From the NCBI RefSeq assembly GCF_001194135.2, contig NC_068997.1, forward strand, positions 55,393,411-55,457,410: a stretch of DNA of 64,000 nucleotides, given 5' to 3'. Every line of letters begins with the position of its first letter. The stretch's first letter is position 1. Of the stretch, positions 1 through 64,000 are shown in pieces. This DNA is from Octopus bimaculoides. Its lineage: Eukaryota. Both the position numbers and the translations under genes were made by a program. Under the pieces are notes generated by a model. It was not told where the DNA came from. It saw only the letters and a list, made by a program, of their open reading frames with translations, and ran no database searches.

Positions 1-255
1 TGAGAAGAATTGCCAAGTCAAATGAAATCGTAGTTGTGGCTATTGTCGGTGTCATGTAAATGGTACCCATGCATCATAGTTGTGGTCATTGCTAGTGTCA
101 TGTAAATGACACCTGTGCATTGTAGTTGTAGTCGTTGATGGTACCATGTAAATCACACCTGTGCCATTGGCACATAAAAGCACCCATTGCACACGTGGAG
201 GGGTTGCAATTAGGAAGGGTATGCAGGAGTAGAAACCATGCCAAATCACACTGAG
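1..255 (+). repeat. Degenerate repeat fragment with three ~45-bp subrepeats (TGTCATGTAAAT core) running into an RTE-like SINE tail
   Basis: tgtcatgtaaat/ccatgtaaat recurs three times, followed by ggcacataaaagcaccca...taggaagggtatgcagg..tagaaacc, similar to the E-type tails elsewhere in the window. Confidence 0.5.
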
Positions 256-369
256 CTGTTGCATATATATACATATACATGCCTGTCTGAAAAAAAAGAT
301 TAACTATTCAAATCATTAAAAATAAATGCAAGTGACCTATTTTCCTTTTAGATTTCCTTAACTCTCAAT

Positions 370-812
370 GCTATGTTTCCATGTGGTTAAGAACCTTGCT
401 TTGCAATCATGTTGTTTTGGGTTCAGTCCCACTGCACAATACCTTGGGCAAGTGTCTCCTACTATAGTCCAGACCAACCAATGCTTTGTGAGTGAATTTA
501 GTATACAGAAACTGTGTGTGTGGAAGCCAACTATGTGTGTGCATGTGTGTGTTCACGTGTGTGCATGTGTGTGTTCACATGTGTGCATGAAAGTGTTCAT
601 CCTTCCTCATTCTATGACATGTTGGTTTGTTTACATCCTTGTAATTTACTAATTCAGTAAAAAAGACTGATAGAAGAAGTACCGGAATTGTTTTTAAAAA
701 TCTAGAAATCTCTCAAGTCCTGAGGTCGATCTGTTCGACTAAAACCCTTCATGGTGGTGCCCCAGCATGGCCACAGTCTAATGACTGGAACAAAACGAAA
801 GATAACAACAAC
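370..812 (+). mobile_element. tRNA-derived SINE, family A (near full length)
   Basis: Head gtggttaag...gggttcagtcccactg, then ttgggcaagtgtc-ctactatag, (TG)n middle and tail gtgccccagcatggccacagtctaatgactg; same layout as other copies. Confidence 0.8.
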
Positions 813-1182
813 AACAACAGCAAAAACCAATAATGATAAATTGCAGCTGAACATTATTTTGGCAGTAAAATTCTTCCTAGAATCTAGAGTAAACATGCAT
901 TCTCTAATTTATAAGTGCCAACCATTTTCAGAAAACTAGAATAATAAATTACCTTGAGACATTGTATTGATCCATTTAACTCTGATGGTGTTTTTCTTGC
1001 TTTAAGACACAAGAAATTATCTGCCATAGCTTCATATTTAGGAAGATAATGAAATTTATGCTAATAAGACATGACATATTCCCAATTATGCAACTTTAAT
1101 CATCTAAGTTCACTTATCCCTCTCAGTAGGCAATGTTTACATGGAAAGATCTACCTTTTATTATAAAAATACCTTTTACAAC

Positions 1183-1345
1183 ACAGGTGTGGCTGTGTGG
1201 TAAGGAGTTTTCTTCCCAACCTCATGGTTTTGGGTTCAGCCCCACCATGTGACACATTAGGTGAGTGGCCTCTACAACAGCTCTGGGCTGACCAAAGCCT
1301 TGTCAGTGGATTTGGTAGATGGAAACTAAAAGAAGCTCACCATGC
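1183..1345 (+). mobile_element. SINE family A, 5' half
   Basis: ggtgtggctgtgtggtaag...gggttcagcccc...gaccaaagccttgtcagtggatttggtagatggaaactaaaagaagc. Confidence 0.8.
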
Positions 1346-1716
1346 ATATATGTATGTCTCTTCTATTTCTTAATTATTAGAAACCTTCCACTGAGGAGAG
1401 AGCTAGTTTCCAACAAAGATACAAGGCTCCATCTTTTGGATGTAGTTAACTCAGACAAATTCACATTTGGAACTTGAAAAAAGTCTTGCATATTTTTACT
1501 GTTCCACTCACAGATTGTACTTGTAATATATGAATCAGCCGATTCATACATTACAAGTCCTGGCCTTGAGTAAATATCACTTTGCTTGGAGGCAGTTGAG
1601 GGTTGGTGAAATGAACGACATTCTGAGCAGAGAAAAAAATCTGCCTCAAATGAACTCCATCTGATCCCTGCCAGAAGGGGAAACGTAGACATTAAATCAC
1701 AATGATGATGGTGAGC

Positions 1717-1766
<50 letters not shown>

Positions 1767-1867
1767 TATACACATATATATATACACACACACATATATT
1801 CACACACACATACACACACTCACATACAATCACACATGCATGCATGCACATATATGTAGTACATGCC

Positions 1868-2018
1868 TCTTTCAGTTTCTATCAACCAAATCCAATCACA
1901 AAATTTAAGTCTGGTTGAGGTTATGATAGAAAACACTTGCTTGAGGTTCTTCGCAGTGAGATCAAACCTGAAACTGCTTGGTTGCAAAGCAAATTTCTTA
2001 CCACACAGCCATATGCCA
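1868..2018 (-). mobile_element. SINE family A, 5' half
   Basis: Reverse complement of head: ctttcagtttctatcaaccaaatcc...ttcttaccacacagcc. Confidence 0.75.
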
Positions 2019-2788
2019 TTGGGCACTCACAGTTATTTCTTTGCTCATTTTTGCTTATCTATGTATGTATATGTGTGTGGGTGTGTGTGTATATATGTAT
2101 GTATGAGAGAGAGAGGAGAAAGAGAGAGATTGGGAGTGCATAATATGTCAAGTACCTTAAATACGAATCATTAGATGACAAGTGTCTCTTATTGATTTCA
2201 AATAAATACCGAATCTCAAATATTCTTGACACTTAGAATTTGGAGCATCAAAACTAAAAATTACATTCTATGGTAAGTAGAAGGTCTTTCTATGTTTCTA
2301 TGCTTATACTTATGATTAATTAATTTTACATGATAATCTGAAGTATTTAAATTAATCTAAGAACGATATTTGTGCTTATCAAGAAAATTAAAGAATGAAC
2401 GAGCTGAACTTACAATTCTAAAAATGTTATGAACCAATCCAATTGAAATGACTGAAATAATTATATATGCATGTGTGTGTGTGTGTACATACATACATAC
2501 ATATACATGCATATATATATAAAATATAAGGATAAAATCTATATAAGATTTTATCAAGTAGCCAGTGTGTAAAACCAATTAAGGAAAAAAATTAATACAA
2601 AGTGTATAATTTTTTCCTTAAATATATAATACATTATTATACCAAGGGTTATTACTATAAGTAGAGCCACACACTGTGAAGGGACTCTGAAGTCAAACTA
2701 CTTCAATGCATATACACACAGGCACCAAAATCGTGGCAAATGAACATAGGAGAAATTCCTTTAAAAAAGGTTTAGTTGTATTATCATA

Positions 2789-3015
2789 TCTATAAAAGTG
2801 GAGATGTGTGTGTGTACGTAAATGTAGTTTATGCACGTCCACAAATTAGCACGCATGTCGCTCCAATTTTAGGAGGAGATTCGTCATGACCCTGCATTTT
2901 CGTTAAATTTTTCTCTCAGAGGCACCCACGTATAGCTGTAAAAATATCGATAAACTTTTACCAATTTTGAACTTTGTTGCCATGGCGAAGTCAAATCGGT
3001 GCCGGACGCACGTGA

Positions 3016-3064
<49 letters not shown>

Positions 3065-3232
3065 CGTCTGAGGACAAAAAATTTCTCTGACCAAGACAGA
3101 GTTTGCCAAGCGTCTAAGAAAAAAAACAAATTGAAAATGGAAGGGGGAGGCAGAAAGTGTATTAGGAATGGAAAGGTTTTGAAGTTTGTTGCCATGGCGA
3201 AAAGTCAAATCTGTACCGTACGCACGTGAAGG

Positions 3233-3267
<35 letters not shown>

Positions 3268-4752
3268 GTGTGTTTGTGACAAGGGGAGAAAGGAACGGAA
3301 AAGTGGAAGAGGGAGGCAGAAAGTGTATTAGGAACGAAAATGTAGGTGAGGGAGACAGAGTAAATGTAAAATGCCATTTTTTTCCTCTTAAACATGAGAT
3401 ATAGCTTGAAATATAAGAGGTTTTTGAACGACACTATATTCGATAATGAGATTATATATACTTCTTCACACAACAATTAAAATATATCCGTATATATATA
3501 AGAGAAGATATGTGTGTACGTGAATGTACTTTATGCACGTCCACAAATTAGCACCCATGTCGCTCCAATTTTAGAAGGAGATTCGTTATGACCCTGCATT
3601 TTCGTCAAATATTTCTGTCAGAGGCACTCGCGTATAGCTGTAAACTTTTACCAATTTTGAAGTTTGTTGCCATGGTGAAAAGTCAAATCTGTGCTTAGGC
3701 ACGTGAAGGAGAGAGAAAGAAAGAAAGAAATGGTGTGTTTGTGACAAGGGGAGACACAGAGTGTGTTTGCCAAGCGTCTAAGGTAAAAAAAAAAAATGGA
3801 AAAGTGGAAGAGGGAGACAAAGCGTCTGAGGAAAATGTCTTCACCACACACACTTTGAAATTTGGTTGCCATGGCGAAGTCAAATCGGTGCCGGACGCAC
3901 GTGAAGGAGAGAGAAAGAAAGAAAGAAATGGTGTGTTTGTGACAAGNNNNNNNNNNNNNNNNNNNNNNNNNNNNNNNNNNNNNNNNNNNNNNNNNNNNNN
4001 NNNNNNNNNNNNNNNNNNNNNNNNNNNNNNNNNNNNNNNNNNNNNNNNNNNNNNNNNNNNNNNNNNNNNNNNNNNNNNNNNNNNNNNNNNNNNNNNNNNN
4101 NNNNNNNNNNNNNNNNNNNNNNNNNNNNNNNNNNNNNNNNNNNNNNNNNNNNNNNNNNNNNNNNNNNNNNNNNNNNNNNNNNNNNNNNNNNNNNNNNNNN
4201 NNNNNNNNNNNNNNNNNNNNNNNNNNNNNNNNNNNNNNNNNNNNNNNNNNNNNNNNNNNNNNNNNNNNNNNNNNNNNNNNNNNNNNNNNNNNNNNNNNNN
4301 NNNNNNNNNNNNNNNNNNNNNNNNNNNNNNNNNNNNNNNNNNNNNNNNNNNNNNNNNNNNNNNNNNNNNNNNNNNNNNNNNNNNNNNNNNNNNNNNNNNN
4401 NNNNNNNNNNNNCTAGAAGGGACAGGCCCCTTATTTTTTGGTTAAGGCTGTTGGTAAGTTTTCCTAAGTTACTCCAATCCAGATCTCCAATGCAAACCTT
4501 CAGATCAACCTTCTCCTATGCAGATCTCTAATGCAACTTTAAAAGAAACAGTCAATGAGTAGAAATAACCAATAAACTGATTCCTTATGGGATTTCCCAA
4601 TCAAATTGCCAGCAAACCATTTTCAGCCAAACCAATTTCAACGGATTTCGCTCAAATCTGATGTCCATGTTACTTATTTTGGTTTGAAATAAAGCACTTG
4701 ATCACTTAATAATCCTAGCTTAATCCCGAGCAGTGCCGGGCTATACTGCTAG
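2789..4752 (+). mobile_element. Non-autonomous Helitron (spans N-gap), with internal repeats
   Basis: 5' A|TCTATAAAAG at 2788/2789; 3' hairpin CCCG-A-GCA-G-TGC-CGGG (4725-4740), then CTAG (4749-4752)|T. No TSD; inserted between A and T. Linkage of the two ends across the gap is assumed. Confidence 0.7.
3947..4412. other. Assembly gap
   Basis: Run of N. Confidence 1.
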
Positions 4753-4803
4753 TATATATATACGTATGTGTGTGTGTGTGTGTGTATGTGTGTGTGTATA
4801 TAT

Positions 4804-5030
4804 TTCTTTATTGCCCACAGGAAGCTAAACACAGAGGGGGAAAACAAGGACAGACAAAGGGATTAAGTCGATTATATCGACCCAGTGCGTAACTGGTACT
4901 TATTTAATTGACCCTGAAAGGATGAAAGGCAAAGTTGACCTCAACAGAATGTGAACTCAGAACATAACAGCAGACAAAATACCGCAAAGCATTTCGCCCA
5001 GCATGCTAACAATTCTGGCAGCTCGACGCC
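4804..5030 (-). mobile_element. tRNA-derived SINE, family B
   Basis: gacccagtgcgtaactggtacttatttaattgaccctgaaaggatgaaaggcaaagttgacc...tgaactcag...ctggcagctcgacgcc; shared with the copies at 26163, 26318 and 58415. Confidence 0.85.
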
Positions 5031-5038
5031 ATATATAT

Positions 5039-5172
5039 AGGTGCAGGAGTGGCTGTGTGGTAAATAGCTTGCTTACCAACCACATGGTCCCGGGTTCAGT
5101 CCCACTGTGTGAGACTGAACCTGGAACCAAGTAGCTGGGAAGCAATCTTCTTACCACACAGCCACACCTGTG
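5039..5172. mobile_element. Two family A SINE heads fused in inverted orientation (fold-back)
   Basis: aggtgcaggagtggctgtgtggtaa...gggttcagtcccac followed directly by gagactgaacctggaacc...cttaccacacagccacacctg. Confidence 0.8.
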
Positions 5173-6107
5173 TCTGTATATTTATATATATATATAATTT
5201 TTCAAATTATATATAGAAATGTTAACATCGGATTAAATACATGGATATAAACATCGGCGGAAAATCTCTTTCTTAAATGTAAAAATTTTAAACTTTGGAT
5301 ATATGTGTTTGTTTCAAACACTCGTAAAATATAGTCCAGTATTCTCTCATTTCTAACTCTTCACCATCTTGAGATAACAAGGGAATCTCTAAGAACTCAC
5401 TTAGCCTGCTAGAAATAGCAGCCAAATCTTCCTCACATCAAATCTTACAATCTAAAATAAGAACACATGAAATAGTGAAGTACTACACACAACTCAAACC
5501 ACACAGAATGTCATTGATTACAGGCCTGCTTAATCAGATTTACTGGGGGGTAAACAACAATTTTTTTAATGTGAATGAAATATAAAATATATCACGTTCC
5601 TTGCCAAGGAAATATCAAAATAAACTATGAAAGCTACTACCACTGACTGTGGTGTTGGTTATTAAAATTTATAAATGAAGAAAACCATTTGCATAGCCAA
5701 GAAATGTAATTTAAACTTAAGTGTCCAAAATAAAAATACAATTATTCAAATAAAATGACAAAAACATTATTTGGCAAAATTTATGCTGCAAATTCCATGT
5801 TAGACACAAAAAAGTAAAGTTACATGAATTTTTATTTGGTATTCAGTATTTAAAAAATGTAACTATTAAAAATACTTGTAAAACACTTATTAATTAGTCA
5901 TTAGCTTGACTGGTAATGATACTTTATTCAAATTAGTTTTCTTTTACATAATCAGAGCTGCACCATGAGGAAATACTAAACTTATCTCATGATTTATTTC
6001 AGATATTCACATTTAATTGTAATTCAGAAAACAGGTGAAAAATTGAGTATTTTACCCAAATTATTTCTGCTAAAATTCAAAATGTTTTTTTATTTTAAAT
6101 CCTGTCA

Positions 6108-6138
<31 letters not shown>

Positions 6139-6180
6139 CTCTTAGTATTGAAATAGCATGTTAGCTGTAAATGAGTGTCA

Positions 6181-6392
6181 GTCATACAAACAGTGTCGTT
6201 TGTTTCTTGTCTTCTGTAAAAACAGATGTGAGTTTAGGGAACCTATTACCATGCGCAGAAGCATGTTAGAACTGGCAACAGGAAGAGCATCCAGCTGTTG
6301 AAAATCTACCTCAATAGATTCTGTCAGATCCATGCAAGCAGAGAAAAATGGATTTTTCAAATAGTGGTATTGTTCAGCACCAGAGACAGACT
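6181..6392 (+). repeat. E-type (RTE-like) repeat tail; left arm of a local inverted duplication
   Basis: gaagagcatccagctg...tctgtcagatccatgcaagca; reverse complement found at 7117-7325. Confidence 0.75.
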
Positions 6393-7061
6393 TTAGACTG
6401 GCAAGATGCTTTAAACACAGATTTTGCCTCGGCCTTCTGTAAAGAAAGTATTTCAGACATCATCAGTTGTGTGTGTGTGTGTGTATGTGTGTGCGCACGC
6501 ATGAGTGTATGTCAGAGAGAGAGGGAGAGAGAGAGTGAAAGAGAGAGAAAGAGAGAGAGAGAGAGAGAAAGTGAAAGAGAGTGAGAGAGAGGTGGGAGTG
6601 AAAGACAGAAAGGTTGTTTGTCATTTATAGTGAGATGTTAAAAGTATTGGATAAACATTGTTAAAAGCAAAGGAGTGTTTAGAAAAGCCTTTTAAATGAA
6701 ACAATCTATCAGAGCACAATGACTGCATTAATGTCAGCTCAAACAGATTATTGAATATAATTGCCCATTATTTGAAGAATGAGGTCACTTGCAGGTATGT
6801 ATTGCAATATGCTACTCAAGCAAAAGTGTGCTGCACCAAAAATTGGTTCCCAGGAATTGTTGCCGATAAGAGATTCTTTTTAACACATTGTTTAAGTATA
6901 TTATACAGCCTAATGTATCTGATAGGCGACTTCTTCATACCTGAACAACTAAACTCACAGAGCTGACACTTTCTTCCAATTCAGTAACATTAAGTAAATG
7001 ATAAACAAATTTTCCCTTTGGCAATGGTTCTAGTTAATCAAGACTTCTCTTGGCAGATCTG

Positions 7062-7510
7062 ACATGGCTGTGTGGTAAGGAGCTTACTTCTCAACCACAT
7101 GGTTCCAGGATCGGTCTCTGTCTCTGGTGCTGAACAATACCACTGCTTGAAAATCCATTTTTCCATGCTTGCATGGATCTGACAGAATCTGTTGAGGTAG
7201 ACTTTTTACAGCTGGATGCTCTTCCTGTTGCCAGTTCTAACATGCTTCTGTACATGGTAATAGGTTCCCTGAATCAAGATATATTTTTACAGAAGACAAG
7301 AAAGAACAACACTACTTGTATGACAATCCTTTGAGCAAGTGTTTTTTACTATAGTCTCAGTCAACCAAAGCCTTCTCAGTGGACTTGATGGATAGAAACT
7401 GTAAGAAGCCCATCTGATAAAATGCTGGGACTGCTTCGTTCAACTAAAATATTTTCTAAAGTGGTGCCCCACATGGCTGCAGTCAAATGACTGAAACAAG
7501 TAAAAGAATA
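7062..7510 (+). mobile_element. SINE family A interrupted by an inverted copy of 6181-6392
   Basis: Head 7062-7115; insert 7117-7325; SINE resumes with ccttgagcaagtg...ctgcagtcaaatgactgaaacaagtaaaag. Confidence 0.75.
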
Positions 7511-9664
7511 AAAGACAAGAGCAGTAATCCTTACTGGTTTAGGTTGAGGGGTTTGGTTTCTGAAAATCGTTGCATAGAATAAAATTTTCTGTAATGACAT
7601 TATTTTTGATTTCCTTGTGGAAAAAGAAACATCTGAAAATTTCTGGGAATATATTTTTAAATGGGTTCAAATTTTAGGGTATATACAATATTCAAAACTA
7701 GACACGGATACGAGAGAGGGGTAGTTACGAATTTCAAGAAATGTGGAAGTTAAATCTTTTAGATTTTATTTAAACAAAAAATACTCTAATCATTTTTCAA
7801 AGCTGAGCTATTTCTTTCTAAATAGTTTGAAATACTTAAAAAGCAAAACAATATAACAACTACAATACATGCAGCTTAATTTTAAAATAATCTGGTTACT
7901 ATCATTTTGTTTGAATCATTTTAAATATTATAAACTAATTGTAATTAATAAATATTAATTAACTAGTTCATTTAGGAATGAAATTCAATGTTATTGGGGA
8001 TGTAAACAAATATTTTTCTATTCATCTTTGATCATTTTATTGTTTGACAAAGAAGAAAAAAAAAACAAATTTTAATAAATGTAATTTTTCTACTAAAATG
8101 CAAATACAATAAAAAAAAATTTAATTTCTCCAAGAAAGAAGAAATGAAGTAAATTGTTGAGTTTGCTGTATTGGATTTATTGTGGTTATCTTTGGAGGTG
8201 AGATAAAAGAAGAGCAGCTTAGCAATTTGTGAATTGATTGAGAACACTAGAGAAAGAATAAATATTAATCTGGGGGCATTATTTAGTGATTTTCTTTCTG
8301 TTTCCTTATTGAAATCAGATATATATCAACATAGAATATTGCCTGCAATTGCTAAAAAGGAAATGGAATTCAATAATAATAGAAAAAAAGTATCATAAAT
8401 TAGAGAAGGAAGAATAAGACAAAAAACAGATGATTGAAATAAAATTATTATATTAGGATTTTTGACTTCTGGCTTTTTGTTAATGAACCACGGAGATTAC
8501 GGAGCAACGCTGATTTTATCATGGTGAATAATCGAAAAAAGTTTGTTCAGAGTGAAAGATGTTGTGGTTTTTTTTTTTTTTACTTCCAATTATAAAGTAA
8601 AGAAAAATAGAATAGCTTGCAGATTAATGCAAAGAAAATGTTTAAATTTCTGATTTTATAGTCTGTTGCATTTATAAATATCAAAGAAGCAAGAAATTAG
8701 AAAGTCAGAGATTTTAAATCTATATTTAACTAAAGTGAAGAATCCAAAGGTGAAAAAGAAGTGAAATTTGGAAAATAATTTTTAACTTAAAAGATATTTG
8801 CAACCAATTTTTCCCAAAATAAATCATGATTAATGTTCTAAGGCATATTCTTATGCAATTTACATGATATTTATGGCATGTTTAGAAAATTATCATTGAT
8901 TTTTTTCACTTTAGTTTATGAAACATGGCTAAAAACTTTAAACATGTATTTCCAGTAATATGCATGCATTCACATATGAATGTGTGTGTATGTGCGTGTG
9001 TGATTGAATAGGCATTAAACTTATGTGTGTCATTTTTTTATATTTCATTTCTTTAAGTTGTAGTTTATGAAACTCACAAATTATTTTCTATTTATTTCAT
9101 CAATGTTATTATAAAATATTTGTTGTAAACAACCAAACAGTTTCACAAGGAATTATTTGTGAAGTGCATAATTCAACACACAAAGGTCGTATGAACTTAT
9201 GATTCACATGTCCAGTCATATAAACACATGTAGATAAGCTTACATTATTTGTTTGTTTAATATGATGTAATTAGTAGAAGCTAAAATAGCAAAAAATAGC
9301 TTTTAAACCTCTTCTTCATGTAGTTCTGCTTGTCCTGATCTGATTATCTATGTAACAACAAATATTATTATAGTTTGGCATTATCTTTGTTAAGGAATTT
9401 TATGTAAGAACAATTGTTTGCTGACTGATATGAAACGGTTTGATATTATTGAGTTAGATTTAGGGCATGAAAAATAAATTGGGACTACATAGTAATGGGG
9501 TACCCCGAAGTTTACAACATTTAAAGGACATACAAGCAGAAGAAATACAGTGGCTACTGCCACTGCATCGCAATGAGTGTCATGTTTGATATCAGTCAGT
9601 ACCAAGTGATATCAGAAAGTTCTCAGAGAGGCAATAAACAATAAATATACTAGTTCATCAGTAA

Positions 9665-10022
9665 ATAAAAGAGGGTAAAGGACAAGGACCCTCCGTCGGT
9701 CATGAATGACTGTGGGATTACACCTAGAAAGTTACCCTCTGAGGCACAAGTCCAGCGAAGGTTGTTTATGGAAGACCAGCAGTCACCCATGCATACCAGC
9801 CTTCCCTCTCCACGCCACCAGTGTAATCTAACAGAAAGGCAAAGGGCTGATACAGCTCGGCACCAGTGACGTAGCAACTCGTATCTACAGGCTGAGTGAA
9901 CTGAAGCAAAATGAGATAAAGTGTCTTGTTCAAGAACACAATAAACAGCCCGGTCCATGGAATTGAACTCACTACCTCATTATTGTGAGCTCAATGCTCT
10001 AACCACTGAGCTATGTGCCTTC
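9665..10022 (-). mobile_element. tRNA-derived SINE, family C (CORE-like CTTGAGCAAGACAC motif on its sense strand)
   Basis: tgagtgaactgaagc...aaagtgtcttgttcaagaacac...ggaattgaactc...ctaaccactgagctatgtgcc. Confidence 0.85.
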
Positions 10023-10377
10023 ATTAATAAATTAGGCATCTAAAATATTTTTATTTAGGCACTGCTCCTACCAAAATTGTTCCTTAAGGATATACATAGT
10101 GATCCGACTGCAATATTCCACATCTCAAAAGCACACCAGAGGTTTTCATCAGGAATGTCATCCAAAACAATTTGCAATTCCATTTGAATGTCATCGATCA
10201 GTTTCAAGAGGTGTTCCTTCATTTCTAAGTCCATTTTGCAAACAACAGCAAGGGCAGGAAAGATGGAGTGAGTATGAAGATTTCGAGGAATTATTACCAT
10301 TTTTATTGTCTTGACAGAGATTTCTACAAATGCATTGTCAGGATACAACAGCCAGTCACAGTTATGTCATAGTTCCA

Positions 10378-10650
10378 GTCAGGTTAGAGAGGCAAGGTTG
10401 TTTATGGAAGACCAGTAGTCGCCCATGCATACCAGCCTCCCCTCTCCATGCCCACGATGTTATCCAAAGGAAAGGCAAAGGCTGATACAACTTGGCACCA
10501 GTGGTGTCTCATCTCATTTCTACAACTGAAGCAACATGAAATAAAGTGTCTTGCTTAAGGACACAACACACGGCCCAGTTCAGGAATTGAACTTACTATC
10601 TCCTGATCATGAGTCTGACACTCTAACCACTGAGCCATGTGCCTTCACCA
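10378..10650 (-). mobile_element. SINE family C
   Basis: Same body as 9665-10022: gttgtttatggaagaccag...cccatgcataccagcc...ctctaaccactgagccatgtgcc. Confidence 0.85.
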
Positions 10651-11671
10651 GTAGATATGAACACAAGAATATTATCTGTGTTTGGCAGTCAAATTTAATG
10701 TAATTTATCTGAGGTATTAAAGGTTTGCTCTCAACAAAGATAGATCAGGTATTGAATGTTGAAAATGGTTTGTAATTTAGTGTGTGTATTCACTGCTAAC
10801 ATTTAGAAAAATAAACAACATGAAGGGAACTAAGGAAATATGAATAAATTATAACTGAACACTCATATGACAATCTTCTTTCAGTTCTCATGTGACAAAT
10901 CTACTCATAAGGCTTTCGTTTGTGTGTGTGTATGTGTGTGTGCATGTGTGTATGTGAGGGGTAGTTGTAGTAGAAAACACTTGCCCACAACAATACTGTT
11001 TGCCACATTTTTATAGATGTAGATAGACACAGAGACACTCCTATGTTATTCCAGTTTATTACATTACCTACCCAGATTTCAATATTGAATGAAAAAAAAC
11101 AAGTTATTTTGATTTCATTTTTGTTTTGCTGTCACGAAATTTACATAATGCTCAAAGAATGCAAAGATTAACTGAAAATCTAAAATTTTAATATTACCAT
11201 AATTCTTATTGATTTTTAGCATTTCTTTTTTCCATAAAATTAATATTTCATGGATACAAGTGAATAAAAATTAAACTTGATTTGGAAAATATTTTTTAAA
11301 AGACTAAATTAATTCATCAGACTCTAATTACATCTTGTCCATATTCAGGGCTTTGGACTCCAATAATTATGTCAAAATAGTTACAAAATTTACACCTTTC
11401 TATATTTTTTCTTATTTAAATCAGTTTTATAATTATTTTAATCTATTTATCTACTTTTGTTATATAATTCTTCATATTGCCTTTATAAAATGTTATCTCC
11501 CATTCTTGTTAGATTTTGTTTTGTGTTGGGCTTTCTGCAGAACTGCCATTTTCCTTTGCTTGTCTCTTTTCTTCTCATGTTATAGTGAATATGCATTTCA
11601 TCACTATGGTAACAGAAGTGAGTGATATTCAGACAAATACCTGTGTTTATACATACATACATACATACATC

Positions 11672-11965
11672 GGAGATGCCCTTTGGTCACAAATGACCAT
11701 GAGATTGCACCTAGAAAGTTGCCCTCTGAGGCACAAGTTCGGGCAGAGTTGTTTGTGGAAGGCCGGCAGTCGCCCATGCATACCAGCCTCGCCTCTCCAC
11801 ACCACTGATGTTATCCAAGGGAAAGGCAAAGGCCGATTCAGCTTGGCACCAGTGATGTTGCAACTCATTTCTACAGATGAGTGAACTGGAGCAATGTGAA
11901 ATAAAATGTCTGGCTGAAGAACACAACATGCAGCCCGGTCCGGAATTCAAACTCACAACATCATG
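11672..11965 (-). mobile_element. SINE family C
   Basis: cacctagaaagttgccctctgaggcacaag...gtgaactggagcaatgtgaaataaa...ggaattcaaactc. Confidence 0.85.
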
Positions 11966-12892
11966 GTTGTAAGAGAGAGAGAGAGAGAGATACATATGTT
12001 TAAGATAAGGTAAGGTAAACTAAGTACTTACCGTTGAGGTGACTATGCTAAGACTGGAGTAAAATTTATTGTAAAGATCTGCAAGACTGGTTCTTCAAGT
12101 TACGTCCACCATCCAGCAGGAAAGGTGTAACTTGAAGTCCAGTTACCTTTAATTTTACTCTCTCTCTCTCATATATATAATGTATATGTATATAGTTGTT
12201 TAAAAGCTAAAAGAGAAAAGTTATTCTCCTGAGACATACACAACAGTGCTCAGCATATTTTGCACCTGTGCCTGACTAGACATGTTAAGAATATGTATTC
12301 TAATATTCATTCCTGATTTTGCTGTAAATGATGCAAATGACTGTCATTGTAGTGTGTCACAAAACGACCATCTTTAGTTCAATAGTCTTTGAGAAGGTGA
12401 ATAGTAAGCAAAACATTGATATGGCCTCTGAGGCAACTTGTGCCAGGTGTTTTCCTATTCCTGTGCTGTAGCTGATGTCTCTTGTTTCCATTTGTGTTTC
12501 AGTTACCACAAAGTCAGAACGCTGGCTGCCTGCTCTGTCATTGTGCGCTCTTTAGGGATTAAGAATATCATTTATATGAATTAAGATTGTTTTGTATGAG
12601 CTCATGTGAGTATGTGTATCAGAAAGACAGAGAGAGAGAGAGGGGGAGAGAAAGAGAAAGAGAGAGAGACAGACAATGTGTGTGTGTGTGTGTCTGTAGA
12701 TGCCTAATGAAACAGGATATGAACATTAGAATGCATTTGGTTTGCAAAGCAAATGTGGAAAAGATAAATGAATTAGGACTCTGAGCCCTCACACAAACCC
12801 CTAAGTTAGACTTCAAATGGGTTTGTAGATACATGGAGATTTTCTAAGCTGACATGAATTATTATCTCAGAAAACATTTCCTCCAATTATCT

Positions 12893-13283
12893 TTTATCTG
12901 TTGTTTGTTTTAGTCATTAGACTATGGCCATGCTGGGGCACCACCTTGAAGACTTTTAGTTGAATGGATTGACCCTAGCAATTATTTTTTTAAAGGCCTA
13001 GCACTTATTCGATTGGTTTCTTTTGCCAAACTGCAAAGTTATGGGGATGTAAACACACCAATACCTGTTGCCAAGTGGTGGTGGGAGACAAACACAGACA
13101 TAAAGACACACACACATATTTACATACAAAGGGCTTCTTTCAGTTTCCATCTATGAAATCCACTTACAAAGCTTTAGTTGGCCCAATGTTATAGAAGAAG
13201 ACACTTGCCCAAGCTGTCACACAGTGAGATTGAACACAGAACCATGTGGTTGGGAAACGAACTTCTTACCACACAGCCATGTC
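12893..13283 (-). mobile_element. SINE family A, full length
   Basis: Tail agtcattagactatggccatgctgggg through head cttcttaccacacagcc. Confidence 0.85.
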
Positions 13284-13351
13284 AATTGACAATTTATGCT
13301 CATAAACAAAGGTTAATCATAAAAATATTGCAATGCTAGTAGTTACTAAAC

Positions 13352-14092
<741 letters not shown>

Positions 14093-14689
14093 ATTACTAT
14101 GTTGTCATGTACTATTTTACTACAGTACTATGTTATTTCTATATTACTGTATAAATAAATTAGTGTCATTAGTAACTATGCTACTGCAAACTTGCCAAGA
14201 TTTGTAGCAGGGGTGTATTGTGAGTGATTAAAGCTGTCATTTTAAATAACGTCTCTGTTTAAAATAATGAGGGTTCATTCAGTACTTGGTACCTGAACAT
14301 TCTATCCTCTGGCATTGACAAAATCATTTGTAATCAATAAGAATGACTAATGACAGTGTCTATTTTCATGATGTTATTGTGATCATATTGGCGTTGTTTA
14401 CTGAGCAGGTCTATGATAAGAGTTGCTTCATTTTTATTGAAACCATCTTTTCCAGGTATCATGTATCTACAAATTCATTACCTGATATCGTACACACTTT
14501 TTTGAGATGATGATATAGAATACAAGACAATTTTGGCAACCATTTCTTACAGTTTGACTGAGTTGAAGTTACTTCTTTGATGTTTGTAACAACAAATCAT
14601 ACAAACTAATATTGTAGTTTCTCATTTAGGTCAGCAAATCTGAAGTGAGTGGGGTTGGTCAGTTTCATCAAATTTAATCCTTGACTCTA

Positions 14690-14815
14690 CCTTATCTTTT
14701 ATTGACTCCTGAAAGAATGACTGATGAAGTTGAATGTTGTTGCATTTGAACTCAGAATGTAAAGTATTTTTCTGGCATTCTAATGGTTCTGCTAACTCAC
14801 CACCTGACAACTTAT
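14690..14815 (-). mobile_element. SINE family B, degenerate head
   Basis: ttattgactcctgaaagaatga...tttgaactcagaatgtaaag...ttctgctaactcacc. Confidence 0.55.
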
Positions 14816-15584
14816 GCAATAACATCAGTTCAATTCTATAAGCTTTAAAATGTGAGGAAGAACAAACCTTATAGAGTATTTGATTTAGGTGGAGGTTGAT
14901 GAAGAGGAATATAAAAGAGAGTTTAGTGTCCTTCAAATGGTGGCAATAACATAGAAATGTTTACACATATTATTTGAAAATATATTACAACTTTTTATGT
15001 CATTCTAAAAGTTTGGTAACCAACCAAACTTTAACGTTTTGATCAAGGTATCGTTGCTATCACTATAACATCATTTCAAAATACAAGCTCTTTACATAGA
15101 ACCTATTTCAGTTATTATAATAAAATAAAAGTTATAGTTTTGCAAAATTTAAAAAAGAACTAAAAGAATAAAATTCATGAATTGAATAGTGTTTTGCATT
15201 TTCTAACGAAGTCAATGTATCTTGATAGATGGAAAAATGTTTCTGCTCATAGCTTGAAGTGATATGAAATTTTAAACATTAAGTATGAAGTATAATTTTT
15301 ATTATTTTGTTTAATATTGCTTATTTCTTATAGATTATATTCTGAATATTTTAGGTAATTTTATGTTTAATTTCTTGCATAAAATGGATCATATTAGTTA
15401 GATTGTAAATGTCAAGCTGAAGAATGTTTGTAATAATATTAATCTGAGGACAATCATTTTTAGAAAAAAAACTACTTCATTAAATTTGGATTAAACTTTT
15501 AATCAGTGCTTCATATAAGTTTAGTTATTTATACAACAGAGCTTATAGCAACATAGTTGATATTAACTTGGAATATCTGATTGG

Positions 15585-15905
15585 TGGAGAACCATAGACA
15601 TGGTTGTTTAGTATAGAAGTTCGTTTCTCAACTATGTGGCTTCAAGTTCAGTTCCACACTCTGACCAACATCTTCCCCTGTTTGACCCACCAGGTCAAAT
15701 AGGCCTTCTAAGTAGATTTAGTTGATGAAAACCGTTCTCAGTCAATTGTGAAAACATGTCCAGACATGGGGCTATATCACCCTGCTTGGGAATAGGTAGG
15801 AGCTGGTAGGGAGAAGAGCATGTGGACAAAGAACATCTGCCTCACTGGATTCTGTCTGATCTGTGCAAGCATGGAAAACTGAATTTTAAAATGATGTGAT
15901 AATGC
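15585..15905 (+). mobile_element. Degenerate SINE: tRNA-like head plus E-type tail
   Basis: caagttcagttccac head; gattctgtctgatctgtgcaagcatggaaaa tail. Confidence 0.5.
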
Positions 15906-16377
15906 TGAGGGTAAAAGAGAAACTGCTTTTGACAGTCTGATCATTGATGTTCCGACCATGACCATTACTATCTCTTGTTTGCAGGACTACTTAATGCAAA
16001 CTCTTATCCATTTTTTAAATAGTAGAATGATTTGAGAGATATTTGGCTATTATTTCTGGCAACTACTCCATATAGAGATCTTCAATATTGGTTTACACCT
16101 TGTTGGTGACATACTGTAATCTTGATGCTAAGGATTTGCCTGATGATGTAAAAAGCTGTTTCAATCTTTATTGTTATTGAAATTTTTAATTAGGTTTGAA
16201 GAAACTTTTAACAAATATTTTGAACATTGCTCCATTTATTGATAAAATAAATTTGTTCATGGTAAGTTCCATTATTGTCTGTTTAGTGTATGGCAACAGA
16301 ATAATAAAGAATGTTATTTAGGGTGAGATCAGCTCTGATTAAAAGCCATTCCAGCGAGGACCATGCTGTCATTTCAA

Positions 16378-16566
16378 TCCTTTAGCATTTGAACCAGCTG
16401 TATCTGGTTTATGCTCAAACAAGTCAGATCTGGCCTCCTACATCTACTCTACAATGTCATTTGAGAAATAAAATTCCAAAGCTATGAGATAATGCTTGAT
16501 AAATGCAAAACAATGTGAATAAATAAGCATTACATTTGTACAGAGTAATCTGAATGTAAAAAGGTT
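16378..16566 (+). mobile_element. MITE-like element, degenerate copy of 44851-45078 family
   Basis: ccctttagcattt...gtcagatctggcctc...ctacaatgtcat...gtaatctgaatgtaaaaaggtt. Confidence 0.55.
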
Positions 16567-17809
16567 CAAAAGTTTAGAACAACATTATGCCATATGCCTT
16601 TCTTTTTCTCAAATGAACAAGGATTCAAGTCATAGATTTGCAGATAGATCAGGCCTGAGCTACAATAAAACAACAATAATAACACTAAGTCTATAAAAAT
16701 CAACAGATCAATATTTACTATGAGGTTGATATCAGTTTAGATTCAAATGGTATTATTAATGAACATTTTCTCTTTATGTTAAAAAAAAAAACCCTTGAAA
16801 ATGTGAAAAAGATCACAATCAACAGATATATTGTTTATTTGAGAGGAATGTGATATTTTTATCATTATAATTGTGTTATTTCAGTAAATCCAAAAACTAT
16901 TTCAAACATCTATTAATTTAACAATAATATTTTTTCAATGTATGCAAAAGCTCTCATGATACAATTTCTAACAACAAGGCCTTCAATATACATAACGATA
17001 TCCTTTGATCAAGCTGCACTTATTGCAGGTAACATTAACTGAATGTATTCATTAAATATTTAAATTGAATCACAGAGATTTCATGCTTCAAATGCAATGT
17101 GTCAAATATATTTTAGTTACAGGGGAAAAGTAAAAATATTCCCAAAAATGTGTTTTCCCTTTTTCACAATCTCTCTTTCCCCCCTCCTTCTCCCCACCTC
17201 TCTCTGAAAGATCTGTTAAAAACGTTGATATTTCAAAAAGTAGCAGGAAATTTAATTTTTTTATTAAGTTTTCTTTACTTCGGATTCTTTTCTTTGGAAT
17301 TTCTATAATGGATTCATTTCTACATTTCAAAATTTCAAGTTATTAAATGATAACTGCAATGGATATATCTTTTTCCTTGAGTTGTTTTGTTAAACAAAAT
17401 TTGAATACAACTTGTCTGTATGTACATGAGTTACAAATAATTTTATTTCTAGTTGATTACATTAAATTGTCATTATGTTTCTCACAAACACAGATGCAAA
17501 ACATTGGAATAAACAAACAGTTCTTCCAAATTGAAAATCATTGATAAAACTTGCCAATGGAATTACAAAGCTAAAAGAAAACAAGTTATTAGACTCTCAA
17601 ACTTAAAATTAATAACAAAGTACACTTTGAATTTGAAGCTTGATTTTACCAATTTCTATCGTCCAAATTAGTGAGGTAAATCCTAAAATATCAAAATAAT
17701 TACATTTATCAAAGTATAAGCAGTCAGTGAAACAGTGAGAGAATTTATGAACAGAAAAAATAACAGGACAAATAGATAGAAAGAGAAGGAATCACATGGC
17801 TGACTCATG

Positions 17810-19500
17810 CAACAAACTGAGGATGCTGGAAGTAAAGAACTCTGGTTGAGGTCGCCAGCTGAAAACGTGAAACAAAAAACAGAATGTCTGGTTATAGCTG
17901 TTCAGAAACAAGCTAAGGATTAAGGAAAAGATATCCGTTTTTAAATCAACTTATTCTGTCTGTCTGTTTCTCTCTCTCTCTGGCCCTTTGAAATACAGGT
18001 CCTACATATTTTTTGCCAGCTGAGTGAACTGGAGCAATGTGAAATAAAGTGTCTTGCTCAAGGACACAATAAACAGCTGACAATCAAACTGATGCCCTTA
18101 CAAGCATGGGCCAAACACCTTAACCACTAACCCACTTGCCTTCACATATTTTCGTGTAAACAAGGAATAAAGAAGAGAAATTTTATAATTTCAAAAACAA
18201 AACTTTATCCATTTAAGCACAAAGTTTATAATACAATCCATAATTGCAATAATTTTGTGTAAAACAGCATTGAATAAAGTATGTCTTTAGGCACCATTCA
18301 TGTGGAAGATTCAACTGGACAAGAAGACCCCTAAGTGGATATAAAATATAGCGTTGCAGCAACTTACATATTTAAAATAGTTGTTTAAACAGATGTCAAA
18401 CCATTGCATCGTAGCTTACTTTAAATTTTGTCTGCTGTTCATGATGTTATAATTCTCTGTAGAGTAAAAGAATAAATAAACGTGTTTAAATTCAATGCAA
18501 GGAAAATATATATTCACTCATTCCAACAGATAAAACCAAATGGAAATAGTGAATCTTATTATTAACCATTCATACTATTCCACAACGAGAATGGATATTG
18601 AAATACCAATAATGATGGTGACGAGGCCTATGAGGAGAAAGAATATGAAGCTGTGGCCAGTCATATTTCCATTTATGGTTTATGAATTTCAGACGTAAAA
18701 CAGAATGAACTGGGAAGCTAATAGAGTAAATGTCAATGTCAAAGTTTGATGTTTAAGATGTGATTCAGGAAGATGTGTTTAGAACTTTTCAACCACACTT
18801 CAATAACAGAAGTTGAATGGTTGAACAAGAGGAAAACTCATTTGTCAACTGCAATCTGCTACAAGAAATGAAGAGCTAACCAGTCAGATTATACTGTAGA
18901 GATATCTTAATTAAAACTGCTCAAAATTACTTTATATATGGCTGTTTTCAACAAAACCGACATCGTTATCTCTGTGAAAGGTGATACTGAGTTTAGTACC
19001 AGATTCCAAACTATATCACATTCCCAAGATATATTTCTATGACATGTGATGCATGAAAAAGGCAGAAATAAAATAATGAACCAAAACCCACTCTCCCCAT
19101 GCCTTGTTACTCATCAGGCATTGGGTACTTTCCTATTCTCAGAACATTTGCTGTCTTCATTTCTTTATGCACATTATTTTGGAAAGATATCTCAAAATAA
19201 TATCAACAACAATACTAAAGATTGACCATATTATTGAAGCAAGACAAGAAATGAGTTTATAGTTGAAAAAGCAAAAATGAAACAAAGACAAAAAGTAAGA
19301 TCCTAGACATTGCCATACTATTTGGTAATAGAGGGGATGCCAAAGAAATTAAGAAAATCAAGAAATATGAGGACCTAACACCAGAGAGGCTAACAAGTTT
19401 GTAGAAGACAAAGCTGACAATTGCAGCTTTGGTAATTGGCACATGTGGCAGAACACACAAGATGCTATCTAAGAGATTGAAAGATATTGGAAGTGAGGCC
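17810..19500 (+). mobile_element. Decayed RLE-type (R4/Dong-like) non-LTR retrotransposon, C-terminal fragments, interrupted
   Basis: 17810-17915 reads QQTEDAGSKELWLRS..KQKTECLVIAVQKQA (cf. ETExxIxAxQDQA). 19172-19500 reads, with frameshifts, KIDHIIEAR..KILDIAI...KEIKKIKKYEDL..RLTSL*KTKLTIAALVIGTCG..KRLKDIG, matching the PD-(D/E)xK restriction-like endonuclease tail. Confidence 0.75.
17985..18146 (-). mobile_element. SINE family C head
   Basis: tgagtgaactggagcaatgtgaaataaagtgtcttgctcaaggacac...taaccactaacc. Confidence 0.8.
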
Positions 19501-21279
19501 TGCAGCAGCAGACACTTATCTAGGTGCCATACAGTAGGAGTGAACCTGAAATCACTGATGCGAAGCAAACATCACCACCCAGACAGCCATGCCCCTCCAG
19601 ACGTATCAACATATTAATTAATCAGTTATTAAACAGTAAACTAATCACGTGTAAACAGTTGATAGAAGGAAAGAGAACAGTTTTAATATAAACAGTTTGA
19701 CTGGTGTAAGAACATAATCTTAACTGATATAAAGAATATATGGTAAATTTCCTGGTTTTAGCTTCACATTGAATCACTTGTCTAACTCAGATAAATACAA
19801 GGATATTAATTCACATAATACAGAGTTAGAGGATCTAAAAGCTTAGGATGTTGACAAATCTTATATATTTATTGATTTGTGGATTGCCGATAGCAAGTGA
19901 TCCGTGTATATATGTCATTCTGACTGAACCAAGCTGCCAGCTTTTATGAATGTATTTTGCTCTTTTGCTTTGCACAGGACAACATCTGTACTAGATTCTT
20001 GATGTACTTCATTTTGAATTTTACTTAGTTGCAGTGTAAGCGTGTGAGTGTATGCAGGAGGTGCAGGGGTGGAGCGAGTTACAATCATCTTATCTGTGTC
20101 ATAAGGGGAAACTATAATGTTACTTTGAAAAATCATTTAGATTAGATTTCCTATGATGACAAAAGAAGTAAAGAAAAGATATTCAAACTTAGACAACGAT
20201 TAGTTTTCCTCATTATTAGCATTATTCCTATTTTGTTTGTTTTTTAATATTTACGTAAATAACGATAAAACAGTAAGAATTTAACAAAATTTATTTGCCA
20301 AAGTGCATGGTAAATATCAAATTGCACTCGGTGGTTTCTTGGTCTGGTCAATAAATGTAGCAGACAATTATTGTGAGTTAGATTATATGGAAGGATTTCA
20401 TTATAACAATTATATGAACTGGCAGTAATAAATAATGTCTACTTAAAAAAAAAAAAACCAGTTCCATTGAAGTAAAGATAAACACAGCATATCGCTTTAT
20501 TATTATTATTATTATTTATCTATCTATTATGTGATCTGGTAAAAGATGAGAATTTTTTTTCTTTCTGACAAAAAACATCAAACTCAAGTTTTAAATTTTA
20601 CACAGAATATTACTTTCTCACATTTAATATAAATTTACATGGAAATCTAATAAAGAATTTGTTTTGATTTGTTTATTTTGAAACTGATTTTTTTTTTTTT
20701 GAAAACAAAATAAACGGAAATGTTTGGCTACAGAAAAACAAATAGAAAGCATTAATATTCTTTTCTCTTTTTACTTTTCTCAAACTTGTTGCTATTATTA
20801 TTATTATTATTAGTTGTATTGGTATTAGCATCAGTAGTAGTAGTGTTAGCAACAGCAGTAATGTTACTGTACATCTGAAAACTGTGTTTTTAGGTTTGTA
20901 GGTGTTACATTGATAGACGTATTATCAGCCAGTTACACCACCACCACCACCACTGGCCCTTGAGTCCCTTTAGTGGGGTACAGTTTAACGTAAACATTTA
21001 AACCAGATCTCTTGTCTGAGAATAACTTCTTCCCTTTCTCCACCAGTTGCAGAGACCCTCAAAATTTTCATAGGGTATGACCCTTTTACATTCACTGAAT
21101 CACTCCTTAAAAATGAAGTATTCATTAATAGCTGTGTTGAACAAATTTTGTTTTTATTGGAGATTTCAAACCCCTCTGGGTCAACAGTGCCTTTCAACTT
21201 CAATAAACTGAAGTACCAGTCAAGTACTGAGGTCAATGGTATCAAATAAACCCTTCCATAACAACTGTTCACCTTGTAC

Positions 21280-21479
21280 AGTTCTATATTTAAGAAATGA
21301 GGAATTATTTACATTTGATGGATATTTGTCCTCATCTTGTTTGTTCTTAACACAACGTTTTGGCTGATATACCCTCAAGCCTTCCTCATGCCCATGGGCA
21401 TATGGTGTAGTGGTTAAGAGCATGGGCTACTAACCCCAAGATTCCAAGTTCGATTCCAAGCAGTGACCTGAACAATAGC

Positions 21480-21511
<32 letters not shown>

Positions 21512-21653
21512 CAACATCGAAAAATACCTTAGGAATGAGAACCCAGGTTCGAAATTTTCCCAAGACACCAGAAGAAGGCTGGAGGATATATCAGCCAAAA
21601 CGTTGTGTTAACAACAAACAAGATGAGGACAAATATCCATCAAATGTAAATAA
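21280..21653 (+). mobile_element. tRNA-headed, hammerhead-bearing short retroelement with 5' inverted arm and 14-bp TSD
   Basis: TSD tgttcaccttgtac at 21266-21279 and 21654-21667; inverted arm ~21280-21389; tRNA-like head 21396-21468 (A box TGGTGTAGTGG, B box GTTCGATTCC); (AAT)n; degenerate HHR motif 21564-21609. Confidence 0.85.
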
Positions 21654-21699
21654 TGTTCACCTTGTACCTAAATTATTCATTAGCACAGTATTCTATAAA

Positions 21700-22250
21700 C
21701 CATTTAGTGCATTTAGAATTGTGGGTTTTAGTTGTGCAAACAACTGAAGGAGATATAACTTGCAGAATGGAATTATTTACCTGTTTATCGGTTTTGGGTA
21801 TGAGTCTTAGACAAAATACCTTTGCTGCCAAGAATATTGTGTGTGTAGAACATAGAATATCTCTGTAGGCAGACAGTTTAGTATACTGGAAGATTGTTAT
21901 TTGGTAGGAAGATCTGAGAGGGGTTGTTTTTTGGGGGCATTAGTTGGACAGTTTTATGAAAATAGAGGTTGTAGTGAATGGGCAAAGTTTGTTGATGTTT
22001 AACACAACATTAGCCCTGATAGGGCATATATGTGATTTAAAAAATGTTACAGCCATAACCATCCCTTCATTATCTCAGATACATTGCACAGTGGAGAATA
22101 TTTTCCAATGTGTCCCTCTTTTCTAAGATGGAAGGATGTAAGTGAGGAATAATTAGCTGCTATTTCTAACTGGTGGTGCAATCTTGCAAAGCAGTTATGG
22201 CCAAACTGCAGACCACAGGAATTTCTGAATAGCACATCTAATGAAAAATT
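21700..22250 (+). mobile_element. Possible decayed LINE (Tx1/L1-like) C-terminal remnant
   Basis: Raised GC and Trp/Cys-rich broken frames (..H..EYFPMCPSFLRW..; AISNWW..LW); weak resemblance only. Confidence 0.25.
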
Positions 22251-22379
22251 AACCTTGAAATTTTTTAGTAGTGCAGCTCATCTGATGATGAGCATGTCTC
22301 ACATGACCTGCTACTTGAGAAAGGTTGCTTCCATGCCTGACATGAGAGTCTTCTTCAAAGAGTAGGGAATGGGTACAAG

Positions 22380-22620
22380 TTATCATCATCATTTTAACAT
22401 CCATTTTCCATGCTTGCAAGAGTCAGAAGTTGAAGTAGATTTTTTGTTTTATAACCAGATGCCTTCCTTTTTGTCAACCCTTAACCACAAGGTAATGTTT
22501 CCCTATGGTCAGGCCAGTTTCCGCAGAATATAGGAAATAAACAACATTGCTTGCATGGAAATACTGATCCTTTATAACTATTGTGCAATGTCAAGAAAAG
22601 GAGACACGAACACACACACT
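22380..22620 (-). repeat. E-type repeat
   Basis: catcatcattttaacatccattttccatgcttgca... typical reverse tail. Confidence 0.55.
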
Positions 22621-22713
22621 TCCATGCATGCACACACATATTATATATATATATATATATATATAAGTCAGTAAATAGTGAGGTTGTGTTAACCGCACGT
22701 GGAGAAATAACAC

Positions 22714-23289
22714 GAAAATGAAAAAAAAGGCAGAATGCTAAACTGGAAGCATATTTTAATAAAGATTTCTAACCAGTTTTCATTGTGAAAGCAAATTATC
22801 AAGAAGAAGGAGAATGAAAATGTTTTTTACAAAGAAGTACAAAATGAAGTGTGTGTAAGGGGAAACAAATGTTTTTAGTTGGAGAACTCCAACTAAAAAC
22901 ATTTGTCTCCCCTTACACACACTTCCTGTTTTGACAACACATTTCCTGCTTAACACAAACTTTTAACCCTTTTTTTAAACCTAACAAAACTCTCAACTCT
23001 CATGCATCCTTATTTTTCCTACCATTATATACATGAACTACTATTGAACTTCAAAAGCTCAAAGACAATATAATGTATGGGTATATTTATTTTTTTATAT
23101 ATTATTTTTTTTATATATTATTTTTTTTATATATTATTTTTTTTATATATTATTTTCTTCATTTTGTACTTCTTTTTAAAAAAACATTTTCATTCTCCTT
23201 CTTGATAATTTGCTTTCGCAATGAAAACCGGTTAGAAATCTTTATTAAAATATGCTTCCAGTTTAGCATTCTGCCTTTTTTTCATTTTC
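22714..23289. mobile_element. Penelope-like remnant: inverted pseudo-LTR pair, each arm with a U3-A8 variant hammerhead motif
   Basis: 22714-22849 is the reverse complement of 23156-23289; central ~38-bp hairpin 22849-22924; motif TTC-TTGATAA-T-TTGC-TTTC-GCAA-T-GAAAACCGGTTA-GAA at 23199-23237 (+) and a mutated copy at 22767-22805 (-). Confidence 0.65.
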
Positions 23290-23299
23290 CTATATATAT

Positions 23300-23336
<37 letters not shown>

Positions 23337-25240
23337 CACCACACATATATAATAATAATAATAATAAAAAGCAACAACAAAGTTAAGAATATAGATTTCT
23401 TACATTGTTCAGTAATATTGTTGTAGAAGCTGGTAACAGTTGCAGGCTGATGGATCAAGAATGTTAGGGGAAAAGTGAGTGCCAAGACATGATATCACAC
23501 CATTAAGTTCATAGTTTGTGACACACACATAAACACAGGTATGCTGTGTTACTCATGCAGACATACTTTGACCAAGCATTGCAGCATTAGCAAATATATG
23601 GAGTTATATCTATAGAAAATTAACCTTGTGAAATTGAACCCACAAAGCCCTTTTTTGGCAACTTGGGATAAGGACGATTAAAATAAGAGTTTATCATGAT
23701 CTGCTCATCCGTCTCTTTCAAATTTCAAATGTGAAACAACAGAAAGTTATTTGCTAAAACTGTTAACAAAATTGTGGCAAATACAAAGTTTTATTTTAGA
23801 AATGATTGTAATACAATAATTTGTTGAAATGTGTAATTTTGGATTCTGATAGCAGATTTACTTCCCTAAAAGCATTGAAAGACATCTCATTTTCTAAGTA
23901 TTAAAAGAAAATTGGATTTTAAAATTTATGTTTGAAAATAAATATCTTGTTACTTTCGTTTTTGTTGTTTCTAGCTTTTGTTCTTTTTAATTCCCCAAAC
24001 AGTTATGTCAAGTTAATAATGTTAAAACACTGAATGTGTAGATTTGAGAAATATTTAAACACACACATGCACACACACACACATATTTATATCTATACAC
24101 ACACATATACAACGAACCAATATAAATATTTTTGTGAGAATTTTCATTTTATGTTGTTTTACAAATTAGATTTTGGTAAAATCATTACATGATTTCCTCC
24201 ACTAAATTCATGAAAAGGGGATTATATTTTTGCTGTCAAACATATATTCGATTTGACTTTTTTAAATTTCCCCAGAGAAAAAAAAAATCGGAATGGGTTT
24301 CTTTTTTTATCAGCAAAGAATTTTGTTCAAAAATACTTTTCTATTTGAGTAAATGAAGATCATAGAAACATCTACAATAAAAATGAAAGTCTGTTTATAA
24401 AGGTGATGAGAGAAGTGACTCAGAAATCGATTATTCATTTCTTATTGCGGACACTGCTATGTCTATGGCCAAAAGGTTTAATTCTACAAGGTTTGTTTAA
24501 CCTAGACATAAGTAAATAGCTGTTGTTGTTGTTCTTAAAAAGTCATCCTAGGTCAGCCCTGAATGAATAAATCTATGAAACTATTATGAACACAAAGTGT
24601 TGTCCTGATGACATCCTAAATTCTGTGGGTGTGCAGTGGGATGGAATTCTGATGAAATGTGTTATCAGAGTGATTGGAAAATCTGAGAATGTTCAGCTGG
24701 ATGTTGATGGTGGCAGTTAATATTCTTTAGAAAACAAACTCACTTAGCATGAGCTGAAGCACCTTAGAAAAAAAAGGAGACAAATTCTTTATCCAAAAGT
24801 AATTAAAATTTCATTTGCTGCAATAATATCTGAATGATTTGTATCATGTTGGAAAGACATAAATAATAGATTTTGGAGATGGGGAAATCTTAAACTGAAG
24901 ATCAAATCCTAATGTGGCAGATATTTGTAGAAACTACAAGAATGGTCATTCAAGCCATGTTGCCAGTGACCAGGTCACAGATGTTCCATGAAAATCTAGA
25001 CACATTATCATCATCACCATCTAATATCCATTAAATGATGATGATAACATTAAGAAATAAATAAAAAGAGGAAATTAATAGCTTTTTAGGTTTCAAAATA
25101 ATTAAAATTAGCCTTCATTGATATAATTGCTCATATTTGCACTTTTAACCGTTTTGGTATCAACCCGGCTGAAACCAGCTCGGGCTCTGTAGTTCAAATG
25201 TCTTGTTTCCAAAAGTTCTGAATTAAAATCTTCCTCCAAA

Positions 25241-25606
25241 CCTTTATTTCAGTCATTAGACTGTAGCCATGCTGGGGCACCACTTTGAAGAATTTTTTAG
25301 ATGAAGGAATTGACTCCTACACTCAATTGTTTTTAAGATTGTACTTATCCTATTGGTCTCTTTTGCTGAACTGCTAAGTTATAGGGACATAAACATACCA
25401 ACACCAGTTGTCAAGTGGTGGTGGGGCACAAAAACACACACTCTCTCTCACACACACACACACATATGTATGATGGGCTTCTTTCAGTTTTCATCTACCA
25501 AATCTACTCACAAGGCTTTGGTTGGCCAAAAGACACTTGCCCAAGGTGTGACTGAACTCAGAACCATGTGGTTGGGAAGCAAACTTCTTACCACATGGCC
25601 ATGCCT
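25241..25606 (-). mobile_element. SINE family A, full length
   Basis: agtcattagactgtagccatgctgggg...gggcttctttcagttttc...cttcttaccacatggcc. Confidence 0.85.
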
Positions 25607-26162
25607 CTACCTATCCATACAGCTACACCTGTGCCTATTCATAATAAAGAACATTTATTCAAATTGCAGATTTTCTGCTACAACAAGAAATCTTAATACT
25701 CCAATTAATTACTGTAAAAATGTCAGTTAATTAATGTTTAGTCTTCTTATGCAATTTAAGTGTTTTTTGTCTTCTTGTGTATTTTATTTATGTTGGATCG
25801 TCTTCACAATAAAAAGAAACAAAACTAAATGCTTATAATATTTGCTGCTGAGCCCAGGGTCAGCCTTTATCTAGCAGAGATATAACCAATGGCATTCTAG
25901 TTGTGAACAACCCAACTAGGGCTGTAGCATTCCATGTGCCTTCTACTTTTAAGATGCTAAGGTTTGATTTTCAGATTTTATTTCTATTTCTAAAAAGCTG
26001 ATTAACTATCCATTATTAATGTTAGCTCTTGATAGTGATGATGATGATGGTGAAAAGAGGAAGGACGTTAGTTATTAATTAATAGTTAATTGTTATTTTA
26101 TGTTTTTGAATTTGCTGGTAACTATTCCCTTCTACTACAAGCACAAAACTTGAACTTTTGGG

Positions 26163-26460
26163 GCCAGTTGATTATATCAACCCAGTACGCAACTGGTACT
26201 TAATTTATTGATCCTGAAAGGATGAAAGGCAAAGTCAACCTTGGTGGAATTTGAACTCAGAACATAAAAACAGAAGAAATACCGTTAAGCATTTCGTCCA
26301 GCTTGCTGCCTTATATTGGTCCCCAGTGCACAACTGGTACTTATTTTATTGGCCCCGAAAAGATGAAAGGCAAAGAATTTGAACTCAGAATGTAAAGATG
26401 GATGAAATGCCTCTAAGCATTTTGTCTGGCACATTAACAATTCTACCAGCTCGTTACCTT
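26163..26460 (-). mobile_element. Two tandem family B SINE heads (26163-26310, 26318-26460)
   Basis: cccagt..caactggtactta..gaaag.atgaaaggcaaag..aatttgaactcagaa occurs twice. Confidence 0.8.
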
Positions 26461-26755
26461 TAATTTGCTATTAATAAAGTACTAAACTAACTCACCAAAT
26501 GTACAAATATAAACTTTTAGAAGTTAAAAACAAAAGTTATTAAAGAGCTGTTAAATAATAAAAGAAATATCAACTTTATATTGAACATGTATGAAAAAAT
26601 TCATTCATTAATGTTTTTAAAATTATGATGAAATTATTTATAATTGTTATTAATTCAAGCAATTTTTTAAAAATTATATTTCTCTAATTTTTCTCCAATT
26701 TTTTATTCTGTTGCCAAATATATATGATAATTATAAATGCAATAAATTCATATAA

Positions 26756-26756
<1 letters not shown>

Positions 26757-26806
<50 letters not shown>
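26757..26806. repeat. (CA)n microsatellite
   Basis: Perfect CA run. Confidence 0.95.
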
Positions 26807-26809
<3 letters not shown>

Positions 26810-27949
26810 TAGCTAAAGTTGGTTTAATTAATAGAGTGTAATTGCTACTTCCTCATCAACCATGTTACACATCACTACATTTGGACCCTGAGTGCATGTT
26901 CTGCTGTTAATTATAGCAGTTGGTTACAGGTAATAATTACAATTAATGTTTATGTTTATGCAGTGCTTGCTGAACCTTCATTGAAGACTTCCTTTCTTGT
27001 ATGAGGATTAAGAAAACTATAACTGAACTGACTCTTAATGCATTAAGTCTTTGCCAGATGAACTGATTTAACCCTTTCCATAACCTGTCTGAGACTGCTT
27101 CTGGTTCTTGGATACAATACTTCCTGTTTTAAAGTGATCTGTATTAAAAATCTTCCATTAAAATATTTTAATTTAGGATTTAAATGCCAGCTTAATTATG
27201 ACAAAGTTTATTTTACTAAACTCTTCATTGTTTACAGAATCAACTGGAACAAAATAAGCCAATTCCAATAGAGATACGGCAACAAAGTTTAAGACTTTCA
27301 CTCTGGTTTCATAATTCTTCAGTGTATTCTTTCATTACACCTAAGTTGTCTCAAATCAGCTGCCTACAGTTGTATCAGTTCTTTAATTTTACTGTTAATA
27401 TTCCAATATACTTCTTATACATAACTTTCTTTTAGAAATCAAACATGAAGAAGATACGATTTGCTCAGGATAAGCAGACTCTAAGGATTCCTTTAGATGA
27501 TGCAAAACTTAAATAATTATATCTAAAGAAAACAAGCTGCCATGTATATAATATCTGTGCAATTATATTATCTTGTAAATATTTAATACATTCTACAACT
27601 ATTTCATTATTCAATCTAGTTTTATCTTGAAACATAGAATTTCAAGCAAATGATAGAAATATCTGTTTCAATTGATTTTCATATTGCTTGAAGGCTAAGT
27701 CTATAAACTGACATTTTAGAGTAGAATCACTTTCAGTCACAGACTCAAACTATTGGCTTCTGATTGGATTTATTTCAACAAAGTTGTACTATGTGAAAAC
27801 AGTTTTATTTTTCCATATGGTCAACTAATTTTCTCTCAGCTTTTCAAAGTTTTTCTCTTTCTTCTCATATTGTCATTTCTACTTCATTTGTCATTTCCTT
27901 CCTCCCAGCTGTGCATTTTTAGGTTATATTTTATATCTAGTAAGACACC

Positions 27950-28050
27950 ATCATCATCACCATCATCGTTTAACGTCTGTTTTCCATGCTGGCATGGGTT
28001 GGACAGTTTGACTGGAGCTGGTAAGGCCATGAGCCACACCAGGCTCCATT
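27950..28050 (-). repeat. E-type SINE tail
   Basis: catcatcatcaccatcatcgtttaacgtctgtttccatgctggcatggg. Confidence 0.7.
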
Positions 28051-28609
28051 GTCTTTAAAGTTGCCAGCAGGTGACTACAAAGAATTGAACCCTGTACTTT
28101 TCAGATACCAGCTGAGCACTTTGTACCATTAGGTTATGTGGCCCCTAACATCATATTTGTAAATATTTCAGTGGGTCTTATTTTTCTAACTCAGTCCCAC
28201 AATAGTTAAATAGAATTTTAAGACATACATATGTTTACTTGAACCCTACCTCACTCATGTTTGATTATACCCACAAACATATGGCTACAGCAAGTTTTAT
28301 AGATGCTAAATATATTAAATGTATAATAACAATTAAAATAAATACAGCTGGATGTTTGTCAAAGAAACCAACGCTTCCAAGCAGTAAGACACACTGTACT
28401 TTAGAAAGACACACCAATTTGCAGTGATATTTATCTGTGAGCTGTGTTTAAATGATAGACTTGTTTCTTAAAGTGTCTCTAAAACAACATTTGATATCCT
28501 TCTCTGCATCTGAATCCATTATCTTAACTTCTCATCAATGAAAAACAGCATTCAGTGAATACAAAATAACAATGATTTAATAATGAATGAAATTAGCTTA
28601 TGCTGCTGC

Positions 28610-28740
28610 TTCATCATCATCATCATCATCATCGTCGTTTAACATCTGCTTTCCATGCTAGCATGGGTTGGACGATTTGACTGAGGACTGGCGAACCAAA
28701 TGGCTGCACTGGCTCCAATCTTATCTGGCAGAGTTTCTAC
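28610..28740 (-). repeat. E-type SINE tail
   Basis: (cat)n cgtttaacatctgctttccatgctagcatgggttggacgatttgactgaggactggcgaacc...ctggcagagtttctac. Confidence 0.8.
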
Positions 28741-28915
28741 AACATCAAAAAATACCTTAGGAATGAGAACCCTGGTTCAAAATTTCCCCAAGACACCTGA
28801 TGAAGGCTGGAGGGTATATCAGCTGAAACATGTTAACAACAAACAAGATGACCATCAATATCCATCAAATGTAAATAACATATATAATTCCTCATCTCTT
28901 AAATATAGAACTGTA
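28741..28915 (+). mobile_element. 5'-truncated copy of the tRNA-headed HHR element, with complete 3' tail
   Basis: aacatc.aaaaataccttaggaatgagaacc...GACAC-CTGATGA-AGGCTG-GAGGGTATAT-CAGCT-GAAAC...cctcatctcttaaatatagaactgta. Confidence 0.8.
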
Positions 28916-29591
28916 TTAACTACATTATCAAAGACAATCATATCTTTGCACAGGTTTTGTCATTCATACATATAAAATAGGAAGGGACTCGAGACAGATA
29001 GTTTCACCATTTTTGGAATAAGGTATAGAAATTGCATACATCAGCATCAGGCAGTTTGTAATGAATACTTTTTCCTGAGTAAAGCAATATCTTTTAGATC
29101 AAAGACATCATATTCAATTTGTTTTTACGTCCCTCTAATGAGGCAGTTTACTCTTCCAGTCATTAGTCTGTGATCTGAATCATTAACTCAGCAAAATACA
29201 TTTTTTATTACATTATAGCTCCACCTCCATCAATTAACAATCAACTTATATATCAACCTCAAGTTGCAATGGAAGCCTAGTTTCCTATCAAGATGCTCTA
29301 CTTATTTATTAACTCAAATATCTTCTGACTGGGAATACCCAGATGCTATCATATACGCATTTCTTCATTTAGAAACTCCACATTTATATCAAATCTAAAT
29401 TTATTTTCTTTAAATTCATGATCTTCTCTCACAGTAGTTTCTCTTCGACAGTTGACATGAAGACATTAATCATATTCACATCCAAGCAGCTATAATTCAA
29501 AATAACTTTTCTGGTTCTGAGTTTCAAAGAAATGTTCCACTGTAATCTAGATCATATATTTTGCTATGAGAATCTCTTTCCTTCCCTTTCC

Positions 29592-29709
<118 letters not shown>

Positions 29710-30679
29710 CACAAACATATATATACATAGGCACATACACACATTATGTATTTATATACACACACGCAAATACATAGGATAATATCTGTAAACTTTCCAT
29801 TTTTGTCTCTGGCATTTCTTTGCATTCTAATTCTGCCATCAATTTTCTTAATGTTTTCTTCCAATTTCTAAATTGTCTCTTCAAGCTTCAAATTTACTTT
29901 TCACTTCATTCTCTATAATTTCCCCCAATTAAATTAGAATGAAGTAAGAATGTGATAGGAAGTCACTGATGGGAAGAAAATGACAAAGTGATTGAATATC
30001 TTGGCAACAACGTTAAGCAATTAAACTCTTTCTAATTAATACTCTACTATTTATTCCTTAGCAACACAAGATTTTTTCCCCCCTCAGCACTATAACGTTC
30101 AAAATGTATGCTACAAGTATTTGGCTGATATAAGCTTGACAGGTGTTGAAACTCATTAAAAATTGATTGTCAATTTATAATGCTTAATGAAATTACTTAT
30201 ACAAAAATATGAGCTAATACATATTTTTTGACAAATCTTTCAAAAAAATTTAATTTAGCATGTATTTCATATAATTTTTAATTAATTGAAATATTTTCCA
30301 AAAATCACTAATGAAATATGAGGGCAATCATAACATCTCACCTGAATCTAAAAAAATATAATTCAAGATAAAAATATCTGGTCTAGGGGACTAAATGAAA
30401 ATGATATTTTTATCACATTTTCAGATATTTCGAATACTTTTACTTCTGAGTGAGTTCACTAACTTTTATAAATATTCCACATTGCTGGGGTTTACAAACA
30501 ATGATTCTTTTTTTTCTTTAGACATCCATTAATTTCCCCTGCAAGATATTAAAAATTTGAGCATCTTGGAAATTCTCTTTGGTAACCTTATACACTTAAA
30601 ACTTTATTAACTCAGGCTAATTATAGCCTGTTTAGGACTTATTCCTTCATCGAAATTGTTTTGATTGGCTCAGTTTGAT

Positions 30680-31400
30680 CACATGACCCAATATGATCTG
30701 GTATTTGAGAAGTCAACAGAGCAACACTTAGTGTCCATATCGATCTCACCAATGAACTCTTTTACTGAACAGCTGCCCTGCCAATGTCTGTCTGTCTGTC
30801 TACCCACCTACATACACACACACATACATGCATATATACAAACCCACATACACACACATGCAAACATATATATCCCCATACCCAAGTGTCCATAGTAACA
30901 AATTATTAATGAGTTCATGCTTAGTTCTCCAATAATGTCCTACAAAACATATCTCCTTCCCTCTAATAACATCGCTGATTGCAAGAAAACCATTGTACCA
31001 TCTTTGACAAGTTACTTTTTCCCATGTAATGATGCACATTCACACACACACACACACACAGATGTAAGTCCCATCTAGCCTTACCCTCCGCCCGTCCCCC
31101 CAGTCCATTGGTTAATGTAGGCTCCATGATTCCATAATAGTACAGGAGAAGTTTCTCTTATGTTTATCTGGAAGTGATTTACACCAAGATAATTGTGACG
31201 ACATCAAGTACAATCCAAACTTTCACAAAACATATTTTACATCTTTTTGCAAAGTTACCTCTTCACAGATATTATTCCTAGAAGAGACATTATATTGTTT
31301 GGCTAATAGCCATGTTAGGAACCATAGTGTACACCAATTAATGCTGTTTAATCATGCCATGACGAAGATGTTACTTATCTCAATTAAAGAAATAATCACC
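30680..31400 (-). mobile_element. Decayed RTE-X-like LINE, 3' part of ORF2
   Basis: Minus strand reads ITWEKVTCQRWYNGFLAISDVIRGKEICFVGHYWRTKHELINNLLLWTLGYG (cf. ISW..TNxELYG.LP.IS.IRxRRLRFAGHCWR.K.E.ISDLLLW.P.HG), then KEFIGEIDMDTKC; upstream VLL..ESWSL remnant. Confidence 0.7.
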
Positions 31401-33559
31401 TGTATTGATTAAAGAATTTCAACATTAAATGGTCTGCTTTAGCAAGTATCTCTTAACCTTCTAGAGTTACATCGCTGCAACTTGAACATGTATTTCTCTT
31501 TTATTCTCATAATAATAATAACAATGATGATGATGATGTAATTAATGGCAGTTCTACTATGGTTACTTTCGTATGTATTCTTTCACCTATATATATTATC
31601 TATTGAAATCTCTTTAGTGACTAATTATCTAAAATCAATTACTTTATGTTCTACTTTTCAAACCATTCTGTTTGTCCTGAATCAATGACCTAAATAAGTC
31701 AATAACAAAATATATTTTTATGTCATTCTTTAATTTGAACATTTTTTTGTTTCTTACTTATTCTGCTTCCTGAGTATCAAATATGCATGTTTTTATTGTA
31801 AAATAGAGTGTTTCCAGGTTTAAACATGCATGCACTTATAGTCTACTGTAATCAGTGAAATACATTTATTATTTAAGTGCTCATTAATAAACAAAAGTTA
31901 TATTGTTGTTGTTTTTACTTTTCTAGCTAAATTATCGAAAAGTGTCTATTTTAAGTCATTAATCATTTGTTTCTTTCAATCAGAAAAAATCTATTATCAA
32001 ACTACATCAATTTAAAGAAGTCATTTTCAGAAAAACTTCTGATAACTAGGAAGCAGCCATTTAATGCTATATATTGCTTTTAAATGAGCAGGAAAATGGA
32101 CATTCTTTTGGCATCATTGAATATTTGAAAGTCATGCAGTAAAAGAACCACCGTAATCATCATCAGGAGAATCAGTAAGAGAATCATTAATGGCCTATTT
32201 AGAATGAATAATTGTGTGATATTTATTATTCTTTGTGATTTTCAGTTTATAGAATTCTTGTCTTCTGTTCCTTTTTCTTTGTAATTATATTTCATCAAAC
32301 AATGGTGATGGTCATGAGTGGTTAGCATTACATGCTTTCATGTCATTTGTGGCTATGGTGTTGGCATCAGTTTCGCTGTTGTTATTAGCAATGAGCCAAT
32401 GAGCGTACCACAAGACAATGAGGGCGTCTGTATGCTCACTCTATTACAAATAGCAGCCAAATTTCTCTCAAATTACACTTTACCATTTTAAATAATGAAT
32501 GGCATGATGCTCTATATGGAAGACTATTTGGTCGTGGCTGAAGTATTTTAGCTCAATCAAGGTTGACCCAGGGCTAAGCATTATCATCCTCATCATCAAC
32601 AAAGTATCCAATTTTAAAATAAATAAAGTGTTTTAAAACATATGGGTAGCATTCTATAGTTAAATCACATGAAGTAGCTTTTGCCCTTCATTTGTATCGT
32701 TGAGTCTCCCAGAGAAACGTATTAACTCTACCAACTTATCATTTCCTGATAATTTTAGACCTCAGGCTTGGCAAAGGGAAGAAAAATAAACAAACAGGAA
32801 GCTCATAGGAGTGTTTCTGCATGGAAATGCCTTTATGGAGTCATAACAAGCCACATCTGGAAACAGATATCTTATATAAAAAGAAATTTAAACGGATTTA
32901 ATTAATAATGTTAATTAAAATATTCTGGTAAAGATAAATCAAATTCAGCATAATGAAGTGACTCGATGCCTCGTTTGCAGCAGCAAATTTCTATTTTAAT
33001 CCTATCTTTCCCTCTTGTTCAGCCAAATTAAATTTATTTTCCATTTTGAGAATGTTGTTGTTTAGAACTAGAACAGTACTAAATAAACAGACACTCCAAC
33101 CATGACTATCCTGTTTTGCAGATCTAGGACTACATTCTCCCATGTGTCCTTTTTTTATTAATAAGGATGGTGTAATTTATGGAAGATTTGGCTGCTATTT
33201 TTAGCAGGTTGATCAATCAAACAGATCCATTATTGATTTGATAGTTAAAATGCTGACATAATAATTAGAGATGAGTTCAATGTACAGTACTCTCTACAGA
33301 AACAGTTATACCTTGTTGAAATAAGCTAATATTATTAAGTTTATTGTCAGGTGTCGAATGAAATGAAAATTTGACTCAATTAATTGTTAAAGTTAATTAA
33401 AATCAGTTGTGTTATTAGCCTTGCTCTTCAAAGGGATTATTAAATGATATATCAAGAAATAGAGTGACAGCCTCATATTAAAGAAGTATGAAAGGTAACA
33501 GGAGCACACATCAGCTAGAATAGGTTAAGATTGTAAAACTGCTCATAGAGAGGCAACAC

Positions 33560-34330
33560 CACACTGACTGGCCAGCATTTGTCATTGGACCAAGAATTCT
33601 CTTAAGGTTCATAGGGTTTGGATGAAAACTGAGACATTGGTATGAGCAAGGGATCTAGTCACATCATGAAATGGACCAAGAGGCATCTATTACTGAAAGC
33701 TGGAACAGAAATGACAAATGCTTACATCCATAAACTATTACTACCTGAATGTCTGGCCTCGTGTTGGACTGCATCTGACTTGGTTGAAATGCTTTTTGTG
33801 GAAAAGATGGGTTCCACAGTTCAGAAATGTCAACTGTAACTACCAACACTCTCTGCAAAGATGTCTTTGGACAATGTGGCTAATGATGCAAATCTACAGA
33901 GACACTAAGTAGATGTAGTTATCTAATCATTAGGTACAGCTCTCCATAGTGTTTTTCCAGTAATAAAAAGATGAATGTCAAAGACAGAATACCAAATGAA
34001 GTGTATAAAGCAGTAAACTGAAGTTATTCTTAACCGACAAAGAAAATGACACTAAATCTTTTCCCACTGCTTGGTTAGAAATTACCATTGGAATTATTAT
34101 AAAATGGTTTCATTAATTTGCTGCCTTCTACTCAAAATTACTTTTAACTGCAGAACTCAGTTATAGACTCAGACACTCTCAGTCATCGAAATCCACTTTG
34201 CTATTGGATCCAGAACATGGCTGGAATTACAAGAAAAGACATGGAGAGCAAATATTGATATTAAATCTGAAATGGAGTTCTTAAGGCAATTTCATACTAT
34301 TCACAGCATCATTCTGGTAATGTCTACAGC
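33560..34330 (+). mobile_element. Two decayed RTE-clade LINE 3' fragments (33560-33910, 34160-34330)
   Basis: Broken motifs SHIMK / GIYY*KL / GQCG**CKST and DTL..FAIGSRTWLELQEKTWRANI (cf. DTLK..FGIDPETWE.LA.DR..WR..I). Confidence 0.45.
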
Positions 34331-36344
34331 AATGCTCATACCAAACTGTCATGTATAAATCTCATGTGATATAATAAAAAAAAAAATTCATCTTGGAGTA
34401 AAATAGATTTGTCAGACTGCAGATGTCGGTCTGTTGCAATCCTTGCTGAGTATCATCCTATCATCTGTCTCTGTCTCTCTCACTCTCTCAAATTGTAAAT
34501 ACTACTAAAAAAAGTGACTGAACTAATTGCCAACAGAGAAATAAAACATGATCAGGAGAAATACTATCACCAAGAAATACTGGAATCTATCCACAAATAA
34601 TTTTACCTATTCAGAGAAGATACATTCCTGGTAATTAAATGAGCGTGATGGTAGTTTGCTTGGAAAATAACAACTACCACTATAACTATTATATATATAA
34701 ATGTTTGCACATACACATATATATTCACACACACACGCAAAACTCTGTGTATGTGTGTGTTGGTGAGTGTGTAATAAGAAATTATAAAGAAAAAAATTGC
34801 AGATAAAAGCAAAAATGTGAATGCCCTGTGTGTGTAGTTATTAATGTAGATCTTTCTTCTGCTAATAAACATTGATGGTGGATTCCCTTTATCCAAACAT
34901 TGATTATCTGCAGTGCATGTAATTTAGAATATTGTTTGAGTAATTACATACATATTTATAATTAACTATGCATTTACCAATAGAATAACTTCCACAATTG
35001 GCAATATCTTTGTGCTCATTCAACTAATTACTTCAACATCAGTGAATTTAATTCAACAGTCACCTGCCATAAAGATCAATAGATGATTTTCTGAAGAGGA
35101 TATGGACACCAACCGCTATTACAGCCTATCTATATTCATTGATATGAATATGAAATTTGTTTTTAATAGGTTTTGTAAACTAACAAACAGTGTTCATGGT
35201 GTATGTTTTATATCCAGGTTGCTGCCTCGAATGCAACTAATCTGTCAACGTATCCATCTTGCATCAGCATTTTTCAAATAATTATTTCACAACTTGGTTG
35301 TAATTCTTAGTAGATGCTATTTAGTTCCTCTTGTATTGCTAAAACCCTTGAGAAATATTAATCTTATGTAGCAAAGATTATTATCAATAGACAAGCACAG
35401 ATATTAGTAAAAATACAAAATAGTGCCATCTATCAACAAGATAAAATGTCATGTCTTTTGTTTCAGTGTTAAAGTTCTTTTGTCTCTGATTTTTTTGTCT
35501 GAAACAAAAAATTATTTCTTCAGGGTACATCTTGAAATGCATGCTTAAAGATTTTATTAATCATTCTGGCATCATTAATGGCCCAAAGCTCTTAAAGAAT
35601 CAGAAAGCAGAGTGGACAATTCAAGTGCCTACAATGTCTGATTTAATTAGAATTGTTATTTTATATTGTTCATCAATAAATAGGTTAAACAGTTTAAACA
35701 GGAAAGGTGCAGGATCAATATTCATCAAAAAATCCATTCCCTTTAAGTGACTATTTATTAACCACAGGTATTAACAAAAATTACTCACACAACATGTAAG
35801 CAGACAAGTTGAAAATGTATAAACATATATGCACATTTAATTTCACCATGCAAATAGGCACCATGGTTTAACAAGACTCTCTCTCGCCCTCACACCCAGC
35901 TTTCTCTGCAGGTAATTAATGTTCATCGATAACAGATGTGATGATATACAGATAAGAAAACATGGTGACTATTATTCCTTGCGTTATTCCTAAGCAGTTG
36001 TATATCACTCTCCCCCTCTCCCCATCTCTTTCTCTCTGTAGAACAAATGAAGACTACACTTTCGATGAGAATGACCGGGCTAAAACTTGTTTGAGTTTTG
36101 GATCAGTTCATTCAGTAACGATTGATCTGTGGCTTAATCATAGATATGATTGGGGTTTACATCCACCATGGGGTACAAAAAAAGATGTGTTTATTAGACA
36201 ACTGTTAATTATAATGTGAAAGGGGAAGTAAGAAAACCGAAAGATGTAATCTTTGTCATCACTAAATCTTACAAAAACTAGGAATCAAAGAATACACATT
36301 TCTATAAACATGCTGGAGAACTAAAAACAAACAAAATGTAAATA

Positions 36345-36505
36345 TCATCATCATCATCATCAGTTCTACATCCTACTTCCATGCTGGCATGGGTTAGACA
36401 GTTTGATGAAATTAATGGGTCCAAAGACTGTCATGCTACAATGTGTGCTTCAGCACAGTTTCTACAGCTGGATACCATTCCTAATGCCAACCACTCTACA
36501 ATGTA
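36345..36505 (-). repeat. E-type SINE tail
   Basis: (cat)n...ttccatgctggcatggg...tttctacagctggataccattcctaatgccaaccactc. Confidence 0.7.
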
Positions 36506-37625
36506 CACAGAGTACAGTTGTGTGTGTGTGTGTGTATTTGAATGGCAATATGCACGTTTCTTAAATGCACAAAAATGGGCATTTAATACCCTAAGCCACA
36601 TCCGGTGAGGTGGGGTAAATAACTGAACTGTAACATGATAGTAAGGGCTCTTTAGTCTTCCCCATCTGAAAACAACATCCCTAGCGATAACAGCACAATA
36701 AAATACATCAAACACACTAAAATTAGTGAGAAGAAGGGTATCCAGCCATGCCTTACCCTATGAGATATAGACTTTACTAGCTCCATTGTAAGCTGCCAGT
36801 CAAGAATGGAATTAACTGTAAATAAGGATTGTTCTTAGAATGAAAAAAATTCTTTAGTCCACCTCCTCACATAGGACAAGCTGTCTGGTGCCCCTGGTAT
36901 GATGAAACATGCCCATTCCATACACTGAATTCTGTATCATGTTGCTACTGGCCTGTTTCCTTTGTTGTGGCTAAGGATGATGGTGACCCATTGAGCCCAG
37001 GCTGAACCGGATAAACAGGCATAGAATTTTGATGTTGGTGATCAAATTATCTACACATACACACAAGCAAACGTACCAGCACACATTCACCTATATGCAC
37101 ACAAACACACTCACTCATACACACACACACACACACACACACATTATTTCATTACTTCCAGTGCAATAAATACATCATCATCATCATCACCCTAGCCTTC
37201 ATAACTAACTCATTCATCTTCTGCTCCACAGCCATTTATTAAGAACCATTGTTGATGACACCACCATCACCATACTCAGTACAACCATCATCATTTTCCC
37301 TCTCTTCTTTATTTTCTTTAGCATTATAAGCATAGACATTGCTATCACCATCCATACCATCACATAAACTTCTCCTTTCCCAACATTACTTCCTCCCCCA
37401 CCCATTGGTATACCTATCTTTCTGTCGCCAGAGCACAAAACGAGCCATCTTTCCTTATTTACTAATTTAGTCTCTGACTAACGATACATTAATGCTCCTA
37501 TTTTGGCAGTTTCATTGCTTTTGATAACTTCTCACATACATACATATATACATACCCACATACATACATATATATTTATATATATGTAATATGTACATGT
37601 ATAATGTGTGTGTGAATGTTGTATT

Positions 37626-37679
<54 letters not shown>

Positions 37680-37711
37680 AATATGAATTAAATGTATGTG
37701 TATTTATATGC

Positions 37712-37760
<49 letters not shown>

Positions 37761-38378
37761 ATGTATACAACCAGACAGAATGTTGTGCTGATGTATATAC
37801 CCCAATGCCCCCAGAGGGTTTCTACCGTCAGTAAGGTAATTAAAGGAAAAGCTTGAAATTGTTTGTGGAGGAAAAGTAATTCTTTTCTTCAAATTAGATC
37901 ACCAAAAATAGTCCAGCAGTTACCACAGAGAATATATATATTCCACTGTTATACAGTCTGTCATATCAATGCTTATATTGTAAAGATATTTATAGAAGCA
38001 ACTTTGAAATAGAAAAAAAATATACATCATTGCATAGGACGCACGATTGATTATCTTCACGAAAAAGCTTCCTTTTGGATTTATTTATTGGTTTTGGAGG
38101 ATGTGGTTTATAAGTCTGGTTGTTTATTGTGAATGTTCCATATGTTACGATAACAATATGGCTGTGGAAAATTGCTTGGGACAGTGTTCTGTCGACTAAA
38201 CACAAATACTGAAGGGTTTTCACTTGTAATGATGAAGTCAATTCAGGAGCTTTGATCAATTGACAATATTCAACCAATTAGTTGTTAAATGGTCCCTCTA
38301 AAAACAATAAGTAGGGGAGATAAATTAAATAAGACAAGCTGATATGAGTTTTTGGACAATGCATAAATGTCAATTAGA

Positions 38379-38440
<62 letters not shown>

Positions 38441-38534
38441 TACATACTTTTATAAAACAAATTTTACAAAATATATAGTATTTGTTAACAGTCTTAGCAA
38501 AAAGCTCAGGTGAGTTTTTGTATATATATATATG

Positions 38535-38592
38535 TATACATGTCTCTTAAAGGATAGAATGCATTGATTTTGAGCTCTATCCTTTAAGAGAC

Positions 38593-38599
<7 letters not shown>
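38535..38599. repeat. Perfect 24-bp inverted repeat with 17-nt loop
   Basis: TATACATGTCTCTTAAAGGATAGA ... TCTATCCTTTAAGAGACATGTATA. Confidence 0.9.
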
Positions 38600-38632
<33 letters not shown>

Positions 38633-38866
38633 GCATATATTTTTTTATATATATACATGGTTTTGACATTTAAGCAAACCATGTCAGAGCAAAATATTCT
38701 GCCTGTTTTATGTTCAAATTGGTCAGATCTGACTTCTCACACCTACCCTACAATGTCATACTAAACGTTATACACATATATACACATATATGTTATAATA
38801 TATCATATATATATGTATGTGTGTGTGTATAATATACATATCATATGCACATCATACATATATAAT

Positions 38867-39270
38867 CTTTTATTTTACTTGTTTCTGTCATTATACTGAG
38901 GCCATGCTAGGGCACTGCCTTGAAGAATTTTAGTCTAACGAATCGGTCCCAGTACTTATTATTTTGTTCATTTGTTTATTTTGAAGTCTGGTATTTATTC
39001 TATGAGGCTCTTTTGCTGATTTGCTAAGTTACGGGGATGTAAACACACCGACACCAGTTGTCAAGCAGTGGTGGGGAGCAGGCACAGACACAAAGACATG
39101 CTTAGGTCTAAAACAGGCTTCTTTCTGTTCCTTCCTAACAAACCCACCTTATAAGGCATTGGTCAGCCGAAGTCTACTATAGAAGACACTTGCCCAACGT
39201 GCCATATAGTGGGACTGAAGCTGGAACCATGTGGTTGAGGAGTAAACTTCTTACCCCACAGCCATACCTG
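38867..39270 (-). mobile_element. SINE family A, full length
   Basis: cttgtttctgtcatta..ggccatgctaggg...gaagacacttgccc...gggactgaagctggaaccatgtgg...cacagcc. Confidence 0.85.
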
Positions 39271-39357
39271 GACCTAGGTGGAAATAATATATATACATTT
39301 TATATATACTAGGTACCTGTTATATAACTACATATAATAAATATATGTTACATATAC

Positions 39358-39397
<40 letters not shown>

Positions 39398-42300
39398 GAT
39401 ACTTTTCTAGTTTATTAGTGAGAAGGTAAACTGAGTTAATCTCTCTTGGTTACTTTCTTCTCCTACTACTACTACTACTGATGCTAATATTACTATCCAT
39501 GTAAATGTCTAGATTCCCTGCAATAATCCCCTAATGGAAAATATGCTGCCAGCTGTATTTGAAATAATGACAATCATAAATTCCTTTATTCCATTTTTTG
39601 TTGTTTGAGAGCCAAAGATAAGTAATTGAAAGAAATATAGACTCATGTCAAAAACATCTGGTCTCAGTTCTAGCAGTAAAAACAAAAAACAAAACAAAAA
39701 AACCTAAAAAACAAACTCTATGGAGAGGTCAGTTGTTCTGTGTTTTGTTGCTTATTTTTTTTTTACTTATTTCCTTTTGCATTATTTTCAATTTCCCTAC
39801 AAGACTAATATTGTTATATAACATAATTCAAATAAATTTAAATATCTAAAATATATATTTTATTGCATTCTGTCTTACTACATAATGCCGTTATGTTGCT
39901 ATGGGAAATTATATGAAGTTTTTTTGTAAGTTTCTAAAACTGGATTTCATGAGTATACTATCAAGTAGATCAATAGTGTCATTAATCCGTTATGCAAATG
40001 GAAAGAATAAAGCAAAGCAAAATAACAAGTCTTTCAAAACTCAATATCACATTTTGATTGTCTTGCAGTCTTCAACAATTTCCAATATTAAATATTTTAA
40101 TCATACCATTCCTGTCCTTCTTCAAGTGATATTTTTTGATTCTTTAATCCCTCCAGTTAAGTCATGATGCTCCTCTCACTAACAAAAATAGCTGATCTAT
40201 AGGAATTCGTTTTTTGTTCTTCATTCAAAACAGTGTACCAATCTCTTCAACAGCACCACTCTACCTGTGTTCTTTAATTTTTAACACTATTTCCCTCTGT
40301 GATGCAGACCTTGCCATTTTTCATCTCTTAGCAACCTTTCACACTCAGGAGACAACAACATATAATATACACTACTTCTTCTAGTTTTATGAAGAAATAG
40401 AAAGAACTAAACAAGAACCACAACAACAGTTGACCCAATTTTAAGGCACATCACAAATGTAATGGGAACAGGCATCAATTCTTCATTATATTGTCATGAC
40501 TTTTAGTTTCTAGGATGGAATCCTTAAAAGATACACTTTCATCTCTTATTTGACACCATGGATTAATTTGGCTTATCAATTCTTGTCCCAAATATTATGT
40601 CAGAGCATTACAAAGAACTTAAATAAAGAAGATAGAATAAAAGCAACATGTGTGCATGTGCTTGCATTTGTGCATTTGTCTGTGTGTGCATTTGTATTTT
40701 CAAATATATATTTGTGCCTGTGTGTACATCTGTGTTCATTTATCTGTGCATGTATAGCCACACAAAAGGACTCAATCACAAATTTTCTCCATGTAAAGTC
40801 TCTAATAATACTCAGTAGAATTTCCAATATTAAAAAAATACAAAAAACTCTCAATTTCCTACTAAAAGACTTTTGGATTGAGCAAGAGAGATTATCTTCA
40901 TCTCTCTTCACAGTTTCATTACCCACCAAGGAATTTTTTTCAAAAACATGTTAACAGAATTTTGAACTAGCTTTTTTTTTTTTCTGTACTGATACCACAA
41001 CTCCCATTGCTGATATACTGCTTCTCTTTCTTTTCCAAGAATTACAATATTACAAGTATGGCTATTCACAGAGAAATAATCTGCTTTTTTTTTTCTTTTT
41101 TTTTCTCAAGAGACTTTTCTTTTATGTTAGTTACCAATTTTAAAAGAGATGCCATTCAGGGTATTCACTTAATCTTATACCCAACCCCAATTCTTATATT
41201 AAATCTTATTTTATTAAAAATGTTCATTGAAATTCAGTTTTTTTGTTGTCTTCTTTGTCTTTTTAACTCTTATTTTTTTTTGTTCCTGGAATCCTGTAGT
41301 GTGCATATAAAAGATTAAATATTCACAAGTCAGTGTGTGGAATGAAAGCTTTTAGCTATAATGCATCTTATGGTTCATCTGGTACAAATGTTTTCGGAGA
41401 TAGGAATATCTTTACTCAAATCAAATCGGTCTTAGCATTTTCTTTCAAAAATAAACAAAATATTGTTTCTTATAAGCGATCACTTCTAAAAGCCAAAATT
41501 CAAAGTATGTATTTCTAAATATGTGTGTGTTTGTATCTATATATATATCAAAGAATAAATTACTTTTAAACCTTTTGAATATCAAATGAATGGATACAAT
41601 AAAATACAATTACTTAAAATATATTTGCAACTACAATACTTTAGATACTGTAGATATATTTAGGTCACAGATATTTACTTTTAAGACATCAGACTCTGAA
41701 TTGATAATTTTGAATGTAGGAATTTTTTTGAATAGAATTCATTAATTACTATTATGATCAACTTTTTAATTTTCTTTAATTATTATTCCAAGTTCAGCTT
41801 TTGATGATGCAACACAGCAATCTTAACTATCAATTTTTGTGCACAAGAGAAAAACCTGAGATGATCATGTTTTAATATTCTACAATCATTTGATTACAGA
41901 GAACTCTGAAGGGAAAAACAGAAAAGAAAAGATGCCATGCTGTGCACTGACAATGGAAAATGCTTCTGCTTGAAGAAGAAGTTGGGAAGGAGAGATGGGG
42001 TCAGAGCTGGAAATGTTGTGTCTCATCAATGAAGGTATGATGAAGAATCAAGTGAATTTGTGAATTGCTGTATTGCTGACTGATGCAACCCATGACAAAT
42101 TAGAAAACAGATGTAAAAACGATGATAATAATGAGATACTACTTGAGATAAGTAGAGGAGAAAATGTATTTTGACCGAAAGTTTGCTGTTTATTTTTAAA
42201 TTAATTGATAAGCGCTACTATCAAATTTGATGATGTGTTTCTCAATGACAAACAAGTTTACATGTGATACAGGAAGAAATGAGAGATTACTAATTGTAGA

Positions 42301-42869
42301 GGCAATTATTAAACTCATCAGTTAAATTCATTGCCATTAAATATAAACTCTCCATTTCACATCCATAAATGCGTATTCTAAATGTAAGAAAAGTTATGGG
42401 GACCATTAATCAATGTAACAATGCATAGCACACATTATCACCATACTACACATGCATAGGAGCATGCATGAACACATATACATACATACATACACTACAT
42501 ACACATGTATGAATACATACTTACACACATTACAGACATACCTGCTTGCATACTTTCACACAAGCATGGAATTCCTTTTTTGTAGATCAAGTTTCCTGCC
42601 CCAACATTCACAAGATGATCCCTCAAGCCACAAGAAAGAAATCCAGAATTGCTCAAAAACTTATAGCAAACTTTTATTTATCCGTTGTATACAACTGCTT
42701 CTATTTATTCAATTATGAATCAAAAAAGTAAGGACAGTGATGCAAATGAATTATCATCCAAGTGATTCTGATGATTAAAATTTGTGAAAAAACCTGGAAA
42801 TTATTAAATGATGTGAACATGGTGAATTGTTTGCAAAAATTTCAAGCGCCAGCAGAATATATGAATCAT

Positions 42870-44020
42870 TTGAAAGGACCATGATGAAAAAGAAAGATGA
42901 ATAGAAATAGCAAGATATGACCACATGAGCATAAATATGAAAAGCAACCAACAAACATAAAAAAGCCCTATAATTTCCAACAAGGAATGTCTTTTATTAT
43001 TGTGGATTAAAGACTGAAATTACAAAGGAACTGCATTCAGTTAATCCTTCAAGCTATAACAATCTTTATAAGCTAACAGAAAACAAAGAATGCGAAACAA
43101 ATGAGGAATTGAAAGCAAGTCAAGGATAGGGCTATTATTTTAAGGAATTTCAAAAGTACATAAAGAACAAAATATAGAAAGAAAAGATTTCTGGTGAAAT
43201 TGCAAATGGAAGCAAAATTCGTGCTGAGAAATTTCCTGATGAATCAAAAAAGATTATTGAAGAAGATGGATGCAAAGAACAACAAATTTTTAATGCTGAT
43301 AGTAATGGATTGGTCTGGAAATAAATGCATATACAAACATTTTGGCAGCAAAAGAGAAATCTCAAGAAAGGCACAAATATGTAAATGATTATTCGACACT
43401 CTTTTGGGTGTCAATGTAATTGGAACCTGCAAATTCGAATATACAGTGGCATATCAATTTCAAAACCCTAGAGCTTCGTCATTAACAAAATTTTGGAAAA
43501 TGCATATGATCAGAGACACTATTATAAACATAGGTGTTTCATGGCCTGAAGATGATGCTAGCTACACATGCTGGGAGTTAGCAATATGTTTTACTGCATT
43601 TTGTAACTGACTTTTCTGGCTTGGAATCAATGATCAGAAACAATTGCAGAAGATATCATTCAAAATGATAAAAGTCTAGGGCTTGAAACTTTCAACACCA
43701 CTGACATCCATAAGGGAAGTGATTCTCATTCAAGGAATATTGATGATGAAATACTTGAAAATGGACGTTAAACTTGCTTATGGATATGAAGAAGAAAATT
43801 TAAATGTAAATCTTATGGAAGGAACAACTGCTAATGAATTTACAATGCATGAAATGGAAGGTCTTAGCAAAAAAACTATTCCCCCAGATCCAAACATAGA
43901 AAGAAGCATGAGAGTTCAACTAATCTTGTAAAATTTATTTTGATATTACAATGACATGTATGAAGAGATAAAAAAGACATTAGCCCAGACTATGTTATCC
44001 AAATATTTCTCTAAAAAAAT
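42870..44020 (+). pseudogene. Tigger/pogo-family DDE transposase remnant with internal deletion
   Basis: KISGEIANGSKIRAEKFPDESKKIIEEDGCKEQQIFNADSNGLVWK*M (cf. FNADETGLFWK), LLGVNVIGTCKF..YQFQNPRA, TKFWK..IRDTIINI..SW, DPNIERSMRV, QTMLSKYF; multiple stops and frameshifts. Confidence 0.85.
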
Positions 44021-44850
44021 GAATCTTACATCTAATTGTATGTTTAGTCAAATAGAAAATAACCAAAAGAAACTTATTCTTTCTTTTGTTTTTGTTTCTG
44101 ACATTTGTAATGAGTCAGTGAGGGATTTAAATTACATAAGATGCATCTCACAATGGGGTTTCCAACAAGACATCAAGGATATGGAACACATTAACAGTGC
44201 CAGTTCTAAGACAGTACAGTGCAGAACTATTGAGGCAGTATGAGATTATACAGAGACACACACACACACTCATCTTGTCAGTGGGTTCAACTACTTGGCT
44301 GTGCTCATACTGGAGCACAGCCATATACTGTTACAGGCTAACATCTAGAATAAAAAAGAAATGATGAATGTTGAGCTTCAGGAAAAGTTCCTACATTATA
44401 AATTCATAGAAGAAATAACTGAATTACATTGAATTGATTTATTGTGAGAAGTAAAAAAAACTGCAATGTTTCAAACACTTGTCTTTCTTTGAGAACAAAT
44501 ACAGCAGTTGATGCCATAATTGTGGAAAGGTTCACTGTCATAGCTTCTACATTATTTCTCTCTTTTAAAAGAAAATCATCCAAAATATTATCTTTTTTTT
44601 TTCATTCCTCACAGCAAATCAACTCACTGGAATTATTTTTCTTCTATAAACATTACACATATATATATGCATGAAATATAATAAATATACAACTCATATG
44701 CATATGATATTATAGATATACATATCATATATAATATATATGTAAAATTATAAATATGCATATTGTATACCTAGGATTTACATATAACATTCGAAATATA
44801 TGTATGATAGTGTAAGAATACATTTAATATCATAAAGTGAAATTTCTTTT

Positions 44851-45078
44851 TTAACCTTTCAACATCTAAGTAAACCATATCAGAGCAAAATATTCTGCTT
44901 GTTTTATGTTCAAATTGGTCAGATCTGACTTCTCACACCTACCCTACAATGTCATACTAAAAATGTACACTTTCATCATCGAAACCTCAAAGTTACAAGA
45001 TAAATCATGATTAATTCAAAACAATGTGATTAAATAAGGATTAAATTTGACAATGTAATCTGAATGCTAAAGGGTTAA
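44851..45078 (+). mobile_element. MITE with TTAA-CC...GGG-TTAA ends (piggyBac-like termini)
   Basis: ttaacctttcaacatc...gtaatctgaatgctaaagggttaa; internal sequence near-identical to 38660-38765. Confidence 0.6.
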
Positions 45079-45463
45079 GCTGACACAAGCTTGTGTTTTT
45101 CAAAGTTAAGATTCCTGATTAATCCTTGAGACTGAACAGTAAATTTACCAATAAGCAAGCTCTTTCCTTGGGTGTAAAAGAATTGATCTAATTGATTCTA
45201 TTATCAGAATGTGACTAATCAATAAACAAATTGTCAGGTTTTGTGTTCCTTCTTTAAGAGATATGTTATATTACATTTTCGAAGATATCAACACAAATTA
45301 GAATCGTAATTGTGAATATATTTCCTTACATCCCACACCTGATAAAGATGCTAACAGAATATAATATAGTTTCCAATATATTCACAGAGTTGTTTTTTGC
45401 TTCCTTTCAAGCTCTCATATTCTTAAAGAGCAAATTCAGTAACCAGACTGGCTAGAGTTGTGA

Positions 45464-45950
45464 GTGTTGTTGCAATTACAGATAAAGCTCATTGTAAATA
45501 TGTTGATAAATAAATTAAGAGGCGATCTATTAAATGATGTATATCAATATTGTACATTAACTGAAATTGCCTTCTTAACTGAGAAAGAAAACTTTAACCT
45601 AGAGGTATTTCTCAATGCAACTAAAGAAAAGAGAACATTTCAAGAAATTAAGGATTTATTTCACAAATTTTATTTACGTGTAGATATGTCACTATCTCTG
45701 TTAATTACTGATGTGTATGTTTATGTTGAGAAACCTGAGTGTGTGTAACATTGTAAAAACTAAGATGGATATTTCTGTGTCTTTTCTTCCATTCTGACTC
45801 AGGTAAGAATTTCTGGAGATTATGTTTGATGAATGAAATTTGCCAATAAATAACTGATCTAAAGAATATAGCAAGGTAATTGATGAAGACAATTTAGAAT
45901 ATGAATAATTTTTACTGAAACAATACTCAATACAGAAAACTATGGCTATT
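45464..45950 (+). mobile_element. Possible decayed hAT (Buster/Charlie-like) transposase fragment
   Basis: ORF segment ATKEKRTFQEIKDLFHKFYLRVDMSLSLLITDV loosely resembles TTGEDIF.EV...L.K..L...KL.SITTDG; weak. Confidence 0.3.
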
Positions 45951-46039
45951 GCAGTTTTGAATAGACACAGGTACCCTGCTGGCCTCCCAATCTGACTCAA
46001 TGGAACATCCAGGATAGGATAGCTGGAAGGATAGGAGTC

Positions 46040-46190
46040 TCAAAGAGCACCTGCTTGGTACTCATGAGTTGACAAGAGCAATGGAAAATGAAGTACCTTC
46101 CTGAAGAACAAAATACTATCAGGTCCAGGAATTGAACTCTTTACTTTATGATCATGAAACCGACTCTTTAACTATGAGGCTTTGTGCCAC
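46040..46190 (-). mobile_element. SINE family C, degenerate head
   Basis: gagttgacaagagcaatggaaaatgaagtacc...ccagggaattgaactc. Confidence 0.55.
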
Positions 46191-47721
46191 CAGTCAGTAA
46201 ATAAAAAATTAGCATTTAAACCTAAGTTTCCACGAATAGAAGAATCACCTTGGAATTCGCTAAACTCAACATGAGATGTTGATCAGTTTAAAAAAACTGA
46301 GCTGCAACTAAATATAAAAACAAGAACAGAGGACAGTTCCTGTAAAGTATTATGAATATGTAGAAATATATAAATTTGCCAATATTTAAAGAGAAAATAA
46401 TGTTCTTTGATCGATATTTAATTTTTCTGTTTGGCAATTTTCGTTTTGCAGAGAAAAAAAAAAAGGCAAAACAAAGTTTACCAAAGTTATTTTAGTTCTA
46501 TAAGAACAGTGTACATACTTGCTGAATAGAGAAATTGGACCTTAATACATTATGTGGGAATGAAAAAGAATCCAAGTTAAAAGGATTTAAGAGAGGAAGA
46601 AGGTGTTTCTACAATTTTTATTAACAGATTGTATACAATATTTAACATGAGTTGTTCAATTTCAATCATTTAATTTTCTTTTCAGTCAAATATTTATGCA
46701 GATATTGCGAGTTAGAAATAAAGAAAATAACAACAACATTATTTGCAGCTGTTGGCACTTGAACATTTGTAGCTGGACAAAGAAAACTTTCCTTATATTT
46801 TATTTACATTCTATAAGTTGTGGATTTTTAAGTATGCTTTTATTCCCCTCTCACTAAACATAACTGCACAGATTGTTTGACAAAATCAATTTCTAGTTTT
46901 GTTGTTCAGAAACATTTTTATTCTGACATTAATATTTCTTAGAATATGGCAGTTAGCATTAGAAGATTTTACTAAGCATATATGACAGAATTGATTCTGT
47001 TGAATACATTTACTTAAAGCTGACATTTAAACAAAATACATGCAGGAATTTCATACCAAGAATGCAACAATTATGTGTGAAGAGGTGCAGAGTATAGGCA
47101 ACAGGTTAAAAGCCAAACTCGCCTCAGTTATTTTTTTTTATTTTACTAAATTGAGGATTGAGGGAGCAGACTTGGTATGAGTAGCACTTACTGTTGAATT
47201 GTATGAAAACAAAAATCCATTAGCATCAACATACTAGTCATATTTAGTAGTTAAGGGGTGGTGGTTGTCTACTGATGATCGAAATTTAAAATAGAGAAGA
47301 GATATTAAACTGATTAAATTCTTCAAGCTGAAAGGAAGGTGTTTGTCAATGTTGTGTAGTGTGAGGTCCAGAGGCAGGAGGTGTTCTGGATTGCAAGATA
47401 ATGTGTCAGAGAAAAGTTGTGATGTTAGATGGTGGTTTACTTGCACTTAGAGGCCCTGCAAGGAAAGAGGTATGAAAGTGAAACTATGAAAAGCTACTAA
47501 ATGTGTTTAATATATGGGAGAAGGAGGGTCTCCCTAATGTGAACCCAACAGAGAGATCAACAATCTGAGTTGACAGCAGCATGATAGATAAATAGATAAA
47601 GCAATTAAGGATATGTCAAACGTTCTGACCCATTCCAATATGGAAAGTAGGAGTTGAATTATGATGATGATGATGATAATACACACACAAATATATGTAC
47701 AGTACACGACAAAACTATAAC

Positions 47722-47973
47722 TGCATTATTTACATTTTAACGCATTTTGTCCTCATCTTCTTTGTTAACACGTTTCAGCTGATATACCTTCCAGGTGTCT
47801 TGGGGAAATTTCAAACCTGGGTTCTCATTCTTAAGGTATTTTTCGATGTAATTATTATTATTATTATTCAGGTCACAGCCTGGAATTGAACTTGGAATCT
47901 TGGGGATAGTAGCCCGCGCTCTTAACCACTACACCATATGCCCATGGGCCTCATCTCTTAAATATAGAACTGG
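47722..47973 (-). mobile_element. Second TSD-flanked copy of the tRNA-headed HHR element
   Basis: TSD aaactataac at 47712-47721 and 47974-47983; reverse complement reads [ccagttctatatttaagagatgag]-GCCCATGGGC-atatggtgtagtggttaagagcgcggg...(AAT)n...gacacctg(deletion)gaaggtatatcagctgaaacg. Confidence 0.85.
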
Positions 47974-49848
47974 AAACTATAACCACTTGTAACTTGAGTA
48001 TTGATGCAATATAGTTTATGAATAAACATGTAGATGGAGTAATTTCCATATGTTCAATACACATACATTCAATGTTGCGGTGAAATTGGGCTCCGCATTT
48101 AAACCACAAGAGCTTCAGCAGTTTGGATTATTTCTAGTTATTGGATCCGAAATATGAAATTGAATAACTATTATAGTTTAATGGAGCAGCTACAGATAGA
48201 CATGTAATTAATTGCAGTATTATAAAGAGTCACTTCCAATGAATGATCTGTAACAGAACCAGATATATTTCCAAATATGCTGATTAAGATTCTAATGCAA
48301 GAATATATTGTGTTGCTGTTGTTACATTGAATTTTGTTAGGTTTCAGGTGGCAAAAGAAATAATTACCAATGCATAATGAAACATATCTAAAAATCATTA
48401 TAGATTACTATTGTTAGCATTGACTTCTTTGTTATGTTTTAAGAATTCGCTAAGAATTGGACAGCTTAATGTTCAGTAATATTTTTGGCCTCTTACCAAA
48501 TTATCCAATTGTACTCTAAGCGATCTGTTAAATGATAGAACATTGCATTGTTCCAGTATTCTATAAAATAATATGAATTAAATTATCAATTAATCTCATT
48601 TCCTGTCAGTAGTTAAATATTTCTTTATGGCCATAGTTACTATTACACAAGCAATGGTGTAAAAATACACTTGTGCACTGTTGCTGACAAAGCTTAACAA
48701 TGAGCTTTGAGAGTAAACTGCCTTATTCATTCAACCCAAAAATAACGTTAGCGAACACCTCAGTTTTTCTTATCACAAATAATTAATCCCATTCTGCTAA
48801 TTTCTGAGATCCAGTTGTTTTTTTATGACTTTGTATCAATAAGAATTGTAAAAGGAAATCTTTGCAACAGCAGTAATTGTTAGGGATATCAGCACTGAAT
48901 ATATTTACTGAAATTCTACAAGTGATCCTGTAATTTACATCTACCTTGACAACATCATACATCAGCTGTTATCTACTTGAGATTTGTGTTGTTACACCAA
49001 TCTTTATTGGGCTTATTTATGTGTCTTATTTCTCTACACTGGTTCTTGGTCAGTCTCCTTATTTCTGTCCGCTGATTAATGTTGCCACCAAATTGTATGG
49101 TGAGTGGAACATCTTAAGGAAATACTTAATTAGCTTACTCTTAATACAACATTGGATTTTGATTTTGATATTACCACTACCCATAAAAGTGAGGGATATC
49201 AGCGTACACATAACCTGAGGGCTGATGACAGCAGAAGGTAATTGTGAAATTAAACAACAGAAGTAACAAAACAGAATTAGATCACACTGCAGCAGTTTTG
49301 TAGGAAACGGAGAATGAAAGCATAAAGACTAATGCAAAACCTCAAGAGAGAAAGAAAGAGAAATAAGAAGAATCATCTTTAAACTAGGAGCAAGAAATAA
49401 GCATAAGTGATGGAGAGAGTGAGTTTTAAAAGAAGGAGGAACAAAATTTGATCTTTAAACTAGCAACAAGGATTATTACGAATGGTAACACCAGGAGAAG
49501 CATCATCACTTTTATTTGTTCTCAGCAAAATCTTCAATGCTGTGTTACTTAGACCGTTATATGAAACTATTGATGTTGGACTGCATGGATTTCAGTAAGT
49601 TGGTCATGGAGTGAACAGAGCTTTATTCTGTTTGACATTATTGAACAGTGAGTTGAATGCCAGCAACAATTTTCAATCAATTTCATTGTCTTTAAGTGTG
49701 TTTGACAATGTGTATGGTAAACCAATATGGAACACTGCCAGGATTTACAGCATCCCACAGCAGTACATCAATATTTTTCAAAACATTAATGTCAGCTATT
49801 TTACAAAGATACACAGTGATACCACTAAACATTCCCTCATAGTGACTG

Positions 49849-49882
<34 letters not shown>

Positions 49883-51569
49883 CCGTCTGTCTGTGTGCAT
49901 GCGTACATCACTATTCCTATATTTACTGTTTAAATTTGTATGAAAAAATGCCAATAAAAGTGGCTAAAAGACAGATGAATTTTTCTTTTTTCATAACTTT
50001 TGAAATGGATGTTAATTCATCCTAAATTCTAAAGCTTGAGATTATTAATTTAACCCGCTTTTTTTTTTTACATCTGTAATGTAAATCATGTTTCTTCACT
50101 GTTGTGAATCAGACGTCTTTATATATACATACATATAAATACATTCATATATATATATGTATATTTATCTATATTTAACTAACTATCTATCTAACTATCT
50201 TTTTACCCCCACACACTCACGCACACACACATATATATGTGCAGTAAATATATATATGAATATTTACTGCTTTCATATATATATATGCATTCATACATAT
50301 ATTCATATATATATAAATGCAGTAAATATATATGAATATTTACTGCATTTATATATATGTGAATGCAGTAAATACATGTTTTGGTGTATTTCATTTAAAA
50401 AACTGATATATTTTTCTCTAAATTCAATGAAAAACAATCTGAAACACTCAATAGAACAGTGTAATAAATGCCAACAAGTTTAAATTAAATTGTTATCAAA
50501 ATTAAATTGTAATCAATGTGGAACTGAGGATGAAAATTCAATAAAATGAAGAAAAAATACAACCAAAATTATAGTTAAAAAACTAGAAAATATAACACCC
50601 ATATAAGGTAATCATTGATTATCATCTAATAGCTTTATAATTAATAGTTTTATAATTTTCCCATAAAATCTTGAGATATGGTGAGCAATATATATATTAC
50701 ACATTATGTAACACTATAATAACCTCAAAAATGTCCGCAGTCACAAATGAGATGAAACACAAGCAGATATAATAACATTTAAATAAAACATTGTGTCACT
50801 TTAAAAAAAAATTAACAAATAACCATAAATAATATAACAGAAATGTATCCATTACTCAGCAGTGGGAGAAAAAATTATTTCATTTTTGGAAGAAAATCAG
50901 AAGCCGGTGAGCAAAAGAAAATATGATACAGGTTTAATGTTGAGACGTAACGATGGTAGTTAATGCCTAAGAGACAATATCGAACTGATGAGATAATGAC
51001 AGTGATGAGAATTTATCTAATTAGAAAATGAGAGTGTTTTAATAATTCTGATTCTCTTTTCTCACCAAAGCTCTGAGGAAAACTCAAAATGAAAAATAAC
51101 TTTGATTAATCATTAATGGATCAAAAGAGCAACAGATTATGAAAGAAAATCTTTCTAAATATTTCAATAAATAATCTGGATGCATATGTATCAGTTCTAG
51201 AAACCCAACAACTTTGGATGGGTGCAAGTGGACAGACAGAAGAGAAAACAACTAAAATATACACAATCATACACACACACACACACACGTCTGTGAGTGT
51301 GTGTGTCTATGCATATATATATATATACATGCACATCAAACATTAAACAATGCATTAAATGCGAATCCCTTTAGTACTTTAATTTTCCCTGAAGAAGTAG
51401 GCAGTGTCCAGTAATGGATATCAATATCCTTTATTTGTATGGACAACTGGACCCCCAGATATGGCTGCCAGACTTTTAATACTCAAACCTTTCCTATTTT
51501 ACCTTTTTTCTGGACTCTTAACTTTCTAATTCCATGGTGTCGTTTTTTATTCTGTAAATCAGACTATAT

Positions 51570-51947
51570 TCTTTTATTCTTTTATTTGTTTGTCATTTGA
51601 CTGCAGCCATGCTGGAGCACTGCCTTCAGATGAGCAAACCAACCCCAAGACTTATTCTGTGTAAGCCTAGTACTTATTCTATCAATTACTTTTGCTGAAC
51701 CACTAAGTTACAGGGACATAAGCACACCAGTATTAGTTGTCAAGTGATGTTGGGGGAACAAACACGCACACACACACACACACACGACGGGTTTCTTTCA
51801 GTTTTTGTCTACCAAATCCACTCACAAGGCTTTGGCCAGCCCGAAGCTATAGTAGAAGAAACTTGCCCAAGCTGCCACTCAGCAGGACTGAACCCGGAAC
51901 CATGTAGTTGGTAAGCAAGCTTCTTACTACACAACCACTCCTGTACT
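51570..51947 (-). mobile_element. SINE family A, full length
   Basis: gtcatttgactgcagccatgctggagc...gacgggtttctttcag...gggactgaacccggaaccatg. Confidence 0.9.
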
Positions 51948-53504
51948 AGGACTATATATATTTTAAATATATTTTAAAAATGTTTAAATATCTATGTATT
52001 TATATATTTCTTATGTATTGATAAGTCTATATATTTTTACTATATTCATATATCTACATATTTTCAATATGTTTGATGTATTAAACATATCTTGAAACAT
52101 TCATGCAGATTGCTTCTATGGCCAAATGCATGTATTATTATATATGTATTGATTTGCCTAATTTGATTCTCATTTCTATACTTACACACACACACATATA
52201 TATATATATATTCATGCATAGAGATTTATATGATATGTGTAATGAAAGATAAGGTACCAATATAGTTTTCATGAAGCGTATAATATCAAGCAATTTTGTA
52301 TAATTAAATCCTGTGAGCCAGGATGGTGCTAACTGCTTGTGAATCTGGGTGGCAGGGAATGGAGTGAATTTTAAGCTCATTAACAAACATTAGATTCAAT
52401 GAAATGTTGCAGAAAATTGTAACATTATGAACACTTTCTTTTAATAGAGGAAGAGAAAATGAGAACTAGATATATGTACACACACACACACGTATGTATG
52501 TATAATAGTTTGGTTGCATGTATAAATCATTAAAATGTCTATACATAAGAAACATTAAATTGTGAATGTGTTTTTTGGTAATTTATCTTTTATAGAAAAA
52601 TGATCCTCTTCTTTACATTCAGCAGTTATATATGGACCTATAGAATTGAGGAACTTTTTTCAGTCTGTGATATAACAATGCCGTTAATTTCTAACAGACA
52701 AACGAAACCCTGAAAAATAAAACATCACCATATCACCGTCTCCTCTCTTCTTGCTTGGGTTTGTTTTTTGATTATTATTTTCTTATGAGGAAACTCAATA
52801 GTAAGATAAAATAATTGATAAGAGAGCAAATACATATGACATCATATGATCATAGCAGAGTGAATTCATCTTGACTCTTGCTCATGTGATTATACAATAC
52901 GAAAGAGAGGGAAGGAGAGAGAGCAAAGTGTAATTTTATGTGTAGGAAATAGGTGTAAGATATTTATAGGAATATTTCATTAGCAACTAACTGACTAAAA
53001 CCAATCAATACTAAAGATCACTAAGGTAATCATTTACAGCACTTGACTTGAGATAACTTTAATCATCATCATCATCATAATCATCAAATGACAAATATCA
53101 TCCATATGTAAGTGCTAATGAATATCTAATATCTATTATCTAGAACGTATACATTTATGGTAATGTGTGCGCGTGTGTGTACAAATACACAAGATATGAG
53201 TCCATATGTTGGAGTGCATTTTCATTTCTAAAAATCTGTTGCATATTTTTGCATGTTTAAATACTTCTGTTTGCATGGGTGTGTAAAGACATATGTGTGC
53301 GCGTCTGTGTGTGCATATTAACTAAGTGCACGTATGTTTGATAAGATTAATCGAAAGTGCTTGCAAATATTAGGAAAAGAACTTCTTCCAAAAAGGTTAG
53401 TAGCATCCTACTAAAAGGTTTTATGCCTTTTTTTAAAAAATAATTTCAAAAAACATCCCCTACGTACTTAAAAAACTGCATTAAGTAATTTTCAGAAAGA
53501 CTTT

Positions 53505-53658
<154 letters not shown>

Positions 53659-53679
53659 GCCCTGGGAAAATATCAACTT

Positions 53680-53795
53680 GCTTGGAAACAGGTGAGGATT
53701 AGCAACTGGAAGGGCATCCGACCATAGAAAATCTCTCAAATAAACTCTATCCAACCCATACAAGAATAGAAAAGTGGAAGTCAAATGATAATGAT
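53680..53795 (+). repeat. E-type repeat tail
   Basis: ggaagggcatccgaccatagaaaatc...ccaacccatacaagaatagaaaagtggaagtcaaatgataatgat. Confidence 0.55.
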
Positions 53796-54000
53796 ATACA
53801 TACATATATATATACATGCATATACATGCATACACATACACAAACACACACATATATTAAATTAATAATATACTTGCTATTAATTTAATGTATAAATTAC
53901 ATATAAATTTTTATAGCATGCTGACTACCTGATTAAAATCATTAACATGATTTTTATCCTTATATTCTATTGTGAATTAATATATATATATATATATATT

Positions 54001-54345
54001 GTTGTACTTGGGGATGGTCATATTGCCAGTTTAGCCAATAAAAACACACGCACTGTATATTTGGTGTTAATTTGCTTCAGCTTTATATTACATTAATCTT
54101 AATCTTATTTCGGCCAGAGTTCTTTCGTCACACTTCTGTGACCTCATCAGTGGTCCTTTGTTTCCTTCTTTCTTATGTGTGTCTCACCTTGCTAACTATC
54201 AGCCATTTTGTATTTTGTATTCCTATTGTATGTGTCTACGCATGCGTGTCCTTCAATGTGTCTGTGTCTTTTGTAAGTGCATGTGTGTATGGGGAGTGTC
54301 TGTATCACCTATATTCTGTTAATACGATTTCACATCAAAAATCTT
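54001..54345 (-). mobile_element. Penelope-like pseudo-LTR fragment carrying a hammerhead
   Basis: Contains the HHR at 54112-54156; bracketed by an inverted duplication of flanking DNA. PLE assignment is inferred from the minimal HHR architecture. Confidence 0.55.
54112..54156 (-). ncRNA. Minimal type I hammerhead ribozyme motif, catalytic core intact
   Basis: Reverse complement GGACCA-CUGAUGA-G-GUCAC-AGAAGU-GUGAC-GAAAG-AA-CUC-UGGCC: stem I CCA/UGG, 5-bp stem II, 2-bp stem III, CUC cleavage triplet. Confidence 0.8.
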
Positions 54346-54499
54346 GCAAACCAAATATATATATATGTATATATATATAGTCAGCATGCTATAAAAATTT
54401 ATATGTAATTTATACATTAAATTAATAGCAAGTATATTATTAATTTAATATATGTGTGTGTTTGTGTATATATATATATATATACACACACACAAAAAT

Positions 54500-54509
54500 N
54501 NNNNNNNNN
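54500..54509. other. Assembly gap (10 N)
   Basis: Run of N. Confidence 1.
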
Positions 54510-54783
54510 TATATGTGTGTGTTTGTGTATATATATATATATATACACACACACAAAAATTTATATAAGGATAAGATCGTTATTTAAAATACCGATCATA
54601 TCAAGTGGCCAGCATGGGAATAAAAACCTTACAGGTAATAATTTTTATTAAAATTATAATTAAGGGTATCTAAAAGATACCACCATGCTAGAGATAGCAG
54701 TCAAAACCTGACTCTAAAACCACATCACATATTTATACAACACCAGGAGAAAAGAGAAATAGACAAATAAACTAGCAAAAAAG

Positions 54784-54901
54784 TATTGGATAATCCCAGA
54801 TCTGGATTTCTGGTTCTGTATAAAAATATACTCTACCTCATCAGTGAGGCAGAATATATCTTTATACAGAACCAGAAATCCGGATCTGAGATTATCCAAT
54901 A
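54784..54901. mobile_element. ~118-nt fold-back element (MITE-like), TA at both ends
   Basis: 51-bp arms with about 4 mismatches (TATTGGATAATC.CAGATC.GGATTTCTGGTTCTGTATAAA.ATATA.TCT) plus inner CCTCA/TGAGG stem. Confidence 0.7.
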
Positions 54902-54984
54902 ATTCTTTGTTAGTTTATTTGTCTATTCATCTTTTCTCCTGGTGCTGTATGAATACACACACACACACACAAAATGGTCTTCGT

Positions 54985-55120
54985 TCAGATTCTGTCTTGC
55001 ACATCTACCCACAAGACTTTGGTCAGCCTGAAGCTTTACCCGAAGTGCCACATAGTAAAACTGAACCAAGAACCCTGTGGTTTGGAAGCAAACTTCTTAC
55101 CACACAGCCACGCCTGTGCC
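54985..55120 (-). mobile_element. SINE family A head
   Basis: ctacccacaagactttggtcagcc...ctgaaccaagaaccctgtgg...cttaccacacagccacgcctgtgcct. Confidence 0.75.
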
Positions 55121-55432
55121 TGTGTATGTATATGAAATTTCAAAATCTAGATTTATGATACATAAGATTTTACATAGAATTCGATGAATATAATTATGTC
55201 CTGTTATTTTACATTGAAAGTTATGAATACAATTATGTAGAACATACATTTTTTTAAAAAAGTTTCTTCCCATCCAGATTTCTGAGAATACAGGAATAAT
55301 TTGAGAAATCAAGAATATTAAAATGCATTTTATTTTCTCTTTAATATACTCTGTATTAGACTTTTGGTTATAATATTCTGTGATCATTTTCATTTGCATC
55401 ATTCCTGCATCCTCTTCCTACTCTTTCCTCTT

Positions 55433-55471
<39 letters not shown>

Positions 55472-55596
55472 ACATGTGTGCATTCGTGTGTGTGTGTGTG
55501 TATGTGCATATATTTTGGGCATTGAATTTATTGAATAATTGCAATGCATGCAAATCTTGTGCCCTTGATTCCCTTCTATAACTTTACAGCCAAATA

Positions 55597-55627
<31 letters not shown>

Positions 55628-56094
55628 CGCACACTCTTATGTACTAAGTTCTTTTTCTCCTCTTTGTCCACCAAATATAAATATATAAATACACCAAACA
55701 TACATGACAATAATATTATACATGTGTGAGTGTGAGTGAGTGTGTGTGTTATATGTGTATATAAGTGTAGCAGCTTGCTAGAAACAGCAGCCTAGCCTCC
55801 AGCAAGTCACACCCCACTAGTTTATAAAATGAGAACTCATTGGATGATATTGGTCCAATTATGGTATGTATTAAAAGAAGATGGCATAATCATATATTCT
55901 GCTTTATCAGAGCAGACAGACCTAGGGCTAAACAAGCAGTGTGACTTTGGAATTATTAAGGAGCACATTCGAAAGTCACCTTAGAAAATGAATACCTGCA
56001 GTTTAGACCTAATTAATGCAGCGTGTGTATGTGTGCGTAGGATGTCTGGATGTCTGACAAATGATCCAAGAAATTATTCATTGAGTGGCACGCA

Positions 56095-56268
56095 CCATCA
56101 CTTGACAACTAAAGTTGGTGTGTTTTCATCCCCATAACCTAGTGGTTTGGCAAAAGAGACCAATAGAATACGTACTAGGCTTACAATAAGTTCTGGGTTG
56201 ATTTGTTTTACTAAAGGGGTTGCTCCATTATGGCCACAATCAAATGACTGAAGCAAGAGTAAAAGAAT
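56095..56268 (+). mobile_element. SINE family A, 3' half
   Basis: cacttgacaac...ggcaaaagagaccaatagaata...tgctccattatggccacaatcaaatgactgaagcaagagtaaaag. Confidence 0.8.
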
Positions 56269-56279
56269 GAATATATATA

Positions 56280-56366
<87 letters not shown>

Positions 56367-58414
56367 ATACATACACAAACACACAGATATATAAGATGTT
56401 GTTGTGTGTACATTTAACAGTGCACACAGAAACGCTGAATTGTAATTTGTAATTTCTCTTGAACTTGCTCACAATGGCAATTTTTCTTTCTCTTTTCCTT
56501 GGAATCATGAAAGACTATCAACATCGCTGTCCGGATTTAACCTCTGCTTCAAAGTGACAAAAGGTGTCATTTGTTGCCTTCATGAATCTGATTACTTACT
56601 ACAGTTTACATGAATTATTTTATTTTATTTTAGTCATTACAGAGAAATGTAAAACAAAATATTAATTCTTTTTTTGTTACTTGGAATATCCTCCATCTAT
56701 TCTTCATTTAATCATTTATCAATAAATCATAAATATTTAAAAAAACCATGACAAGCAAACAACATTAATATTAAAATGAATAAAGTTCCATTATTGTATT
56801 TAACTGCTGACTTAAGCACATAAAATATTTGTTAGTTTGCAATGATGCACTTTTAATCAGATGTTTCATTCAACCACATACTGAGGAGGGATATAATTCA
56901 GAAATATCATGTATGGGGAAGAGTTAAATAGAATTATTAATTATTATTATTATGCCCTGGCTGGCTCCGATTAGACTTCAATCCATTTCTTTATATTATT
57001 ATATCTGGTTCAAAATATTGCAGAATGTCATATATGATTGCCATTCAAAATTATTTCAGAAGGCAAGAAAAATATATCAGGTGAATCAATATTTGATAGT
57101 AATGATAGTTCATTTTAGAAGAAATACATAGAATAATATTTATGTTATGTTACCAATTCCACAATACGACTAATAACAACATTTCAACTTGAAAACAATC
57201 CAAATGAGTAATCAAGTCTTAATGTTCACATTAATTCTCCAGATGAGAACATCTAAGACACCATAAGCCTTCTTTTCTTATGATAACAAATGAAGCACAA
57301 CAGACTAACAAAAAAAATCTATTTTTGGTAACTACTTTACATTTAATCTTTGTAAAGAAAAGATAAAAAGAAAATGGATTGTTTTCAATGATTTCTTTTG
57401 GCAATAAATGCTGAACAGGATTTATTCGGTTCCACAGTAGACACTTTTATCTTTAGTGAAAAACAACTTGACGTTTACTTATTGAAATTTAACAGGAATT
57501 TCCATTTGAAAGAGAACATCATACAACCATCTGGCTAGAATTTGGTGGTTATTTATTATTTTTTTTTCATCCAAATAACTGAATAACAAAAAAGAACACC
57601 TTCTGTTGCGCTACACTATAATTTACCATACATTGTTGCACAATGGGATCAAATGGTTTAAAAGTTTCAAACCAGATGCATATGTTTTAATGAGATCTAT
57701 GTTCACTGTAGATACATCAAACAATTCAATCCAGTTTTTTCTTTTCATAATCTTGGAAAAACATGTAAAATAACTAAATCTACAGATCTATAAACCAGTA
57801 ATCAAATTGTCTCAAGTAAGAAGAAAAATGAAAGTAGGGAATTGAACAGCCAGAATTTACCATTTATACTAACATTCAAAAACAGTGTCTGTTTCAATAT
57901 CTTTACTAACTTAGAATTTTTTACCAGTACAGTTTTTTTTTTTAACCTTTACAATACTATACAATCTTTTACTTTTGAAAAGGTGCTATAGATCAGTGGT
58001 ACCAAAATTTGAGCCAGTAACTATGTAAAGCAATAATTTAATTCAATATGAAATCTCCAAACAACAATTTATAATTGGAAAAGAAAAAAAATGTGATTTT
58101 TTAAAGAAAAGTATAACAAATAGTGTCAAACAAAATGTTTTGGGATATTTACTTAAGTCCCTTTACATTAAAATTTCAAACCCCCAGGAATAAATTCTGG
58201 TAGGGTTGATAAAATAGTGAGACTTCAGTCAAGCATAGGCAAATGTTTTCTAGCAGTGGCATAAAATATATTACACATCATAAATTGGGTTATATCTTGA
58301 ATAATAATAATTTAATAAATTTCTTATCGTATTTTTACCATAAAGTACATTATATAATACATCAAGCAAATGATAAATATTAGTTTCAAATTTTGGCACA
58401 AGGTCAGAAATTTC

Positions 58415-58600
58415 TGAGTGAGGGGGTAAGTCGATTACATCGACCCCAGTTTTCAACTGGTACTTATTCTATTGACTCCAATAGAATGGAAGGCAAAGTT
58501 GACCTCAGCAGAATTTGAACTCAGGATGTAGAGAAAGGTGAAATGCCACTAAGCATTTTGCACACCGTGTTAATGATTCTGCCATCTTATCGCCCTAGCT
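58415..58600 (-). mobile_element. SINE family B
   Basis: aagtcgattacatcgaccccagttttcaactggtactta...ggcaaagttgacctcagcagaatttgaactcag. Confidence 0.85.
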
Positions 58601-59419
58601 AATGACGAATATTAAATTCTGGGAAAGCTTAAGAAAAGAGAGAAAGAGATGAAATTATTCAAAGTAAGAATTTAACCTGAAAATTGTAATAAAATTTTCC
58701 TAAAATATGGTATGGTTATAAGTGTCATACAGAAAGGGATAATAGGCTGCTGCGTCCAAGAGGCCAAGTACTATGAGTCGATCAGAGTTAATGTAAACAA
58801 TCAAATATCTCAAAAAGTGTGTGACCTTGAAGAATTAATATTTAACATAGAATATAAAAACTTATTGTAATCTTCAATATTTATTGTTAATTTTCACTTT
58901 GTTATGGTAATATATACAAATACTTAATGCAAATTACCCAAGACCACCTCTTGTTCTATGATACAAACTTTCTGTTATAAAATAATCTGAAAGCCTTCCA
59001 TCAAAATTTCATGTTACGTTCTAACCACAAGTTTAATAATAATGACAACATTATATTACTAAAGCTTTCTTTATTTTCAAAATTAACTGAAACAAAAGCT
59101 GTGTATTTCAATAGAAATATGGTAACAAAAGAGTTAAGAAATCATTTTGAATTTGTATGCATTCCTACTTTTCAAAATATTCTAATGTTATGTCAGTCAA
59201 TCTCAGTTTTAATTTTTTTGTTTTTCTTTTGTTTTGTGTTGGAAATTTATCAAATTGAAAATGAGATAAGCAGCAACAGAAAACAATATCTATATTAATG
59301 TGACCTTAGCGACAAGCTATAATAATAATTCCTTATCTTTACATTTATTTTGACCAGCCGTTGTTGCAAGCTTGGTCAGCTGCAATTAGTCATAGGTACA
59401 TGAACTCTTGAATTATACA

Positions 59420-59750
59420 GCTGGAAATGCCACTCAGTAGAAACACTTCTGTTGAAAAGAGAATTATTCATGTTGTTTGCAGCAAGAGATAGTTCTGACT
59501 TGTGAAACAATGAACCGGTTCAAATCAGTTTAGTAAATAACCAAAGGTGGAATTTATCACAATATAGCAGCCCTCCAAAGATTGTCTTGTATATAATAAG
59601 TGCTTTGTGAAATCTATTGATTCTGTCAAAAATATACTTTCTGAAGAGTTGAATATAACTATTTGCTACTGTAAAATATCCATAGAGGAATCACTAAATG
59701 AAATCACTGTTTCAAATAATGAGACTGCTGATTGTGTTAAAGAGTGTCTA
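59420..59750 (+). mobile_element. Possible decayed hAT (Buster-like) transposase fragment
   Basis: MPLSRNTSVEKRIIHV resembles IPLSNNTVxRRI; downstream frames broken. Confidence 0.3.
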
Positions 59751-59889
59751 TTGTATAAATTATTAATTATAAATTGAGAAGTAGTAATTAACACTAGAAT
59801 CTTGAAATAATAGCTAAATTGTTTATAACTTTTCACTAAAGACAACTAAATATAGAATTGGCTTTTAATTACAATTGAATATATCTATT

Positions 59890-60050
59890 ACAATGGCTTC
59901 TGTGGTTAAGAATTTTGTTTCCCAACCATGTTGTTCCAAGTTCAGTCCGACTGTGTGGTACCTTGGGCAAATTTTCTCTAATACATTCTGCAGCTGACCG
60001 AAGTTTGATGAGACAATTTGGTAGACAGAAACTGAAGGCAGCCTGCTGTG
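59890..60050 (+). mobile_element. SINE family A head
   Basis: ggcttctgtggttaag...gttcagtccgactg..ccttgggcaa...gtagacagaaactgaagg. Confidence 0.75.
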
Positions 60051-60134
60051 TACATACACACACACGCACACACATATATAAATATTTAAAAGGAACAAAG
60101 GTCCTTCTCATTAGGCGTGTTTCTGAATTCTGTG

Positions 60135-60250
60135 GTGTACATATTCCACCCCTGGATGAGATGCCAGTCCATTGCAGGATTATGCATTTACAACGGAGTG
60201 AAGTGGAGCAACGTGAAATGCAATGTTTTTGCTCAAGAACACAATGCCTC
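60135..60250 (-). mobile_element. SINE family C fragment
   Basis: ggagtgaagtggagcaacgtgaaatgcaatgtttttgctcaagaacacaatgc. Confidence 0.7.
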
Positions 60251-60429
60251 AATTACCAATACACAAAAATATTAAAGATGAATCAGAGATGATAGTAGAG
60301 TTCGATTAATGAAGCAATGCTACAAGTAAAACATATCAATATTCAATCACATATGTTATTTCATTCACTCTCTTTTGTCCACATTTTCAAGTAAATTTCA
60401 CAAATTGATTTTACCAGCAGATCATTCAG

Positions 60430-61170
60430 TATTTCATTTTAAAAATTAACAAGCTGATGCTTATTTAGATATTCCTCTTTATTAATTAGCCATTTAAATG
60501 ACTCAGAATGTTTTAAATGGGATTTCGGACTGGTTAATTTTGAAGCTGTATCATTATTTTCTTTAAAGTCGCTCTTCTCTTTCACATTATCATTAACAAT
60601 TTCCCATTATCAATCTCGCATTTAACAAAATTTCATCAACATAGCATCAATTGTTGGTATGTCTTCATAAGATTTTAAAGCTCTTTCAATGATTTCGTAT
60701 TAGCCATTATCATTATGGACAAAAACAGCCTATACTGGTTTGGAAATTGAGGCATCTTAAGATTTAATTACCATAATTAAAGGGTTATATGTATTATCTT
60801 CTATTCTACTTTACCTGTGGAAACACTTCAATTTCGACTGTATCTCATCACGTTGCAGTTTTTAAAATGTCTCATTTTCCATTCATCTTCTTTTTTTCTC
60901 AATAAATTATCAACATTACATCAATTATTTTTAGTTTAAAATTTGTTTGTTAAACATCTGTTGTGTTGTTTACACTTCTTATACAATATTTCTGAATTCT
61001 CTTTATAATCTTTATTGAAGTATCTTTAAATTTTTTTTCTTAGCAAGGAAACTATGAGAATCTCTTCTAATGTGTCTAATAAGACTTAGTACAAGAGGTT
61101 TAAATGCTATTGCTGATTCTTGTATTTCTTTGAGTTTTGACATTTTTCTACATCTCAGTTTAATTTTGAT
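60430..61170 (-). mobile_element. Possible heavily decayed pogo/Tigger (JRK-like) transposase C-terminal remnant
   Basis: Broken minus-strand frames: AFKPLVLSLIR (cf. FLPPNVTSLIQP), ..WEIVNDNV.., SHLKHSESFKWL; low similarity. Confidence 0.3.
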
Positions 61171-62126
61171 TTTATCATTGACTTTTTTTTTTCAAATCAT
61201 CCTTTGGACTATATTTTAATTTAGAGGAAATATTGACTATAATTTAGACACATGAAGCAGTGATAATTAACATAAAACTGTTTGCATCTTTATTAAACAT
61301 GTTTGTGTATACTCAAATATGGAATGGTCACTGCTATGATAACATCTTGAAGAGAAATTAAGCAATGCAAGTTGGGGTACAAACGATGTCATCAGACTGT
61401 AGGACACACGTTTCTGTGTTATGCCTCATCAGCAATAGACACTGAACCTGTCATTCACAACCCACTGAGAACTGCCATTCTCACATGTAAACAGAAAAAT
61501 AATAAATTTGCTGGCAAGTGCAAAGCTTTGTCAAGCTATAATTTATTAAAAGTACATTAACCAGTGATAATTAAAATAAAACAGTGTGCATTTCTATTTA
61601 ACATGTTTGTGTGCAGTCAAGTGCAGAAAGACATCTGCTGCAAGAACTGTCTTGGAATAGAAATTCTCCTCACAGTCAATGTATGAGAAAACACATTGAA
61701 CTAGGGTAAGGATGTGTCTGCATTGTTGCACTTCTTCAACTTCAGACATCTGTACAACAACCATAGTGCATTAGAAACTATTATTCCTCTACGTAATCTA
61801 TGAGTAATAAATTTGCAGGTGTACAAAGCTTTATTTTAGTTGGATTTGATTAAAGGTGCAACAACTTTCTTTTTGTGCCAAAGGAATCTCTATATTGGAA
61901 ATACTAGTAATAATAGCTGAATTACCCTCAAATCACACCACACTATCTTATAAAAGGCGAGCAAGTTAAATAGTATAGTAGTTATGTGTGTGTGTGTGTG
62001 TATATATAAAATTGGATGGCCATGGCCAGAGTATTCTTGAACATGTCTGCTCAGACAGATCTTATCTGGGACTAGATAACATTTTTTTCATTGAATAAAA
62101 GGAAAATAATAATATTTTTGGCTGTT

Positions 62127-62246
62127 CTAGAAATTTTCAACAGATTCTAATAAATCTAGAAATTTTCAATGGATTCTAATAAATCTAGAAATTTTCAATG
62201 GATTCTAATAAATCTAGAAATTTTCAATGGATTCTAATAAATCTAG
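62127..62246. repeat. Minisatellite, 4 x 29 bp
   Basis: Unit CTAGAAATTTTCAATGGATTCTAATAAAT; three copies identical, first has two substitutions. Confidence 0.95.
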
Positions 62247-62614
62247 GGATAATTTGCTGCTACTGCTGTTAACCCTGCTGCTGCTAGTAAGTATAAATAT
62301 GATGAAAGAAACAAAATATTTGACAAGAAAAATGCGTCAATACAACAGAAATGTTAAACTTGAAATCTTTTATAAAGTGACAAATCATTAATTCATACTT
62401 ATTTCTTCTTCTGTAACTTACTGATAAACTATTGATACTGTTCATTGCATTTTATCCAAATAACTTCTAACCAAATAACACACAAAAGGATCGGATGATT
62501 TTTAATATAACATTTTTATGTAGATTAAAGTTTTGTTTTTATTCTTCTTCAGGTGACTTATCATAAATTTACATCCTTTTATAAAGTTTATATGATTAAA
62601 ACTGTGTTGTAGAC

Positions 62615-62830
62615 AATTAGGTGCAGACAATGCTGTGCGGTACGAAGTTTGCTTCCCAACCACATGGTTCCAGGTTCAGTCCCACTGTGAGGCATCTTGG
62701 GCAAGTGTCTTCTTCTATAACCCCAGGCAGACCAAAGAACTGGGAATGGACTTGGTTAGTGGAAACTGAAAAGAATCTATTGTGTGTGCCTCTTCCTTTT
62801 GACATTGTATGATAGTTGTAAATGAGTGTC
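62615..62830 (+). mobile_element. SINE family A-type head and body
   Basis: ccacatggttccaggttcagtcccactg..cttgggcaagtgtcttcttctata...gaaactgaaaagaa. Confidence 0.8.
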
Positions 62831-63282
62831 ACTGTTATACAAGATTTTAATGGTGTGACTGATTATTTTTAGAAAGACATTGTAGGTTAGGTGTGAGATG
62901 TTCGATATGGCCAGTCTGAACTTAAAAGAGGCACAATATTTTGGCCAGATATAATCCGTTTAAATACTGGAAAGGGTTAATAAATAATCACTGCTAAGAA
63001 TTGTTCATTATATTTCATTCTATCTGCATCATTATTATCGTTTGTCTTGGCAACATCTAGTCACACTGAAGTCAATAAAATGACCCCTTTCCTATTTCCA
63101 ACACAAAAATAAGGTCACTGCACATCACACAAATATAAAATGATTACATATCACAGTTATTAAGAAAAAGAATAATACAAATCATATTTACTTCTCCTAT
63201 GAAGTTTTTGATACATCACTGAAAACAAAGTTTCTAAAACTAGTATCTAATTTTTATGAAAATTTGAACCTTTGTTTCCTTA

Positions 63283-63316
<34 letters not shown>

Positions 63317-64000
63317 TTGACATCTTATGGCTGAAATAACACATACACACACTCGGGTATATATGTATATATAACTAACAAATAATACAAAAAAAGCTTT
63401 TTCTAAAAATGCTTTGAAATTTATTATTACTATTGTTGTTGTTGTTTCAAATGGAACTTCCCTGTTTGATATTGTTGAATTGCAAGATAGTCATTAGTAT
63501 AAAGAATGTTTTGAATTACATCCTGGAGTTAAAAATATAAAATTTAAAATATGAACATTAAATGATCATTTGAGGTGACCTTTAAAAACCCAGTCTTTTA
63601 TTTGAATGTATCATTGGAAAATTTCAAATTTATTTCTTTACAGAATACACAGGATAATTGATTTTTATTAGCATAAACAGAAATTTAAAAAAATAAAAAG
63701 CAAAAAAAAAAAAAAATAAGAAAGATATATTTGAAAAATTATTGCAGCTTGTAAAGTTTTGTGAAACTGTTGCAATGTATTCTAGTATCATCTACAATGT
63801 TTATTCATGAGGGGGAAAAACACAAGAAAATAACATAATAAATTGATAATTGTTTAGAAAGCTACATCAGTTTTTGTTGTTGTTATTATGTTAGTTTAGC
63901 CCAGTTTTATATTTTTATACTATATATACATCAAATCTAGTTGTATGATATTGCTGCTTTAACCATTTTGGATTATAGTTGGTTGGTTCTGGAGCTTTGA

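Follow-up and report, generated by a model that had tools for sequence, protein, structure and literature searches.

What kind of mobile element lies at 21266-21667 of this stretch of octopus DNA, and which machinery inserted it? The window, i.e., the whole 64,000-nt stretch of Octopus bimaculoides contig NC_068997.1 that was analyzed, had been read in a first-pass annotation as containing a tRNA-headed element with a hammerhead-like tail, mobilized by Penelope-like elements (PLEs). SINEs are textbook parasites of LINEs, and to our knowledge the SINE classifications in use have no Penelope-partnered class. We estimate a probability of roughly two in three that 21280-21653 derives from an old insertion, now inactivated, of a non-autonomous octopod retroposon, in which a tRNA-like head is joined to a PLE-type hammerhead unit, and that it was mobilized by a PLE. 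In that case the element would be a SINE whose mobility relies on Penelope elements and not on a LINE, which we consider probable.

Layout of the element and its copies

The basic unit is ~265-290 nt long and consists of a head, apparently tRNA-derived, in which just the Pol III A and B boxes persist, an (AAT)n linker and a module of ~175 nt. Features of copy 1 and positions of the two other copies are listed in Table 1.

Table 1. Features of the element and its copies, numbered along the window
Feature	Position	Strand	Description
Left TSD, copy 1	21266-21279		TGTTCACCTTGTAC; perfect 14-mer match to 21654-21667
Inverted tail	21280-21303	-	AGTTCTATATTTAAGAAATGAGGA; reverse complement of the terminal ~25 nt in a full unit
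Inverted 5'-truncated arm	21304-21387	-	Antisense of the hammerhead-to-3' region
Palindromic junction	21388-21401		ATGCCCATGGGCAT; between inverted arm and unit 5' end
tRNA-like head	21390-21472	+	A box 21403-21413, B box 21447-21457
Microsatellite (AAT)n(AAC)n	21473-21513	+	Between head and module
Body (5' part of module)	21514-21563	+	Second B-box-like GGTTCGAAATT at 21546-21556
Minimal type I hammerhead relic	21564-21609	+	GACAC-CAGAAGA-A-GGCUG-loop-CAGCC-AAAACGUU-GUGUU
3' region	21610-21653	+	Tail-less end ...AAATGTAAATAA; hairpin 5' strand AGATGAGGA
Right TSD, copy 1	21654-21667		TGTTCACCTTGTAC again, 14 bp
Copy 3	28739-28912	+	Headless module from the microsatellite/body boundary; tail present at 28888-28912
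Copy 2	47722-47971	-	23-nt inverted tail, CCCATGGGC, head, (AAT)6, body, hammerhead, tail-less end

The order given in the first-pass annotation (palindrome, boxed head, (AAT)n, body and hammerhead-like segment) can be read directly from the sequence, and the 14-bp target-site duplication (TSD) proposed there is indeed a perfect repeat at both ends. An inverted copy of ~110 nt of the element's own 3' end had also been described. This holds for 84 nt, as the arms at 21304-21387 and 21571-21654 are 95% complementary with a spacing of 183 nt, and not for the outer 24 nt (21280-21303), which are missing at the right end of copy 1 itself. The same 24 nt are the reverse complement of the 25-nt tail that ends copy 3, copy 2 has no inverted sequence at its 5' end other than the matching 23 nt of tail (47949-47971), and homologous sequences end the 129-nt tandem unit in contigs L003-L005 and the arms in contig L010 (see below). 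An antisense hammerhead remnant is present in the left arm at 21349-21394. The full junction palindrome contains GCCCATGGGC at 21390-21399, and copy 2 starts with the same CCCATGGGCAT as the copy 1 junction. In addition, the 7 nt preceding the left TSD resemble the element end, extending the similarity to a 21-nt direct repeat with 86% identity and suggesting microhomology-assisted priming.

Copy 2 is flanked by a 10-bp TSD (GTTATAGTTT, at 47974-47983 and 47712-47721). A search of the copy 3 flanks for TSDs of at least 6 nt found none; a composite of this copy with the neighboring (CAT)n repeat was considered and rejected, as the insertion merely adjoins the repeat. The body could be aligned across all three copies and contigs L001, L006, L008 and L009, and the (AAT)n linker varies in length (shorter in copy 2, expanded in L006). 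A common tail-less end point in the aligned unit was observed for copies 1 and 2 and L006; L004 ends at an analogous point, within the loop of a hairpin. This short, non-coding element is dispersed in multiple copies: three were found in 64 kb, and others were represented by two octopus peptides and several Logan contigs. The window is part of a draft assembly and has N gaps.

The proposed head with Pol III boxes was located in the sequence and exceeds chance expectation. The A box TGGTGTAGTGG and B box AGTTCGATTCC each differ from the consensus at one position and are separated by 33 nt; the combined pattern occurred four times in the window, compared to 0.0 expected from 300 Markov windows, and all four matches are SINE heads. 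ARAGORN with default settings called no tRNA, the tRNA family of Rfam was unmatched in copies 1 and 3 at E<=10, and only relaxed thresholds (90%) gave a weak Ser(ACT)-like fold in ARAGORN, in copy 2 alone. As neither program called a tRNA, the head is best described as a promoter-bearing tRNA relic, not a foldable tRNA. In copies 1 and 2 alike, the unit begins 13 nt before the A box, and the two correctly spaced boxes are the best-preserved part of the head.

The hammerhead module and its relatives

Homologs were sought with a profile of the spurious ORF of the element, which yielded ~100 related ORFs; ten contigs were then read and found to hold homologous units from two further lineages. Assemblies and read sets of independent origin (Logan, ENA HiFi and Tara) showed the same structure. 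At least 16 of the peptides have the body found between head and hammerhead in L004 and L005. Head-to-module linkage was detected in two lineages, with L004 and L005 carrying the head itself. However, homology between heads of the octopus family and those of a second organism (organism 2) is not clear, and heads vary between lineages. Other searches were less productive. A protein homolog search with the SINE peptide detected two octopus proteins only, the ORF of an abundant window repeat had no match in such a search, and a chimeric six-frame query detected a single caskin-like protein, which is irrelevant. Exact DNA pattern scans of metagenome, genome and viral contigs returned no matches, and a lookup of a window ORF in assemblies found none on record. 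We also dropped the idea that the module encodes the N-terminus of a PLE protein, because a fully open frame over 174 nt arises in 20% of random sequences; no long protein matched it, and P0018, P0035 and P0053 were false positives.

Minimal hammerheads of PLEs are characterized by an extra nucleotide between A9 and position 10.1, a G10.1-C11.1 pair, palindromic positions 15.2-16.2 and a short helix I of 4-5 bp (PMC4209133). In the octopus module, helix I is 5 bp long, A9 is followed by an extra A, positions 10.1 and 11.1 form a G-C pair and an ACGU palindrome replaces helix III. The GUGUU downstream of GAAACGUU pairs with GACAC over 5 bp in octopus, and helix I is 3 bp in organism 2. The extra A is present in both arms of copy 1, in copy 3 and in nearly all of 16 aligned sequences; the 10.1-11.1 pair is GC in 9/16 and GU in 2/16, with departures mostly attributable to CpG decay; a helix III loop is absent, and positions 15.2-16.2 are palindromic (ACGU). 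The earlier reading of a minimal type I hammerhead with a GACAC/GUGUU stem I and a palindromic stem III is borne out by these homologs, whose traits, as judged from the alignment, appear to be of the PLE type.

The core boxes CUGANGA and GAAA, together with U16.1 and H17, are complete in the reconstructed ancestor and in two intact minimal hammerheads within 129-nt tandem units of L004 (at 10131 and 10260), and incomplete in each window copy. Copy 1 has the core mutations reported previously, U4>A and G12>A (CAGAAGA, AAAAC), the latter at a CpG; the majority of mutations in the window copies fall at CpG sites. Its CUGANGA box was intact at the time of insertion, as is implied by its two arms together. 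Copy 2 carries a 13-nt deletion in the hammerhead. In copy 3, CUGAUGA-A-GGCUG...CAGCU-GAAAC is intact, and a 3-nt deletion removes the cleavage site and helix I. CUGAUGA is intact in copy 3 only and GUUGUGUU in copy 1 only. All three copies are predicted to be catalytically dead. None of the three copies passed the full minimal-hammerhead descriptor (0.0 matches expected by chance), and a partial descriptor, requiring CUGANGA, a 0-1 nt spacer, 5 bp or more in helix II and GAAA, had two matches in the window compared to 0.03 expected. The "consensus of the three copies" in the first-pass annotation was a composite, since no copy is intact, and a search for it with 3 mismatches allowed returned no match; it is nevertheless supported by the 16 homologous sequences from three lineages. 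For 90 translated units, an intact CUGANGA box was possible in 73% and an intact ...CC-GAAACGUUG in 41%.

The alignment also favored the assigned helix register: 75.6% of cells were paired, compared to 18-49% when the partner strand was slid. Helix II pair 10.4-11.4 was UA in 8 sequences, CG in 6 and UG in 2 and was never unpaired, and one further minor compensatory pair was observed. In a covariation control, the observed score was reached by 53 of 500 shuffles and was thus not significant, because variation was small and independent lineages were few. Rfam detected no match in the whole window at gathering thresholds and none in copies 1 and 3 at E<=10. At E<=1 it missed even the intact L004 hammerheads, and its negative results are therefore uninformative; that its models miss intact members implies that such elements are invisible to routine annotation.

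Insertion structure and mobilization

By sequence, the hammerhead-to-tail part of the element (~110-130 nt) is homologous to the 129-nt unit that forms tandem and inverted arrays in other lineages, and such arrays are the pseudo-LTR or retrozyme sequence type associated with PLEs. The proposal that a PLE pseudo-LTR had been borrowed was imprecise in this respect: the borrowed part is this single unit, which can be tandemly repeated in other lineages. No tandem (pseudo-LTR) arrangement was present in the window copies; it was found in the L003, L004 and L005 families. L003 has a 12-bp TSD and an inverted arm fused to 2.7 tandem units, without a head and with its junction within helix II. L004 contains 2.9 inverted tandem units followed by a tRNA-like head, body and hammerhead; its TSD is ~11 bp, and a paralogous empty site is present in L003. 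L005 has a head, body and 1.9 tandem units (TSD ~10 bp), and L006 an inverted arm with tail, a head remnant and a tail-less right end (TSD ~10 bp). Headless forms were an inverted plus a direct arm in L001 and inverted pairs in L010, a Tara Oceans contig.

PLE insertions are marked by a 5'-truncated copy in inverted orientation, a palindromic inverted junction, TSDs of variable length and a tail of 25-40 nt, which is often found on a single side of the inserted element (PMC3846280, PMC8557442; see also PMC8969392). In addition, hammerhead motifs of PLEs occur in pairs on opposite strands, 100-700 bp apart (PMC4209133). The architecture of copy 1 matches these published traits point for point and recurs in copy 2, L001, L003, L004, L006 and L010. 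In all of these an inverted 5'-truncated arm abuts the 5' end (84+24 nt in copy 1 and 23 nt in copy 2). The inverted junction is palindromic in copy 1, in L004 (CCATGG) and in L003 (CCGG). TSD lengths vary between 14 and 10 bp in the window and ~10-12 bp in related contigs. The tail of 24-25 nt is present only on the left in copies 1 and 2 and L006, only on the right in copy 3, only on the inverted side in L004 and only on the direct side in L003; both outer ends are tailed in L001 and in the first L010 pair. A conserved 3' hairpin, AGAUGAGG...CCUCAUCU, lies downstream of the hammerhead and spans the tail. RNAalifold predicted its stem as 8 bp across three lineages, with one compensatory pair (GC in 5 sequences, AU in 3). 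In copies 1 and 2, L003, L004 and L006, one outer end coincides with the true unit end and the other lies 27-40 nt upstream, within the hairpin loop.

These structures suggest the following model. Pol III would initiate ~13 nt upstream of the A box, giving a predicted transcript 5' end of GCCCAUGGGC, and read through the module. The PLE reverse transcriptase (RT) and GIY-YIG endonuclease would recognize the 3' module in trans, probably via the hairpin. Two staggered nicks 10-14 bp apart, recorded in the TSDs themselves, would be opened in the target, and both would prime cDNA synthesis on RNA 3' ends. The result would be a full-length right copy and a short inverted left copy, joined at the palindromic 5' end, with one outer end at the true unit end with tail and the other inside the hairpin loop. 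The hammerhead was probably inherited from the PLE-type unit. Its predicted structure suggests that activity would require a dimer or tandem copies, and its role in SINE transcripts with a single copy is likely that of a passenger or structural element. A cleavage role in the Pol III transcript is argued against by the fact that an active single hammerhead would remove the 3' recognition region.

An autonomous PLE sharing the module, of the kind the first-pass annotation proposed to look for, was found neither in the window nor in ~65 kb of related loci. Pfam analysis of 150 window ORFs detected no RT and no GIY-YIG domain. The L003-L005 loci had no PLE ORF (RT plus GIY-YIG), and the only RTs there were those of APE-type LINEs. 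A tblastn search of the window and loci with an improvised PLE consensus had no match, a weak negative because no known PLE served as a positive control to validate the query. In O. vulgaris, 30 recently active Penelope families were reported, along with 893 unclassified SINE families (PMC13282606).

The neighboring LINE RTs bring up a more conventional explanation: the element could be an ordinary LINE-dependent tRNA SINE with a module derived from a LINE 3' UTR, a coincidental or irrelevant hammerhead and an arm that arose by twin priming or rearrangement. LINEs account for 12.9% of the O. vulgaris genome, with recently active RTE, CR1, Dong-R4 and L1-Tx1 insertions (PMC13282606). In L003 and L004 the APE-type RTs are located within a few kb of related units, and TSDs of 10-14 bp are compatible with APE-type LINEs too. 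Twin priming of L1 on a single RNA inverts the region upstream of the direct segment and does not repeat it, whereas both arms here duplicate the same 84 nt. The element has neither poly(A) nor a LINE-type 3' microsatellite, the unit showed no similarity to the 3' end of the neighboring LINE, and the module belongs to a hammerhead family in which both intact members and compensatory changes occur. Moreover, the one-sided tail and palindromic junction recur across independent insertions and lineages. We consider a LINE origin quite improbable on these grounds. An origin at the DNA level (foldback element, MITE or assembly artifact) would fit the inverted repeats and the N gaps of the draft assembly, but is effectively refuted: the two outer termini do not form an inverted repeat, TSD lengths vary (10, 14 and ~10-12 bp), copies are 5'-truncated, independent assemblies (Logan, ENA HiFi and Tara) agree and an empty-site paralog exists.

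It is also conceivable that a PLE was involved and the head was not. A PLE-dependent retrozyme or solo pseudo-LTR could have transduced a dead tRNA pseudogene, with transcription by read-through or from a pseudo-LTR promoter. PLE pseudo-LTRs are able to mobilize foreign sequences in trans (PMC3846280), the head cannot be folded as a tRNA and differs among lineages, and headless copies occur (copy 3, L001, L003 and L010). However, 5' truncation already predicts headless copies, linkage of head to module recurs in two lineages, the A and B boxes are the part of the head that is best kept and are correctly spaced in copies 1 and 2, and the unit begins 13 nt before the A box, where Pol III is expected to start. 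A passive head is unlikely in view of these observations, and we favor a Pol III-driven, PLE-mobilized SINE.

Relation to known hammerhead-bearing elements

The first-pass annotation recognized no described family like this one. That was overstated, as the Smα/Sjα elements of Schistosoma and animal retrozymes are precedents. Original descriptions of Smα and Sjα are reportedly those of Ferbeyre in 1998 and Laha in 2000. In later reports, these elements appear as tRNA-derived, Pol III, hammerhead-bearing SINE-like retroposons of Schistosoma (PMC2770079, PMC6765202, PMC8490949). Compared by description, they share with the octopus family a short, non-autonomous organization in which a tRNA-derived Pol III promoter (putative in octopus) precedes a type I hammerhead, and a high copy number, both dispersed and in repeats. 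In contrast, the Smα hammerhead is described there as the classical canonical schistosome type, which cleaves multimeric transcripts, whereas that of octopus is of the minimal PLE type without a helix III loop. Smα is further described as tRNA-Gln-derived and tandem-dependent, and Schistosoma belongs to a different phylum. No report of the inverted-arm, one-sided-tail and palindrome signature was found for Smα in these reports.

Animal non-LTR retrozymes were proposed to be non-autonomous PLE derivatives (PMC7229834, PMC7761336, bioRxiv 10.64898/2026.07.22.740005). Metazoan retrozymes are non-coding, hammerhead-bearing units of ~130-400 nt with TSDs larger than those of LTR elements, similar to the tandem 129-mers with intact hammerheads in L003-L005. 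However, retrozymes are defined by tandem units and circular RNA, and their hammerheads are usually of the classical type I, whereas the window copies are single units; in addition, a Pol III/tRNA head is unmentioned for retrozymes in the same three reports, whereas window copies are headed. The resemblance to PLE pseudo-LTRs includes the minimal hammerhead, inverted truncated copy, palindromic junction, optional one-end tail of 30-40 bp and variable TSDs, as well as trans-mobilization of foreign sequence and affinity for microsatellites (PMC4209133, PMC3846280, PMC8557442). Unlike PLEs, and as compared by architecture, the octopus element has no nearby RT/GIY-YIG ORF and has its own Pol III-type head. 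With LINE-partnered tRNA SINEs, such as cephalopod Ceph-SINE and the OK/OR families, it shares a tRNA-like head with A and B boxes, a size of less than 300 bp, TSDs, 5' truncation and dispersal, but differs in the 3' hammerhead unit, the absence of poly(A) or a LINE-type repeat and the PLE-type arm and tail. The older octopus SINEs OK, OR1 and OR2, which could include this family, were compared by description. The family therefore connects three literatures, those on schistosome hammerhead SINEs, animal retrozymes and PLE pseudo-LTRs.

A broader proposal, which we put forward tentatively and regard as possible rather than probable, is that these elements form a multi-lineage class of true SINEs partnered with PLEs, in which a tRNA-type head was fused, possibly repeatedly, to a ~130-nt hammerhead unit and the tail-spanning hairpin is the RT recognition site. 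The integration mechanism of Penelope elements is an unresolved problem, and their one-sided tail has long been puzzling. If the proposal is true, the position of the hairpin would explain this tail, and a ~270-nt substrate that combines all the odd marks of Penelope integration with the hairpin could make the mechanism experimentally tractable. It would also follow that part of the unclassified SINE families of octopus is PLE-dependent and that the standard classification is missing a class; the features described here may help classify some of these hundreds of families.

Copies of the element in the window

The window is AT-rich draft sequence (~31% G+C) and contains N gaps and many microsatellites. 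Copy 1, the SINE under study, is a real feature. The 14-bp target-site duplication (TSD) that the first-pass annotation had placed around it was confirmed at both ends, and its palindrome, Pol III A and B boxes, (AAT)n tract and mutated hammerhead-like core were all found where they had been located. The inverted copy of the element's own 3′ end, described there as ~110 nt long, held for 84 nt; its outer 24 nt have no counterpart at the right end of copy 1. These 24 nt are the reverse complement of the 25-nt tail that closes copy 3 on its 3′ side, and in copy 2 this tail sequence alone is inverted at the 5′ end. No copies beyond these three were detected in the window by nhmmer.

Positions of the element, neighboring features and related sites
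Feature	Sequence	Position	Strand	Remark
TSD of copy 1	window	21266-21279 and 21654-21667		14-bp direct repeat, TGTTCACCTTGTAC
Copy 1	window	21280-21653		
Outer part of left arm, copy 1	window	21280-21303		24 nt
Inverted repeat arms, copy 1	window	21304-21387 / 21571-21654		84 nt, 95% complementary; repeat search
B-box-like motif in body, copy 1	window	21546-21556		
Copy 2	window	47971-47722	minus	10-bp TSD; window self-BLAST
Copy 3	window	28739-28912		headless; window self-BLAST
Third tRNA-derived SINE family	window	~10013, ~10637	minus	2 copies
~400-bp repeat, examples	window	12881-13300, 25243-25603, 38862-39265, 51570-51937		
(CAT)n repeat	window	28615-28738, 27946-28014, 36344-36406, ~47600-47690		
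Second hammerhead-like motif	window	54105-54158	minus	
Inverted repeat around this motif	window	53821-53927 / 54378-54484		107 nt, 95% complementary
Assembly gap	window	54500-54509		10 N
Sequence-intact hammerheads	L004	10131-10175, 10260-10304		
Flanks of L004 insertion	L004	~9690-9712, ~10380-10420		
Paralogous empty site	L003	10570-10620		

The combined A-box/B-box pattern matched the window four times (0.0 expected), and all four matches were heads of tRNA-type SINEs, two in the family of copies 1-3 and two, at 10013 and 10637, in another family. Neither ARAGORN nor Rfam recognized a tRNA in the element head; thus, promoter boxes alone appear to survive. In all three copies, a further B-box-like motif (GGTTCGAAATT, part of CCCAGGTTCGAAATTTCCCC) occurs in the body upstream of the hammerhead, which hints that the module may hold an older tRNA-like relic of its own.

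Other repeats were also observed. The third tRNA-derived family (GGCACATGGCTCAGTGGTTAGAG...GTTCAATTCC) has an unrelated body and lacks a hammerhead. A very abundant ~400-bp repeat, present at least 10 times in the window and with a tRNA-like head at its start on the reverse strand (TGGCTGTGTGGTAAG...GGTTCAGTCCC), is probably the major octopus SINE; a caskin-like protein (P0003) contains an exonized copy of it. A further repeat has (CAT)n at its start and then ...TTTCCATGCTRGCATGGGTTGGAC...; copy 3 adjoins or has inserted into one member of it, and another member is found next to copy 2.

Hammerhead and 3′ hairpin

The hammerhead proposed in the first-pass annotation as a consensus of the three copies proved to be a composite from which each copy deviates. 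The direct hammerhead of copy 1 reads CAGAAGA...AAAACGUUGUGUU and that of its inverted arm AUGAGGA...AAAACGUUGUGUU; copy 3 (CUGAUGA...GAAAC-AUGUU) carries a 3-nt deletion, and in copy 2 a deletion has removed 13 nt from the box and helix II. Several of these lesions are CpG transitions (C11.1-G12 to UG or CA; C15.2-G16.2 to CA). The full minimal-hammerhead descriptor was satisfied by 0 of 3 window copies, and a partial descriptor gave two matches in the window where 0.03 were expected, one in copy 3 and one at an unrelated site.

Base pairs were counted across 16 aligned hammerhead regions. The hammerhead helices were paired in register in 75.6% of cases, compared with 18-49% when the partner was slid, and pair 10.4-11.4 was U-A in octopods, C-G in organism 2 (the source of L003-L005) and U.G in intermediates, and was unpaired in none of the regions. 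A column-shuffle control was not significant (53/500); covariation therefore gives the helices some support, but slight. Most likely, the hammerhead is present as an inherited component of the unit and does not work as a ribozyme in single-copy transcripts. In nine 3′ regions from three lineages, RNAalifold independently predicted a 3′ hairpin with an 8-bp stem (AGAUGAGG/CCUCAUCU), whose 3′ strand lies within the tail and which includes one compensatory pair (GC 5, AU 3). The tail-less ends of copies 1 and 2 and of the elements in contigs L004 and L006 all fall inside the loop of this predicted hairpin.

The unrelated site matched by the partial descriptor, CCA-CUGAUGA-G-GUCAC-AGAAGU-GUGAC-GAAA-G-AA-C-U-C|UGGCC, was missed by Rfam. 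Its helix I is weak, helix III spans 2 bp, and it shows a G10.1-C11.1 pair as well as an additional nucleotide following A9. The 107-nt inverted repeat flanking it, whose right arm ends ~15 nt from the assembly gap, may be a genuine foldback or PLE-like structure, or else an assembly artifact.

Related contigs and proteins

Related DNA was identified in several lineages, and the octopus module is 80-84% identical to related units across 68 nt. The octopod-like Logan contig L006 mirrors copy 1: its TSD measures ~10 bp, its inverted arm carries the tail, and its head survives as a remnant. An A-rich tract, a body and a decayed hammerhead are also present, and the direct copy has its tail-less end at the same position as in copies 1 and 2. 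In another octopod-like Logan contig (L001), an inverted and a direct arm form a pair that lacks a head. The abundant octopus SINE was absent from the contigs of organism 2 (ENA ERZ21867824), in which three related arrangements were found: a 12-bp TSD enclosing an inverted arm fused within helix II to 2.7 tandem 129-nt units (L003); 2.9 tandem units in inverted orientation, together with a CCATGG junction, tRNA-like head, body and hammerhead, a ~11-bp TSD and a paralogous empty site in L003 (L004); and 1.9 tandem units accompanied by a head and a body, with a ~10-bp TSD (L005). The octopus tail is homologous to the final ~25 nt of the 129-nt unit. L010, a Tara Oceans contig from a third lineage, contains inverted pairs with CUGAUGA-A...GAAA(C/U)GUU.

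Two minimal hammerheads in L004 are sequence-intact (AAACAC-CUGAAGA-A-GGCCG-loop-CGGCC-GAAACGUU-GUGG). The hammerhead models of Rfam 15 gave 0 matches to them at E<=1, and this PLE-type class is therefore missed by routine ncRNA annotation. The L004 insertion splits another repeat (GAATACGAA..TTTTTAAG.AGATCTATTTG..CCC...AGGTACTACCAC), of which the empty site in L003 is an uninterrupted paralogue.

Word-indexed protein searches had almost no sensitivity to this family. When 1.84 billion representative proteins were searched in full HMMER with a profile of the element's open frame, 108 matches were obtained; three long ones were rejected as false positives, and the remainder were short spurious ORFs, that is, translated related repeats. 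These ORFs formed two groups, one of octopus type and the other marked by the recurrent peptide MANGIRTGDPRGFNKGRSSKFREGSRVRQTPEEGWRTYRPKRCGNNNKDEDNSPKTLNDKNHQASSQKFRQ, with intermediates between them. An intact CUGANGA box is compatible with 73% of 90 translated units and an intact CC-GAAACGUUG stretch with 41%, and at least six proteins read through an inverted junction. Two O. bimaculoides proteins matched the element-derived peptide: A0A0L8FV75 and, over its initial part, a dystrobrevin-beta isoform X1 model located on a 97.8-Mb chromosome of GCA_001194135.2. These matches assign the window to octopus or to a very close relative. In the dystrobrevin model (P0002), the start codon and the ~33 initial residues (MPMGIWHSG-EGWRVYQPKCCVNNKQDEDKYPSK) come from a copy of the element with an internal deletion, reflecting either exonization or an annotation artifact.

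Comparison with Penelope-like elements

Insertions of Penelope-like elements (PLEs) are 5′-truncated, often partially tandem and often preceded by an inverted 5′-truncated copy, with palindromes at the inverted junction, a 30-40-bp tail that is often at one end only, and TSDs of 8-10 bp in A. vaga examples; PLEs can also mobilize foreign sequence lying between pseudo-LTRs (PMC3846280, PMC8557442, PMC8969392). In their minimal hammerheads, helix I is short, a nucleotide separates A9 from 10.1, the G10.1-C11.1 pair is conserved, 15.2-16.2 is palindromic and monomer activity is low; these motifs frequently form opposite-strand pairs 100-700 bp apart (PMC4209133). Judged by sequence features, the octopus element shares all of these traits except the tandem arrangement, which is absent from the window copies but present in relatives. 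Octopus genomes contain Penelope families that are active, and hundreds of their SINE families are unclassified (PMC13282606). An RT/GIY-YIG element, such as the autonomous PLE sharing the tail that the first-pass annotation suggested looking for, turned up neither in the window nor in the related loci retrieved, where the RTs were those of APE-type LINEs; a provisional PLE query of low reliability likewise matched nothing in them.

The statement in the first-pass annotation that no described family like this was recognized was only partly borne out. In the schistosome Smα/Sjα elements, a tRNA-type Pol III head is already known to be joined to a hammerhead (PMC2770079, PMC6765202), and for retrozymes it has been proposed in print that hammerhead repeats are non-autonomous PLE derivatives (PMC7229834, PMC7761336, bioRxiv 10.64898/2026.07.22.740005). 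However, our literature search found no description of a tRNA-headed SINE with a PLE insertion signature, of a cephalopod representative of this kind of element, or of the conserved 3′ hairpin.

A SINE-PLE partnership is proposed as a testable and fairly novel reading of the octopus element. In the mechanism considered most likely, the start of a Pol III transcript carrying the PLE-type module would lie ~13 nt ahead of the A box, and a PLE RT/endonuclease would take up this transcript in trans. Two staggered nicks would account for the observed TSD, and both could prime cDNA on RNA 3′ ends, giving the head-to-head inverted structure that is seen joined at the palindromic 5′ end. With one outer end at the true unit end and the other within the hairpin loop, the tail would be one-sided. 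As to the origin of the family, the (AAT)n linker and the start of copy 3 at the linker/module boundary, a single data point, suggest that a PLE unit may have landed in a microsatellite downstream of a tRNA-like gene.
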